From IMG/VR virus record IMGVR_UViG_3300017788_000010: a DNA stretch of 24,715 bases, one strand, 5' to 3'. Made by a program: the position numbers and the translations under genes. The notes under the pieces were generated by a model, which ran no database searches, was not told where the DNA came from, and was given only the letters and a program-made list of their open reading frames with translations. Source of the stretch: a virus. Lineage: Duplodnaviria; Heunggongvirae; Uroviricota; Caudoviricetes. This document shows positions 1-24,715 of this stretch, one piece after another (within the stretch, counting starts at the first letter, position 1; each line of letters starts with the position of its first letter).

Positions 1-675
1 GAATACAGTAGTTAAGTTAGGCGCGTCTCCAAAAAAGACAAGCTGCTTAGTGGTCGATGTTATTGTGGATACGCTAACCGTGGTTGAACTATCGATAACA
101 ATATCCACTGATGATAAGAAAGAGAGTTTAGCGGAGCCCAGCTCTAGTATATGAAACTCTACGCCAGAAGACGCTCCTAGCGGCCCGAAGTTCTGTACAA
201 CCCCACCCGCCTTATACGTACCGCTATACGCCACCTTATCGTAGTTAACTAAAAGGACATCTGACCCAGGCTTTACGGGAACATGTCCATTAAAATCAGA
301 AAACAAAAAGGGATGCGTTACAGGCACAGCATTAGGAGCGCCGTCTACCGTACTTTCAGGCAATAGGCGAACATACGCGCGGTTCTCATCCACGATGAAC
401 ATTTCAACGCGATTAGCTGTTCTTCTAGACGGAAACGTGAACAGGGCTGGATGATCAACGAACTGGTTGAGTCCCACAGGGATGCCATCCGGAAAATACG
501 CAGCGTCGGCTACTGCAGCAGACACCGCATACGCGGGAATGGGCGCTTCTGAAGAGGGCTGTTTTACCTTAACATGACGAAGGTAGCTACCGAACCAGTG
601 CCCTAGGCCTGCGCTTAGATTACCGTTACGTAGAAGCGATAACGTGTGTGGTTTACTTATGAACTCTTTTTTCAT
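1..675 (-). CDS. Putative virion structural protein, N-terminal 225 aa (runs off the window start)
   Basis: Translated by hand: ATG at 675 overlaps the TGA of the upstream gene (ATGA) and the frame stays open to position 1 (MKKEFISKPHTLSLLRNGNLSAGLGHWFG...). Not in the supplied ORF track. Structural role inferred from context. Confidence 0.7.
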   Translation of the reverse strand, partial: MKKEFISKPHTLSLLRNGNLSAGLGHWFGSYLRHVKVKQPSSEAPIPAYAVSAAVADAAYFPDGIPVGLNQFVDHPALFTFPSRRTANRVEMFIVDENRAYVRLLPESTVDGAPNAVPVTHPFLFSDFNGHVPVKPGSDVLLVNYDKVAYSGTYKAGGVVQNFGPLGASSGVEFHILELGSAKLSFLSSVDIVIDSSTTVSVSTITSTTKQLVFFGDAPNLTTVF

Positions 676-1694
676 AACCGCTTACATAACAAGAAGTTAA
701 CAGAGACAGGCACTGCTTTGGCTTTCTTTATTTCGTGCTCGTGCGAAGCCTGCCCGTCTCGATCAGGCACGTCCACCCTACCAGAGGAACCAGTTGTTGA
801 AAACAATGAGTTTCTCTCTACGTATATCTTACTATCGAACCCGTCGAACAGTACTATGCCAGGATCCTCTTGCTGAAATAAGGATACGCTGGTGTGTAAT
901 ACATCACCTGCTGGGCCGTCTACGGCAGCAGGGAAATTACCGTGCTTCAACTTAATAGTAGGCTCATCAGAGACCCACGCCGCTGGCGGGTTACCTTCCT
1001 CTAACAAAGCGAAGCCGTCAGGGCAGGCTTTGCCTAGAGAAAGAACAATAGCTCCTTTAGGAAGAGACCTGGCTAGAACATCGCCTGTATATACAGCTTG
1101 ATCATAAGCACCAACAACCAAACCGCATTTTGTAAAGGACACCCGAGCATGTGTCTGCAGCTGATCTCTTATTATAGAAAACCCTACTCTATAAATGCGG
1201 CTTGTTACCGTGAACCGGAAGACAACGGTCGCCCATTCTGTGCCTGATACACGAACAACAGAGGGTCCTTCAAACTCGGCGGTTACAGGAACAGTAGTTC
1301 CAGAAGAAACGCCCGGTCCCTCTATTACTGGTGTTATGATTGCATCACCGAACGACGAGCGAACTTGCATAAATAAGGTATACGAGCCTTGCGGAAGTAC
1401 TTTTGCTTCTTCTACCGCATACCCCGCGGCTATGGACGATCGTATACCAGCGGGAGCGGGAGCAGGAAAATCAAACACACCCTGCTTGTTTTTACCAAAC
1501 TCCTGAGTGAACTTAAAAGGAGTGTCCGAGATCAGCTCTGTCGTTAAAAAACCAGCTACTCCATCACTAGGTGTGATAGAGTATCTGTTTTGGTTGGGGT
1601 AGAAAGTCCAAAAGGGTGTGCCGTCACCTAGTTCAAACGCCCCATTGTTCATCAAGTTTAGTAACTGATGAGTGGTGACAAATGTCTTAATCAC
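672..1694 (-). CDS. Putative tail fibre / tail-collar-like virion protein (340 aa)
   Basis: Long ORF. N-terminal NLMNNGAF..W jelly-roll-like motif. The C-terminus (LPKGAIVLSLGKACPDGF ... HEHEI ... VPVSVNFLLCKRL) resembles the collar/tip pattern of phage tail fibres. Confidence 0.55.
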   Translation of the reverse strand: MIKTFVTTHQLLNLMNNGAFELGDGTPFWTFYPNQNRYSITPSDGVAGFLTTELISDTPFKFTQEFGKNKQGVFDFPAPAPAGIRSSIAAGYAVEEAKVLPQGSYTLFMQVRSSFGDAIITPVIEGPGVSSGTTVPVTAEFEGPSVVRVSGTEWATVVFRFTVTSRIYRVGFSIIRDQLQTHARVSFTKCGLVVGAYDQAVYTGDVLARSLPKGAIVLSLGKACPDGFALLEEGNPPAAWVSDEPTIKLKHGNFPAAVDGPAGDVLHTSVSLFQQEDPGIVLFDGFDSKIYVERNSLFSTTGSSGRVDVPDRDGQASHEHEIKKAKAVPVSVNFLLCKRL

Positions 1695-2013
1695 GTTTCT
1701 TCGATTTTTTTATTCTAGGACGCGCTTCTCTAAACTGTATAGGCTTGTGCGTAGGCCTGCGCCAATGATTCTTTATATAAGACTCTTTTAAACGGGGGTT
1801 ACTTTGTATCTTCTCAGCCAGTCTCCCGAACGAGGCGCTCTTATTTAGCGGTCGCATGGAGACATACGACGTGTTCAGTCCTTGCCGCCTTGGTAATGGC
1901 TGAGGCTTGTGAAGAGACGCTTTGTGCCACAGCCCTTTAAAACGAGTTAGGCTGGCGGCTTTCTCTAGTCCAGAGATAATTGCTTTAGCGACGGCGGCGT
2001 TCATCGTCATCAC
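1687..2013 (-). CDS. Small basic hypothetical protein (LEKAA/LNKSA motif)
   Basis: ORF overlapping both neighbours in a co-directional run, K/R-rich. Start codon uncertain (2013, 2010 or 2004). Confidence 0.6.
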   Translation of the reverse strand: MMTMNAAVAKAIISGLEKAASLTRFKGLWHKASLHKPQPLPRRQGLNTSYVSMRPLNKSASFGRLAEKIQSNPRLKESYIKNHWRRPTHKPIQFREARPRIKKSKKRD

Positions 2014-2359
2014 GTCTTAATAGGCGGTGGCCTGCATACAAAGCACCGGCGGTGGCCGCATAAGGCAGCGCTTTTCTAGCTCTAGCGCCCCACTTAGCCG
2101 TACCGTGCCACTGCTTAGTTCTGTCCAAGGCTCCAGGCGCTATACCCCTCATCCCATCTATAAGCTGGCGTTTTGTGGATATTGCCGCTTTAAAAGGATT
2201 CAGACTTTTGTCCGCGGCGTTGATTGATAGGCGTTTACCTACATGATCAACCACCGCAGGTCTTTTGAACCCCTCAACAAAGGACTTAAAGCCCCCAGGC
2301 CCTGCACTACCGGCCGTTTTCTCTAGCTCACCAAAAAATCCCTTATCAAAACCCTTCAT
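1985..2359 (-). CDS. Small basic protein with N-terminal GFFGELEKTA motif; putative internal virion protein
   Basis: ORF in an overlapping gene run; motif shared with neighbours; C-terminal AATAGALYAG hydrophobic segment. Confidence 0.7.
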   Translation of the reverse strand: MKGFDKGFFGELEKTAGSAGPGGFKSFVEGFKRPAVVDHVGKRLSINAADKSLNPFKAAISTKRQLIDGMRGIAPGALDRTKQWHGTAKWGARARKALPYAATAGALYAGHRLLRRDDDERRRR

Positions 2360-2652
2360 TTTGCTCTCCTAGCTAGTAGTTTACGTTTGATTGATGAGTA
2401 TGCGGCAGTGGTGCCGGCTCCTGTAGCGGCTCCTGCACCTAAAGCGAGCATCAAATTAATCTTTCCAGTAGACATTTTTGGCTTCTTTTCATTAGAATTG
2501 ACCAGTTTTTCTACTGTTTTGGTTAATTTATTGTATGTTTTGGCCCCGCCGTAGGCAACAGAGCCACCAATGAGCGCCCCTAGTAGCGCGTCGTTCTTAA
2601 CGGAAGCGGTTTTTTCAAGAAGTTTTAGTCTTACCCAGTCTTTTACGTTCAC
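2356..2652 (-). CDS. Small protein with LLEKTA motif and two Gly/Ala-rich hydrophobic helices
   Basis: 4-nt overlap with the downstream gene; segments ALLGALIGGSVAYGG and ALGAGAATGAG. Confidence 0.7.
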   Translation of the reverse strand: MNVKDWVRLKLLEKTASVKNDALLGALIGGSVAYGGAKTYNKLTKTVEKLVNSNEKKPKMSTGKINLMLALGAGAATGAGTTAAYSSIKRKLLARRAK

Positions 2653-3583
2653 GGTAGCGCTCCTTTAGGACGTCAACTAGTTTTTTGATTCCGTATCCTG
2701 CGCCCACAAGAACACCAGCCTCTAATAGGAACCTGACAGGATTATCTACAGCTGCTGCGCCTATTCCGCTAATCGCTTTGATAGGGCGTTTCATCTTATT
2801 ACGCTCGCCCGCTGCTGCTACTGCCATGCTTTTTAATATAGCGGAGCGGCTTATAAGCGGGTGATTTTTCTGTATTAAGAGGTTAGCTAAGGCCTCTCTC
2901 TTGTTTATAAGGCTCGATGGCGCCTTAAGCATCTGTCTATTGTAGAAAATAACCGGACCATCAAGCGTCTGACCCACTAAACCAGGGGTACGCAGGCCCT
3001 TTTCTCTCCTCATATGAGCCAGATTTTTTGCAAAGAAGAGATCAGCCTGTTCCGGTGTGTCTCCTTGTAGCTTTGCCAAGCGCCGGAACATCAATTTTTG
3101 CTTCTGAATCGCTGGAGAATTGTCAGAAAGTAGCGCTTTTCCCAGAACATCTGACTCAACAACCTGCATACCAGACCGTAATTTACTAATTCTGTCCGCA
3201 GAGATGCCAAAAGCGACCTTTTTTAGTGGCTCCATGCTCAAAATAGCCCTAGTTTGTGTAATAAGAGGCATAGTAAAGACAGTTTGTGGCTTCTCCAGCA
3301 CCAAATCTCGTAGTGTACCGTCTTTCTCGGACACTTCTTTGGTCTTCCACTGCTCTCCGTACTTATTTTTGAGGTAGTTCTCAATAAGACGCAGGCTACG
3401 AAACCCGTTGTACAACATTCCCGCTACCGCAGCGGTCCCAGCCACTCTTTTAATCGTTTCACCCCGCGTAGCTGACGCCGGAATCAGCTTTTTGAGGCCA
3501 AATAGAGATCCGTACAGCCCTGCTTGTAGCAATTGGGCGTTTAAAGCCTTCTTTTTGCTCTGTGCGAGATCTGAGTCGCTCAT
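2615..3583 (-). CDS. Basic hypothetical protein (322 aa) with internal LKKVA motif; putative virion protein
   Basis: Long ORF overlapping both neighbours; Gly-rich hydrophobic segments near both ends. Confidence 0.75.
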   Translation of the reverse strand: MSDSDLAQSKKKALNAQLLQAGLYGSLFGLKKLIPASATRGETIKRVAGTAAVAGMLYNGFRSLRLIENYLKNKYGEQWKTKEVSEKDGTLRDLVLEKPQTVFTMPLITQTRAILSMEPLKKVAFGISADRISKLRSGMQVVESDVLGKALLSDNSPAIQKQKLMFRRLAKLQGDTPEQADLFFAKNLAHMRREKGLRTPGLVGQTLDGPVIFYNRQMLKAPSSLINKREALANLLIQKNHPLISRSAILKSMAVAAAGERNKMKRPIKAISGIGAAAVDNPVRFLLEAGVLVGAGYGIKKLVDVLKERYRERKRLGKTKTS

Positions 3584-3789
3584 TGTATGTTATAATTGAA
3601 CGATCCTGGCTTATTTTTGGGCGGCTTTGACAGCTTATTGGCTATGGAAGAGACTGCGTTGCCTCCCAATGTCATCGCAGCGCCAGAAACGAGGCCGCCT
3701 ATTACCGGCTTAGCTAGAGCACCAACTAAGGGAGCAACTGCTGTTTTTTTCAGCTCTTCTTTAAAGCCTTTGTAAAAATATGATTGCAT
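3580..3789 (-). CDS. Small protein with N-terminal GFKEELKKTA motif
   Basis: ATG preceded by a GGAGA Shine-Dalgarno-like sequence; 4-nt overlap with the next gene. Confidence 0.7.
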   Translation of the reverse strand: MQSYFYKGFKEELKKTAVAPLVGALAKPVIGGLVSGAAMTLGGNAVSSIANKLSKPPKNKPGSFNYNIQ

Positions 3790-3836
3790 CTCTTATCTCC
3801 TATGTCTAATTATACATTTTCCCCACACTCACTCCA

Positions 3837-4241
3837 ATGGACATCCGTAGAATTAGCTACCTAGATAGAAAAAAAGACGCCCACAGGCGGGACTTTACAG
3901 CAAAACTGTACGCATACATAGACCGCTGGCTTGATGCCAGTGCAGAAGTGCTCAAGCTGTGGCACTTAGCTGGCATATTTGACAAGGAGGGCAATCCTGT
4001 AGGCTCGGACAATCCCAACGCCTATTATTTTGGCGTATCAGCGGCAGCGCATCATATAGGAAAGACGTACCCACACCTTAGGAAAGAAAGTGATATACAG
4101 CCGTTATTTAGTTTAAGAGCACACGCCTATCCACACCCCTATGATGTGGATGCAACATTACGTGAGATAGCGTTGCGCGGGAAGCTAAATAAAAAAGACA
4201 TGGCTAATCGAGGCCTGATCCCTAAAAGACCGAATAAATGA
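3837..4241 (+). CDS. Hypothetical protein (134 aa)
   Basis: ORF only; no recognised domain. Confidence 0.55.
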   Translation: MDIRRISYLDRKKDAHRRDFTAKLYAYIDRWLDASAEVLKLWHLAGIFDKEGNPVGSDNPNAYYFGVSAAAHHIGKTYPHLRKESDIQPLFSLRAHAYPHPYDVDATLREIALRGKLNKKDMANRGLIPKRPNK

Positions 4242-4318
4242 CGCCTGCTGCAGCTGTAAGATCAGCCAAGGGGGCATTGTATGAATAGCTCCTATAATGA
4301 ATCACAAAAATGCTCATA

Positions 4319-4348
4319 CAAAAAAATCAAAAAACATGTTATAAGACT
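4319..4348 (+). promoter_or_regulatory. Variant copy of the recurrent promoter-like motif (CAAAA...TGTTATAAGACT)
   Basis: Degenerate match to the TGKCATAAGATA motif seen elsewhere in the window. Confidence 0.4.
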
Positions 4349-4351
4349 ATT

Positions 4352-4380
4352 GAAGGGACCTTTTTAGGTCCTTTCCTTTT
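4352..4380 (+). terminator. Intrinsic terminator-like hairpin
   Basis: GAAGGGACCT / AGGTCCTTTC stem followed by CTTTT. Confidence 0.55.
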
Positions 4381-4382
4381 TA

Positions 4383-4413
4383 CAAAAAATCCTAACAAAC
4401 GTGGCATAAGATA
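4383..4413 (+). promoter_or_regulatory. Recurrent promoter-like motif CAAAA-N14-TGGCATAAGATA upstream of the RNA array
   Basis: Near-identical 12-mers at 4402, 8357, 12315, 13461, 14062 and 16904, all on + and at the start of gene or RNA blocks. Confidence 0.6.
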
Positions 4414-4414
4414 A

Positions 4415-4715
4415 TTGATGCCGATCATGTCTGGTAATGTCATACGTTCCCAGGCACGAAAGGCGTTTGCTGGAAGCCCGTACCGAGGAGCACGCCGCTC
4501 ATCAACCTGAGTTCGTAGGCAGGAAGATTAGAAGCGAATGCTTCTTGGTACGGGTCTTCGCCTTTAAGAAATGAGCCCCCTGTGAGGGGTTCAGGCCGCG
4601 CCTAGCTATTAGGTGGCGGGCCGGACTGCAGCACCATGCAAAGAGACAACACCGTTGCCAGTGGCGTGTGTTGGACGGTGTCAGTCGCAGGTCAACACTG
4701 GCACTTATTTTCTAA
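4415..4715 (+). ncRNA. Unassigned ~300-nt structured RNA with a pseudoknot
   Basis: No ORF in the track. Helices 4476-4487/4544-4555 (12 bp), 4572-4579/4586-4593, 4624-4628/4682-4686 and 4649-4655/4675-4681; loop 4656-4663 pairs with 4696-4703. Boundaries approximate. Confidence 0.5.
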
Positions 4716-4758
4716 AAACACCTTGGTTCTGAGACACTCGGAACTATACTACATAAAG

Positions 4759-4835
4759 CGCGCTGTAGAGCAGTCCGGCAGCTCGTCAGGCTCATAACCT
4801 GAAGGCCGCGGGTTCGAATCCCGCCAGCGCAACCA
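4759..4835 (+). tRNA. tRNA-fMet (CAU), initiator
   Basis: Full cloverleaf, C1:A72 mismatch, anticodon arm TCAGG-CTCATAA-CCTGA, encoded CCA. Confidence 0.92.
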
Positions 4836-4840
4836 AAAAC

Positions 4841-4906
4841 AGCCGGCCGTACGACAGCGGGTTAACATTTTCAGGTTTATCCCCGTTGTCACCCTTTTTG
4901 TCGGCA
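4841..4906 (+). ncRNA. Y-RNA-like element Y1 (short form)
   Basis: GCCGGC(4842-4847)CGT pairs with TTT-GTCGGC(4900-4905); inner helix GACAGCGGG/CCCGTTGTC; GTTAAC at +19. Confidence 0.6.
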
Positions 4907-4913
4907 GCAAATG

Positions 4914-4965
4914 TGCGGCCGCCTGAGCATCGCTCTGGCCGCAAAGGTGAGCCCTAACCAGGCAC
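4914..4965 (+). other. Compact pseudoknotted element with HDV-ribozyme-like topology (unassigned)
   Basis: TGCGGCC/GGCCGCA stem; GCCTG in its loop pairs with downstream CAGGC; inner GAGC/GCTC; CTAA precedes the CAGGC strand. Catalytic-core consensus is only partly met. Confidence 0.3.
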
Positions 4966-4980
4966 GCCTTTTTTAGAAAC

Positions 4981-5109
4981 AGCTAGCCGTAAGCTACTCG
5001 TTACCACTCAAAGGTAGTAGTCTGGGTTCGATTCCCGGTGGCCCGACCAACACAGGGCCATAGTGTAATGGATAGCACACTAAAACCGAATAGCTAAATT
5101 TTGCTAGCA
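4981..5109 (+). ncRNA. Y-RNA-like element Y2 with circularly permuted tRNA domain (YrlA-like)
   Basis: Closing helix GCTAGC 4982-4987/5103-5108. T-arm CTGGG-TTCGATT-CCCGG (5022-5038), acceptor stem TGGCCCG/AGGGCCA closed by the loop ACCAACAC, then D-arm GTGT-AATGGATA-GCAC. Order is T, acceptor, D; no anticodon loop. Confidence 0.75.
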
Positions 5110-5112
5110 TCT

Positions 5113-5187
5113 GCGGGTATAACTCAATGGTAGAGTGTCAGCCTTCCAAGCTGAATGTTGAGGGTTCAAGTCCCTCTGTCCGCTCCA
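5113..5187 (+). tRNA. tRNA-Gly (UCC)
   Basis: Full cloverleaf, TCAGC-CTTCCAA-GCTGA, U73, encoded CCA. Confidence 0.93.
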
Positions 5188-5192
5188 TAAAC

Positions 5193-5252
5193 AGCCAGCC
5201 GCCGCTTTTGGGTTACCTTTGTAAAATCACCCATTAGCAACTTTTGCTGGCA
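5193..5252 (+). ncRNA. Y-RNA-like element Y3 (short form)
   Basis: GCCAGC(5194-5199)CG pairs with TTT-GCTGGC(5246-5251); inner GCT/AGC and TGGGT/ACCCA helices; GTTACC at +18. Confidence 0.6.
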
Positions 5253-5254
5253 AT

Positions 5255-5892
5255 TCATCCCGTAGGGAGCAGCGGGCTCCCTAGACCCTACTGTTACGTT
5301 AAGAGAAAACACCTTGCCAGCGTGCGGGTACATAGGGCGCGACTCCCTATACAGTAAGGTCGTTTCACAGAGGTAGCTCAAACAGTAGAGCGACTTCCAT
5401 ATATAGGTTCGCCTGGTTTCAATAGCTGGGCCTATTATAAGGGGAGCTTTGTCGACAAAGTCCCCCCTTATCCGAGGCACGCGTTAAACGCGCTGCTCTA
5501 TCACAGGTCTCCCGGCCTGTCGGTTAGCTGATGTACCATTCGCCCTAAGTAAGCTGTAAAACCCATTGGGCTATGTTGGGGGATTTGCTGGTTTATCCAT
5601 TATTGCTTCCTGAGAGGATAGCATAAAACCAGCTTTACCACAGACGCATCCAGAAAAAGATAAGTAACTAAGCGATACAGCTACTTAATTCGGAGCCTGT
5701 GGGAAGTTATCGCCGGGCCTGGAATAGTTTGGGGGTTTGGACACCCAGAAGCCTGATAAGACCCCTGTGGTTGGCGGATCCGCACAAAACCGCCATTAAA
5801 GAGCATGACAAAAAAGCATTCTTGCACACAAATCATGCGCCGTAAAGTTGCTACGGAAAGCGTCAGAGACGCGGGGCACAGCCCCCTTTTTT
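5255..5892 (+). ncRNA. Unassigned hairpin-dense ~640-nt non-coding region (one large or several small RNAs)
   Basis: No credible ORF. Many helices (5263-5270/5276-5283; 5437-5444/5463-5470; 5587-5594/5626-5633); ends in a GGGGC-ACA-GCCCC hairpin plus a T-run. Confidence 0.4.
5367..5437 (+). pseudogene. Degenerate tRNA-like sequence
   Basis: TA-GCTC-AAACAGTA-GAGC D-arm and a TTCAATA T-loop with a wobble-rich stem, but poor acceptor and anticodon stems and no CCA. Confidence 0.35.
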
Positions 5893-5905
5893 GTAAATGC
5901 CGTCA

Positions 5906-6019
5906 TGGCCGGACACGGTTGATTTTCAAGAACAGCTCAAGTAACTAGCCACACCCTCGCGTTACTTCGCGTATACGAGGCAGAAGCAGTCAGTAGCTGT
6001 TATTGATCGTGTCCGGCCA
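5906..6019 (+). ncRNA. Unassigned 114-nt rod-like RNA immediately upstream of tRNA-Thr
   Basis: Perfect 12-bp terminal helix TGGCCGGACACG/CGTGTCCGGCCA, extended by GTTGAT/ATTGAT; inner AACAGCT/AGCTGTT. Confidence 0.45.
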
Positions 6020-6057
6020 GCTTGCTGGAGTAGCTCAGTTGGTAGAGCTTTTGATTT

Positions 6058-6803
6058 GTTAGAATGATTTATTGTCTGCGTATCGTTGTCTTCGGACGTG
6101 TCGCCCAAAACCGCGATTTCTGCCCTTGTATGTAGATAGCTGTGAGTCACAGTTGTGGCATATGAGGCGTAAATTGGTTCTGTTGTTGTCGGTGTAGTCT
6201 CCATTGATATGGTCCAAAACAAAAAACAGTGGCTTGCCGTTCCAATTTCCTGGTTGGGCGCACAAGGCACATTTCTCTAGCTGGTCTTTCAATAACCAGG
6301 AACGGATAACGTCTCTTTGATAAGAAGAGATGCGCGTCTCCTGTCCTAATAACCAGCTGGCGATCTTTGTATCGGCCCTAAGTCTATGGAAGCATTCCAA
6401 ATTACAGAACCTCCGGTTAAGGGTACCTTTTCCGCAACTAAAACAACAAGAATCCTGGCGGAGTCTCGCTCTCTTAGGTTTCTTCCTGTTGTTGTAGCTA
6501 GCGGAGCAAGATCGAGAACAGAACGCGTTCACAGAACGTGCTTTGTCTTTTCGAGAAAACGTTATTTGACACTCAGCGCAGCAATAGGTCATAATACGGA
6601 CCTTTCTAGGGAAACCTATAAAGTGGACGCCGCTAAGTCGGGGAAACCTGTAAAATGGCAATCCCGAGCTAGCAGGTTCCTAAAAGAACCGGGCAAGTGT
6701 AGAGACTTTACACGGCGCACCCTAACGTAAAGCCGAGGGTGAAGAGAAAGTCCATCCCACTAGACTAGTGTAATGTAGTCGAACGAAAGTTCAAAGTGGG
6801 CAG
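6058..6803 (+). mobile_element. Group I self-splicing intron between tRNA positions 34 and 35
   Basis: P (AAGTCGGGGAAA 6635-6646), Q (AATCCCGAGC 6660-6669), R (GTAGAGACTT 6699-6708) and S (GAAGAGAAAGTCC 6741-6753) motifs; P7 GACTT/AAGTC; P3 CGCCG/CGGCG; GAAA-capped P9; terminal G; short P1 with a U34.G wobble. Confidence 0.88.
6059..6592 (-). CDS. HNH homing endonuclease with Cys-rich zinc-binding motifs, antisense within the intron
   Basis: CALC...LDHINGDYTDNNRTNLRLICHNC HNH signature. ATG at 6592 has an AGAAAGG SD and is preferred over the track start at 6661, which lies inside the ribozyme core. Confidence 0.85.
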   Translation of the reverse strand: MTYCCAECQITFSRKDKARSVNAFCSRSCSASYNNRKKPKRARLRQDSCCFSCGKGTLNRRFCNLECFHRLRADTKIASWLLGQETRISSYQRDVIRSWLLKDQLEKCALCAQPGNWNGKPLFFVLDHINGDYTDNNRTNLRLICHNCDSQLSTYKGRNRGFGRHVRRQRYADNKSF

Positions 6804-6849
6804 GTAATCAAAGGGTCATGGGTTCGAGTCCCATCTCCAGCTCCACACG

Positions 6850-6923
6850 GGGATCATAGTTCAATGGTAGAACAACGGACTTTTAATCCGTCTACCGGAG
6901 TTCGATTCTCCGTGATCCCACCA
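6850..6923 (+). tRNA. tRNA-Lys (UUU)
   Basis: Full cloverleaf, ACGGA-CTTTTAA-TCCGT, encoded CCA. Confidence 0.92.
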
Positions 6924-6932
6924 CCCAACAAT

Positions 6933-7008
6933 AGCTAGCCGTTACCACTCCGTTACCTTTCTCTTCAACAAGAGACCCATGTCACAGGATGGTAAATATT
7001 TGCTAGCA
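6933..7008 (+). ncRNA. Y-RNA-like element Y4 (short form)
   Basis: GCTAGC 6934-6939/7002-7007; inner TTACCA/TGGTAA and TCC/GGA; GTTACC at +18; apical TCTCTT/AAGAGA hairpin. Confidence 0.6.
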
Positions 7009-7010
7009 AT

Positions 7011-7045
7011 TCCCTGGTAGCTCAATGGTAGAGCAGCGCTTGTTA
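7011..7045 (+). pseudogene. Orphan 5' half of a tRNA (Asn-like, GUU)
   Basis: TCCCTGG-TA-GCTC-AATGGTA-GAGC-A-GCGC-TT-GTT-A. The anticodon-stem strand is 1 nt short and no matching 3' half (CCAGGGA) was seen nearby. Confidence 0.5.
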
Positions 7046-7070
7046 TGCCTCCACATATCTGTACATATTT

Positions 7071-7436
7071 GTGTATATGGATACATTAGAAAAGCACATC
7101 ACTAAGACATGTAAACAGCACGGAGAGACGATATACACCTACGTACCGAGTAGGAAACACTACCGCTGTTCACAGTGTCTAGGTGTGGCCGTAACGAAGC
7201 GGCGTCGAAAGCTGAAAGAGCTTGCCGTGGCGTACCTGGGCGGCGCATGCGCTGTCTGTGGGTACAACAAATGCGTAGCCGCTCTAGAGTTTCACCACAG
7301 AGACCCTGTGGCCAAGGACTTTAGCATATCAAGCACGGGTACTACACGATCTTTTGATAAGATTAAAGTAGAGCTGGATAAGTGCTTGCTTCTCTGCGCT
7401 AACTGTCACAGAGAACACCACGCCGGCGTAGAGTAA
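7071..7436 (+). CDS. HNH endonuclease, free-standing
   Basis: CAVCGY...LEFHHRDP...LDKCLLLCANCHREHH signature. Start at 7071 or 7077. Confidence 0.88.
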   Translation: MYMDTLEKHITKTCKQHGETIYTYVPSRKHYRCSQCLGVAVTKRRRKLKELAVAYLGGACAVCGYNKCVAALEFHHRDPVAKDFSISSTGTTRSFDKIKVELDKCLLLCANCHREHHAGVE

Positions 7437-7448
7437 CCCCCCAAAAAC

Positions 7449-7579
7449 AGCCGGCCGTCGATTGTCCGTTACCTTTTCTGAAAAAAAAGAAGTCCTGGGT
7501 TCGAGTCCCAGCGGGTCCGCCTAACGGGCCTGTAGTTTAATGGTTAAAACAATGACTGGACCATCATCCTTTGCCGGCA
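7449..7579 (+). ncRNA. Y-RNA-like element Y5 with circularly permuted tRNA domain (YrlA-like)
   Basis: Closing helix GCCGGC 7450-7455/7573-7578. T-arm CTGGG-TTCGAGT-CCCAG (7495-7511), acceptor stem CGGGTCC/GGGCCTG closed by GCCTAAC, D-arm GTTT-AATGGTTA-AAAC; AGTC/GACT replaces the anticodon stem. Confidence 0.75.
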
Positions 7580-7623
7580 CCTCAAAGTGCGCCCGTAGCT
7601 CAGCTGGATAGAGCATTCGATTT

Positions 7624-8264
7624 TGCAAAGTCGGCTAAACTTGGTATACTATACCAAGCATGCTGACCACTGGGACCTATTTGTGGAAGATTGAGAAGAT
7701 AGTTAGTAAAGGAACCTATAACTACGCTGTGGTACGGAACCACCCAAAAGCAGACAAGCATGGGTACGTTTTGGAGCACCGCGTGGTAGTAGAAAACCAC
7801 CTGAACAGACTTCTCAATTCGGATGAAATTGTGCACCATAAAAATGGGCAGAAGAAAGACAACCGGATCACAAATCTGGAAGTACTAACTACCCTGGCGC
7901 ACAATCGTGAGCACAGTAAAGATGTCGGAAAAAGGTGGGTAACATTAAGGTGCCCAAACTGTTCCGCTCTTTTCGACAAGCCACGTAACCAAACTTTCCT
8001 GGATAAAGGAGGCGAGTCTACATGTTGCTCACGGCGATGCCGTGGTCAATTTAGTGCACGCATTCAGTACCAAGGAAGAACACAAATAGTGGAGGATGCC
8101 ATATCAGGGAATCTCGTACGGGAGTACCGCAAGTACTACCGCGACAACCCTGAGGAAACCGCCTAACTCGGGTTCCGCAGAGACTGTACGCATCCCACCT
8201 GAGACGGTGAAGATACAGTCCAGCCCACAACGCGAAAGCGGTCTACGTAAGTAGTCGTGGGAGG
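7624..8264 (+). mobile_element. Group I self-splicing intron, probably between tRNA positions 34 and 35
   Basis: P (ATATCAGGGAA 8101-8111), Q (AACCCTGAG 8146-8154), R (CAGAGACTG 8178-8186) and S (GAAGATACAGTCC 8209-8221); P7 GACTGT/ACAGTC; P3 5' strand GGATGC at 8094-8099 with a complement just after R; GAAA-capped P9; CCCAC/GTGGG as in the Thr intron. Confidence 0.87.
7660..8166 (+). CDS. Intron-encoded HNH homing endonuclease with C-terminal Cys motifs
   Basis: YVLEHRVV...EIVHHKNGQKKDNRITNLE HNH signature; CPNC and CCSRRC motifs. Confidence 0.88.
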   Translation: MLTTGTYLWKIEKIVSKGTYNYAVVRNHPKADKHGYVLEHRVVVENHLNRLLNSDEIVHHKNGQKKDNRITNLEVLTTLAHNREHSKDVGKRWVTLRCPNCSALFDKPRNQTFLDKGGESTCCSRRCRGQFSARIQYQGRTQIVEDAISGNLVREYRKYYRDNPEETA

Positions 8265-8338
8265 CTAATCGAATGGTCGTAGGTTCAAATCCTACCGGGC
8301 GCACCACCTACCCATGGGGCAATAAACATTATTTTTAC

Positions 8339-8368
8339 CAAAAGGACACGCTTATCTGTCATAAGATA
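8339..8368 (+). promoter_or_regulatory. Recurrent promoter-like motif (CAAAA...TGTCATAAGATA)
   Basis: Match to the window-wide motif, upstream of the SPFH-HD gene run. Confidence 0.6.
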
Positions 8369-8395
8369 AATGTCCGTAAGAAAGGACTGCCCGTG

Positions 8396-8635
8396 ATGCT
8401 ACGTGTACTTGTTTCTATCGTCGGCGCGGCCGCCATATTTACGATCGGATACCTCACCGGTCGCTTCATAACAAAGAAATACACTCGCAGTATGTTACGT
8501 CATGAGCTGGCGCTATTTTACAACGCAATAATCCAGAATATAAAGCTCGGCAAAGAAAGCCGTGAAAGACTTGATTCTATCTACGCTACACAAGTCCCCG
8601 ACCTAGAACCTTACGAAAGAAACGACTTCCAGTGA
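8396..8635 (+). CDS. Small membrane protein (79 aa)
   Basis: AAAGGA SD at 8381-8386 supports a start at 8393 or 8396 rather than 8273 (inside the tRNA); N-terminal transmembrane helix. Confidence 0.6.
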   Translation: MLRVLVSIVGAAAIFTIGYLTGRFITKKYTRSMLRHELALFYNAIIQNIKLGKESRERLDSIYATQVPDLEPYERNDFQ

Positions 8636-9510
8636 CTCGTTACAACGATGGCCCGTCCCTCAAGGGAATTGTCTTCACAGTCTTGACCGTCGTGGCGCTG
8701 GCAATCGCAGCGCTCCTGGGAGTGAGCTCCTGGGAAACGGCCGAGCCCGGTACGGTGAAAGTGCCTGTGCTCTTCGGCGAGCTGCAGCGCAAGGAGCTGC
8801 GCGGCCCGGAATTCACCAATCCTTTCTATGAGTGGAGAGAGTATGACCTCAAGATGCAAACAGAGGTCATGGAGGACATCTCCATTTTCACACAGGATCA
8901 ATTGCCTGTCGTTGGCGACATCACGGTACAGTGGCAACTGAACCCGGAGTCGGTTTTCGACGTGGCTATGACCATCGGGACGATGCGCGATCTGGATACA
9001 AAGATCGTACTACCTGCCATCAGGGGCGCCGTGCGTGATGCTGGCAAGATGCTCAAGAGCAATTCGGATCTGTTTACTCCAGAAGGTGAAGCCGTCTTCT
9101 CAAAGACTTTCCGAGAGCAGCTAGAGGAGTCCGTCAGTAAACACATCACGATCCTAGCGGTTATTACGCGCGACATGGTCCCTCCTCAGGAGGTTCAAAA
9201 CGCGATTGTTGCAAAAATAAAGGCTGCCCAAGAGGTGGAGCAGCAGAAAGCCATTCTGGACAAGAAGGACCTGGAATCGCAAGAGCGGATCAGGATCTCA
9301 AAATCCGAGCGAGAGGCCTCCGAGAACACGGCCGCTGCCAAAAAAATACTGGCCGATGCAGAAGCATACTCTATCACAGAGGTGGGTAAAGCCCTCGCGG
9401 CAACGCCGGGGGTTGTGCAGCTGCGGTATCTGGAGAGGTGGGATGGAAAGCTGCCCACTATGATGCTCGGCGATGGCGGTAACATGATGATCCAGCTGCC
9501 GGTAAAATGA
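8632..9510 (+). CDS. SPFH / Band 7 / prohibitin-family membrane protein
   Basis: N-terminal transmembrane helix, SPFH core, AI.AK..A.Q coiled coil, and the C-terminal ERWDGKLP motif typical of phage SPFH proteins. Confidence 0.88.
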   Translation: MTRYNDGPSLKGIVFTVLTVVALAIAALLGVSSWETAEPGTVKVPVLFGELQRKELRGPEFTNPFYEWREYDLKMQTEVMEDISIFTQDQLPVVGDITVQWQLNPESVFDVAMTIGTMRDLDTKIVLPAIRGAVRDAGKMLKSNSDLFTPEGEAVFSKTFREQLEESVSKHITILAVITRDMVPPQEVQNAIVAKIKAAQEVEQQKAILDKKDLESQERIRISKSEREASENTAAAKKILADAEAYSITEVGKALAATPGVVQLRYLERWDGKLPTMMLGDGGNMMIQLPVK

Positions 9511-9513
9511 GAT

Positions 9514-9975
9514 ATGCAGGCGCGCAGTAAAGAACTAGAGCTAGCCATTCGCATAGCTGTAGCCGCGCACAAGGGCCAGTCTGACAAAGCTGGCCTGCCT
9601 TATATACTACACCCATTGGCAGTTATGAACGCTGTCGAAACGATAGATGAGAAGATTGTCGCAGTCCTACATGACGCGGTAGAGGACAGCGAGGAGCTTT
9701 CCATCGATGGTATCAGGTTCGACACACGGACTTATATTGTCGACTCTATTTCAAAACGATGTGTAGACGCCATACTGCTCCTAACAAAGACAGACGGCGT
9801 TACATATAACGACTATATAAACCGGGTGTGTGAGAATAGACTGGCTGCCGTAGTAAAAAAGGCAGACATAGCACACAACCTATCCCGCCTACATAACCTG
9901 AAGCCCGAAGACCGGACTAGGTTAGCAAAAAAGTACACCAGCGCGATGGAGTTGCTCCAAAAAGTGCTGAAGTAA
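9514..9975 (+). CDS. Stand-alone HD-domain hydrolase of RelA/SpoT-hydrolase (small alarmone hydrolase-like) type
   Basis: AH.GQ.DK.G.PYI.HP, AVLHDAVED and VK.AD..HN motifs; no synthetase domain. Confidence 0.82.
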   Translation: MQARSKELELAIRIAVAAHKGQSDKAGLPYILHPLAVMNAVETIDEKIVAVLHDAVEDSEELSIDGIRFDTRTYIVDSISKRCVDAILLLTKTDGVTYNDYINRVCENRLAAVVKKADIAHNLSRLHNLKPEDRTRLAKKYTSAMELLQKVLK

Positions 9976-10125
9976 AGCTTGTCTCCGCTAAGTTATGTGT
10001 CTTAGATGGATGAAAAAAACAAAACAAGCGTCTAGGTAGCAAAAAACACTTCGTGAGCCCAAAATGCTTTTCATGCACGGTACGTAAAGCCGTGCCTTTT
10101 CTGTACCCGAACTACAGGCGACCAA

Positions 10126-11697
10126 GTGACAAGATACGGACAACACACTACTTATACACAGAGGGAGCAGGCCCCGGGAACCGTTGCAAACAACGGCGGC
10201 GGCTTCTCCTTCCAATTAGACAAATGGAAACAACTCGATCGCTTTCTGATTTTAGGAAGTGAGGGCGGTACTTATTACGTTGGTGAGCGCAAACTGACCA
10301 GACAAAACGCCACCTGCATAGAGGCGTGCATACAAGAAGATCCGGCAAGGACTGTTCGCAGAATAGAGGAGATCAGCGTAGGTGGAAGAGCTCACAAGAA
10401 CGCGCCCGCCGTGTTCGCTCTCTCGCTGTGCGCCTCCAGCAAAAACCTCGCGGCGAGACAGCTCGCTCTAGAGGCAATGAAGCGGGTATGTCGCACCAGC
10501 ACAGACCTCTTCTCATTTATCGGCGATGTCCAGGAACAGCGTGGTTGGGGCCACTCGTTCAAAAAGGCTGTGTCGCGCTGGTATCTGAGCAAGACTCCTG
10601 AAGCCTTGGCCTATCAGCTGGTCAAATATCGCCAGAGAGAAGGGTGGTCACACAGAGACGCCATACGGCTCTCGCACCCTAAGGCGCATAACATCCCTAT
10701 GAACCACCTACTAGGGTGGGCGGTCGACAAGCACAACGACCTGTCCACGCTTCCGGCGTTGGTGCGGGACTTCACGGATCTGCAGACATGCTCCTCCGTG
10801 AAAGACGCTGTCCGTGTCATACAGCGCAACTCGGCGCTGACCTGGGAAATGGTGCCGACGGAGCTACTGGCGCACAACGCTGTGTGGCGCGCTCTGCTAC
10901 CGAACATGCCGCTGACGGCCATGTTGCGCAATCTCGGAAGAATGACCGCCTACGGTACACTAACCGAACTATCTGACGAAATCGCTACGGTTCGTTCGAA
11001 GATGTTGGATGAGACGTACTTGAAAAAGTCACGCGTGCATCCGATGGCTATTCTGAACGCGTTGCTGGTGTATGGAAAGGGGCACGGTCTCAAAGGCTCG
11101 CTATCCTGGACTCCTCAGCAAGAAATCAAAACAATACTCAATGAGGCGTTCTACCTGTCCTTCAAAACAGTGGAGCCCATCAACAAGAGCGTTATGATAG
11201 CGCTAGACGTTTCTGGTTCTATGGGTACCACCATAGGACAAAACGTTATGAGCTGCAGAGACGCTACGGCGGCGCTATCCCTAGTGACGGCCCGGACAGA
11301 GCCTCGCCATATAATCAAAATGTTCCAAAAAAGTTTGTCCGATTGCCCGATTGTGGCTGGCGATACGCTGGAAACAGCGATTCGTAAGATAAACGGGATA
11401 CCGTTCGGAGCGACAGATTGCGCCTCACCTATCACGTGGGCGACTGCGAACAAGGTGCCTGTCGACCTTTTCGCAATCTACACGGATAACGAGACCAACG
11501 GGTCGTCTATGCACCCTAACAAGGCCCTGGAGAAATACCAGCAGGCCATGGGCAGGGCTGCTAGAATGGTAGTGGTGGGTATGACCTCCACCGGGTTCAC
11601 CATAAGTGATCCGAACAATCCCAACTGTTTGGACGTTGTGGGGTTCGATACCGACACACCGAACCTGATCTCGGCCTTCGGGCGCGGCGAGATCTGA
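10126..11697 (+). CDS. rsr: Ro60 / Rsr ribonucleoprotein (TROVE domain plus vWA domain)
   Basis: N..GGFSF...LDRFLILGSEGGTYY, KYRQREGWSHRD, MPLTAMLRNLGRMT, HPMAILNA and vWA MIDAS motif DVSGSM ... TDNET: the full Ro60 signature set. Confidence 0.95.
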   Translation: MTRYGQHTTYTQREQAPGTVANNGGGFSFQLDKWKQLDRFLILGSEGGTYYVGERKLTRQNATCIEACIQEDPARTVRRIEEISVGGRAHKNAPAVFALSLCASSKNLAARQLALEAMKRVCRTSTDLFSFIGDVQEQRGWGHSFKKAVSRWYLSKTPEALAYQLVKYRQREGWSHRDAIRLSHPKAHNIPMNHLLGWAVDKHNDLSTLPALVRDFTDLQTCSSVKDAVRVIQRNSALTWEMVPTELLAHNAVWRALLPNMPLTAMLRNLGRMTAYGTLTELSDEIATVRSKMLDETYLKKSRVHPMAILNALLVYGKGHGLKGSLSWTPQQEIKTILNEAFYLSFKTVEPINKSVMIALDVSGSMGTTIGQNVMSCRDATAALSLVTARTEPRHIIKMFQKSLSDCPIVAGDTLETAIRKINGIPFGATDCASPITWATANKVPVDLFAIYTDNETNGSSMHPNKALEKYQQAMGRAARMVVVGMTSTGFTISDPNNPNCLDVVGFDTDTPNLISAFGRGEI

Positions 11698-11704
11698 TAA
11701 TTAT

Positions 11705-11731
11705 AAGAAGTAGGCCTCCTACTTCTTTTTT
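11705..11731 (+). terminator. Intrinsic terminator after the Ro60 gene
   Basis: AAGAAGTAGG-CCT-CCTACTTCTT followed by a T-run. Confidence 0.75.
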
Positions 11732-11767
11732 ACACTATACTTAAATAGGTTCCTTAAGGAGATAACC

Positions 11768-12322
11768 ATGAATGTAAAACTTTTGATTATTGCTCTATGC
11801 CTTACCGTAGGCCTAGTCGCGTGCCCCAGCCTTCGTAACGGGCCGCCCCCGACGCCGGAAGAGGCGCTAGTGTTCGCCCCGCAAACGGCGTTACTAGACA
11901 CGGAGCCGCCGCAAAGCTTCATCCTTGTTCCGCCGGAAGTTATCCCACAAAAAGTGGCGGATGCTTTTAGTGGTGAACAGGGTGCGCCGGTCGTACTAAC
12001 CACAGTCGGCGCTCTCAAGCCCGGTGCTCGTCATGTAGCTATTGAAGGAGTGGATTTAAGACAACACGAAGACTTGTTGGCGTGGCTACAGAACCCTGCT
12101 CTGCAGTCTGTCATAACATCCATCTTCCCACAGGCGGCCGGTCTTCTAGCAGGTATTGAATTGTTGCTAGCATTGTTCTTCCCTCGTAAGAGACAGCATT
12201 ATGCTACTGCGGCCAAGGCTGTGTTGAGTGGTTCGCCTAAGATGGCCGGAGCTTCTTTCCTAAAAGCCCTTGGCGCGAGACACACAGAGGAGACGCAAAA
12301 ACCAGAAGATAAAGCGGCATAA
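11768..12322 (+). CDS. Putative lipoprotein / membrane protein
   Basis: AAGGAG SD; signal peptide ending in the lipobox LVAC; second hydrophobic segment near the C-terminus. Confidence 0.7.
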   Translation: MNVKLLIIALCLTVGLVACPSLRNGPPPTPEEALVFAPQTALLDTEPPQSFILVPPEVIPQKVADAFSGEQGAPVVLTTVGALKPGARHVAIEGVDLRQHEDLLAWLQNPALQSVITSIFPQAAGLLAGIELLLALFFPRKRQHYATAAKAVLSGSPKMAGASFLKALGARHTEETQKPEDKAA

Positions 12323-12326
12323 GATA
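12296..12326 (+). promoter_or_regulatory. Recurrent promoter-like motif (CAAAA-N14-CGGCATAAGATA)
   Basis: Match to the window-wide motif, overlapping the stop codon of the upstream gene. Confidence 0.55.
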
Positions 12327-12331
12327 AAAAG

Positions 12332-12396
12332 AGTGTGGACCTTCCCACACTTTGGCCGTCGGAGAAATCCGGCGGCCTTTTCGTCCTCTGACGGAG
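12332..12396 (+). promoter_or_regulatory. Three-hairpin leader with a terminator-like stem and an SD-overlapping hairpin
   Basis: AGTGTGG/CCACACT; GGCCGTCGGA-GAAA-TCCGGCGGCC plus TTTT; CGTC/GACG overlapping the GGAG SD. Confidence 0.45.
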
Positions 12397-12402
12397 CAAA
12401 AC

Positions 12403-12834
12403 ATGAGAAAGGTATTCGTCGGGACAGCGCTCGCGGCTGTGCTCGTATCGTGCGTCGCTACCATCGATGGTGGCGTGTACATGTCGAAGTGCCTGGAGCT
12501 GATCCTGGGCGGTATGACGATGAACACGGACACCGGCGGCTGGTCGTTCTCCGGCGCCGAGTTCAGCGCCATCGACAAAAAGGACTGCCCGGCAAAGTTC
12601 GACCGTGTAGAGTTCGAGGCCGGCGTGGACTCGAACAACGACGGTGAGCTTCAGGCCAACGAGAGGCTCATCTACGTCAACGACACCAGCCCCGGCGACC
12701 ACGTTGTCGTCGGCGCAACGACCGGGACCTACGGAGGTCCCAACGGGAAAGTGATCGTGAAGTACAACGTGTACTACGGCGGAAATCCCAACCCCGCGGT
12801 CTCCAAGACCGAGATCATCACGCCCAAGGCGTAA
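12403..12834 (+). CDS. Putative lipoprotein (143 aa) with a DxNxDG calcium-binding-like loop
   Basis: ACGGAG SD; MRKVFVGTALAAVLVSC lipobox supports a start at 12403; DSNNDGELQANE motif. Confidence 0.7.
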   Translation: MRKVFVGTALAAVLVSCVATIDGGVYMSKCLELILGGMTMNTDTGGWSFSGAEFSAIDKKDCPAKFDRVEFEAGVDSNNDGELQANERLIYVNDTSPGDHVVVGATTGTYGGPNGKVIVKYNVYYGGNPNPAVSKTEIITPKA

Positions 12835-12890
12835 CCACATCCAGGGCCTCCGGCCCTGGATCAACCACACCCTCACAAAGAAAGAAAATC

Positions 12891-13385
12891 ATGAAGAGCA
12901 AAATGCTCGTCGCGTTTGTGTTCCTCGTTCTCGCCACCGTGGCCTATGCGTTCCGGGCGCTGACCCCGGCCACAGTCGCGGCACCTAGTGCTGCTGCTGC
13001 GCAGGCCGCCTACCAGCGGGTTCAGGAAAAAATGCTGGTCCCCATCTACCGTAGCCAGGACAACATCCTGGCTATGGAGCTGGTGGTGTACGAGACCGAG
13101 AACGAGTACTGGGTGGCGTTCCAAAACTTCGACGTTCCGGCGTCCTCTGCTGCCTATGTTCAGACGAAGGTCTTGCCTGACTGTGGCATGGTGGAGGTGT
13201 CGCAATTTGGCATCGCGACGCAGTACAAGATGGTCGCGGTCGACGGCGCCGTCGTCACGCCTCTACCGAAAACCTTCTTCGGCGTTTGGTCGCGCATCAA
13301 GATCGGCGCATGGCTGAACGGAACTGACTGGACAGATCCCCACGCTTCCATCTTCTGGATGGACGTGAATCTGCACGTCCAATAG
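12891..13385 (+). CDS. Putative secreted protein (164 aa)
   Basis: Signal peptide MKSKMLVAFVFLVLATVAYA; strongly G/C-ending codons. Confidence 0.7.
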   Translation: MKSKMLVAFVFLVLATVAYAFRALTPATVAAPSAAAAQAAYQRVQEKMLVPIYRSQDNILAMELVVYETENEYWVAFQNFDVPASSAAYVQTKVLPDCGMVEVSQFGIATQYKMVAVDGAVVTPLPKTFFGVWSRIKIGAWLNGTDWTDPHASIFWMDVNLHVQ

Positions 13386-13405
13386 CCTAGCGGCTACGAG
13401 AAAGA

Positions 13406-13437
13406 AGGGGGACCGGGTTAATCCCGGCCTTCCTTTT
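13406..13437 (+). terminator. Intrinsic terminator
   Basis: GC-rich stem around CCGGG-TTAAT-CCCGG followed by CTTTT. Confidence 0.6.
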
Positions 13438-13441
13438 AGGT

Positions 13442-13472
13442 CAAAAATACCCCCCAAATATGGCATAAGATA
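13442..13472 (+). promoter_or_regulatory. Recurrent promoter-like motif CAAAA-N14-TGGCATAAGATA
   Basis: Exact core match. Confidence 0.6.
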
Positions 13473-13474
13473 TT

Positions 13475-13805
13475 TGACCCTTGCATTGTGGGCAGGCCGG
13501 CCTGTGCGGGGTCATATGTTGGGGGAGGTGGTCGACCGAAAGCGGCGACCTCCCCCATTTGCGTACTTCTACGTGGGCTAGGCCACGATAAACAGGTCTT
13601 TAAGCCTAGCGCGTTGAAAAGGTAGACGAGCCTTAGTATCTTTGCGACTAGTCACCGCTCTGATGCAAACGGCCCCGGAAGTTCTTATCCTGCTATAGAT
13701 CTTCTGAAAAAAAAAGCAGACAGCAGCGAGCTGTGGAAGAGCCGGGCACGGCTCTAGCACACAAAAGGCGGTGGGGGTTGCGCAACTCCCACCGCTTCTT
13801 TTTTT
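13475..13805 (+). ncRNA. Unassigned ~330-nt structured non-coding transcript
   Basis: Lies between a promoter motif and a terminator, has no credible ORF and contains several strong hairpins. Confidence 0.45.
13768..13805 (+). terminator. Intrinsic terminator
   Basis: GCGGTGGGGG/CTCCCACCGC stem plus TTCTTTTTT. Confidence 0.75.
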
Positions 13806-13825
13806 ACTGCTAGCCCCCGGAACCA

Positions 13826-14059
13826 ATGAGCGAGACTGACGTACGACATCGGGCAACCAATATGGCTATGGCCCTAATATGTAAGGAGGCGCTTCCTAAT
13901 CCGACAATAGCCGGCCCTCTTATAGAAATAGAGCATAAGCTAGGCCCCAACAGGCCTAGAGTTTCAGAACTATTTAATGTGACGCTTGACCGCATTAGGG
14001 ACGATGCCCTTATTCGGGACGCTATGTACGAGATAACGGACGCCACAATCTTATCATAA
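13826..14059 (+). CDS. Small hypothetical protein
   Basis: ORF only. Confidence 0.4.
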   Translation: MSETDVRHRATNMAMALICKEALPNPTIAGPLIEIEHKLGPNRPRVSELFNVTLDRIRDDALIRDAMYEITDATILS

Positions 14060-14061
14060 TG

Positions 14062-14073
14062 TGGTATAAGATA
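14062..14073 (+). promoter_or_regulatory. Promoter-like motif variant TGGTATAAGATA
   Basis: 11/12 match to TGGCATAAGATA, at the head of the small-ORF run. Confidence 0.5.
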
Positions 14074-14074
14074 T

Positions 14075-14338
14075 TTGGTAACCCAAGCCCCTTTGAACAT
14101 GAACTACGAAAATCAAAGCTACTCAACCGCACCGCCGCCATTAGAGGCCACGATTTTTGGCATGGTATACCACGCTATAGACGATATCTGCGTACACGAT
14201 GTACGTATAATAGCTAGTCGGTTAGATGTAGACCACGACGGCTTTTTAGACGTCCAAAGAATGCGCGAATCTACAACAACCCCGGAAAGGCTGCTTTCGT
14301 TGCTTTACTTTGAGGGGGAACTATGGACAACTATATAG
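14075..14338 (+). CDS. Small hypothetical protein
   Basis: ORF; ATG at 14099 is a more likely start. Confidence 0.4.
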   Translation: MVTQAPLNMNYENQSYSTAPPPLEATIFGMVYHAIDDICVHDVRIIASRLDVDHDGFLDVQRMRESTTTPERLLSLLYFEGELWTTI

Positions 14339-14592
14339 AAGGTTTTGAGGATAAACGTAGCGCAATCGAGAAAAAGCCCCTAGAGATAGCATACCTGGTT
14401 CAAGAAGCCACCGCGGTTGATAGACTGTTTGTGGTGGGCCCGCCCTCCTCTATCGTCAATAATATAAGCATTTTAATAGGGGAGGTTTTGCTGGAGGAAG
14501 AGTTCTTTTCATTAGGCACTCCGATTATAGACGACGGGGCATCTGAACTAGAGGCCGTAAGGGACGCCTGTGATTTTTCCTCAGATTTTTGA
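14323..14592 (+). CDS. Small acidic hypothetical protein
   Basis: GAGGGG SD before the ATG; overlaps the previous ORF. Confidence 0.55.
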   Translation: MDNYIEGFEDKRSAIEKKPLEIAYLVQEATAVDRLFVVGPPSSIVNNISILIGEVLLEEEFFSLGTPIIDDGASELEAVRDACDFSSDF

Positions 14593-14624
14593 ACCCGGGG
14601 TTATCGAAGCAACACTAAACCAGA

Positions 14625-14849
14625 ATGACGAATCTTTCTGAAGACCGCGTATACGGTATTGTTGAAAGCGCGACACCGCGACAAGACGCTTTGCGCGCAG
14701 ACCCCTACTATCAGCTATCAAACAGAATATCATGGATGGTGGGCAAAGCGCAAACCAGATCCATAGATAATCTCACAAATCTAGACTTCCTGGATAGGTT
14801 CGCAACTGACGGTATGGAAGAGTCGTCCACGCATAGGCTGGGAGAATAG
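14625..14849 (+). CDS. Small hypothetical protein
   Basis: ORF in a co-directional run. Confidence 0.45.
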   Translation: MTNLSEDRVYGIVESATPRQDALRADPYYQLSNRISWMVGKAQTRSIDNLTNLDFLDRFATDGMEESSTHRLGE

Positions 14850-14853
14850 TGCT

Positions 14854-15069
14854 TTGATTAACCATGCGCAGAGAGAGGTCGTGGTGGATACAATCTGTTT
14901 TGCGAACAACAGTTGGGTAATTGCCCCCGTCTATGCGACTCAGAAAACCGTCGAGACGATGGCACATACTCACACACGCGATGTCGTGCTGCAGCACACC
15001 GACGCTATGCCAATAATCGGCTTTAACGAAGTACGTATAGTAGCAGAAACTACTGAATATATGTGTTAA
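14854..15069 (+). CDS. Small hypothetical protein
   Basis: ORF with TTG start, tightly packed. Confidence 0.4.
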   Translation: MINHAQREVVVDTICFANNSWVIAPVYATQKTVETMAHTHTRDVVLQHTDAMPIIGFNEVRIVAETTEYMC

Positions 15070-15102
15070 ATCAACAAAGACGCCCAACCCTCACCACAAA
15101 CG

Positions 15103-15615
15103 ATGAACTACCTCACTAAACTGCTTTTGCTTCTCCTTTGCGGCGCTTGCGCCACAACCACCAAATGCCCGTCTCCCGCCGTTCCCGTCATACAAAACGG
15201 GGTGTGGTTAGATACTGTTATGGAGCCTATAAACCTATCAAAAGATCAAGTATGCTTTATTGTCATGCACTGGGAGCCGCGCTCCACAATCAACCCGCTG
15301 TTCCAGATCTGTACTGGAGACGACACGTTCTACACAACAGGAAAGAATGTCGCGGCGCTTATCGGCTCCGAGTATACAGAAAGTAATCGGAGTGTTGATC
15401 TAGGCAGCACACAAGAGTTCGCCTATGTTGAGATCTATTATGGACCGAATGACGTGCGCTCAGGTTGGGTGAATAACGCAAAAATGACGATGGTTGCTGT
15501 CAGCAAAGACGCGTGCGTGCCTTTCGCTGGGAAAGACGATCTCTATATCGCGGTATGCACTTGCACGCTATATCTACCAGATGGGAGAAAATGGTTTGAG
15601 TATCTTCACTATTGA
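15103..15615 (+). CDS. Putative exported or lipid-anchored protein (170 aa)
   Basis: N-terminal KLLLLLLCGAC signal with an imperfect lipobox. Confidence 0.6.
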   Translation: MNYLTKLLLLLLCGACATTTKCPSPAVPVIQNGVWLDTVMEPINLSKDQVCFIVMHWEPRSTINPLFQICTGDDTFYTTGKNVAALIGSEYTESNRSVDLGSTQEFAYVEIYYGPNDVRSGWVNNAKMTMVAVSKDACVPFAGKDDLYIAVCTCTLYLPDGRKWFEYLHY

Positions 15616-15835
15616 GAGCCCGGAAGGGCATAAGCCGTGTATGAGCAAACTAGCGGATATAAAATCTGGTGAGTATTTTGAATATTCTGGGGATATATTC
15701 CAAAAAGATGGGGCGGGCGGGCCTTTCTGCAAACGGGTTACTGGTACAATATCTGTGTATCATAACAGCTTCTTTTCAGGTAAGCTCGTCAAAGCACTTG
15801 CTCCAATAAACATAGTTTTTGAATACATGTATTAA
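15494..15835 (+). CDS. Small hypothetical protein (true start probably ATG 15641)
   Basis: The 3' part fills the gap between neighbours and its stop overlaps the next ATG. Confidence 0.4.
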   Translation: MLSAKTRACLSLGKTISISRYALARYIYQMGENGLSIFTIESPEGHKPCMSKLADIKSGEYFEYSGDIFQKDGAGGPFCKRVTGTISVYHNSFFSGKLVKALAPINIVFEYMY

Positions 15836-16080
15836 TGAGCAACAAACTACTAGAATACAGTAGCATAGATAATATGATTATAGAAACCTTTAGCGCCTGC
15901 ACGCACAACGAAATGGATATTAATAGTGCGATCATGAACATCACACTAAGGCTGTCTAATAGAGCTGCGGATGCTGTGCTCCCGTTATATAATCTAGATA
16001 ACAGCGTTCTAACGGATATTGATGATGACTTAAGTGTTATAATGCGGCCGACGGCCCCTCTGTTTGCTTCGTACATGTAA
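15835..16080 (+). CDS. Small acidic hypothetical protein
   Basis: TAATG overlap with the upstream ORF. Confidence 0.5.
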   Translation: MSNKLLEYSSIDNMIIETFSACTHNEMDINSAIMNITLRLSNRAADAVLPLYNLDNSVLTDIDDDLSVIMRPTAPLFASYM

Positions 16081-16082
16081 TC

Positions 16083-16310
16083 ATGTCATCATTGTCTCCG
16101 GAACAGGCCGACGGTATAATCACCGAAGTACTCTCATTAGCATGTACACCATTTATGCCTATTACAACGTTACCGGTAATAAAAAAACTAACAACAAACG
16201 CGACGCTAGAAACTATGCACCTGCGGTCGAATTTTCTGGAGTCAACAAACCTGCTAGCGATACCTCAAGATATGGCAGAACTAGAAGCCGCCTATGACAA
16301 AGATAGCTAA
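16083..16310 (+). CDS. Small hypothetical protein
   Basis: Starts 2 nt after the previous stop. Confidence 0.5.
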   Translation: MSSLSPEQADGIITEVLSLACTPFMPITTLPVIKKLTTNATLETMHLRSNFLESTNLLAIPQDMAELEAAYDKDS

Positions 16311-16533
16311 TCTACAAAAAGACATAATCGATAGGGTGGTCACCGGTTACGCGTTAGACGAAAATTTCGACATCTCTCTTGCCGGTGATATGGAGCAGTG
16401 CTTCGACGCTCACCGAGTATGCCTCTATGAAACCGTGTTCGTAGCGACTCTAGAAAGAACAGAAGCGTGCCAAATAGAGACGCTATTCCTCGACGCAGGT
16501 ACTGTAGAAGAAACCACTTGGTGGGTGGATTGA
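16294..16533 (+). CDS. Small acidic hypothetical protein
   Basis: Overlaps both neighbours. Confidence 0.5.
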   Translation: MTKIANLQKDIIDRVVTGYALDENFDISLAGDMEQCFDAHRVCLYETVFVATLERTEACQIETLFLDAGTVEETTWWVD

Positions 16534-16709
16534 TGACCGAAAGCCAGCTAAGAGAGGTAATCGATAGAAATATGCTGGGCTATGATAGTATTGTTTGGCC
16601 TGTAGATAAAAACGCCCGTAATCACCTCGGAAGCTATACTATAACTAACTTACTGGTCGCACTCTGCCTAGCTAACCGTCCTGGAGATGCGTATGACGCC
16701 CCACTCTGA
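16533..16709 (+). CDS. Small hypothetical protein (MTESQLREV...)
   Basis: TGATG overlap supports a start at 16533 rather than 16467. Confidence 0.45.
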   Translation: MTESQLREVIDRNMLGYDSIVWPVDKNARNHLGSYTITNLLVALCLANRPGDAYDAPL

Positions 16710-16884
16710 AGTACTAGACGATATAGAGAAAGAGTTTATAGGCGCTAGGATTCTAGACGACCTACGAACGCGGTTCTTCGCACTTGTAGCGTACTCAACG
16801 AGCCGAAAAATACGGGCGCTCATGAGCCCGGTATATAGCGTATCTATTGCGGTGCACGACACTACACCATATTTTCTTACGTAA
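16687..16884 (+). CDS. Small hypothetical protein
   Basis: Last ORF of the packed run; start uncertain. Confidence 0.4.
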   Translation: MRMTPHSEVLDDIEKEFIGARILDDLRTRFFALVAYSTSRKIRALMSPVYSVSIAVHDTTPYFLT

Positions 16885-16915
16885 CTAAACACAGTATACT
16901 TTGTGTCATAAGATA
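16885..16915 (+). promoter_or_regulatory. Recurrent promoter-like motif (TGTCATAAGATA) 6 nt before a tRNA
   Basis: Core match at 16904-16915. Confidence 0.6.
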
Positions 16916-16921
16916 GATGTG

Positions 16922-16998
16922 GGGCCATTAGCTCAGTTGGTTAGAGCAGGGGACTCATAATCCTCTGGTCGAAGGTTCGAGTCCTTCATGGCCCACCA
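16922..16998 (+). tRNA. tRNA with CAU anticodon, most likely tRNA-Ile2 (lysidine type)
   Basis: Full cloverleaf, GGGGA-CTCATAA-TCCTC, G1-C72, the C4-G69 and C5-G68 pairs recognised by TilS, A73, encoded CCA. Confidence 0.9.
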
Positions 16999-17045
16999 AC
17001 ACAAAACAAGAGCGCACTGTTCTTGTTTTTCCTGCAAAGAGACAA

Positions 17046-17366
17046 ATGACAAAAAGCATTACCACGCCACCGCTTAGTGAGGCGGCTAAAGACGCCCTCC
17101 TAGCTAAGTTCCTTAGTAAGGAGGGCGGGCCGCTATATATCACTATTATCTGCGACACCTTTACGATAGACCATGTTCCGGCAGTCCTAAAAAGCACATA
17201 TTGCCGCTGGGCCTATCACGACCGCGACTCTACGGTCGATATATACGTAGTACCTATAATACACGTCCTGGGTCTTCTGAACAAAGGGGATATATACATT
17301 GCCCGCGTAGATATATCCGGAAACCTTATAGTAACAAACCTCCGCTCCCAAGGATCCTTATGTTGA
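17046..17366 (+). CDS. Hypothetical protein (106 aa)
   Basis: AAGAG SD-like sequence before the ATG. Confidence 0.5.
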   Translation: MTKSITTPPLSEAAKDALLAKFLSKEGGPLYITIICDTFTIDHVPAVLKSTYCRWAYHDRDSTVDIYVVPIIHVLGLLNKGDIYIARVDISGNLIVTNLRSQGSLC

Positions 17367-17390
17367 TTTCTTTAACCCAAAAAAGCGACA

Positions 17391-17630
17391 GTGAGTAAAG
17401 ACGAACAGCTCGAACAGAACAAAAGAGTGGCGAGCCTGATCGCGGTATGGCTTAGCAGCCACACCCACTCCACTAATTATTTCGCCGTCTCCTGCTGCGG
17501 CGGGCGCTACGACGTTTTGCGTTATGATACCTGCGGCTACTGCGGGAAGCAGCTGCCTCTTCCTGAAGACGTGACTTCCTGTATCAACGAAATACGAGAA
17601 ATATTAGAGCATGCTCCGGCTGAGTCCTGA
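17391..17630 (+). CDS. Small Cys-rich protein (possible zinc ribbon)
   Basis: SCCGG ... TCGYCGK. Confidence 0.5.
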   Translation: MSKDEQLEQNKRVASLIAVWLSSHTHSTNYFAVSCCGGRYDVLRYDTCGYCGKQLPLPEDVTSCINEIREILEHAPAES

Positions 17631-18033
17631 GGCCTACACCATCATTCACGCGGCTAACTACCGCTACCAGATATTTGGCGCCAGGCTGCCGGTGGAGGAT
17701 CAAAAGCTGGTCGGGGCCGCTAAAGCCGCTACCACTGCCTCCGCACGAGACAGTCAGCTGGAGCACGACCCTACAACATGCGTCTTAGATACATGTTACG
17801 TGTGTCTGGTCGTGCACCGCTCACCACACTGGTCTCGAAATAAGAGCTTGTCTGCTGATATGAAAGCAACCAACGACAGGTTAGACGAGCTACGCTTACA
17901 AATATACGCCTCCATGTCCAAACAAGAGCGCCGCAGCTTGTTAACGGAAAGAGAGAATCTGGAGGCAGAGACGCTGAGATTTCGACGCGCCGGAAGTGAC
18001 GTGCTGGATGTCTTGACCGAAACACGTTCCTAG
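17611..18033 (+). CDS. Hypothetical protein (140 aa)
   Basis: ORF overlapping the previous gene; C..C motif and helical C-terminus. Confidence 0.55.
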   Translation: MLRLSPEAYTIIHAANYRYQIFGARLPVEDQKLVGAAKAATTASARDSQLEHDPTTCVLDTCYVCLVVHRSPHWSRNKSLSADMKATNDRLDELRLQIYASMSKQERRSLLTERENLEAETLRFRRAGSDVLDVLTETRS

Positions 18034-18076
18034 TTAACCGCACGGGGGATGGAGATGGGGTCGGCTGGGAACGTTA

Positions 18077-18108
18077 GCACGGGGGTAAAACTCCCCCGTG
18101 CTTTTTTT
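18077..18108 (+). terminator. Intrinsic terminator
   Basis: GCACGGGGG/CCCCCGTGC 9-bp stem plus T7. Confidence 0.8.
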
Positions 18109-18349
18109 AACACTTCTCAAAACAATGTATACTACGACTTTTTCAAACGATTTATGGGATGTGGCTCTATCGAATAAGAAAGAGCCGAACCTTAAGGAAC
18201 CTTCTTGGGCCATAAACATAAATGGTATGGAGCATTATGTGTGCGCTGAGCAATTGCTGGCATTACGCGATATACTAAACGACCAACATATCATCCTGGT
18301 GTCAATAGTAAAAAGCCGAGAGACTAGTAAACGTGGAGCTCCTGCATAA
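18098..18349 (+). CDS. Small hypothetical protein (probable start at the MYTTT methionine)
   Basis: The track start lies inside the terminator; the stop overlaps the next gene. Confidence 0.4.
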   Translation: MLFLTLLKTMYTTTFSNDLWDVALSNKKEPNLKEPSWAININGMEHYVCAEQLLALRDILNDQHIILVSIVKSRETSKRGAPA

Positions 18350-19292
18350 ATACAACAACGGAAATGTTAGCGTGTCTTTGTTCTCTGATGGAACGAAGAC
18401 GCGTGTATGGGAAGGCGAGCAGCGAGTAGACTTCCCAGAGAGTATCGATCTTAAGGTAACCAACTTCTGTGATGTGGGCTGCTCTTTTTGTCACGAAAGC
18501 TCGACGCCTAAAGAAGCTAACCGCGCCGGAGCGGATCAAACAGCCTTAGAAGAAATCCTTGATCCGCTGCCTGCTGGTGTAGAGCTAGCCATAGGCGGCG
18601 GCAACCCTACAGATTGGCCTCGCCTGCGCGATTTCTTATGGTGGGCTAGAAATAAAGGGTTTGTATGCAACATAACCATAAACCAATTTAGTCTACAACG
18701 AAATTTCATAACAGACACGGTTCTGTCTTATGGAGCGCCTATGGTGCGTGGTATAGGCATAAGTGTGGCCAGCCACATAAATATGGTGGAGGCAACGCAA
18801 ACTGGTTATAACATATCTAATGAAATAACCCCGCTTATGAAAGATGTCTTAGCAGGTTCACCTAATTGCGTTCTCCACGTCATCGCCGGCGTCCACGATT
18901 ATACTATCCTAGAGCATCTGTGCGATAGTATAGTCAATCCAAAGATTCTAGTGCTAGGATACAAGCGGCACGGCTTTGGTAAAGAAGTCAATGAGGGTCT
19001 GTTGGCTCACAGACTTCGTCTATTCAGAATAGGTGTAATCAAAGCTATGTACGAGAGAGAGAACACGCCTAGACTTAGCTTCGATAACCTGGCCATAGAG
19101 CAGCTCAATATACGTTCTATGTTGCGTGAAGAGGCCTGGGAAAAATACTACATGGGTCCGGACTTCACCACATCTATGTACGTTGACGCTGTACAGCAGG
19201 TGTTCGCCGAGACAAGCACGACAACGAAAAGAACCTCGTGGAAAGACACGACACTATTAGACTACTTTAGAAAGGACAAGCGAAGTGGGTGA
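18333..19292 (+). CDS. Radical SAM protein
   Basis: CDVGCSFC (CX3CX2C) motif, ELAIGGGNP core segment, 319 aa. Confidence 0.88.
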   Translation: MELLHKYNNGNVSVSLFSDGTKTRVWEGEQRVDFPESIDLKVTNFCDVGCSFCHESSTPKEANRAGADQTALEEILDPLPAGVELAIGGGNPTDWPRLRDFLWWARNKGFVCNITINQFSLQRNFITDTVLSYGAPMVRGIGISVASHINMVEATQTGYNISNEITPLMKDVLAGSPNCVLHVIAGVHDYTILEHLCDSIVNPKILVLGYKRHGFGKEVNEGLLAHRLRLFRIGVIKAMYERENTPRLSFDNLAIEQLNIRSMLREEAWEKYYMGPDFTTSMYVDAVQQVFAETSTTTKRTSWKDTTLLDYFRKDKRSG

Positions 19293-19722
19293 AACAACGC
19301 GTCGAGAAGTATTTGAAACCAATTCCAGCTCAACACACTGCCTGGCTATATCGCACTCAGATCTATTACAGATACCGGCTCAAACGGTGTCTGGGGAGCT
19401 GCGCATATACAGACAAGAGTTCGGGTGGGAGGTTGCAGATTATACCTCCAGTACAATCAAAATAGCTTATATAGCGGAATACGCCATATCGGAGTACCCG
19501 GACGCAAGAACTAGCAGAGGCGAGCTATTTATCGAAACGATCAACAGAATTGTTAAAGATGTCACAGGAGCAACCACCGTGACGTATGATGGTGAGGGCT
19601 ACATCGACCATCAGTCTGTAGAGAAACAACAATACCACTATTTGTTCGAAGACGAGCCTCTTTTGAGGAGGTTCTTATTCAACCCAGAGTCTGTGTTGCA
19701 TACGGACAATGACAACCACTGA
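19285..19722 (+). CDS. Conserved hypothetical phage protein with RR.VFETNSSSTH N-terminal motif
   Basis: Recognisable motif; translationally coupled to the radical SAM gene. Confidence 0.7.
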   Translation: MGETTRREVFETNSSSTHCLAISHSDLLQIPAQTVSGELRIYRQEFGWEVADYTSSTIKIAYIAEYAISEYPDARTSRGELFIETINRIVKDVTGATTVTYDGEGYIDHQSVEKQQYHYLFEDEPLLRRFLFNPESVLHTDNDNH

Positions 19723-20143
19723 AAGTGTCTTGATTATAAGTATCATGGCTGCGGCTGCGATCTTCCTTACTTCCTTGTTACGGCGCTTACGGAGACTATC
19801 TAAACAAGATATGGCTGTGTTAGAGCTGTGGGCGTTTAAAACAGATCTGTGTCAGCTCTGCCTGGATGCAAGTAAAGACACCTCGACCTTGATCTTCACT
19901 TTCGAGGGGCAGATTATTCAAGAGGAGCTGACCACAAAGCAACACCCTTTCGAGGTAGCCGATAAAATACATAACTATTACTATATGCGGCTCTCTACAG
20001 AGGGGCGCAGGGTGGCGCTTGCGGCGCTTACAACCAAACTAGCCGCTCCGAGAACGCCGTTGACCTCAATCGTGCTTGACGCACTATCCGCCAATGCTAA
20101 AAGTGACCTCCGATCTGCACCTGTTCCACAGAAACATAGTTAG
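19709..20143 (+). CDS. Hypothetical membrane-anchored protein
   Basis: N-terminal transmembrane helix followed by a basic cluster. Confidence 0.55.
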   Translation: MTTTESVLIISIMAAAAIFLTSLLRRLRRLSKQDMAVLELWAFKTDLCQLCLDASKDTSTLIFTFEGQIIQEELTTKQHPFEVADKIHNYYYMRLSTEGRRVALAALTTKLAAPRTPLTSIVLDALSANAKSDLRSAPVPQKHS

Positions 20144-20642
20144 ATTATGCGCTAGGCCCTACGCGGATCTAGAGGATATGCATGCCTCTATGAGAAGGGC
20201 GTGGAATACAGCAGTACAATCAAATGACCGCGTATATATTATTGGTGACTTGTGCCTGAGCGCCAGAGTAGAGGCCGTTGCAGCCATGGTAAACTCGCTA
20301 AACGGTTACAAATATCTGGTGCCAGGCAATCACGACAAAAAGATACTAAGGAAGGTTATCCCCTATCTTAAGGACGCTGAGATAACTGACTCTATCGTAG
20401 AAGTGACATCTGGAGATGATCGGTACGTTCTGTGCCACTATCCAATAGAAAGCTGGAACCGTCGCCACCACGGGGCGATACACCTACACGGTCACTCACA
20501 CGGTAACGGCTCTTTTCTACCCAACAGGGTGGACGTAGGATGGGATGTTTTCGGTTGCCCAAAACCCATAAACAAATCATTAGTAGCCGAGTACAAACTA
20601 TACATAGAAACCAGATCCACAACAACCGCTTACCACGAATGA
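20076..20642 (+). CDS. Calcineurin-like metallophosphoesterase
   Basis: SDLH, GD, GNHD, CHYP and HLHGHSH metal-binding motifs. Start at 20076 or 20094. Confidence 0.9.
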   Translation: MTHYPPMLKVTSDLHLFHRNIVRLCARPYADLEDMHASMRRAWNTAVQSNDRVYIIGDLCLSARVEAVAAMVNSLNGYKYLVPGNHDKKILRKVIPYLKDAEITDSIVEVTSGDDRYVLCHYPIESWNRRHHGAIHLHGHSHGNGSFLPNRVDVGWDVFGCPKPINKSLVAEYKLYIETRSTTTAYHE

Positions 20643-20699
20643 AGGTCCACGAGGAAAAGAAGCACGATCTGCGCGCTCTTTTCCACCCAGCCTAACCAC

Positions 20700-20924
20700 A
20701 TGGACGAAACGAACAAAAAACTTAGCGAGTTTATAAAACTAACTATGTGCGTCGTTGACGATATCATCGCAGAGGACGAGAGCCGGTTCGCGAACACCGA
20801 GCAGCTAAAAGCCAAAGACAGGCGTATAGCTGAGCTAGAGGAAGAAAACGCCCGGCTCCGTAACGAGGTGGCCTTCCACGTAGCGTTCAATAAACGCCCC
20901 CGAGGTAACCTCTACCTTAACTAG
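20700..20924 (+). CDS. Small coiled-coil hypothetical protein
   Basis: KDRRIAELEEENARLRNEV heptad pattern. Confidence 0.55.
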   Translation: MDETNKKLSEFIKLTMCVVDDIIAEDESRFANTEQLKAKDRRIAELEEENARLRNEVAFHVAFNKRPRGNLYLN

Positions 20925-20927
20925 ACC

Positions 20928-20953
20928 AATAAAGGGGCCCATGCCCCTTTATT
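20928..20953. terminator. Bidirectional terminator between convergent gene blocks
   Basis: AATAAAGGGGC-CCAT-GCCCCTTTATT 11-bp inverted repeat between stops at 20924 (+) and 20954 (-). Confidence 0.75.
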
Positions 20954-21541
20954 TTACCTCGCCTCAGTAACTATATTACCGCTATCATCAACACGGAGCA
21001 ACCATTTTAATCCGCTAGGCGATTTTAGCAGAACCCCGTCACCGTCGCCTTCCATCTCAACAGCGATATTATCGCCCTGATCTTTAACCAGAAGCTTCTC
21101 TCTGGATACCGCTGGTGTAGCTGTGTGAGGGACCATAAACATGAAGTCAGTGGCCGCGTCTCTTATTTGACTACTAGAGAATTTTACTCGGACTGTGGTA
21201 GAGTTGACCTCTTCGTACGTAACTAGGGAGACAGATCCAGTAGGCTCGGAGCCTTCCTTAGGTATAAGGACATAACCAGCTACACCAAAGGTGTTTAAAG
21301 AATGCCCGGGTTTGGCCAAAACTACTAGCTGCTCAGAGCCAACCAGATAATTAAACGACAGTGTAAAGAGAAGGCTTAGTGAGCTCGGAGCCCCGTCCGG
21401 CGTAGAGTCGTTTTTGTGTATGATCTCTCTATAGCCCGTCTCCGCGCCGATGAACCGGCTGGCGTCTCCTTCGGTCTTTACACTGGTGTAGAACCCACTG
21501 AGGGTCTGTGTCCCTATTTTTCTTTTTGAGACGAAAGTCAT
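20954..21541 (-). CDS. Putative virion (tail) protein, 195 aa
   Basis: ATG at 21541 overlaps the upstream TGA; C-terminal LKSPSG.KW.LRVDDSG resembles a motif common in phage tail proteins. Confidence 0.6.
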   Translation of the reverse strand: MTFVSKRKIGTQTLSGFYTSVKTEGDASRFIGAETGYREIIHKNDSTPDGAPSSLSLLFTLSFNYLVGSEQLVVLAKPGHSLNTFGVAGYVLIPKEGSEPTGSVSLVTYEEVNSTTVRVKFSSSQIRDAATDFMFMVPHTATPAVSREKLLVKDQGDNIAVEMEGDGDGVLLKSPSGLKWLLRVDDSGNIVTEAR

Positions 21542-23865
21542 GATATGACTCCTCTGTACTTGACAAAGACTTCCCAATCAACGTCCACAACAGAGAAGTC
21601 CTGAGATGTAGGTGTGGCGGTTACTAAAATCCCGTGCTTATCAGCATCTAGCACAACTGCGCCTACACCAGACGACCTATCAGCGGCCTGGTTAGGAACA
21701 ATTTGCGCTACAAGCTCTCCTAGCTCAACGGCCTTGGGCGATCCAAACTGGGTGGCTGTTCCTATAACATTACCTTGGCCTGCACGACCGGAAGCGAATG
21801 CCCGGCCTTTCTCGTAGTATTGTCGTAGTGTAATAGCCGCGTCAGGAGCTTTGTTATACTCAAGAGATGTGAAGAAACCGACGGCTGCGCGAGCATTATA
21901 CAAAATGTGCGATAGCTCAGATCCTGTAGCTGATATGGTTATGAAAAAGCTTACCTGGTTAACAGCAGCTCCTACAGCAGTAGACGATACTAGCAGCTCA
22001 CCAGAGGTGCGAACAGCTTGCGTAGTAAATTTCGAAATGACCTGTGTCTCATCATCTTGCACAGATAGATAAGCGATGCCTATTGATAGGTTGCTTGGAG
22101 AATCCGTGGTGTAATCAATTCCGAATGTCATACCGGACCCAACCATCTCATAAGCAGCGGGAACGCGGTACTCCAGTACGATACTTCCTGTAGAGGACAC
22201 GCTGGTGGTTATCTTTAGAGCAGGCAATAGAGACCCTGTCTCTACTGTACGAATTACGCGCGATATTGTCTCGCCCTTTGTTAAAAGAGACATTGTCGTA
22301 GCCATCCAGCCGTCCGCAGCAGCTGGAGAGTTTGGAGTGAAGCTGAACACCTGCTCCGTATCTGCATCAGGTATAGCCAGTCGCCCAGCTGTGGTCAGTT
22401 TAGACCAGTGAGAGAAATCACCGTTGGCTATGAGGTTGGGAACGACCTTGGTAAAAGATAGCAGGCCTAAATCATTCAAAGACAGTGTGTTAAACACAGC
22501 GTCTGTTAAAGTGAACAATACGCCAATGCTATTTATTTTTACTTTCTTGGAACCGATGAATCCGCTAGCAGGTATATAAAGCTTTAGAAACAACTTACGT
22601 ATACCCGCTCCCGAAGTGCGTACTATCTTAGAAAACGAGCTGCTTGCTGTAACAAATCCAGTCCCCGCTGACGAGCCTGAGTATTGAAAAGAAACCAGAT
22701 CCACGTCTGATTCAGCAACAACCATCAGATGCTTAACGGACCCTAGGTTGCCCCCGCTCATAAGATCAGTTGTGGTTATGACAACGTCCTCAGCTGGCGC
22801 CGCAGACGAGCCTGTCCATTCTATAGTAAGGGCGTTATCGACCCCGTTTATAGTAGCCACTAGGTTATCTTTGTTACCGGATACCGTGGCCACCGAAGAC
22901 AGGTCGATGCCGGACTCGTCCTCAAACGCTTCTATACGAAGATGTTGGAATACTGAATTTGATAGCAGGGCGTGGTAGTTTATGGACTTATCTGATGTGT
23001 TGACCCGTCTAGCAAAAGGTATACGTATGTCCTCAGAAGAGATGAGTCGGATAGTGCCGGCTATTTTTTTAGCTCTGGCGATGGCGAGAGGAAACAGGTC
23101 GTTCGATATATCAGGAAGGGCGTCGCGAGACACTGCCGTTCCCATAACAAGAACGCTGCCCGCGTCCGATAGGCCGTACATTACATACCGCTCGGCGCTC
23201 TCGGGCCACGCGGCTTCTTCAATAGGTTCACTGTAGGCTCCTAGAAAAGACAGTATTCGCGTACCTTCCGCATTGGCCATAGATCCTGGGAACACATATA
23301 TCCGGCGATCGTCTGTAGGAGCCACGATCGGCTTAACAGAAGAGATGCCTTCCGCCCCTTTAAGAGTGTTCGCTCTAGGAACCTGAATAACATCTGTTAC
23401 AGCTATCTGCGCACTTAACGTGCTCGAAAAAGAAAGTTGTGGGCGCACCTTTATGTAAGCTAAAGGTGTCTGCGCTTGGTTCACTACAGTAGGCAGCTCA
23501 GGCTCGGTATCTAGATTCTTTTGATTCTTACCACGTATTAGGCTATAAACCAACGTAGCTGTCGTGGATGTTGTGTAGGTGTATTCTCCAACAAGCAGAT
23601 CATACCTAGTCAGGTTAGCGTCTGCCGCCCCTACAGTAACCGCAGCGAATACGTTCTCGGTCTCTTCTATACGAACGCCTTCTTGCGTTACTAGTGTAGA
23701 GGTAGCATCCAAACCAGCTATGATGTCTAACTTGTTAGGCGCTCCCAGGTTAGGACGGACAAAGAACCCTGTGTAGATTCCAGGGACGATTATCTTAGCA
23801 AAGCGATCGTTCTGGAGACTGGAGGTATTTAACGCTCCGTAGGCTGTGATTATTCTCTGTACCAT
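21538..23865 (-). CDS. Large putative baseplate/tail structural protein (775 aa)
   Basis: Long beta-rich ORF; N-terminal PGIYTG ... RYDLLV pattern; internal NLIANGDFSHW jelly-roll-like domain start. Confidence 0.65.
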   Translation of the reverse strand: MVQRIITAYGALNTSSLQNDRFAKIIVPGIYTGFFVRPNLGAPNKLDIIAGLDATSTLVTQEGVRIEETENVFAAVTVGAADANLTRYDLLVGEYTYTTSTTATLVYSLIRGKNQKNLDTEPELPTVVNQAQTPLAYIKVRPQLSFSSTLSAQIAVTDVIQVPRANTLKGAEGISSVKPIVAPTDDRRIYVFPGSMANAEGTRILSFLGAYSEPIEEAAWPESAERYVMYGLSDAGSVLVMGTAVSRDALPDISNDLFPLAIARAKKIAGTIRLISSEDIRIPFARRVNTSDKSINYHALLSNSVFQHLRIEAFEDESGIDLSSVATVSGNKDNLVATINGVDNALTIEWTGSSAAPAEDVVITTTDLMSGGNLGSVKHLMVVAESDVDLVSFQYSGSSAGTGFVTASSSFSKIVRTSGAGIRKLFLKLYIPASGFIGSKKVKINSIGVLFTLTDAVFNTLSLNDLGLLSFTKVVPNLIANGDFSHWSKLTTAGRLAIPDADTEQVFSFTPNSPAAADGWMATTMSLLTKGETISRVIRTVETGSLLPALKITTSVSSTGSIVLEYRVPAAYEMVGSGMTFGIDYTTDSPSNLSIGIAYLSVQDDETQVISKFTTQAVRTSGELLVSSTAVGAAVNQVSFFITISATGSELSHILYNARAAVGFFTSLEYNKAPDAAITLRQYYEKGRAFASGRAGQGNVIGTATQFGSPKAVELGELVAQIVPNQAADRSSGVGAVVLDADKHGILVTATPTSQDFSVVDVDWEVFVKYRGVIS

Positions 23866-23866
23866 A

Positions 23867-24421
23867 CTAGTTAAGGTTAAACGTCAGGGTCCATTGTATG
23901 ACCAGATACTCTAAAGAAGACTTTACGTGTTTCTCAGCTCTAACCTCGCCCGGAAGTGCGGGCTCCACGTAGTGAGAGATCAAAGTGCCGTTTAGAGTCT
24001 CTAGCGTGAGCTCGTTAAGCGAGGTTGTTAATGCCTCGTACGGGCGAGCCACAGCCACGTAAGTCCAAGAGGTAGCCGACACCGTATTTGCTTGGATAAT
24101 GGGTATGCGGTATACCAGCGAGCGTATTTTGGTGTCGGTGAGCGCTGGGGCTACTCGCTCACCTGTGTCCAGCAGCGTTGTTTGATCAAGATCACCACCA
24201 GACCCTATAGAAATGTAGTAAGGCATGTAGTTCTCATAATCACGCCTAAACATCCCCGCGATTACGTCTTCCGCGCTATTAACTATCAAGTTCTTCCGGT
24301 TAAACAACGGTGTCGCTATCTTAGCAGCCGCAAAGACCTGATCCTCAGCAATATCTGCAGGAACGGTCGTTACGCACACCTTTCCAGAAAGCTTACCTAC
24401 GATAGCTGTTTGTATATTCAT
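23867..24421 (-). CDS. Putative baseplate / tail-fibre attachment protein (184 aa)
   Basis: KNLIVN ... YISIGSGG ... ALTDTKI pattern seen in phage tail-associated proteins. Confidence 0.55.
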   Translation of the reverse strand: MNIQTAIVGKLSGKVCVTTVPADIAEDQVFAAAKIATPLFNRKNLIVNSAEDVIAGMFRRDYENYMPYYISIGSGGDLDQTTLLDTGERVAPALTDTKIRSLVYRIPIIQANTVSATSWTYVAVARPYEALTTSLNELTLETLNGTLISHYVEPALPGEVRAEKHVKSSLEYLVIQWTLTFNLN

Positions 24422-24714
24422 TAGCTTAGGAAGGTTCCCGCTCTGGCGGCTAGAATCTCTAGGCGTATTGACCCTGTAATAGCAAACTGGCCATTATCCC
24501 AAATGATGTTATCCTGCGCCAACTTAGTTATTAGCTCTGACGTTATAAGAGCTGCTCCAGCGGCGCCCTTCTCCACAAAGAACGTGTTTGATCCAGTTAT
24601 ACTGGCGCGGCAGCCTAGGGTCTGTGCAGCTGGATTACTGACCAACAACCAGCCGCACGGTACCCCATAGAAATTAGCTGGTGCATTAGGCGGTACCCAA
24701 TAAGGTGTTACGCT
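24421..24714 (-). CDS. C-terminal part of a gene starting beyond the window
   Basis: Frame checked by hand is open to the window edge (SVTPYWVPPNAPANFYGVPCGWLLVSNP...). Confidence 0.6.
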   Translation of the reverse strand, partial: SVTPYWVPPNAPANFYGVPCGWLLVSNPAAQTLGCRASITGSNTFFVEKGAAGAALITSELITKLAQDNIIWDNGQFAITGSIRLEILAARAGTFLS

Positions 24715-24715
24715 T

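What the first reader, a model, noticed from the sequence alone, without database searches (positions are those of the whole stretch)
4841..11697. Phage-encoded Ro60 with an array of five Y-RNA-like elements interleaved with tRNAs
Seen: five dispersed elements (4841-4906, 4981-5109, 5193-5252, 6933-7008, 7449-7579) start with AAYA-GCYRGC-CGY and end with TTT-G[C/T]YRGC-A. The 6-bp closing helix shows compensatory changes (bp3/bp4 are C-G/G-C in Y1 and Y5, U-A/A-U in Y2 and Y4, C-G/A-U in Y3) and is followed by an unpaired C and a possible G.U pair. Each element abuts a tRNA or tRNA half: Y1 and Y3 begin about 6 nt after a CCA, Y4 about 10 nt after one, and Y2, Y4 and Y5 end 3-10 nt before a tRNA 5' end. 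A full-length Ro60/Rsr gene lies at 10126-11697. Established: Ro60 binds a bulged-C terminal helix of Y RNAs (metazoan GCUGGUCCG/UUGACUAGC, which these resemble minus one pair), and bacterial or phage Y RNAs are encoded near rsr. Inference: the phage makes a family of five Ro60 adaptors, released from a polycistronic precursor by tRNA-end processing, which could direct Ro60 (with PNPase or other partners) to different substrates or act as decoys in tRNA-targeting defence. One or two Y RNAs per rsr locus is the familiar case; I know of no description of a five-member tRNA-punctuated array.
Basis: partly seen in the sequence, partly recalled or inferred. Interest (0 to 1): 0.95.

Follow-up and report, generated by a model that had tools for sequence, protein, structure and literature searches.

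The report
Phage Ro60 gene with five Y RNAs
An uncultured large phage carries a Ro60 RNA-chaperone gene and, scattered through the tRNA cluster upstream, five small RNAs of the known Y RNA (YrlA) family that very probably bind it. This is a real but fairly ordinary case, because similar three- to five-copy arrays sit beside Ro60 genes in many other phage contigs.

Summary
Five plus-strand elements share AAYA-GCYRGC-CG at the 5' end and UUU-GYYRGC-A at the 3' end, and each folds with a 6-bp closing helix. A sister phage (Ro60 70% identical) holds five more. Across these ten copies the closing helix is paired in every copy, and 5 of its 6 pairs show compensatory changes.

Models built only from these two phages find homologous RNAs in most of 80 unrelated Ro60-encoding viral contigs and beside the Ro genes of phages Cali and Cashline. 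Every hit is on the Ro60 strand and nearly all lie within about 1.5 kb upstream or 2.5 kb downstream of the gene. The family shares a helix, a near-invariant unpaired C then G, a second stem, UUAYC, and YUU before the 3' strand. Y2 and Y5 also carry the permuted tRNA-like domain that defines YrlA. Y1, Y3 and Y4 are short forms without it.

The Y RNA reading is therefore well supported. The novelty claim is not. About a quarter of the other loci have 3-5 copies, and eight others have tRNAs between copies. A tRNA-linked Y RNA precursor is published for Deinococcus. This scan has also reported such arrays on other DNA. Binding and function remain untested.

The parts
4841..4906 (+). Y1: short-form Y RNA with closing helix GCCGGC/GUCGGC, an unpaired C then G, a 9-bp second stem and a GUUAAC loop motif. 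It has no tRNA-like domain.
   Evidence: Fold -23.8 kcal/mol, z -4.05. R2 66.9 bits. Family model R3 30.9 bits, E 3e-6.
4981..5109 (+). Y2: YrlA-type Y RNA. It has closing helix GCUAGC, a second stem, GUUACC, then a T-arm, an acceptor-like stem-loop containing ACCA, and a D-arm (a permuted tRNA-like domain).
   Evidence: Fold. R1 148.7 bits. R3 104.8 bits, E 5e-27. Consensus structure with compensatory pairs.
5193..5252 (+). Y3: short-form Y RNA with closing helix GCCAGC/GCUGGC and GUUACC.
   Evidence: Fold z -2.9. R2 73.3 bits. R3 41.8 bits, E 2e-9.
6933..7008 (+). Y4: short-form Y RNA with closing helix GCUAGC and GUUACC. Its ortholog in the sister phage is L001 1937-2019.
   Evidence: Fold z -4.7. 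R2 67.4 bits. 81% identical to L001 1929-2048.
7449..7579 (+). Y5: YrlA-type Y RNA with closing helix GCCGGC. Its ortholog, L001 2096-2231, has GCCAGC/GCUGGC instead, a compensatory change.
   Evidence: R1 131.6 bits. R3 106.4 bits. Rfam YrlA local match 26.3 bits to the T/acceptor/D part. 83% identical to L001.
10126..11697 (+). Ro60/Rsr gene, 523 aa, with a TROVE ring and a vWA domain that has the DxSxS metal site.
   Evidence: Pfam. PDB matches 9nen, 1yvp and 2nvo. 6646 homologues at E<=1e-20.
4759..4835 (+). tRNA-Met(CAU) with encoded CCA, 6 nt upstream of Y1.
   Evidence: ARAGORN and Rfam.
5113..5187 (+). tRNA-Gly(UCC), lying between Y2 and Y3.
6024..6845 (+). tRNA-Thr(UGU) split by a group I intron that carries an antisense HNH gene. 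The sister phage has the intron-less gene.
   Evidence: Intron_gpI 54.3 bits at 6580-6772. L001 tRNA-Thr 1537-1612. Exon matches to L001.
6850..6923 (+). tRNA-Lys(UUU), 10 nt upstream of Y4.
7011..7047 (+). 5' remnant of tRNA-Asn(GUU). It matches the intact sister gene up to the anticodon stem and is then replaced by an HNH ORF (7071-7436). No 3' half was found.
   Evidence: Sequence compared with the intact L001 tRNA-Asn 2020-2094. HNH Pfam match, weak.
7589..8306 (+). tRNA-Arg(UCU) split by a group I intron that carries an HNH_3 ORF. It starts 9 nt downstream of Y5.
   Evidence: Intron_gpI 27 bits at 8037-8236. HNH_3 1e-8. Intact L001 tRNA-Arg 3533-3609.
4914..4973 (+). Two hairpins followed by a U6 run between Y1 and Y2. 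This is a possible intrinsic terminator that would separate Y1 from Y2.
   Evidence: Fold -29.6 kcal/mol, z -2.8. The consensus terminator scan did not call it.
5873..5895 (+). Terminator-like hairpin plus U-run at the end of the conserved non-coding block. It is conserved in the sister phage.
8632..9975 (+). SPFH/Band 7 gene (8632-9510) and a small HD-domain gene (9514-9975), directly upstream of Ro60. The same pair sits upstream of Ro60 in the sister phage.
   Evidence: Pfam. L001 gene table.
11705..11733 (+). Hairpin plus U-run after the Ro60 stop codon.
   Evidence: Fold.

Best explanation
The five elements are paralogous Y RNAs of the bacterial/phage YrlA family and the cognate partners of the phage's own Ro60.

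Shown by sequence comparison: all five share one 'handle'. It consists of a 6-bp terminal helix, an unpaired C, a G facing a U of the 3' U-run, a second stem, and a UUAYC motif. Y2 and Y5 also display a permuted tRNA-like module (T-arm, acceptor-like stem-loop, D-arm) on this handle, which is the YrlA architecture. Y1, Y3 and Y4 carry only a short pyrimidine-rich hairpin, like the second, shorter Y RNAs (YrlB, Yrn2) of studied bacteria.

Inferred:
- The RNAs are transcribed with the neighbouring tRNAs, in probably two to four units.
- They are released by the host's tRNA-end processing: RNase P at the downstream tRNA 5' end, and 3' trimming after the upstream CCA.
- The handle docks on the outer surface of the Ro60 ring, as in solved Ro60-Y RNA complexes.
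- The variable end recruits or gates partners such as host PNPase, as shown for D. radiodurans and Thermus phage phiLo. This would change which structured RNAs are degraded or spared during infection.
For: 1. The motifs and folds are far beyond chance.
2. A sister phage (Ro60 70% identical) has five homologous elements in the same tRNA cluster.
3. Across the ten copies the closing helix is 100% paired and 5 of 6 pairs change on both sides. The second stem has 7 of 8 such pairs. 0 of 500 shuffles reach the covariation score, and slid registers collapse to 17-53% paired.
4. Models R1 and R2, built only from these two phages, give 91 and 44 hits (E<=1) in 80 unrelated IMG/VR Ro60 loci. Every hit is on the Ro60 strand.
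5. The iterated model R3 gives 172 hits (E<=0.001), again all on that strand. Of the 139 elements kept after tRNA filtering (window and sister included), 94 lie within 1.5 kb upstream of Ro60 and 33 downstream of its start.
6. R3 gives no hit in 149 kb of 16 unrelated viral loci.
7. R1 finds the element 159-307 nt upstream of the Ro gene of mycobacteriophage Cali, a Bxz1-type phage of the group in which YrlA was published, and two tandem ones upstream of Ro in Gordonia phage Cashline.
8. The family's near-invariant positions are C 145/146, G 139/147, UUA-Y-C (147, 146, 137, 136 and 145 of about 148), and UU before the 3' strand (121 and 117 of 147). The five window elements carry them, apart from Y1's A at the Y of UUAYC.
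9. Ro60 is full-length with both domains.
10. Published precedent: YrlA plus a second Y RNA per species, and a Yrn2-tRNA-Asp-Yrn1 precursor (PMC4201824). Phage phiLo Ro60 binds two phage Y-like RNAs through a stem-bulge-stem containing CGAA and joins host PNPase (PMC12135203).
Against: 2. The published GNCGAA / CGAA motif is only half kept. The five read GCCG followed by UA, UA, CC, UU and UC. In phiLo each CGAA base mattered 3-4 fold for binding (PMC12135203).
3. The Rfam YrlA model gives only 26.3 bits against a threshold of 69. The Cali and Cashline RNAs also fail it, at 36 and 42 bits.
4. The array lies 2.5-5.3 kb from Ro60, with other genes between. Elements in other loci sit mostly within 1.5 kb.
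5. No PNPase, RtcB or other known partner gene was recognised in the window.
Confidence: 0.8

Rival explanations
1. Only one or two of the five (most likely the YrlA-type Y2 and Y5) are working Y RNAs. The short forms are decaying duplicates that lost the tRNA-like module and persist as processing debris in the tRNA cluster.
For: Y1, Y3 and Y4 lack the T/acceptor/D domain. The order and number of elements differ between the two sister phages, and Y1 and Y3 have no BLAST-level ortholog, which suggests turnover. The neighbourhood is visibly eroded by mobile HNH genes, as the tRNA-Asn remnant shows.
Against: The short forms keep all near-invariant handle positions and paired, covarying stems. Short forms of 60-95 nt recur beside Ro60 in many unrelated loci, for example L016, L021, L033 and L035. 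Studied bacteria each have a second, shorter hairpin Y RNA that binds Rsr (PMC4201824).
Confidence: 0.1
2. The elements are structural punctuation of the tRNA operon, such as processing signals, exonuclease blocks or insulators. They would serve tRNA maturation and have nothing to do with Ro60.
For: Every element abuts a tRNA or tRNA remnant within 2-10 nt. The array is separated from Ro60 by 2.5 kb and several genes.
Against: Homologous elements track Ro60 genes. All 172 R3 hits are on the Ro60 strand and cluster next to it, including in loci with no tRNA nearby such as L012, L065, L075, L076 and L077. There are none in 149 kb of control viral DNA. The second tRNA-Met at 16922 in this window has no such element next to it.
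Confidence: 0.06
3. The elements are selfish repeats: miniature inverted-repeat elements or homing-endonuclease target sites with palindromic ends (GCTAGC, GCCGGC).
For: Several closing helices are perfect palindromes. HNH genes and group I introns crowd the region.
Against: Non-palindromic helices (GCCAGC/GCUGGC, GCCGAC/GUCGGC, ACUAGC/GCUAGU) keep pairing through compensatory changes, which points to selection on RNA rather than DNA. All copies are on one strand. The sister phage has the elements without the HNH gene between Y4 and Y5. The interior motifs are conserved across unrelated phages.
Confidence: 0.03

Closest known systems
YrlA-type Y RNAs of bacteria and mycobacteriophages (Chen et al. 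2014, PMC4201824; Rfam RF02553)
   Same: They lie on the same strand as the Ro60 gene. Y2 and Y5 share the 5'/3' helix, the GNCG part of the Ro-binding motif, the YUAY (here UUAC) start of the variable region, and the T-arm / acceptor-like stem-loop / D-arm order. The relationship is detectable by covariance model against the Cali and Cashline elements.
   Different: The AA of GNCGAA is replaced. The Rfam threshold is not reached. Three of the five lie beyond the 4-kb window used in that study. There are five copies, three of them without the tRNA-like domain.
D. radiodurans Yrn1/Yrn2 and the rsr-upstream small RNAs (PMC4201824)
   Same: Several small RNAs lie upstream of rsr. Yrn2, tRNA-Asp and Yrn1 are made as one precursor, so release of a Y RNA by tRNA processing has a precedent. 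Both strands of the Ro-binding helix are recognisable, as they are here.
   Different: That locus is a cellular gene cluster with two accepted Y RNAs. Yrn1's tRNA-like part is arranged differently from YrlA's.
Thermus phage phiLo Ro60 with Yrl1/Yrl2 (PMC12135203, 2025)
   Same: It is a phage-encoded Ro60 with more than one phage-encoded Y-like RNA upstream. Binding through a stem-bulge-stem and complex formation with host PNPase were shown experimentally.
   Different: phiLo has two RNAs, was picked by the CGAA motif, and has no tRNA-like domain described. The protein is a divergent homologue, whereas this window's Ro60 is close to canonical Ro60.
Multi-copy Y RNA arrays beside Ro60 in uncultured phage contigs
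   Same: They show the same handle, a mix of long and short forms, 3-5 copies, and in some cases tRNAs between copies. L040 runs Y, tRNA-Met, Y, Y, tRNA-Cys, Y, Y.
   Different: Those arrays are compact and lie within about 1.5 kb of Ro60. Here the copies are spread over 2.7 kb among intron-bearing tRNA genes and a 640-nt non-coding block.

Membership tests
YrlA-type Y RNA (Chen 2014 / RF02553) | Encoded on the same strand as the Ro60 ortholog | tested here: met
   All five elements and Ro60 are on the + strand.
YrlA-type Y RNA (Chen 2014 / RF02553) | Within 4 kb of the Ro60 gene (the criterion of that study) | tested here: inconclusive
   Y5 starts 2.7 kb and Y4 3.2 kb upstream of the Ro60 start, so both meet the criterion. 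Y1-Y3 start 4.9-5.3 kb upstream and do not.
YrlA-type Y RNA (Chen 2014 / RF02553) | GNCGAAN0-1G motif near the 5' end | tested here: not met
   The five read GCCG followed by UA, UA, CC, UU and UC, so only GNCG is kept. The sister-phage element L001 767-904 has GCCGAAUG, an exact match. Across the family the two positions are A or G in 113/147 and A in 96/147.
YrlA-type Y RNA (Chen 2014 / RF02553) | tRNA-like domain: T stem-loop, acceptor-like stem-loop, D stem-loop in that order | tested here: met
   Met for Y2 and Y5 (local Rfam YrlA match). Absent from Y1, Y3 and Y4, which are therefore not YrlA in the strict sense.
YrlA-type Y RNA (Chen 2014 / RF02553) | Conserved YUAY at the start of the variable region | tested here: met
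   UUAC is present in Y2-Y5 and UUAA in Y1. UUAYC is near-invariant in 150 family members.
YrlA-type Y RNA (Chen 2014 / RF02553) | Score at or above the Rfam gathering threshold (69 bits) | tested here: not met
   The best score is 26.3 bits, on Y5. The threshold does not discriminate for phage members: Cali scores 36.1 and Cashline 42.2 bits, and seven other Ro60 loci give nothing.
YrlA-type Y RNA (Chen 2014 / RF02553) | Bound by the cognate Ro60/Rsr | not testable with these tools
   Needs EMSA or pull-down.
Ro-binding helix of metazoan and Deinococcus Y RNAs | Terminal helix formed by the 5' and 3' ends, an unpaired C, then G paired to U | tested here: met
   At sequence level: a 6-bp helix in all ten copies. 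C then G follow the helix, and UU precedes the 3' strand, in all five and across the family. The geometry was not tested.
Short hairpin Y RNAs (YrlB / Yrn2 type) | [quoted passage not shown] | tested here: inconclusive
   Y1, Y3 and Y4 fold as hairpins with U/C-rich loops. No curated model exists to test against.
Ro60/Rsr protein | TROVE HEAT-repeat ring plus C-terminal vWA domain with a DxSxS metal site | tested here: met
   Both Pfam domains are far above their cut-offs. The protein aligns end to end with human, Xenopus and Deinococcus Ro60, and DVSGS is present.

The most novel reading that the evidence does not exclude
The five paralogues are kept because they do different jobs on one Ro60 ring. 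The two tRNA-mimic forms have acceptor-like loops with an encoded N-CCA in Y2 and in both long forms of the sister phage. They could be cut by RNase P into two-piece, CCA-ended RNAs. These would engage tRNA-binding host factors or act as decoys for anticodon-nuclease defences. The three short forms would compete for the same site and switch Ro60 between tethered and free states.
Probability: 0.15. Interest if true: 0.6.

Novelty: new member of a known kind. Interest (0 to 1): 0.35.

Why it matters
The case adds a clean two-genome example of a phage Ro60 with a diversified Y RNA set. The set has two tRNA mimics and three short forms, with textbook compensatory changes in the protein-binding handle. 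The models built here also show that multi-copy Y RNA arrays, often mixed with tRNAs, are common beside phage Ro60 genes, and that the Rfam YrlA threshold misses them. This helps annotation and the choice of experimental systems. It does not open a new kind of biology, because the protein-RNA pairing, the tRNA mimicry and tRNA-linked processing are all published.

Tried and rejected
- Rfam at gathering thresholds gave no Y RNA hit in the window or in seven other Ro60 loci. This reflects a narrow model and is not evidence of absence.
- No whole genome is held for this window.
- The single-protein search of IMG/VR found no close relatives, nor did the same search of metagenome contigs. An exact composite pattern also found nothing. 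The sister phage came from the protein database instead.
- DNA searches of known phages matched only tRNAs and an HNH gene.
- A 16-mer from the non-coding block gave 16 viral hits with no surrounding similarity, so they are chance matches. I reused them as negative-control DNA.
- Two reviews (PMC10870794, PMC6047535) and the supplementary tables of Chen 2014 are not held. I could not read the published copy numbers per phage.
- The shared 9-mer AACACCTTG upstream of tRNA-Met and inside the non-coding block is not enriched in the window. I make no promoter claim.
- I considered the 114-nt hairpin at 5906-6019 as a sixth Y element. I rejected it because the models do not match it as such.

Full report
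**What is there**

The window comes from a large uncultured phage; no whole genome is held, and most ORFs are orphans. Between 4759 and 8306 lies a plus-strand tRNA cluster:
- tRNA-Met, tRNA-Gly and tRNA-Lys.
- tRNA-Thr and tRNA-Arg, each split by a group I intron with an HNH gene.
- A 5' remnant of tRNA-Asn.

The 3' motif TTTGYYRGCA occurs five times against 0.5 expected, only at the five element ends. The 5' motif GCYRGCCG has five plus-strand hits at the five starts. Each element folds with a 6-bp terminal helix, an internal loop and a second stem, with z-scores from -2.7 to -4.7. The ORF at 10126-11697 is a full-length Ro60: both TROVE and vWA_Ro60 are present, and it aligns end to end with human, Xenopus and Deinococcus Ro60 at E 1e-105 to 1e-112.

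**A sister phage gives comparative evidence**

The closest Ro60 in the protein database is 70% identical and lies on a 37.7-kb Logan contig (locus L001). That contig starts inside the orthologous tRNA-Gly. It carries five homologous elements at 62-130, 131-198, 767-904, 1937-2019 and 2096-2231, in a similar but rearranged tRNA cluster.
- Orthologous pairs differ by compensatory changes. Y5 has GCCGGC/GCCGGC, while its ortholog has GCCAGC/GCUGGC.
- Across all ten copies the closing helix is paired in every cell, and five of its six pairs change on both sides.
- The second stem has seven of eight such pairs.
- No shuffle out of 500 reaches the observed covariation, and sliding the 3' partner drops pairing to 17-53%.
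- In the four long copies the acceptor-like stem and D stem also covary.

**Identity**

Alignment shows two size classes built on one handle. The handle reads AAYA, a 6-bp helix, CG, a second stem, then G/C-UUA-C/A-C on the 5' side, and a U-run plus the complementary 6-mer and an A on the 3' side.
- Y2 and Y5 insert a T stem-loop, an acceptor-like stem-loop and a D stem-loop. This permuted tRNA-like domain defines YrlA RNAs (PMC4201824).
- Y1, Y3 and Y4 have only a pyrimidine-rich hairpin there.

I built covariance models from the two phages alone: R1 from the four long copies and R2 from the six short ones. I searched them against 80 IMG/VR contigs that encode Ro60 homologues of only 41-47% identity.
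- R1 gave 91 hits and R2 gave 44 at E<=1. Every hit is on the Ro60 strand, and nearly all lie just upstream or just downstream of the gene.
- R1 also finds one element 159-307 nt upstream of the Ro gene of mycobacteriophage Cali, and two tandem ones upstream of Ro in Gordonia phage Cashline. Cali is a Bxz1-type phage, the group in which phage YrlA was first reported.
- A model rebuilt from 42 hits, mostly from unrelated contigs (R3), still scores all five window elements, at E 2e-27 to 4e-6. Run without filters, it finds no sixth.
- R3 gives 172 hits in the Ro60 loci, all on the Ro60 strand, and none in 149 kb of unrelated viral DNA.

In the 150-member alignment the unpaired C (145/146), the following G (139/147), UUAYC, and the UU before the 3' strand are near-invariant. 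The window's elements carry these positions, apart from Y1's A at the Y of UUAYC.

The Rfam YrlA model reaches only 26.3 bits on Y5 against a threshold of 69. It also fails on the Cali and Cashline RNAs, at 36 and 42 bits, and on seven other loci. That failure therefore says little.

**How unusual is it?**

I counted R3 hits after removing those that overlap tRNA genes. The 80 other Ro60 loci have this copy-number distribution:

| Copies per locus | Loci |
|---|---|
| 0 | 19 |
| 1 | 23 |
| 2 | 17 |
| 3 | 13 |
| 4 | 5 |
| 5 | 2 (L012, L040) |

One further locus falls among the low counts, which were not listed individually. The window and its sister also have five each. Eight other loci have tRNAs between copies; L040 runs Y, tRNA-Met, Y, Y, tRNA-Cys, Y, Y.

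The literature already holds the main ideas:
- At least two Y RNAs per studied species, one a tRNA mimic and one a short hairpin.
- A Yrn2-tRNA-Asp-Yrn1 precursor in D. radiodurans, and YrlA in 22 phages (PMC4201824).
- Thermus phage phiLo Ro60 binding two phage Y-like RNAs and host PNPase (PMC12135203).
- Three abundant RNAs next to an Rsr-like gene in a Listeria phage (PMC12282133).

Earlier reports of this scan describe arrays of four to a dozen such RNAs in other phages. What is particular here is the layout. The copies are spread over 2.7 kb, 2.5-5.3 kb from Ro60, among intron-bearing tRNA genes and a large non-coding block. Elsewhere the arrays are compact and mostly lie within 1.5 kb upstream of the gene or directly downstream of it.

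**Mechanism**

Shown: the sequence family, its conserved structure, and its genomic linkage to Ro60.

Inferred from published systems:
- The handle binds the outer face of the Ro60 ring.
- The tRNA-like or hairpin end engages other factors such as PNPase.
- The RNAs are cut out by tRNA-end processing. The 2-10-nt gaps to neighbouring tRNAs, kept in the sister phage, fit this.

A single precursor is unlikely. A double hairpin with a U6 run separates Y1 from Y2, and a conserved terminator-like hairpin ends the non-coding block before tRNA-Thr.

One point counts against simple equivalence with studied systems. The AA of the CGAA motif mattered 3-4 fold for phiLo binding, and it is replaced in all five copies.

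**Limits**

Only one close relative is available. Copy numbers in other loci depend on my model thresholds, and my E-values are rough because calibration was shortened.

**Verdict**

The claim of an unprecedented array is not supported. This is a new member of a known kind and of moderate interest.

Noticed in passing
window 5253-5895 (= L001 198-755): A non-coding block of about 640 nt between Y3 and tRNA-Thr is conserved in the sister phage: 71% identity over 369 nt and 83% over the first 70 nt. It starts with a hairpin that changes by compensatory substitutions (GGGAGC/GCUCCC versus GGGAUA/UAUCCC) and ends in a terminator-like hairpin plus U-run. It has no ORF of 60 aa or more on the plus strand and no Rfam match. 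It holds a conserved 17-codon ORF (about 5573-5626) whose differences between the two phages are mostly non-synonymous.
   Followed up: partly
window 5906-6019: A 114-nt near-perfect long hairpin (-47.9 kcal/mol, z -4.3) lies directly upstream of tRNA-Thr. It is absent from the sister phage, which has a YrlA-type element at the corresponding place. The Y RNA models do not match it.
   Followed up: partly
window 13572-13627 (+): A Pistol self-cleaving ribozyme match lies above the Rfam gathering score (46.5 against 34.5 bits).
   Followed up: no
window 7011-7436: tRNA-Asn(GUU) is intact in the sister phage (L001 2020-2094). Here it is cut off within the anticodon stem and followed by a free-standing HNH ORF (7071-7436). 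No 3' half and no group I core are detectable.
   Followed up: partly
window 5040-5056; L001 830-846 and 2166-2176: The acceptor-like loops of Y2 and of both long elements of the sister phage contain a discriminator-like base plus CCA right after the 3' strand of the stem, as in a permuted tRNA gene. Y5 reads GCCU instead. This fits the RNase P cleavage and CCA end reported for M. smegmatis YrlA.
   Followed up: partly
L012, L040, L065, L075, L077, L017, L024 (IMG/VR Ro60 loci): These are compact arrays of four to five Y RNA-like elements next to Ro60. Several mix long tRNA-mimic and short forms, and L040 has tRNA-Met and tRNA-Cys between copies. ARAGORN calls a 'tRNA-Thr' in L036 and L051 that overlaps a YrlA-type element, which is probably a mis-call of the tRNA-like domain.
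   Followed up: partly
window 8632-9975 and L001 3924-5265: An SPFH/Band 7 gene and a small HD-domain gene sit directly upstream of Ro60 in both phages, so the three genes may form one conserved module.
   Followed up: no
window 16922-16998: A second tRNA-Met(CAU) lies far from the main tRNA cluster and has no Y-like element beside it.
   Followed up: no

What the first reader, a model, noticed from the sequence alone, without database searches (positions are those of the whole stretch)
4981..5109. Y2: circularly permuted tRNA mimic with ACCA hidden in the acceptor-stem loop
Seen: the tRNA 3' half (T-arm, TGGCCCG, A, CCA at 5047-5049) precedes the 5' half (AGGGCCA, TA, D-arm), joined by only ACAC. 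The anticodon arm is replaced by the long stem leading to the Ro-type helix. Established: this T-acceptor-D order is the YrlA architecture. Inference: one cut in the loop would expose a mature-looking ACCA 3' end, giving a two-piece anticodon-less tRNA mimic that could engage synthetases, EF-Tu or tRNA-sensing defence proteins.
Basis: partly seen in the sequence, partly recalled or inferred. Interest (0 to 1): 0.8.

Follow-up and report, generated by a model that had tools for sequence, protein, structure and literature searches.

The report
Phage YrlA-type Y RNA with encoded CCA
This is a phage copy of a known small RNA (YrlA, the tRNA-shaped partner of the Ro60 protein). Its only unusual feature is a ready-made tRNA tail (ACCA) written into the loop that closes its acceptor stem, which suggests it is cut open like a tRNA precursor.

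Summary
Window 4976-5112 (+) holds T arm, acceptor 3' strand, ACCA, four bases, acceptor 5' strand, U8-A9 and D arm, closed by a long stem and a Ro-type helix. It is a YrlA-class Y RNA. A covariance model built only from Ro60-adjacent RNAs of other loci scores it at 61 bits (E 5e-15). Rfam YrlA matches it full length but weakly (26 bits). Four relatives show 14 pairs with compensatory changes, and a Ro60/Rsr gene lies 5 kb downstream on the same strand.

The "permuted tRNA mimic" idea and the loop-opened, CCA-ended two-piece form are already published (Chen 2014; Wang 2018, M. smegmatis YrlA). What is new here is small: the CCA is genomically encoded. My survey found this in about 15% of YrlA-like modules. 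It occurs almost only where neighbouring tRNA genes also encode CCA (90/96 versus 35/165). That fits tRNA-like end processing, but descent from local tRNA genes is not excluded.

Opening would need RNase P plus 3' trimming, not one cut, and pair 1:72 is a mismatch. No expression or processing data could be obtained. This scan has already noted similar RNAs on other DNA. It is a new member of a known kind, of modest interest.

The parts
4976..4981 (+). conserved A-rich 5' lead-in shared by all five Y-like elements of the window
   Evidence: alignments A1, A2, A4
4982..4990 (+). 5' strand of the terminal (Ro-type) helix, bulged C4988, G4989 (pairs with U5102). It overlaps the Rsr-motif-like octamer 4986-4993.
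   Evidence: Helix 1 is 100% paired in 4 sequences, with 3 pairs changed on both sides. Same layout as the family consensus in A5.
4992..5000 (+). 5' strand of the long stem that stands in for the anticodon stem
   Evidence: helix 2 has 7 of 9 pairs changed on both sides among 4 relatives
5001..5017 (+). variable-arm hairpin (V), beginning with the YUAY/GUUACC motif at 5000-5005
   Evidence: The motif is invariant in all Y elements and in 67 other loci. The V arm is described in Chen 2014.
5022..5038 (+). T arm (5 bp, 7-nt T-loop); U5021 is the Levitt partner (U48) of A15 (5068)
5039..5045 (+). acceptor-stem 3' strand (positions 66-72)
   Evidence: helix 5
5046..5049 (+). encoded discriminator A73 plus CCA (74-76), inside the acceptor loop
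   Evidence: CC is invariant and A76 is present in 3 of 4 relatives. CCA in this register is enriched family-wide.
5050..5053 (+). four-base spacer (ACAC): it would be 3' trailer and 5' leader at once
   Evidence: variable among relatives
5054..5060 (+). acceptor-stem 5' strand (positions 1-7); A5054 is mismatched with G5045
5061..5078 (+). U8-A9 and the D arm
5087..5095 (+). 3' strand of the long stem
5102..5108 (+). 3' strand of the terminal Ro-type helix
5113..5187 (+). tRNA-Gly (UCC) with encoded CCA, starting 4 nt after the Y RNA helix. Its RNase P site would define the Y RNA 3' end.
10126..11697 (+). Ro60/Rsr gene (TROVE plus vWA_Ro60 domains), the presumed protein partner
7445..7588 (+). 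second YrlA-type RNA of the window (Y5); acceptor loop has GCC-U, and G3.U70 is present
   Evidence: 79.5 bits

Best explanation
Window 4976-5112 encodes a YrlA-class Y RNA of a phage-like element.

1. It is transcribed within a tRNA/Y-RNA array. tRNA-processing enzymes probably free it: RNase P at the tRNA-Gly that starts 4 nt downstream would set its 3' end.
2. Its terminal bulged helix docks the element's own Ro60/Rsr protein.
3. The rest folds as a tRNA L-shape (T arm, acceptor stem, D arm, variable arm), with the anticodon arm replaced by the stem that leads to the Ro helix.
4. The acceptor stem has tRNA length and is followed by an encoded A-CCA. The most likely fate of the loop is therefore tRNA-type end maturation. 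RNase P would cut before 5054, then 3' exonucleases would remove the four-base trailer back to CCA.
5. This would give a nicked, two-piece Y RNA with a tRNA-like CCA end that stays base-paired and Rsr-bound, as shown for M. smegmatis YrlA.

Shown here: the family membership, the fold and the neighbouring Rsr gene. Inferred: Rsr binding, the cleavage and any role of the CCA end.

My sub-confidences are: YrlA member 0.93; opened in vivo about 0.5; aminoacylated 0.1 or less.
For: - Architecture in the sequence and in the MFE fold.
- Rsr gene on the same strand.
- Rfam YrlA matches full length at 26.3 bits, E 5e-4.
- Covariance model R1, built from 67 Rsr-adjacent modules of other loci, scores Y2 at 61.4 bits, E 5e-15, full length. 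As a positive control it also recovers the published mycobacteriophage ET08 YrlA at 84.7 bits.
- Orthologue in L001:767-910 and a paralogue pair: 93.9% of cells paired, 14 pairs with compensatory changes, 0 of 500 shuffles as good.
- CC of the CCA is invariant and A76 is kept in 3 of 4 relatives, while the rest of the loop varies.
- CCA at positions 74-76 is the commonest triplet among 101 unique YrlA-like modules: 15 observed against 2.3 expected, and 8 of 57 in the Rsr-selected set.
- NCCA-type modules are confirmed as full-length YrlA by eye and by R1.
- NCCA-type modules occur where neighbouring tRNA genes encode CCA: 90/96 against 35/165 genes; by locus 11/11 against 3/16, Fisher p = 3e-5.
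- All four tRNA genes of the window encode CCA.
- The two halves co-fold at -42.9 kcal/mol, against -25.5 when separate.
- Precedent for RNase P cleavage, nibbling and a CCA end: Chen 2014 and Wang 2018.
Against: - No transcript, end-mapping or binding data could be obtained.
- Pair 1:72 is an A.G mismatch, so only six Watson-Crick pairs remain. S. Typhimurium YrlA, with a 6-bp stem, is not cut by RNase P.
- Only four bases join A76 to position +1, which may hinder RNase P docking.
- The Rfam score is far below the gathering threshold of 69 bits.
- The 5' motif differs from GNCGAAN0-1G at one position.
- The Rsr gene is 5.0 kb away, slightly beyond the 4 kb typical in Chen 2014.
- A terminator-like hairpin with a U-run sits just upstream of Y2, so expression may depend on read-through.
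- The link between YrlA CCA and tRNA-gene CCA could reflect descent from, or gene conversion with, local tRNA genes rather than function.
- The NCCA cases are not all phylogenetically independent: six come from one verrucomicrobial-labelled group.
Confidence: 0.55

Rival explanations
1. It is a closed-loop YrlA. The RNA is a YrlA, but the acceptor loop is never opened. The ACCA is a relic of origin from, or gene conversion with, a CCA-encoding tRNA gene. A tandem tRNA duplicate gives T arm, acceptor, CCA, spacer, acceptor, D arm directly.
For: - There are six Watson-Crick pairs plus a mismatch, as in uncleaved S. Typhimurium YrlA.
- Wang 2018 holds that most YrlAs keep closed loops.
- NCCA tracks CCA-encoding tRNA genes in the same locus, as shared ancestry would predict.
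- The paralogue Y5 has lost A76.
Against: - CC/CCA is kept between orthologues whose other loop bases and stem sequences have diverged.
- In the verrucomicrobial-labelled group, CCA stays while the discriminator and the three following bases vary.
- T and D arms are near-invariant across the family. This argues for one origin rather than repeated births, so NCCA in several lineages implies retention.
- The L001 orthologue has a full 7-bp stem.
Confidence: 0.35
2. It is a non-functional remnant of two adjacent tRNA genes (3' half of one, 5' half of the next), with no role as an RNA.
For: Dimeric tRNAs can mimic the T/D order. R1 also scores the tRNA-Thr 3' half plus tRNA-Lys at 37 bits. The window holds broken tRNA genes.
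Against: - The two acceptor strands are complementary to each other.
- The flanking long stem and terminal helix covary.
- The 5' motif, the GUUACC motif and the V arm match the Rsr-adjacent family.
- An orthologue is conserved at 70% Rsr identity.
Confidence: 0.03
3. It is a circularly permuted tRNA gene (as in Cyanidioschyzon) that yields a decoding tRNA after circularisation and opening of the acceptor loop.
For: The gene order is the same (3' half before 5' half). Wang 2018 raises the formal possibility.
Against: - Joining the ends gives an interrupted stem of about 14 bp ending in the Ro helix, with no 5-bp stem and 7-nt anticodon loop.
- ARAGORN calls no tRNA here.
- Wang 2018 notes that no bacterial equivalent of the splicing endonuclease has been reported.
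Confidence: 0.01
4. It is the acceptor piece of a two-piece (permuted) tmRNA-like RNA acting in ribosome rescue.
For: Weak local matches of T arm plus acceptor plus ACCA to permuted and cyanobacterial tmRNA models, at 12-15 bits.
Against: - The scores are far below gathering (47-70 bits) and cover only the tRNA-like part.
- There is no tag reading frame and there are no pseudoknots.
- ARAGORN finds no tmRNA.
- There is no G3.U70 in Y2.
Confidence: 0.01

Closest known systems
YrlA of Salmonella Typhimurium (Rfam RF02553; Chen 2014 PMC4201824; structure in Wang 2018, 10.1101/312249)
   Same: Rsr-linked. It has a 5' Rsr motif and terminal helix, YUAY/V region, T arm, acceptor hairpin and D arm, with the anticodon arm replaced by the stem to the Ro site. 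It forms a tRNA-like L-shape.
   Different: The Salmonella stem has 6 bp, is closed by a small loop and is not cut by RNase P. Y2 has a seven-position stem, a 10-nt loop with encoded ACCA, a longer V hairpin and a different terminal-helix sequence. Y2 scores only 26 bits against the Rfam model.
YrlA of Mycobacterium smegmatis (Chen 2014)
   Same: tRNA-length acceptor stem. Its loop is opened by RNase P in vivo and in vitro. The 5' half ends in CCA, and both halves stay with Rsr.
   Different: In M. smegmatis CA is added after cleavage and nibbling. Here the whole CCA is encoded and is followed by a four-base spacer. Cleavage is not shown for Y2.
Actinophage YrlAs (for example Mycobacterium phage ET08, Gordonia phage Cashline, Streptomyces phage Gilson)
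   Same: Phage-encoded, just upstream of a Ro-like gene, often among tRNA genes. My model R1 recovers them at 78-93 bits.
   Different: Their acceptor hairpins carry closed loops without an in-register CCA. Y2 lies 5 kb from Rsr in an array of five Y-like RNAs.
Thermus phage phiLo Ro60 with Yrl1/Yrl2 (PMC12135203)
   Same: A phage Ro60 bound to phage-encoded Y-like RNAs. They form a complex with host PNPase, which suggests what such a particle may do.
   Different: No tRNA-like domain or CCA is described for Yrl1/Yrl2 in the text I searched.
Two-piece (circularly permuted) tmRNA
   Same: T arm, acceptor 3' strand and CCA precede the acceptor 5' strand in the gene. An intervening segment is removed to give a CCA-ended two-piece RNA.
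   Different: tmRNA has a tag reading frame, pseudoknots and G3.U70. Y2 has none of these.

Membership tests
YrlA-class Y RNA (Chen 2014; Rfam RF02553) | Encoded near a Ro60/Rsr gene on the same strand (within about 4 kb in Chen 2014) | tested here: met
   Rsr is at 10126-11697 (+), 5.0 kb downstream on the same strand. This is slightly beyond 4 kb. Other Y-like RNAs lie in between.
YrlA-class Y RNA (Chen 2014; Rfam RF02553) | 5' Rsr-binding motif GNCGAAN0-1G and a terminal bulged helix | tested here: inconclusive
   The octamer at 4986-4993 fits the motif except for U in place of the first A. The helix, bulged C and G.U are present and covary, and they match the layout of the consensus of 67 other loci. 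Binding was not tested.
YrlA-class Y RNA (Chen 2014; Rfam RF02553) | YUAY motif opening a variable (V) stem-loop upstream of the T arm | tested here: met
   UUAC at 5001-5004 opens a 5-bp hairpin at 5001-5017. The motif is invariant in relatives.
YrlA-class Y RNA (Chen 2014; Rfam RF02553) | Conserved T and D stem-loops with an acceptor-like hairpin between them, and tRNA tertiary-pair nucleotides available | tested here: met
   T arm 5022-5038, acceptor stem 5039-5060, D arm 5063-5078. U8, A14, A15/U48, G18, G19, U54, U55, C56 and A58 are all present. Covariation is shown.
YrlA-class Y RNA (Chen 2014; Rfam RF02553) | Reaches the Rfam RF02553 gathering score | tested here: not met
   26.3 bits against 69. 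The match is full length at E 5e-4, seen only when the 151-nt stretch is searched alone. It is absent at gathering. None of 13 other Rsr loci reached it either, so the threshold is narrow.
YrlA-class Y RNA (Chen 2014; Rfam RF02553) | Significant full-length match to a covariance model of Rsr-adjacent YrlA modules | tested here: met
   R1 was built without window or L001 sequences. It scores Y2 at 61.4 bits, E 5e-15, model positions 1-147. The control, phage ET08 YrlA, scores 84.7 bits.
YrlA-class Y RNA (Chen 2014; Rfam RF02553) | Bound by Rsr; carries pseudouridine 55 and dihydrouridine | not testable with these tools
   Needs immunoprecipitation and modification mapping.
RNase P-opened, CCA-ended two-piece YrlA (M. 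smegmatis type) | Seven-base-pair acceptor stem | tested here: inconclusive
   There are seven positions, but 1:72 is A.G, leaving six Watson-Crick pairs. The L001 orthologue has seven pairs.
RNase P-opened, CCA-ended two-piece YrlA (M. smegmatis type) | Cleavage at position +1 in vivo or in vitro, and a CCA 3' end on the 5' half | not testable with these tools
   The CCA is encoded in register at 5047-5049.
Circularly permuted tRNA gene | Joining the ends restores an anticodon stem-loop | tested here: not met
   The ends form an interrupted stem of about 14 bp that runs into the Ro-type helix. ARAGORN calls no tRNA.
Two-piece tmRNA | Tag reading frame, pseudoknots, G3.U70 | tested here: not met
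   ARAGORN finds no tmRNA. Rfam tmRNA models score 12-15 bits on the T/acceptor part only. Pair 3:70 is G-C.

The most novel reading that the evidence does not exclude
The encoded-NCCA YrlAs would be a distinct functional subclass. They are always opened to present a true tRNA 3' end, and that end is used.

The end could be charged. The sister RNA Y5 and its orthologue carry G3.U70, and the orthologue also has A73, which is the AlaRS identity set. Alternatively, the end could be recognised by EF-Tu, the CCA-adding or repair machinery, or tRNA-targeting defence or toxin proteins.

In this reading a phage Ro60 particle would carry a tRNA-end decoy or tether. More broadly, the YrlA acceptor end would follow the host's tRNA 3'-maturation regime because it is matured as a tRNA.
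Probability: 0.12. Interest if true: 0.7.

Novelty: new member of a known kind. Interest (0 to 1): 0.33.

Why it matters
It adds a phage locus to the Ro60/Y RNA family: five Y-like RNAs interleaved with tRNA genes.

It also points to a feature that I did not find in the papers I could search. About one in seven YrlA-like modules carries a genomically encoded NCCA exactly where a tRNA 3' end would be. These modules occur almost only in genomes whose tRNA genes also encode CCA.

If this reflects processing, the loop-opened, CCA-ended form known from one mycobacterium may be a regular state of many Y RNAs. That would narrow the search for what the tRNA-like module binds.

If it only reflects ancestry, it says how these RNAs arose: from tandem tRNA genes. 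Either way, the RNA itself is an ordinary family member.

Tried and rejected
- No whole genome is held for the window.
- A single-protein scan of viral contigs with Rsr found nothing.
- An exact 25-mer of the T arm plus acceptor found nothing.
- A first DNA pattern (terminal helix plus T-loop) gave only chance hits without YrlA architecture.
- Nucleotide search of the phage collection matched only the tRNAs.
- Rfam at gathering gave no Y RNA in the window or in 13 Rsr loci. At E<=10 over 1.7 kb it still missed Y2. The match appeared only when 151 nt were searched alone.
- Two reviews on bacterial Y RNAs and the supplements of Chen 2014 are not held. I therefore cannot say whether encoded CCA was tabulated there.
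- The HD-domain gene next to Rsr was checked as a possible CCA-enzyme fragment. It has only a weak HD_4 match, so this was rejected.
- Permuted-tRNA-gene, tmRNA and tandem-tRNA-remnant readings were rejected (see rivals).
- One NCCA candidate (L251:12153-12250) matched the model only partially and may be tandem tRNAs. I treat it as doubtful.

Full report
**What is there.** Read on the + strand, window 4976-5112 contains these elements in order:
- an A-rich lead-in;
- a 6-bp terminal helix (4982-4987 with 5103-5108), followed by a bulged C4988 and a G4989.U5102 pair;
- a 9-position stem (4992-5000 with 5087-5095);
- a hairpin at 5001-5017 that begins with the GUUACC/YUAY motif;
- a T arm at 5022-5038 with a consensus T-loop;
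- seven bases that pair with 5054-5060;
- between those two strands, A5046, CCA 5047-5049 and ACAC 5050-5053;
- U8-A9 at 5061-5062;
- a D arm at 5063-5078 with A14, A15, G18, G19 and A21.

Two details were missed. Pair 1:72 (A5054.G5045) is a mismatch, and there is a variable-arm hairpin. The minimum-free-energy fold gives this same architecture (-41.4 kcal/mol, z -2.8). ARAGORN and Rfam at gathering call no tRNA, tmRNA or Y RNA here.

**Context.** The RNA sits in an array on the + strand. The order is tRNA-Met, a Y-like RNA, Y2, tRNA-Gly (starting 4 nt after Y2's helix), a short Y-like RNA and a 640-nt non-coding block. After that come tRNAs interrupted by group I introns or HNH genes, two more Y-like RNAs, and a Ro60/Rsr gene at 10126-11697 (TROVE plus vWA_Ro60).
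- All five Y-like elements share the lead-in, the helix-C-G start, the GUUACC-like motif and the U-rich run before the closing strand.
- HNH endonucleases, intron-split tRNAs and PHROG hits indicate a phage or similar mobile element. No genome is held.
- The nearest relative is a Logan contig (L001) whose Rsr is 70% identical and which has the same neighbouring genes.

**Family membership.**
- Chen et al. 2014 define YrlA by the 5' Rsr motif, the YUAY/V region, near-invariant T and D stem-loops with an acceptor-like hairpin between them, and linkage to Rsr on the same strand. Y2 has all of these, with one substitution in the 5' motif.
- Rfam YrlA (RF02553) aligns to 4980-5113 over its full length. 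The score is only 26.3 bits (gathering 69), E 5e-4, and the match appears only when the stretch is searched alone.
- For an independent test I collected Rsr loci chosen by the protein alone: 80 viral and 80 bacterial. I found T/acceptor/D modules in them with a structural scan masked for ARAGORN tRNAs. I aligned 67 of these and built model R1.
- R1, which contains nothing from the window or L001, scores Y2 at 61.4 bits (E 5e-15, full length). It scores the second YrlA-type RNA, Y5, at 79.5 bits, and their L001 counterparts at 49.7 and 72.1 bits.
- As a control, R1 finds the published mycobacteriophage ET08 YrlA at 84.7 bits, just upstream of its Ro gene.
- On the four-sequence alignment, 93.9% of cells pair, against 36-46% when the partners are slid. 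Fourteen of 37 pairs change on both sides, including 7 of 9 in the long stem and 3 in the terminal helix. No shuffle does as well.

I put membership at about 0.93.

**What is already known.**
- The T-acceptor-D order, the phrase 'circularly permuted tRNA', and the L-shaped fold are in Chen 2014 and Wang 2018.
M. smegmatis YrlA, which has a 7-bp acceptor stem, is found in vivo as two Rsr-bound halves. The 3' half starts exactly at the RNase P site. The 5' half is nibbled and ends in CCA, with CA added. M1 RNA cuts the transcript in vitro. The 6-bp Salmonella RNA is not cut.

**What is particular here: the encoded CCA.**
- In Y2 the CCA sits exactly at positions 74-76 after a discriminator A.
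- The L001 orthologue (767-910) has a full 7-bp stem followed by G-CCA and four different bases.
- The paralogue pair has A-CCA plus four bases in L001, and G-CC-U in window Y5.
- Among 101 unique YrlA-like modules with loops of 4-13 nt, CCA is the commonest triplet at 74-76. I counted 15, against 2.3 expected from shuffled loops. In the Rsr-selected set alone the count is 8 of 57, against 1.4.
- The cases I inspected are complete YrlAs. R1 matches those outside its training set at full length, 65-94 bits. One doubtful case (L251) matches only partially.
- Spacers after the CCA are short, 0-5 nt. One viral RNA (L186) has ACCA as the entire loop, so a single RNase P cut would make both mature ends.
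- The named actinophage YrlAs lack the motif.

**A correlation.**
- In loci with an NCCA-type YrlA, 90 of 96 neighbouring tRNA genes encode CCA.
- In loci with only other YrlAs, 35 of 165 do. By locus this is 11/11 against 3/16, Fisher p = 3e-5.
- Two of the three exceptions carry near-NCCA loops.
- All four tRNA genes of the window encode CCA.
- Caveat: six NCCA loci belong to one related group, so I count roughly five to seven independent lineages.

There are two readings of the correlation:
- The acceptor end of these RNAs is matured by the same route as the resident tRNAs, so it must be encoded where tRNA CCA is encoded. M. smegmatis, where CA is added, fits this.
- The modules descend from local tRNA genes, or exchange sequence with them. 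A tandem tRNA duplicate would produce exactly this order, with CCA and a spacer in the loop.

Three points favour selection: CCA is retained while neighbouring loop bases and stem sequences diverge; T and D arms are near-invariant across the family; and typically only one module per array carries NCCA while its neighbours have stable tetraloops. They do not exclude ancestry.

**Likely mechanism for Y2.** The steps below are inferred.
1. RNase P at tRNA-Gly frees the 3' end.
2. Rsr binds the terminal helix.
3. RNase P cuts between 5053 and 5054.
4. 3' exonucleases trim ACAC back to CCA. From my own knowledge, this is the usual route for CCA-encoding precursors, which are poor RNase Z substrates.

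So two steps are needed, not one cut. The nicked RNA should hold together: the halves co-fold at -42.9 kcal/mol, against -25.5 when apart.

Four points argue against cleavage: the 1:72 mismatch, the short tether between A76 and position +1, a terminator-like hairpin with a U-run directly upstream of Y2, and the complete lack of expression data. I put opening at about 0.5.

Chen 2014 suggests the CCA end may protect the cut RNA from exonucleases. Work on a Thermus phage suggests that phage Ro60/Y RNPs recruit host PNPase. Charging of Y2 is unlikely to be predictable. It has G3-C70 and carries no recognised anticodon-independent identity set. The sister RNA Y5 does carry G3.U70.

**Verdict.** Y2 is a new member of the YrlA family. 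The encoded CCA and its link to CCA-encoding tRNA genes are a modest lead that can be tested.

Noticed in passing
window 7445-7588 and L001:2096-2237: The second YrlA-type RNA (Y5) and its orthologue have G3.U70 in the acceptor stem. The L001 copy also has A73-CCA, which together make the classical tRNA-Ala/tmRNA identity set. Window Y5 has G-CC-U instead of a full CCA.
   Followed up: partly
window 4838-4913, 5189-5261, 6929-7011: Three shorter Y-like RNAs share the lead-in, terminal helix and GUUAMC motif but lack the tRNA-like module (YrlB-like). R1 aligns 5189-5261 at 22 bits with the middle deleted. L001 has counterparts at about 61-130, 131-204 and 1938-2018.
   Followed up: partly
window 6024-6846: tRNA-Thr(UGU)-like gene split by a group I intron (Rfam 6580-6772, 54 bits). 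There is a D arm at 6031-6048 and a T arm at 6816-6836. L001 has the uninterrupted gene at 1537-1612.
   Followed up: partly
window 7012-7440: The 5' half of a tRNA-Asn is followed by an HNH endonuclease ORF (7071-7436). No 3' half was found. L001 has an intact tRNA-Asn at 2020-2094.
   Followed up: partly
window 7589-8310: A tRNA 5' half at 7589-7625 and a T-loop motif at 8282-8292 flank an HNH ORF (7660-8166). This is probably an intron-split tRNA. Rfam calls no intron here.
   Followed up: no
window 5255-5892 and L001:200-520: An ORF-poor block of about 640 nt is conserved between the two relatives and ends in a terminator (5873-5885). It has no Rfam family. A motif at about 5302 recurs at about 4641 in the 300-nt RNA-like stretch that heads the array.
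   Followed up: no
window 13572-13627 and L001:7844-7905: A Pistol ribozyme match above gathering is present in both relatives (46.5 and 45.8 bits).
   Followed up: no
window 4948-4974: An imperfect GC-rich hairpin followed by six U lies between Y1 and Y2, and could be a leaky terminator. The L001 orthologue of Y2 is instead preceded by a terminator and an ATAAGAT-type promoter-like motif.
   Followed up: no
L340, L329, L319, L300, L321 (contigs labelled Verrucomicrobiota MAGs): These Rsr loci have 5-20 CCA-encoding tRNA genes and tandem arrays of three or four YrlA modules. The first module carries NCCA and the others have closed loops. The tRNA load suggests phage-derived DNA binned into MAGs.
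   Followed up: partly
L343 (Mycobacterium phage ET08) 3682-3836: The known YrlA overlaps the annotated 'hypothetical protein gp219' (locus 3785-3958). The RNA is not annotated in the record.
   Followed up: no

Follow-up and report, generated by a model that had tools for sequence, protein, structure and literature searches.

Why should a tRNA gene be interrupted by a ribozyme, and why should the gene inside that ribozyme run backwards? The question is raised by positions 6024-6845 of the stretch analyzed here (24,715 nucleotides; hereafter, the window), where a group I intron with an HNH gene on its opposite strand splits a tRNA-Thr(UGU) gene. The window appears to be viral, with a phage as its probable source; among deposited phages, we found no close match to the window and no match to the 775-aa neighbor of the locus. 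The evidence makes it likely that the locus is a composite mobile element in the tRNA array of this probable phage, composed of a group I intron and an HNH homing endonuclease gene placed antisense in the P1 loop.

A group I intron in a tRNA-Thr(UGU) gene

The 5′ exon (6024-6057, +) corresponds to tRNA positions 1-34 and ends at the wobble base U34, and the 3′ exon (6804-6845, +) starts with G35 and comprises positions 35-73 plus an encoded CCA. Read from the sequence, the discriminator is U6842 and the CCA occupies 6843-6845. Joining 6057 to 6804 affords a 76-nt canonical tRNA-Thr(tgt) according to ARAGORN which, together with the Rfam match described below, bears out the first-pass annotation of a tRNA-Thr(UGU) gene cut after U34 by a group I intron at 6058-6803. 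GU is found at both junctions (6058-6059 and 6804-6805), so three splice registers yield an identical mature tRNA; a single one of them, the annotated register with the intron at 6058-6803, has a U at –1 and a G at omega (6803). The register 6057/6804 was chosen because U–1 and omega G fit there alone. Run without its intron option, ARAGORN missed the split tRNA-Thr gene; run with it, the program located a split tRNA at exactly 6024-6845 and mis-parsed it as Phe(aaa).

The 746-nt intron (6058-6803, +) matches the Rfam group I covariance model RF00028 over positions 6580-6772 (+) with 54.3 bits (E = 2e-11), above the gathering score of 50. Two homologous loci (L001 and L002), which come from two other samples and assemblies and have the identical antisense layout, contain introns of 747 and 748 nt that score 57.6 and 54 bits, respectively. 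An alignment of 30 homologous introns, mostly from viral contigs and extending from P2 to omega G (alignment A3), defines the structural elements. The P2 hairpin (6603-6622, +) follows J1/2 (6601-6602, +), carries a GAAA loop at 6611-6614, and is supported by covariation; its mismatch is shifted within the helix in L002. The catalytic core (6628-6800, +), assessed by covariation on the 30 sequences, contains on the plus strand P3 (6628-6632/6713-6717), P4 (6638-6643/6662-6667), P5 (6647-6648/6657-6658), P6 and P6a (6668-6698), P7 (G6702-C6753 and 6704-6707/6749-6752, with A6703 bulged), P8 (6718-6741), and P9 (6756-6760/6796-6800, enclosing hairpins at 6763-6780 and 6781-6792). The last intron base, omega G (6803, +), is a G in 30/30 aligned introns. 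In A3, 96.4% of the cells are paired, compared with 28-43% in slid controls, and compensatory changes occur in 36 of the 51 pairs; P7 is 100% paired, with compensatory change in three of its five pairs. Relative to L001 and L002, the window has diverged by 1.0-3.5% in the core, 10-18% in the exons, and 12-17% in the ORF. The ribozyme is structurally intact, as had been claimed from the sequence alone, with P2 through P9, including P7, fitting the covariation-supported alignment, and it should be able to splice.

Acceptor-stem pairs 3-70, 4-69, and 6-67 and anticodon-stem pair 27-43 show two-sided or wobble changes among the window, L001, and L002. Because stem pairing is kept in this manner and splicing in silico yields tRNA-Thr(tgt) in 3/3 loci, the sequences indicate that the tRNA-Thr exons are under selection as one molecule.

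Both the host tRNA and the insertion site are already known, and the earlier view of tRNA-Thr as an unusual host does not hold. The supplement of Williams 2020 (bioRxiv 10.1101/2020.01.27.920355, file gpI.sto) includes as a seed an intron after U34 of tRNA-Thr(UGU) (Mti5.Thr.3Ug), in addition to two other Thr types, and ORF-less introns are present in two further loci on viral contigs, L056 and L057. The intron in the window is of type Thr.3Ug by its tRNA-Thr host, its site after the third base of the anticodon loop (U34/G35, loop positions 3/4), U–1, and omega G, and it shares with that type the order of P1, J1/2, and GAAA-capped P2 as well as the core motifs. The Thr.3Ug seeds and L056/L057 are ORF-less, about 200 nt in length, and have a P1 of the form CUUG-loop-CGAG, whereas the window has U32, the guide CGGA, and a loop L1 with a 534-nt opposite-strand gene closed by a 17-bp helix. 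Of introns longer than about 400 bp, Williams 2020 says only that they 'may contain' genes, and it mentions neither strand nor phages; the intron database cited there labels the four classical tRNA types IC3. These classical introns, namely the cyanobacterial and plastid tRNA-Leu(UAA) IC3 introns and those of fMet, Ile-CAU, and Arg-CCU, belong to the same intron family as the one described here but reside in different tRNAs, and on chromosomes or in plastids rather than in a probable phage. In A3, the core of the window aligns with tRNA-Leu(UAA), Arg, and Thr introns. It is 56-64% identical to other Thr introns and 58-71% identical to tRNA-Leu(UAA) introns at the same U34 site on viral contigs, the closest being the tRNA-Leu intron L107 at 71%.

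Proposed closure of the P1 loop around the insert

In the two-strand folds of the window and of L001 and L002, the 5′ strand of P1 (6055-6059, +; U32 U33 U34/G+1 U+2, with the splice site after 6057) pairs with 6596-6600, and U34 forms a wobble pair with G6598. The partner strand is part of the internal guide sequence (6595-6600, +), which is invariant in the three antisense loci and precedes J1/2 and P2 just where the YGAG guide is located in 27 relatives in A3. A putative P10 joins 6595-6597 to the 3′ exon at 6804-6806 (+). P1 is weak (five pairs, two of them G-U, about –1.4 kcal/mol), and its invariance across the three loci leaves it without covariation support.

A second helix, P1a, is formed by the two ends of the insert: 6064-6081 (+), complementary to the final codons of the HNH gene, pairs with 6576-6592 (+), complementary to its start codon and first codons, to give 17 bp with U6075 bulged. 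The duplex energy of –22.5 kcal/mol is the best of 8180 windows in the 24.7 kb, the helix is also present in the full-length minimum-energy fold, and P1 and P1a occur together in two-strand folds of 3/3 loci (window, L001, and L002). Substitutions within P1a keep pairing in four of six cases, which is not above chance for transitions. The model that best accounts for P1 is probably one in which the ORF fills loop L1 and P1a, drawn from the two ends of the ORF, closes it. L1 also carries an ORF in the related introns L107 and L130.

The P1 originally drawn from the sequence was local, pairing AUUU with GAAU at 6062-6065 across a GUUA loop. That helix (6054-6057/6062-6065) was abandoned: L002 has A in place of G6062, the partner of U–1, and both L001 and L002 have C in place of U6065. 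The changes at 6062 and 6065 are both synonymous in the HNH gene. Two other candidates were likewise rejected. The bases of a local hairpin at 6052-6059/6064-6071 engage in the far stronger P1a with 6576-6592, and the guide adjoins P2; a hairpin at 6587-6602 (the 'first hairpin' of Rfam) is not conserved, G6587 being A in L001 and L002.

The opposite-strand HNH gene and its family

The HNH endonuclease gene (6059-6592, –; 177 aa) begins with an ATG at 6592-6590, 8 nt downstream of GAAAGG, and terminates at a stop codon (complement 6059-6061) that lies 1 nt from the 5′ splice site, as first described. The protein matches PHROG HNH families (phrog_10822, E = 1.4e-20; others, E = 2.7e-13 and 1.9e-10). 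Its match to Pfam HNH_3 (18.7 bits) is below the cut-off of 24.8, and a PDB profile search retrieved the Cas9 HNH domain (E = 0.007). Two N-terminal Cys4 zinc finger-like modules of the 'FCS' type precede a C-terminal HNH core. Residues C108, C111, D127, H128, N140, C145, N147, and C148 are invariant or nearly so in 37 homologues and are all present in the window protein, which has the D-H pair with the catalytic His, the downstream Asn, and the two CxxC zinc pairs of an HNH enzyme. The AlphaFold model has a pLDDT of 88.2, and its top Foldseek matches are nearly all HNH domains (Cas9, Cap5, McrA, T4 endonuclease VII, and PacI), with E at best 0.02 and a TM score of about 0.3.

Among the window, L001, and L002, the ORF has a dN/dS of 0.16-0.23 at a dS of 0.37-0.67, with a single, identically placed stop in each locus and no indels along its 534 nt. 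In four of the five other frames, the ratio is ∼0.6-1.3; in the fifth, which mirrors the HNH frame on the opposite strand, it is 0.21-0.32, as expected if the true HNH frame is under selection. The flanks differ among the three assemblies, and the intron, ORF, and exons stay together. The initial call of an opposite-strand HNH ORF is confirmed by the PHROG match and the dN/dS values: the minus-strand ORF is a real, intact gene, and its product is probably an active endonuclease.

The HNH gene must have its own minus-strand transcript. Upstream of the gene on that strand, no sigma-70-like promoter was found, the best candidate being TTGAAC-16-TACACT with 8/12 matches, and the recurrent plus-strand motif of the element has no copy there. 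A terminator-like site at 6524-6540 (+) has a T-run that is not conserved in L001 and L002 and is probably not a terminator. Two more HNH genes are located within 1.6 kb.

The orientation of the gene, initially described as unusual, is not unique, as the tRNA-Leu intron L088, also on a viral contig, carries a backwards endonuclease gene as well. One exact-motif scan found the intron family in tRNA genes on 53 viral contigs; the host tRNA labels of these loci are approximate, an all-register brute-force search with ARAGORN being too permissive. At its gathering score, RF00028 misses L107 as well as L088, L092, and L117, in which the ORF splits the core, and these introns were judged from sequence. 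In the literature searched, the only group I introns described as carrying a backwards endonuclease gene are those of eukaryotic nuclear rDNA (PMC3073962, PMC3679873). According to those two articles, the intron Dir.S956-2 of Didymium iridis nuclear rDNA carries an antisense I-DirII gene (Johansen et al., 2006) that, like the HNH gene, lies opposite a group I ribozyme in a peripheral element and needs its own promoter. That system is eukaryotic and has an rRNA host; its gene, of the His-Cys-box type, is expressed from a Pol II promoter, contains a spliceosomal intron, and receives a poly(A) tail. The gene in the window instead encodes an HNH protein, is preceded by a Shine-Dalgarno site, and lies in a tRNA gene whose probable source is a phage.

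By homology, the HNH protein belongs to a large family whose genes abut tRNA genes on viral contigs. Most members are free-standing, among tRNA genes of many identities. On the protein tree of 85 family loci, the identity of the neighboring tRNA changes 25 times, compared with a mean of 47 after shuffling, and 0 of 200 shuffles were as low. The non-intron relatives P0005, P0006, P0007, and P0009 (43-48% identical to the window protein in alignment A2) and the more distant P0044 (39%) are all encoded 2-41 nt from an uninterrupted tRNA-Thr(UGU) gene, a statement that covers the closest relatives with DNA retrieved and leaves out P0004 (44%). The intron-borne clade has a support of 99 and is nearest to these Thr-adjacent genes; its position in the tree is a polytomy, and descent from the Thr-adjacent genes would be a nearest-neighbor reading rather than one that the tree resolves. 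In L056 and L057, a free-standing family member lies 2 and 15 nt, respectively, from a tRNA-Thr(UGU) gene with an ORF-less intron at the same site. The ribozyme and the HNH gene of the window have different nearest relatives, the Leu intron L107 and the Thr-adjacent genes, respectively.

Searches of viral contigs gave no match to the exact 3′-exon pattern and no close HNH relatives, the exact HNH protein had no match in the contig index, and further relatives with the antisense layout in metagenome contigs amounted to just three distant matches. We found no intron-less tRNA-Thr allele from the phage's own lineage; unsplit tRNA-Thr(UGU) genes and those with ORF-less introns are present in other viral contigs.

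Alternative readings, origin and orientation of the element

The split gene could be a dead tRNA whose intron no longer splices, with the phage relying on another tRNA-Thr. A short, G-U-rich P1 and a large L1 insert would suit such a state, and the window covers only part of the genome, so a second tRNA-Thr could lie elsewhere. This reading is nonetheless very unlikely given that compensatory changes keep the exon stems paired, that divergence in the core is 5 to 10 times lower than around it, and that P10 and P7, the latter with its bulged A, are in place along with U–1 and omega G. Scarcely credible is the view that the antisense ORF makes no protein and is a decaying passenger, as the first-pass annotation had allowed, or a chance frame opposite a structured RNA. 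Although no promoter was found and the Pfam HNH_3 match is below cut-off, the low dN/dS at substantial dS in three loci, the single stop in the same place with no indels over the full 534 nt, the retention of every invariant family residue, and the confident model (pLDDT 88) all speak against it.

Another possibility is that the intron serves as a safe harbor only, and that the HNH enzyme cuts away from the insertion site, for example at some other point of the tRNA array. Instead of promoting homing of the intron, it would then drive inheritance of the whole neighborhood, much as SegB does in the tRNA cluster of T4. The mostly free-standing family among tRNA genes of many identities, the separate nearest relatives of ribozyme and HNH, and the two additional HNH genes nearby would all be compatible with this scenario, for which T4 SegB, a tRNA-cluster endonuclease, is a precedent (PMC2330249). 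SegB is likewise encoded among phage tRNA genes; it is a GIY-YIG enzyme that is not intron-borne, whereas the present family consists of HNH proteins with Cys4 modules, whose clades follow the identity of particular neighboring tRNAs. We consider the scenario unlikely, as neighbor tRNA identity follows the HNH phylogeny closely, the closest relatives with DNA retrieved adjoin tRNA-Thr(UGU) specifically, and intron, ORF, and exons remain together in three assemblies with different flanks.

The reading we prefer, a composite mobile element, suggests the following course of events. The pre-tRNA would be transcribed with the plus-strand tRNA array, and pairing of the ends of the 534-nt insert in P1a would bring the 5′ splice site (U34-G6598) beside P2. 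The P3-P9 core would then remove the intron in two guanosine-dependent steps, using omega G 6803 and P10 (6804-6806/6595-6597), to release tRNA-Thr(UGU). The HNH gene would be transcribed from the minus strand by its own putative promoter, and its product most likely recognizes an element-free tRNA-Thr(UGU) gene and nicks or cuts it, such that repair copies in the intron together with the gene.

The HNH gene may have been captured from a free-standing lineage that lies directly beside tRNA-Thr(UGU) genes. Such a capture would fit the route of 'collaborative homing followed by illegitimate recombination' summarized in PMC3984707, with the order of events suggested by the sequences. A single HNH family, with a single target gene, displays all three stages predicted by the collaborative homing model; the published cases concern phage protein-coding genes, and the present one differs in having a tRNA gene as its target and an inverted captured gene. 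Inversion through terminal inverted repeats was considered and rejected: the ends are only ∼82% complementary in DNA, have no exact 6-mer seed, and are absent from the repeat search.

It is doubtful, though conceivable, that the backwards orientation is itself functional and constitutes a built-in timing switch of a selfish element in phage tRNA genes. Self-complementary cassette ends would close L1 whichever way the cassette is inserted, and the pre-tRNA and excised intron would be perfect antisense RNAs to the HNH mRNA. The ribosome-binding site of the HNH gene complements J1/2 and the start of P2 (6601-6606), and its start codon complements the end of P1a (6590-6592). The endonuclease would be silenced whenever the tRNA array is transcribed, and its own transcription would dampen splicing. 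If true, this arrangement, together with L088, would represent a class of mobile introns in phage tRNA genes that is antisense-regulated, widespread, and so far undescribed.

Several consequences extend beyond this locus. Because tRNA finders miss or mislabel the split tRNA-Thr gene, phage tRNA inventories and codon-usage analyses undercount such tRNAs. A 2014 review (PMC3984707), in which ORF orientation is not discussed, states that, although phages have many tRNA genes, all of their introns seen to date were in protein-coding genes; provided that the IMG/VR contigs are truly viral, this rule no longer holds. An antisense gene with bacterial-type expression signals raises the question of how it is transcribed and whether there is any interaction with the complementary RNA. 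A single HNH family is found in three states: beside its presumed target, beside that target when it holds an ORF-less intron, and within the intron itself. For the origin proposed for mobile introns, this natural series is unusually complete, and its target is a tRNA gene.

Architecture of the split tRNA-Thr(UGU) gene and its ribozyme core

Direct reading of positions 5900-6960 places the 5′ half of a tRNA at 6024-6057 on the plus strand (acceptor strand GCUGGAG, D arm, anticodon-stem strand UUUGA, then UUU) and the 3′ half at 6804-6845 on the same strand (GUAA, UCAAA, a variable loop of 5 nt, the T arm, CUCCAGC, U and CCA). ARAGORN identifies the product of 6057 joined to 6804 as a 76-nt tRNA-Thr(tgt). 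Both junctions carry GU and the same tRNA results from three registers, of which only the one with cuts between 6057 and 6058 and between 6803 and 6804 has U at position -1 and an omega G. The tRNA-Thr(UGU) gene at 6024-6845 and its intron at 6058-6803, after U34, as read in the first-pass annotation, are real and correctly placed. ARAGORN did not call the gene at 6024-6845 without its intron option; with introns allowed, it returned a split tRNA at exactly this interval but mis-parsed it as Phe(aaa). In an alignment of the window with L001 and L002, two loci of the same antisense layout, four exon pairs covary: 3-70 (U-A or C-G), 4-69 (G-C or A-U), 6-67 (A-U or U-G) and 27-43 (U-A or C-G). 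The two halves are therefore maintained as a single tRNA.

The Rfam group I model (RF00028) matches 6580-6772 (+) with 54.3 bits, above the threshold of 50, in agreement with the initial assignment to group I. A scan of viral contigs with one exact pattern for the P4-P5 motif found 53 contigs, with a split host tRNA called by ARAGORN in 43; in most, an intron of ∼200 nt interrupts a tRNA gene, seemingly following U34 in Leu(UAA), Arg(UCU) or Thr(UGU). From an alignment of 30 sequences alignable from P2 to the tRNA end, RNAalifold recovered P2, P3, P4, P5, P6, P8, P9 and two P9 hairpins. Once P7 is included, paired cells amount to 96.4%, versus 28-43% with partners slid, and 36 of 51 pairs show compensatory changes, values not reached by any shuffle. 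The window sequence is compatible with this consensus structure, which bears out the earlier view of an intact P/Q/R/S core; in the rows of the window, L001 and L002, the cells without a partner in P2, P6 and the P9 hairpins are MAFFT offsets at elements differing in length, and direct reading finds these hairpins of the window intact. One further locus (L025, 1354-2274 (+)) reads by eye as tRNA-Asn(GUU) with an intron after U36, where ARAGORN called Pro(cgg).

The host tRNA had been considered unusual. The seeds of Williams 2020 (bioRxiv 10.1101/2020.01.27.920355) include Thr.3Ug, Thr.5Ug and Thr.2Ug; because Thr.3Ug is among them, host tRNA and site are already catalogued, and that claim falls. 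According to a 2014 review of bacterial group I introns (PMC3984707), the phage introns known then were all in protein-coding genes. Our full-text literature search, of incomplete coverage, returned no report of a phage tRNA gene with a group I intron.

Position and orientation of the intron-borne HNH gene

The intron carries a 177-aa ORF on the minus strand, running from 6592 down to 6059, with GAAAGG 8 nt upstream of its ATG; a single base separates the complement of its stop codon (6059-6061) from the 5′ splice site. This gene and its Shine-Dalgarno sequence are as initially described. In all ORF-less relatives, the 3′ strand of P1 (YGAG) lies 2-3 nt ahead of a GAAA-capped P2, and the corresponding position in the window is CGGA (6597-6600). 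Two-strand folding of 6050-6084 with 6573-6625, run on the window, L001 and L002, gave in all three a P1 of 6055-6059 with 6596-6600 (including a U34-G6598 wobble), a small internal loop and a 17-bp helix of 6064-6081 with 6576-6592. The long helix is also present in the full-length minimum-energy fold, and its duplex energy of -22.5 kcal/mol ranks first among 8180 windows over 24.7 kb, ∼6 SD under the mean. Given this P1 position and helix, loop L1 would span 6060-6595, and the ORF (6059-6592) would thus fill it nearly exactly, with its first codons pairing with its last codons in the sense RNA. P10 could form between 6804-6806 and 6595-6597. P1 is weak, and the P1/L1 model draws on positional homology and thermodynamics, not covariation, since no P1 base varies among the three loci. 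The local P1 proposed earlier at 6062-6065 was not upheld and is ruled out by an A in place of G6062 in L002.

Six ORF-bearing layouts with this intron core were found. The ORF is in the sense orientation in L1 (L107 and L130) or after P6 (L092 and L117), and antisense in L1 (the window, L001 and L002) or in the P6 loop (L088). The L088 intron interrupts a tRNA-Leu(UAG), and its ORF is closed by a 10-bp stem, the complement of which supplies the gene's Shine-Dalgarno sequence; this case comes from direct reading and has no Rfam call at the gathering score because the ORF splits the model. With this second antisense case, the orientation, first thought unusual, is seen to recur, and the window is the tRNA-Thr, L1 version of an antisense layout. 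In the papers searched, antisense endonuclease genes are described for introns of nuclear rDNA, that of Didymium among them (PMC3073962, PMC3679873). The same incomplete literature search gave no paper on such genes within introns of bacteria or phages, which does not prove their absence.

Selection on the gene and candidate signals for its expression

Contigs of two other sequencing runs (L001 and L002), both with RF00028 opposite to the ORF strand, each encode a close relative of the HNH protein, at 85% and 80% identity. Alignment of these loci to the window extends from the 5′ exon through CCA, and the flanks differ; their introns of 747 and 748 nt, spliced in silico, each give tRNA-Thr(tgt). 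Among the three loci, dN/dS of the ORF is 0.16-0.23 (dS 0.37-0.67). Of the other five frames, four have values of ∼0.6-1.3; the fifth, which mirrors the ORF on the opposite strand, has 0.21-0.32, a known side effect of selection acting on the true frame. PHROG HNH families match the protein (E 1.4e-20), and a Pfam HNH_3 match is under its cut-off. The zinc cysteines and D-H...N...N residues, invariant in 37 aligned homologues, are all retained. The N-terminal half holds two CxxC...FCSxSC-like modules, with a marginal FCS zinc finger match in a PDB profile search (E 0.07); the AlphaFold model is confident (pLDDT 88), and its nearest solved folds are nearly all HNH domains, at weak scores.

Divergence from L001 and L002 is 10-18% in the exons, 12-17% in the ORF body and 1.0-3.5% from P2 to the omega G, such that the ribozyme core (6603-6803) diverges 5 to 10 times less than the adjoining exons and ORF; its few substitutions fall in P2 and loops. 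Constraint on the ribozyme by itself may account for this, and a promoter in its complement might add to it. With flanks that differ among the three loci, any promoter common to them would have to be located opposite the ribozyme or the 3′ exon. Upstream of the antisense gene, the loci share sequence only in the complement of 6603-6803, which may also carry the promoter and leader of that gene. A consensus scan of 5800-7200 found no sigma-70-like site on the minus strand, a relaxed minus-strand scan gave TTGAAC-16-TACACT only, and the recurrent plus-strand motif of the element has no minus-strand copy here. As judged from these substitution patterns, both the HNH gene and the ribozyme/tRNA are under selection.

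Two sense-strand sites were also seen. A near-consensus sigma-70-like site within the intron at 6566-6595 (+) (TTGACA-18-CATAAT, 11/12) is directed into the ribozyme core, with a transcript start that would fall near P2; its -10 element is weaker in L001 and L002 (CATGAT), and it may be due to chance, its bases being also fixed by HNH N-terminal codons. In the tRNA-Leu intron of L092, a consensus TTGACA-17-TATAAT directly precedes the sense-strand HNH ORF, and thus at least some intron-borne HNH genes of the family have their own promoter.

Genomic setting and HNH relatives beside tRNA genes

A tRNA array that includes three HNH genes lies in the window, together with Ro60/TROVE, a Pistol ribozyme, matches to PHROG and numerous ORFs of no family; the HNH protein's cluster occurs on contigs up to 132 kb, and relatives of both intron and HNH protein come from IMG/VR. 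We infer that the window is viral; the deposited phages searched gave no close match. The two further HNH genes (7071-7436 (+) and 7660-8166 (+), within 1.6 kb; PHROG E 8.5e-33 and 3.4e-17) do not match the Thr-intron HNH family profile, and the array therefore contains three unrelated HNH lineages. Just downstream of the array are an SPFH/Band 7 protein (8632-9510 (+)) and a Ro60 protein (10126-11697 (+); TROVE and Ro60 vWA domains, E 1.7e-56), and the Pistol ribozyme (RF02679) is at 13572-13627 (+), with 46.5 bits against an Rfam gathering score of 34.5.

A family search of viral contigs gave 426 relatives, 80 of which were kept; nearly all adjoin tRNA genes. The closest non-intron relatives with retrievable DNA (P0005, P0006, P0007 and P0009; 43-48% identity in the protein alignment) are free-standing, and an uninterrupted tRNA-Thr(UGU) gene lies within 2-41 nt of each; the more distant P0044 (39%) likewise adjoins one. 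In a maximum-likelihood phylogeny of 72 proteins, the neighbouring-tRNA label is strongly clustered (25 changes versus 47 in shuffles, with 0 of 200 shuffles as low). Clades adjoin Ile(UAU), Ser(UGA) and Arg(UCU), and the Thr(UGU)-adjacent set is paraphyletic. The intron-borne clade (support 99) is by path nearest to the Thr-adjacent genes of L003, L005 and L010, but in a polytomy. An intermediate state is represented by L056, where an HNH gene ends 2 nt upstream of a tRNA-Thr(UGU) with an ORF-less intron of ∼200 nt at the same site, and L057, where one starts 15 nt downstream of a tRNA-Thr(UGU) with an ORF-less intron.

Other contexts were noted. In L005 (1-5405), the family member follows a tRNA-Thr(UGU), with a histidine kinase, a response regulator and an alpha-amylase-like gene as neighbours and a second HNH_3 fragment on the other side; these surroundings look like a bacterial chromosome, and the family is therefore not restricted to phages. 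Eight IMG/VR contigs (L063-L070) carry, at ∼1860-1935 (+) and 9 nt after a 276-aa family member, an ARAGORN tRNA with a four-base anticodon (ttat), which could either decode quadruplets or reflect a parsing error. The viral contig L075 has a tmRNA gene at 341-695 (-) (Rfam, 71.7 bits) ∼800 nt from a family member, and R- and S-like group I motifs near 2118 (-) that have no Rfam call.

The element is best described, from comparative sequence analysis, as a catalogued intron type carrying a selected antisense HNH gene in L1, with splicing, transcription and cleavage as predicted activities. Invasion and collaborative-homing models have been described (PMC3984707), and capture of the gene from endonucleases residing beside tRNA-Thr genes is a plausible origin.

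Follow-up and report, generated by a model that had tools for sequence, protein, structure and literature searches.

A group I intron with a predicted canonical splice site and a reading frame shared between ribozyme and HNH endonuclease in the tRNA-Arg(UCU) gene of a probable large phage

The tRNA-Arg(UCU) gene at 7589-8306 of the window (the whole 24,715-nucleotide stretch of viral DNA analysed here, IMG/VR record IMGVR_UViG_3300017788_000010) carries a group I intron which is probably real and functional, and for which comparison with related introns points to an ordinary splice site. Very probably, it is an intact mobile intron of putative IC3 type between positions 34 and 35 of the tRNA, with a canonical splice site after U34, a homing HNH endonuclease and an internal promoter. 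The intron boundaries, the guide, P2, the overlap of the reading frame with the ribozyme and the preservation of that frame rest on sequence comparison; splicing, promoter use, the start codon, the activity and target of the nuclease, and the phage origin are predictions. The initial annotation had proposed non-canonical splice-site selection, alternative anticodons or a decaying intron at this locus; an ordinary guide (G7673-G7674-A7675) was found, and the headline of an odd splice-site choice with two anticodons from one gene falls, leaving a moderate significance. The features of the locus and of a neighbouring split tRNA-Thr gene are collected in Table 1.

Table 1. Predicted features of the two split tRNA genes, in coordinates of the window
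Feature	Positions	Strand	Details and basis
tRNA-Thr(UGU), split at 34/35	6024-6845		group I intron 6058-6803, 746 nt
Antisense HNH gene in L1 of the Thr intron	6062-6592	-	177 aa
tRNA-Arg 5' exon	7589-7623	+	positions 1-34, ending U32-U33-U34; D loop A20; sequence and spliced product
Putative sigma70-like promoter site over the 5' splice site	7622-7650	+	-35 at 7622/7623-7628; -10 TATACT at 7645-7650, with TG
Group I intron at 34/35	7624-8264	+	641 nt; terminal G 8264
L1 insertion	7630-7667	+	stem 7630-7635/7662-7667 around hairpin 7640-7658; MFE, centroid and pair probabilities 0.77-1.0
HNH endonuclease reading frame (P0001)	7660-8166	+	168 aa; HNH_3 at residues 40-83; cysteine pairs 98/101 and 123/127
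Internal guide	7672-7676	+	placed by distance to P2 and family columns
P2 5' strand	7677-7685	+	9/9 pairs with 8081-8089; contains TTG 7681-7683
P2 3' strand, J2/3, P3 5' strand	8081-8099	+	8081-8089, 8090-8093 and 8094-8099
P4 around the P5 region	8104-8153	+	8104-8109 with 8148-8153; pair probabilities 0.85-0.97
P6/P6a	8154-8178	+	stop codon 8164-8166 in the P6a loop; sequence reading
Catalytic domain	8179-8221	+	sequence reading against family consensus
P9.0, P9, P9.1 and intron end	8224-8264	+	P9.0 8224-8228 with 8257-8261; P9 GAAA loop 8231-8240; P9.1 8243-8254
tRNA-Arg 3' exon	8265-8306	+	C35-U36-A37-A38 to A73 plus encoded CCA

The split gene has an Arg-type body by sequence, with A20, a short variable loop and an encoded CCA. 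ARAGORN made no call on the unspliced gene in default mode and called tRNA-Arg(tct) once 7624-8264 was excised in silico; this product, a match to the Rfam Intron_gpI model at 8037-8236 (27 bits, E 0.003, under the gathering score of 50) and the core helices together back the original assignment as a tRNA-Arg(UCU) group I intron ending at 8264. Contig sets from two different studies, one of them possibly the source of the window, differ at 0 letters over the locus, which excludes an assembly error. The window is of freshwater origin and belongs to a contig that measures up to 131,963 bases, and the split gene is surrounded by a tRNA array with a Ro60 gene and a pistol ribozyme. No phage hallmark genes were identified within the window, and the host is probably a large phage. 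Contigs from three DNA runs held no intron-less joint of this tRNA-Arg gene, nor was an intron-less copy with an identical anticodon arm present in the viral contigs searched.

The intron has the P3-P7 pseudoknot core of group I introns, with P, Q, R and S strands and a G-binding pair. The pseudoknot helix P3 is formed by 8094-8099 with 8190-8195 (6/6 pairs) and P7 by 8180-8186 with 8216-8221, including the G-binding pair G8182-C8220, and a short P8 occupies 8196-8209; at the 3' end, P9.1 is followed by a two-base spacer and terminal G 8264. Assignment to IC3, a subgroup marked by P2, the lack of P7.1/P7.2 and simple P5 and P9 regions as in tRNA introns, is tentative: by eye the layout resembles bacterial tRNA seeds, from which the P2 loop and P8 differ. 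The features of the Arg.3Ug type are present, namely a site after the third loop base, a U before the site, a terminal G and a product that scores as Arg. Two other introns of the sample (L007 and L299) differ on both strands beside the G-binding pair, where their P7 is AGAGGCCA and the S strand has changed to match (TGGTCC).

Relatives were gathered both by protein and by junction patterns, giving 90 distinct introns at 34/35 that form 70 clusters at 90%, of which 42 bear a P0001-type HNH gene (27 short-loop and 15 long-loop) and 28 do not; the related introns are non-independent samples, and in the latter 28 the guide was chosen by pairing, so their guide columns are partly circular. All 42 HNH introns with intact exons, which were gathered by protein and not by junction, are inserted at 34/35 of tRNA-Arg(UCU). 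The proposal that both introns of the window target position 34/35 of UNU anticodons agrees with the sample as a whole (56 UCU, 9 UUU, 3 UGU and 2 UAU), in which the DNA junction patterns required A37-A38 and a short variable loop.

The location of the guide follows from P2. The two strands of this helix flank the body of the HNH gene, which is therefore enclosed in the P2 loop, and the guide lies directly 5' of the helix. Over the 42 intron clusters 340 of 378 P2 cells are paired, with diverse pair types, and the first five pairs are formed in 97% of cells versus 60% (maximum 68%) after exchange of strands among introns. In the resulting P2-anchored alignment U34 stands opposite a G in all 42 HNH-bearing introns; 41 of these have GGAG-C ahead of P2 and an exon ending C-U-U (C32-G, U33-A). 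The same columns in the window intron read GGGA-C with an exon ending U-U-U, such that U34 falls opposite G7673, U33 opposite G7674 and U32 opposite A7675, the U32-A pair being a two-sided change relative to the family C32-G. G7672 pairs with C35 in P10, the G7673-U34 pair is the wobble, and C7676 is conserved. The U.G pair that marks the 5' splice site in group I introns is therefore U7623.G7673 by the comparison of 42 introns, and the wobble which the initial annotation had placed at U32 moves to U34. Further, the base 5' of the wobble covaries with position 35, being G with C35 in 56/56, A or G with U35, U with A35, and C or U with G35 in 2/3, so that it tracks position 35 through Arg, Lys, Ile and Thr introns; C33 in one Thr intron faces G. 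At the 3' end, the terminal base is G in 70/70 introns, and the spacing of P9.0 strand, two nucleotides and G is found in 59/70, in keeping with the earlier observation that the terminal-G spacing resembles that of the Thr intron if the end is 8264. From this comparison, the true splice site of the tRNA-Arg intron is predicted to be the canonical one, after U34. That a canonical P1 might have been overlooked had been foreseen at the outset, and on comparative grounds one was, its guide being set by the distance to P2. A register one base nearer P2 (U34.G7674, U33-A7675) is possible, in which the cut would still fall after U34.

The P1 so defined is weak. It consists of U-A, U.G and U.G, i.e. 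tandem wobbles, with a duplex energy of +2.0 kcal/mol versus +0.5 for the family type, making it about 1.5 kcal/mol weaker, and slippage of the UUU exon end along the GGA guide is conceivable. RNAfold gave the true P1 a probability of 0.0, and energy folding predicted neither P1 candidate. A U33.G pair occurs in only 3/69 introns and U32-A in 2/69, both of the latter within the window; in one intron from outside the window (L265) U33 likewise faces G. When further U32 exons were sought by a loose pattern with GGACC after the exon, none of the matching loci contained an intron core. The second U32-A pair belongs to the tRNA-Thr intron, in which a GGA guide at approximately 6598-6600 stands opposite a UUU exon 540 nt downstream of the splice site; its layout of GGA, C and P2 is that of the Arg intron, with the addition of three Watson-Crick P10 pairs which fix the GGA register. 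That the weak P1 is common to the Arg and Thr introns suggests a tolerated or selected variant and not decay.

Three other accounts of the weak P1 and its surroundings were weighed. It is improbable that the tandem wobbles let some molecules be cut after U33, a cut which would yield a dead 6-nt loop if joined to C8265, and a GCU anticodon on an Arg body if joined to G8264 with 8263 as terminal G. Both sites are formally allowed, since U33 is opposite G7674 and the intron ends in two Gs, and a P1 some 1.5 kcal/mol below the family type would favour such slippage; however, the P10 of the GCU product would begin with a G.G mismatch, and a terminal G at 8263 violates the spacing of the 59/70 introns. 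The base before the terminal G is itself G in only 6/70 introns, and because just three of the 42 HNH introns have this second G the slippage to GCU is impossible in the other 39; the Thr intron, whose guide is identical and which has just one terminal G, also argues against it. Slightly less probable again is decay, by which a change of C32 to U weakened P1, splicing became poor or was lost, and the tRNA gene is dead. The guide is indeed unusual, and decayed relatives are known, with frameshifted or truncated reading frames (L023, L048 and L113) or a lost core (L078 and L106). Against this, position 32 is altered on both sides with pairing retained, two unrelated introns of the same genome have reached the same P1 solution, and P2 (9/9), P3 (6/6), P4, P7, P9.0, the other core helices and all tRNA stems are intact and the invariant HNH residues kept, an integrity which itself argues against decay.

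The remaining account takes a local hairpin as P1, with the site picked without, or away from, a U.G pair, and is very hard to credit. This is the initial annotation's seven-base-pair pairing of the exon with intron positions 7628-7634, which forms formally (7/7 pairs, the best of 18 long-loop introns) but is rejected by both folding and comparison. Folding of the full precursor sequesters its intron arm in the L1 stem through pairing with 7662-7667 (probability 0.98-1.0) and engages its exon arm with the 3' exon (1.0), leaving the hairpin itself at 0.0; in the nascent 5' fragment it reaches at most 0.17. It lies 40 nt too far from P2, and relatives do not have it, only 3-6 of the 7 pairs being formed there. 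Splicing after U32, for which the Leu.1Ug seed provides an example elsewhere, would require the terminal G to be position 8262, where the base is A. The hairpin would break the anticodon stem and is at most a transient misfold.

The HNH reading frame has its body in the P2 loop and its ends over ribozyme sequence, covering the L1 stem, guide and P2 at 7660-7685 (26 nt) and P2', P3, P4, P5 and P6 at 8081-8166 (86 nt including loops). The start of P3 at 8094 is codon 145, from which 24 codons span P3, P4 5', P5, P4 3' and P6, or 28 with the P2 3' strand; the claim that about 24 HNH codons double as ribozyme was thus correct, and the overlap proves larger, at both ends of the gene. The segment between P4 5' and P4 3', both included, has a length divisible by three in 27/30 well-anchored HNH introns across five lengths (42-54 nt; L090 and L094 were excluded for wrong anchors) and in 1/18 ORF-less controls, with a Fisher p of 4e-9 that is inflated by kinship. 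Indels in P5 preserve the reading frame, and the P6 segment varies by single bases. Codon choice shows the overlap codons to be under RNA constraint, Ser149, for example, being TCG in 37/40 and Glu165 GAG in 36. Across the guide, Gly-Ala is encoded in 40 guide-spanning homologues among those listed, with Gly-Thr only in P0001. Stops of the reading frame range from P5/P6 to past P7, which is read through in at least 11/42 introns (several wrong P7 anchors being excluded from the tally); such a variable stop within the core is the mark of core creep. By sequence comparison, this sharing between ribozyme and HNH gene is conserved through a large phage family.

At the protein level, P0001 matches PF13392 with 35.1 bits, over the cut-off, and H59, H60, N68, N72, H81 and H85 are invariant in 47 sequences, leaving the HNH motif intact. 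AlphaFold gave a mean pLDDT of 90.9, with a confident helix (142-149) and strand (152-158) and residues 165-168 below 50. In Foldseek the best match was I-HmuI, a weak one at E 0.009, with none under E 0.001. As sole query, P0001 found no intron relative in the viral contigs and, in annotated phage records, one partial match of 40%. In twelve free-standing relatives that have no ribozyme the I-x-x-N-hydrophobic-x-x-Y/F stretch is preserved, its codons varying more freely, and the DNPEET tail is absent. Since residues 142-158 are confidently folded and are kept in these relatives, where the tail is lost, the first half of the overlap looks to be protein-functional and the tail RNA-dictated.

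Ten of the 12 near-full-length free-standing relatives adjoin a called tRNA-Arg(UCU), often behind the 5' stump of another, and the HNH enzyme most likely targets the tRNA-Arg(UCU) gene near the anticodon. In eight loci with free-standing members of the HNH family (L016, L049, L051, L052, L080, L086, L103 and L104, around 1400-2100) a tRNA 5' stump lies upstream of the HNH gene and a replacement tRNA-Arg(UCU), or a tRNA-like gene bearing UCU, downstream. Free-standing and intron forms are intermixed in a poorly resolved protein tree, which does not prove several origins: the AU test does not reject grouping the free-standing long-tailed forms into one clade (p 0.059). Three Arg(UCU) introns of 240-300 nt (L272:11954-12330, L277:4210-4530 and L282 on the minus strand) have the HNH start and first codons with the body lost, and would represent the ORF-loss stage of a homing cycle.

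A sigma70-like site overlies the 5' splice site of the window intron, which belongs to the long-loop class. With 9/12 consensus matches it is by itself not above chance; a high promoter score at the equivalent position was found in 7/15 long-loop, 1/27 short-loop introns and 1/28 of those lacking a P0001-type HNH gene, and the long-loop count in 1000 shuffles had a mean of 0.6 and a maximum of 4. In the promoter-bearing long-loop introns the -35 box overlaps the splice site, and the site in the window is a predicted internal promoter of the HNH gene. The start codons are distributed along the same classes, as an ATG or GTG directly ahead of Trp9 is present in 26/27 short-loop and 3/15 long-loop introns, and an in-frame ATG in L1 in 14/15 long-loop introns. 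The short-loop start codon lies within P2, 5-6 nt past the GGAG guide, and in the window TTG 7681-7683 occupies that site; the HNH start codon is inferred to be ATG 7660 or TTG 7681. AGGAG is found in ORF-less introns too, since the guide is complementary to the anticodon loop, and the HNH gene appears to have co-opted this pre-existing guide as a Shine-Dalgarno sequence. Sequestered ribosome-binding sites are known from I-TevI to protect splicing; no description of a guide itself serving as ribosome-binding site was found in the literature searched.

In the proposed mechanism, the exons would pair in the anticodon stem of the precursor while P2 closes round the endonuclease gene, and the three-pair P1 (U32-A7675, U33.G7674, U34.G7673) would offer U34 to guanosine attack. 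With G7672 pairing to C35 and G8264 as terminal G, a single product, tRNA-Arg(UCU), would result. The HNH protein would cut intron-less tRNA-Arg(UCU) genes, leading to homing. As the reading frame runs through the guide and P2 to P6, a translating ribosome and a folded ribozyme are mutually exclusive; the window allele most likely avoids this conflict through mRNA from the internal promoter, which straddles the 5' splice site and would give an endonuclease mRNA lacking the 5' exon. A more tentative extension, held at rather less than even odds, is a fused family in which the guide serves as ribosome-binding site with a start codon in P2 and translation gated by splicing, a second class, to which the window intron belongs, has switched to an internal promoter across the splice site, and P2', P3, P4 and P5 encode a nuclease helix and strand that are kept. 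If true, a helix and strand derived from the ribozyme core would be retained even after the gene exits the intron.

Introns of the Arg.3Ug type in tRNA-Arg(UCU) have been catalogued in bacteria with the seed Rba190.Arg.3Ug (Williams 2020, bioRxiv 10.1101/2020.01.27.920355), and interrupted tRNA-Arg-TCT genes are present in Beggiatoa and Thiomargarita (PMC4853749). The window intron shares with Arg.3Ug the tRNA, the site after the third loop base, the U before the site and the terminal G, and the Rba190 seed has a GGAG-type guide ahead of P2 and the same P1 and core as the window family; the Lys.3Ug and Thr.3Ug seeds correspond to other intron types in the sample. However, the seed has no ORF, its P2 is capped by a GAAA loop and its P8 is long, whereas the window intron has a 395-nt HNH gene in P2 and a short P8, an L1 of 48 nt, exon U32, a GGA guide and probably a phage host. 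The cyanobacterial and plastid IC3 intron of tRNA-Leu(UAA) (Leu.3Ug) is also located at 34/35 and has a three-pair P1 of C32-U33-U34 with GAG, like the window family, but it interrupts a different tRNA, its seeds lack an endonuclease and its splicing is demonstrated, while that of the window intron is predicted from sequence. For the Anabaena intron, exon pairing in the anticodon stem is reported to be required (Zaug 1993).

Overlap between intron reading frames and the core, termed core creep, is also known, with 20 nt for I-TevI in T4 td and 81 nt as the largest tabulated case (Edgell 2011, PMC3073962). In the tRNA-fMet intron of Synechocystis PCC 6803 the I-Ssp6803I frame overlaps P1/P2 by 61 nt (Edgell 2011, PMC3073962, Table 1), a tRNA-intron endonuclease overlapping ribozyme helices as in the window; I-Ssp6803I, however, is a PD-(D/E)XK enzyme in P1, as opposed to an HNH gene in L2 with overlap at both ends. 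The same review predicts that overlapping extensions may be non-essential (Edgell 2011, PMC3073962); in P0001, residues 142-158 have a confident predicted fold and persist in free-standing relatives. The HNH_3 domain of P0001 is that of I-HmuI-type enzymes of phage introns, but I-HmuI resides in a DNA polymerase intron and P0001 carries cysteine pairs in its C-terminal part and is associated with tRNA-Arg(UCU); for homing in a tRNA region the comparison system is T4 SegB. The Arg.3Ug type in bacteria and core creep are therefore known already, and novelty lies in the likely phage host, in the weak P1, and in an HNH gene that is placed in L2, overlaps the ribozyme at both ends and occurs in the family with two expression layouts.

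A 2014 review described phage group I introns as confined to protein-coding genes (PMC3984707), and no description of such introns in phage tRNA genes was found in the literature searched, the coverage of which was incomplete. In contrast, the 42 clusters, from the present sample alone, interrupt tRNA genes on contigs of viral and metagenomic origin, where they are overlooked by default ARAGORN. The family offers a natural series, of which there are few prior examples, on the dispensability of core-creep tails and on translation of the reading frame versus splicing, and the GGA guide against a UUU exon is a probe of minimum P1 strength.

Several observations were made on other introns of the sample and on the rest of the window. 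Six introns at 34/35 of Lys, Ile or Arg tRNAs (L235, L251, L265, L270, L275 and L287), 630-920 nt in length, have no P0001-type HNH gene and must hold other insertions. Three viral contigs (L259, L267 and L292) each combine an Arg(UCU) 34/35 intron with another one inserted at 35/36 of a tRNA reading Asn(GUU). In a Blastocatellia genome, on a contig of 1.3 Mb, an HNH-bearing Arg(UCU) intron (L152:2365-3150) lies beside another tRNA. No viral relative was found for the HNH protein of the Thr intron in the window, and a plus-strand promoter-like site at 6566-6595 (11/12) overlaps the start of its gene. Between the two split tRNAs, 7011-7436 holds a tRNA 5' half (approximately 7011-7045), for which no matching 3' half is obvious, and then a free-standing HNH gene (7071-7436), an arrangement resembling the stump-plus-HNH cassettes of relatives. 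A weak match to YrlA (Y RNA-like) at 7492-7550 falls within 7449-7579, and several permuted tRNA-like elements similar to this region occur in the tRNA array. The Ro60/TROVE gene is at 10126-11697, and the pistol ribozyme at 13572-13627 scores 46.5 bits, over the Rfam gathering score.
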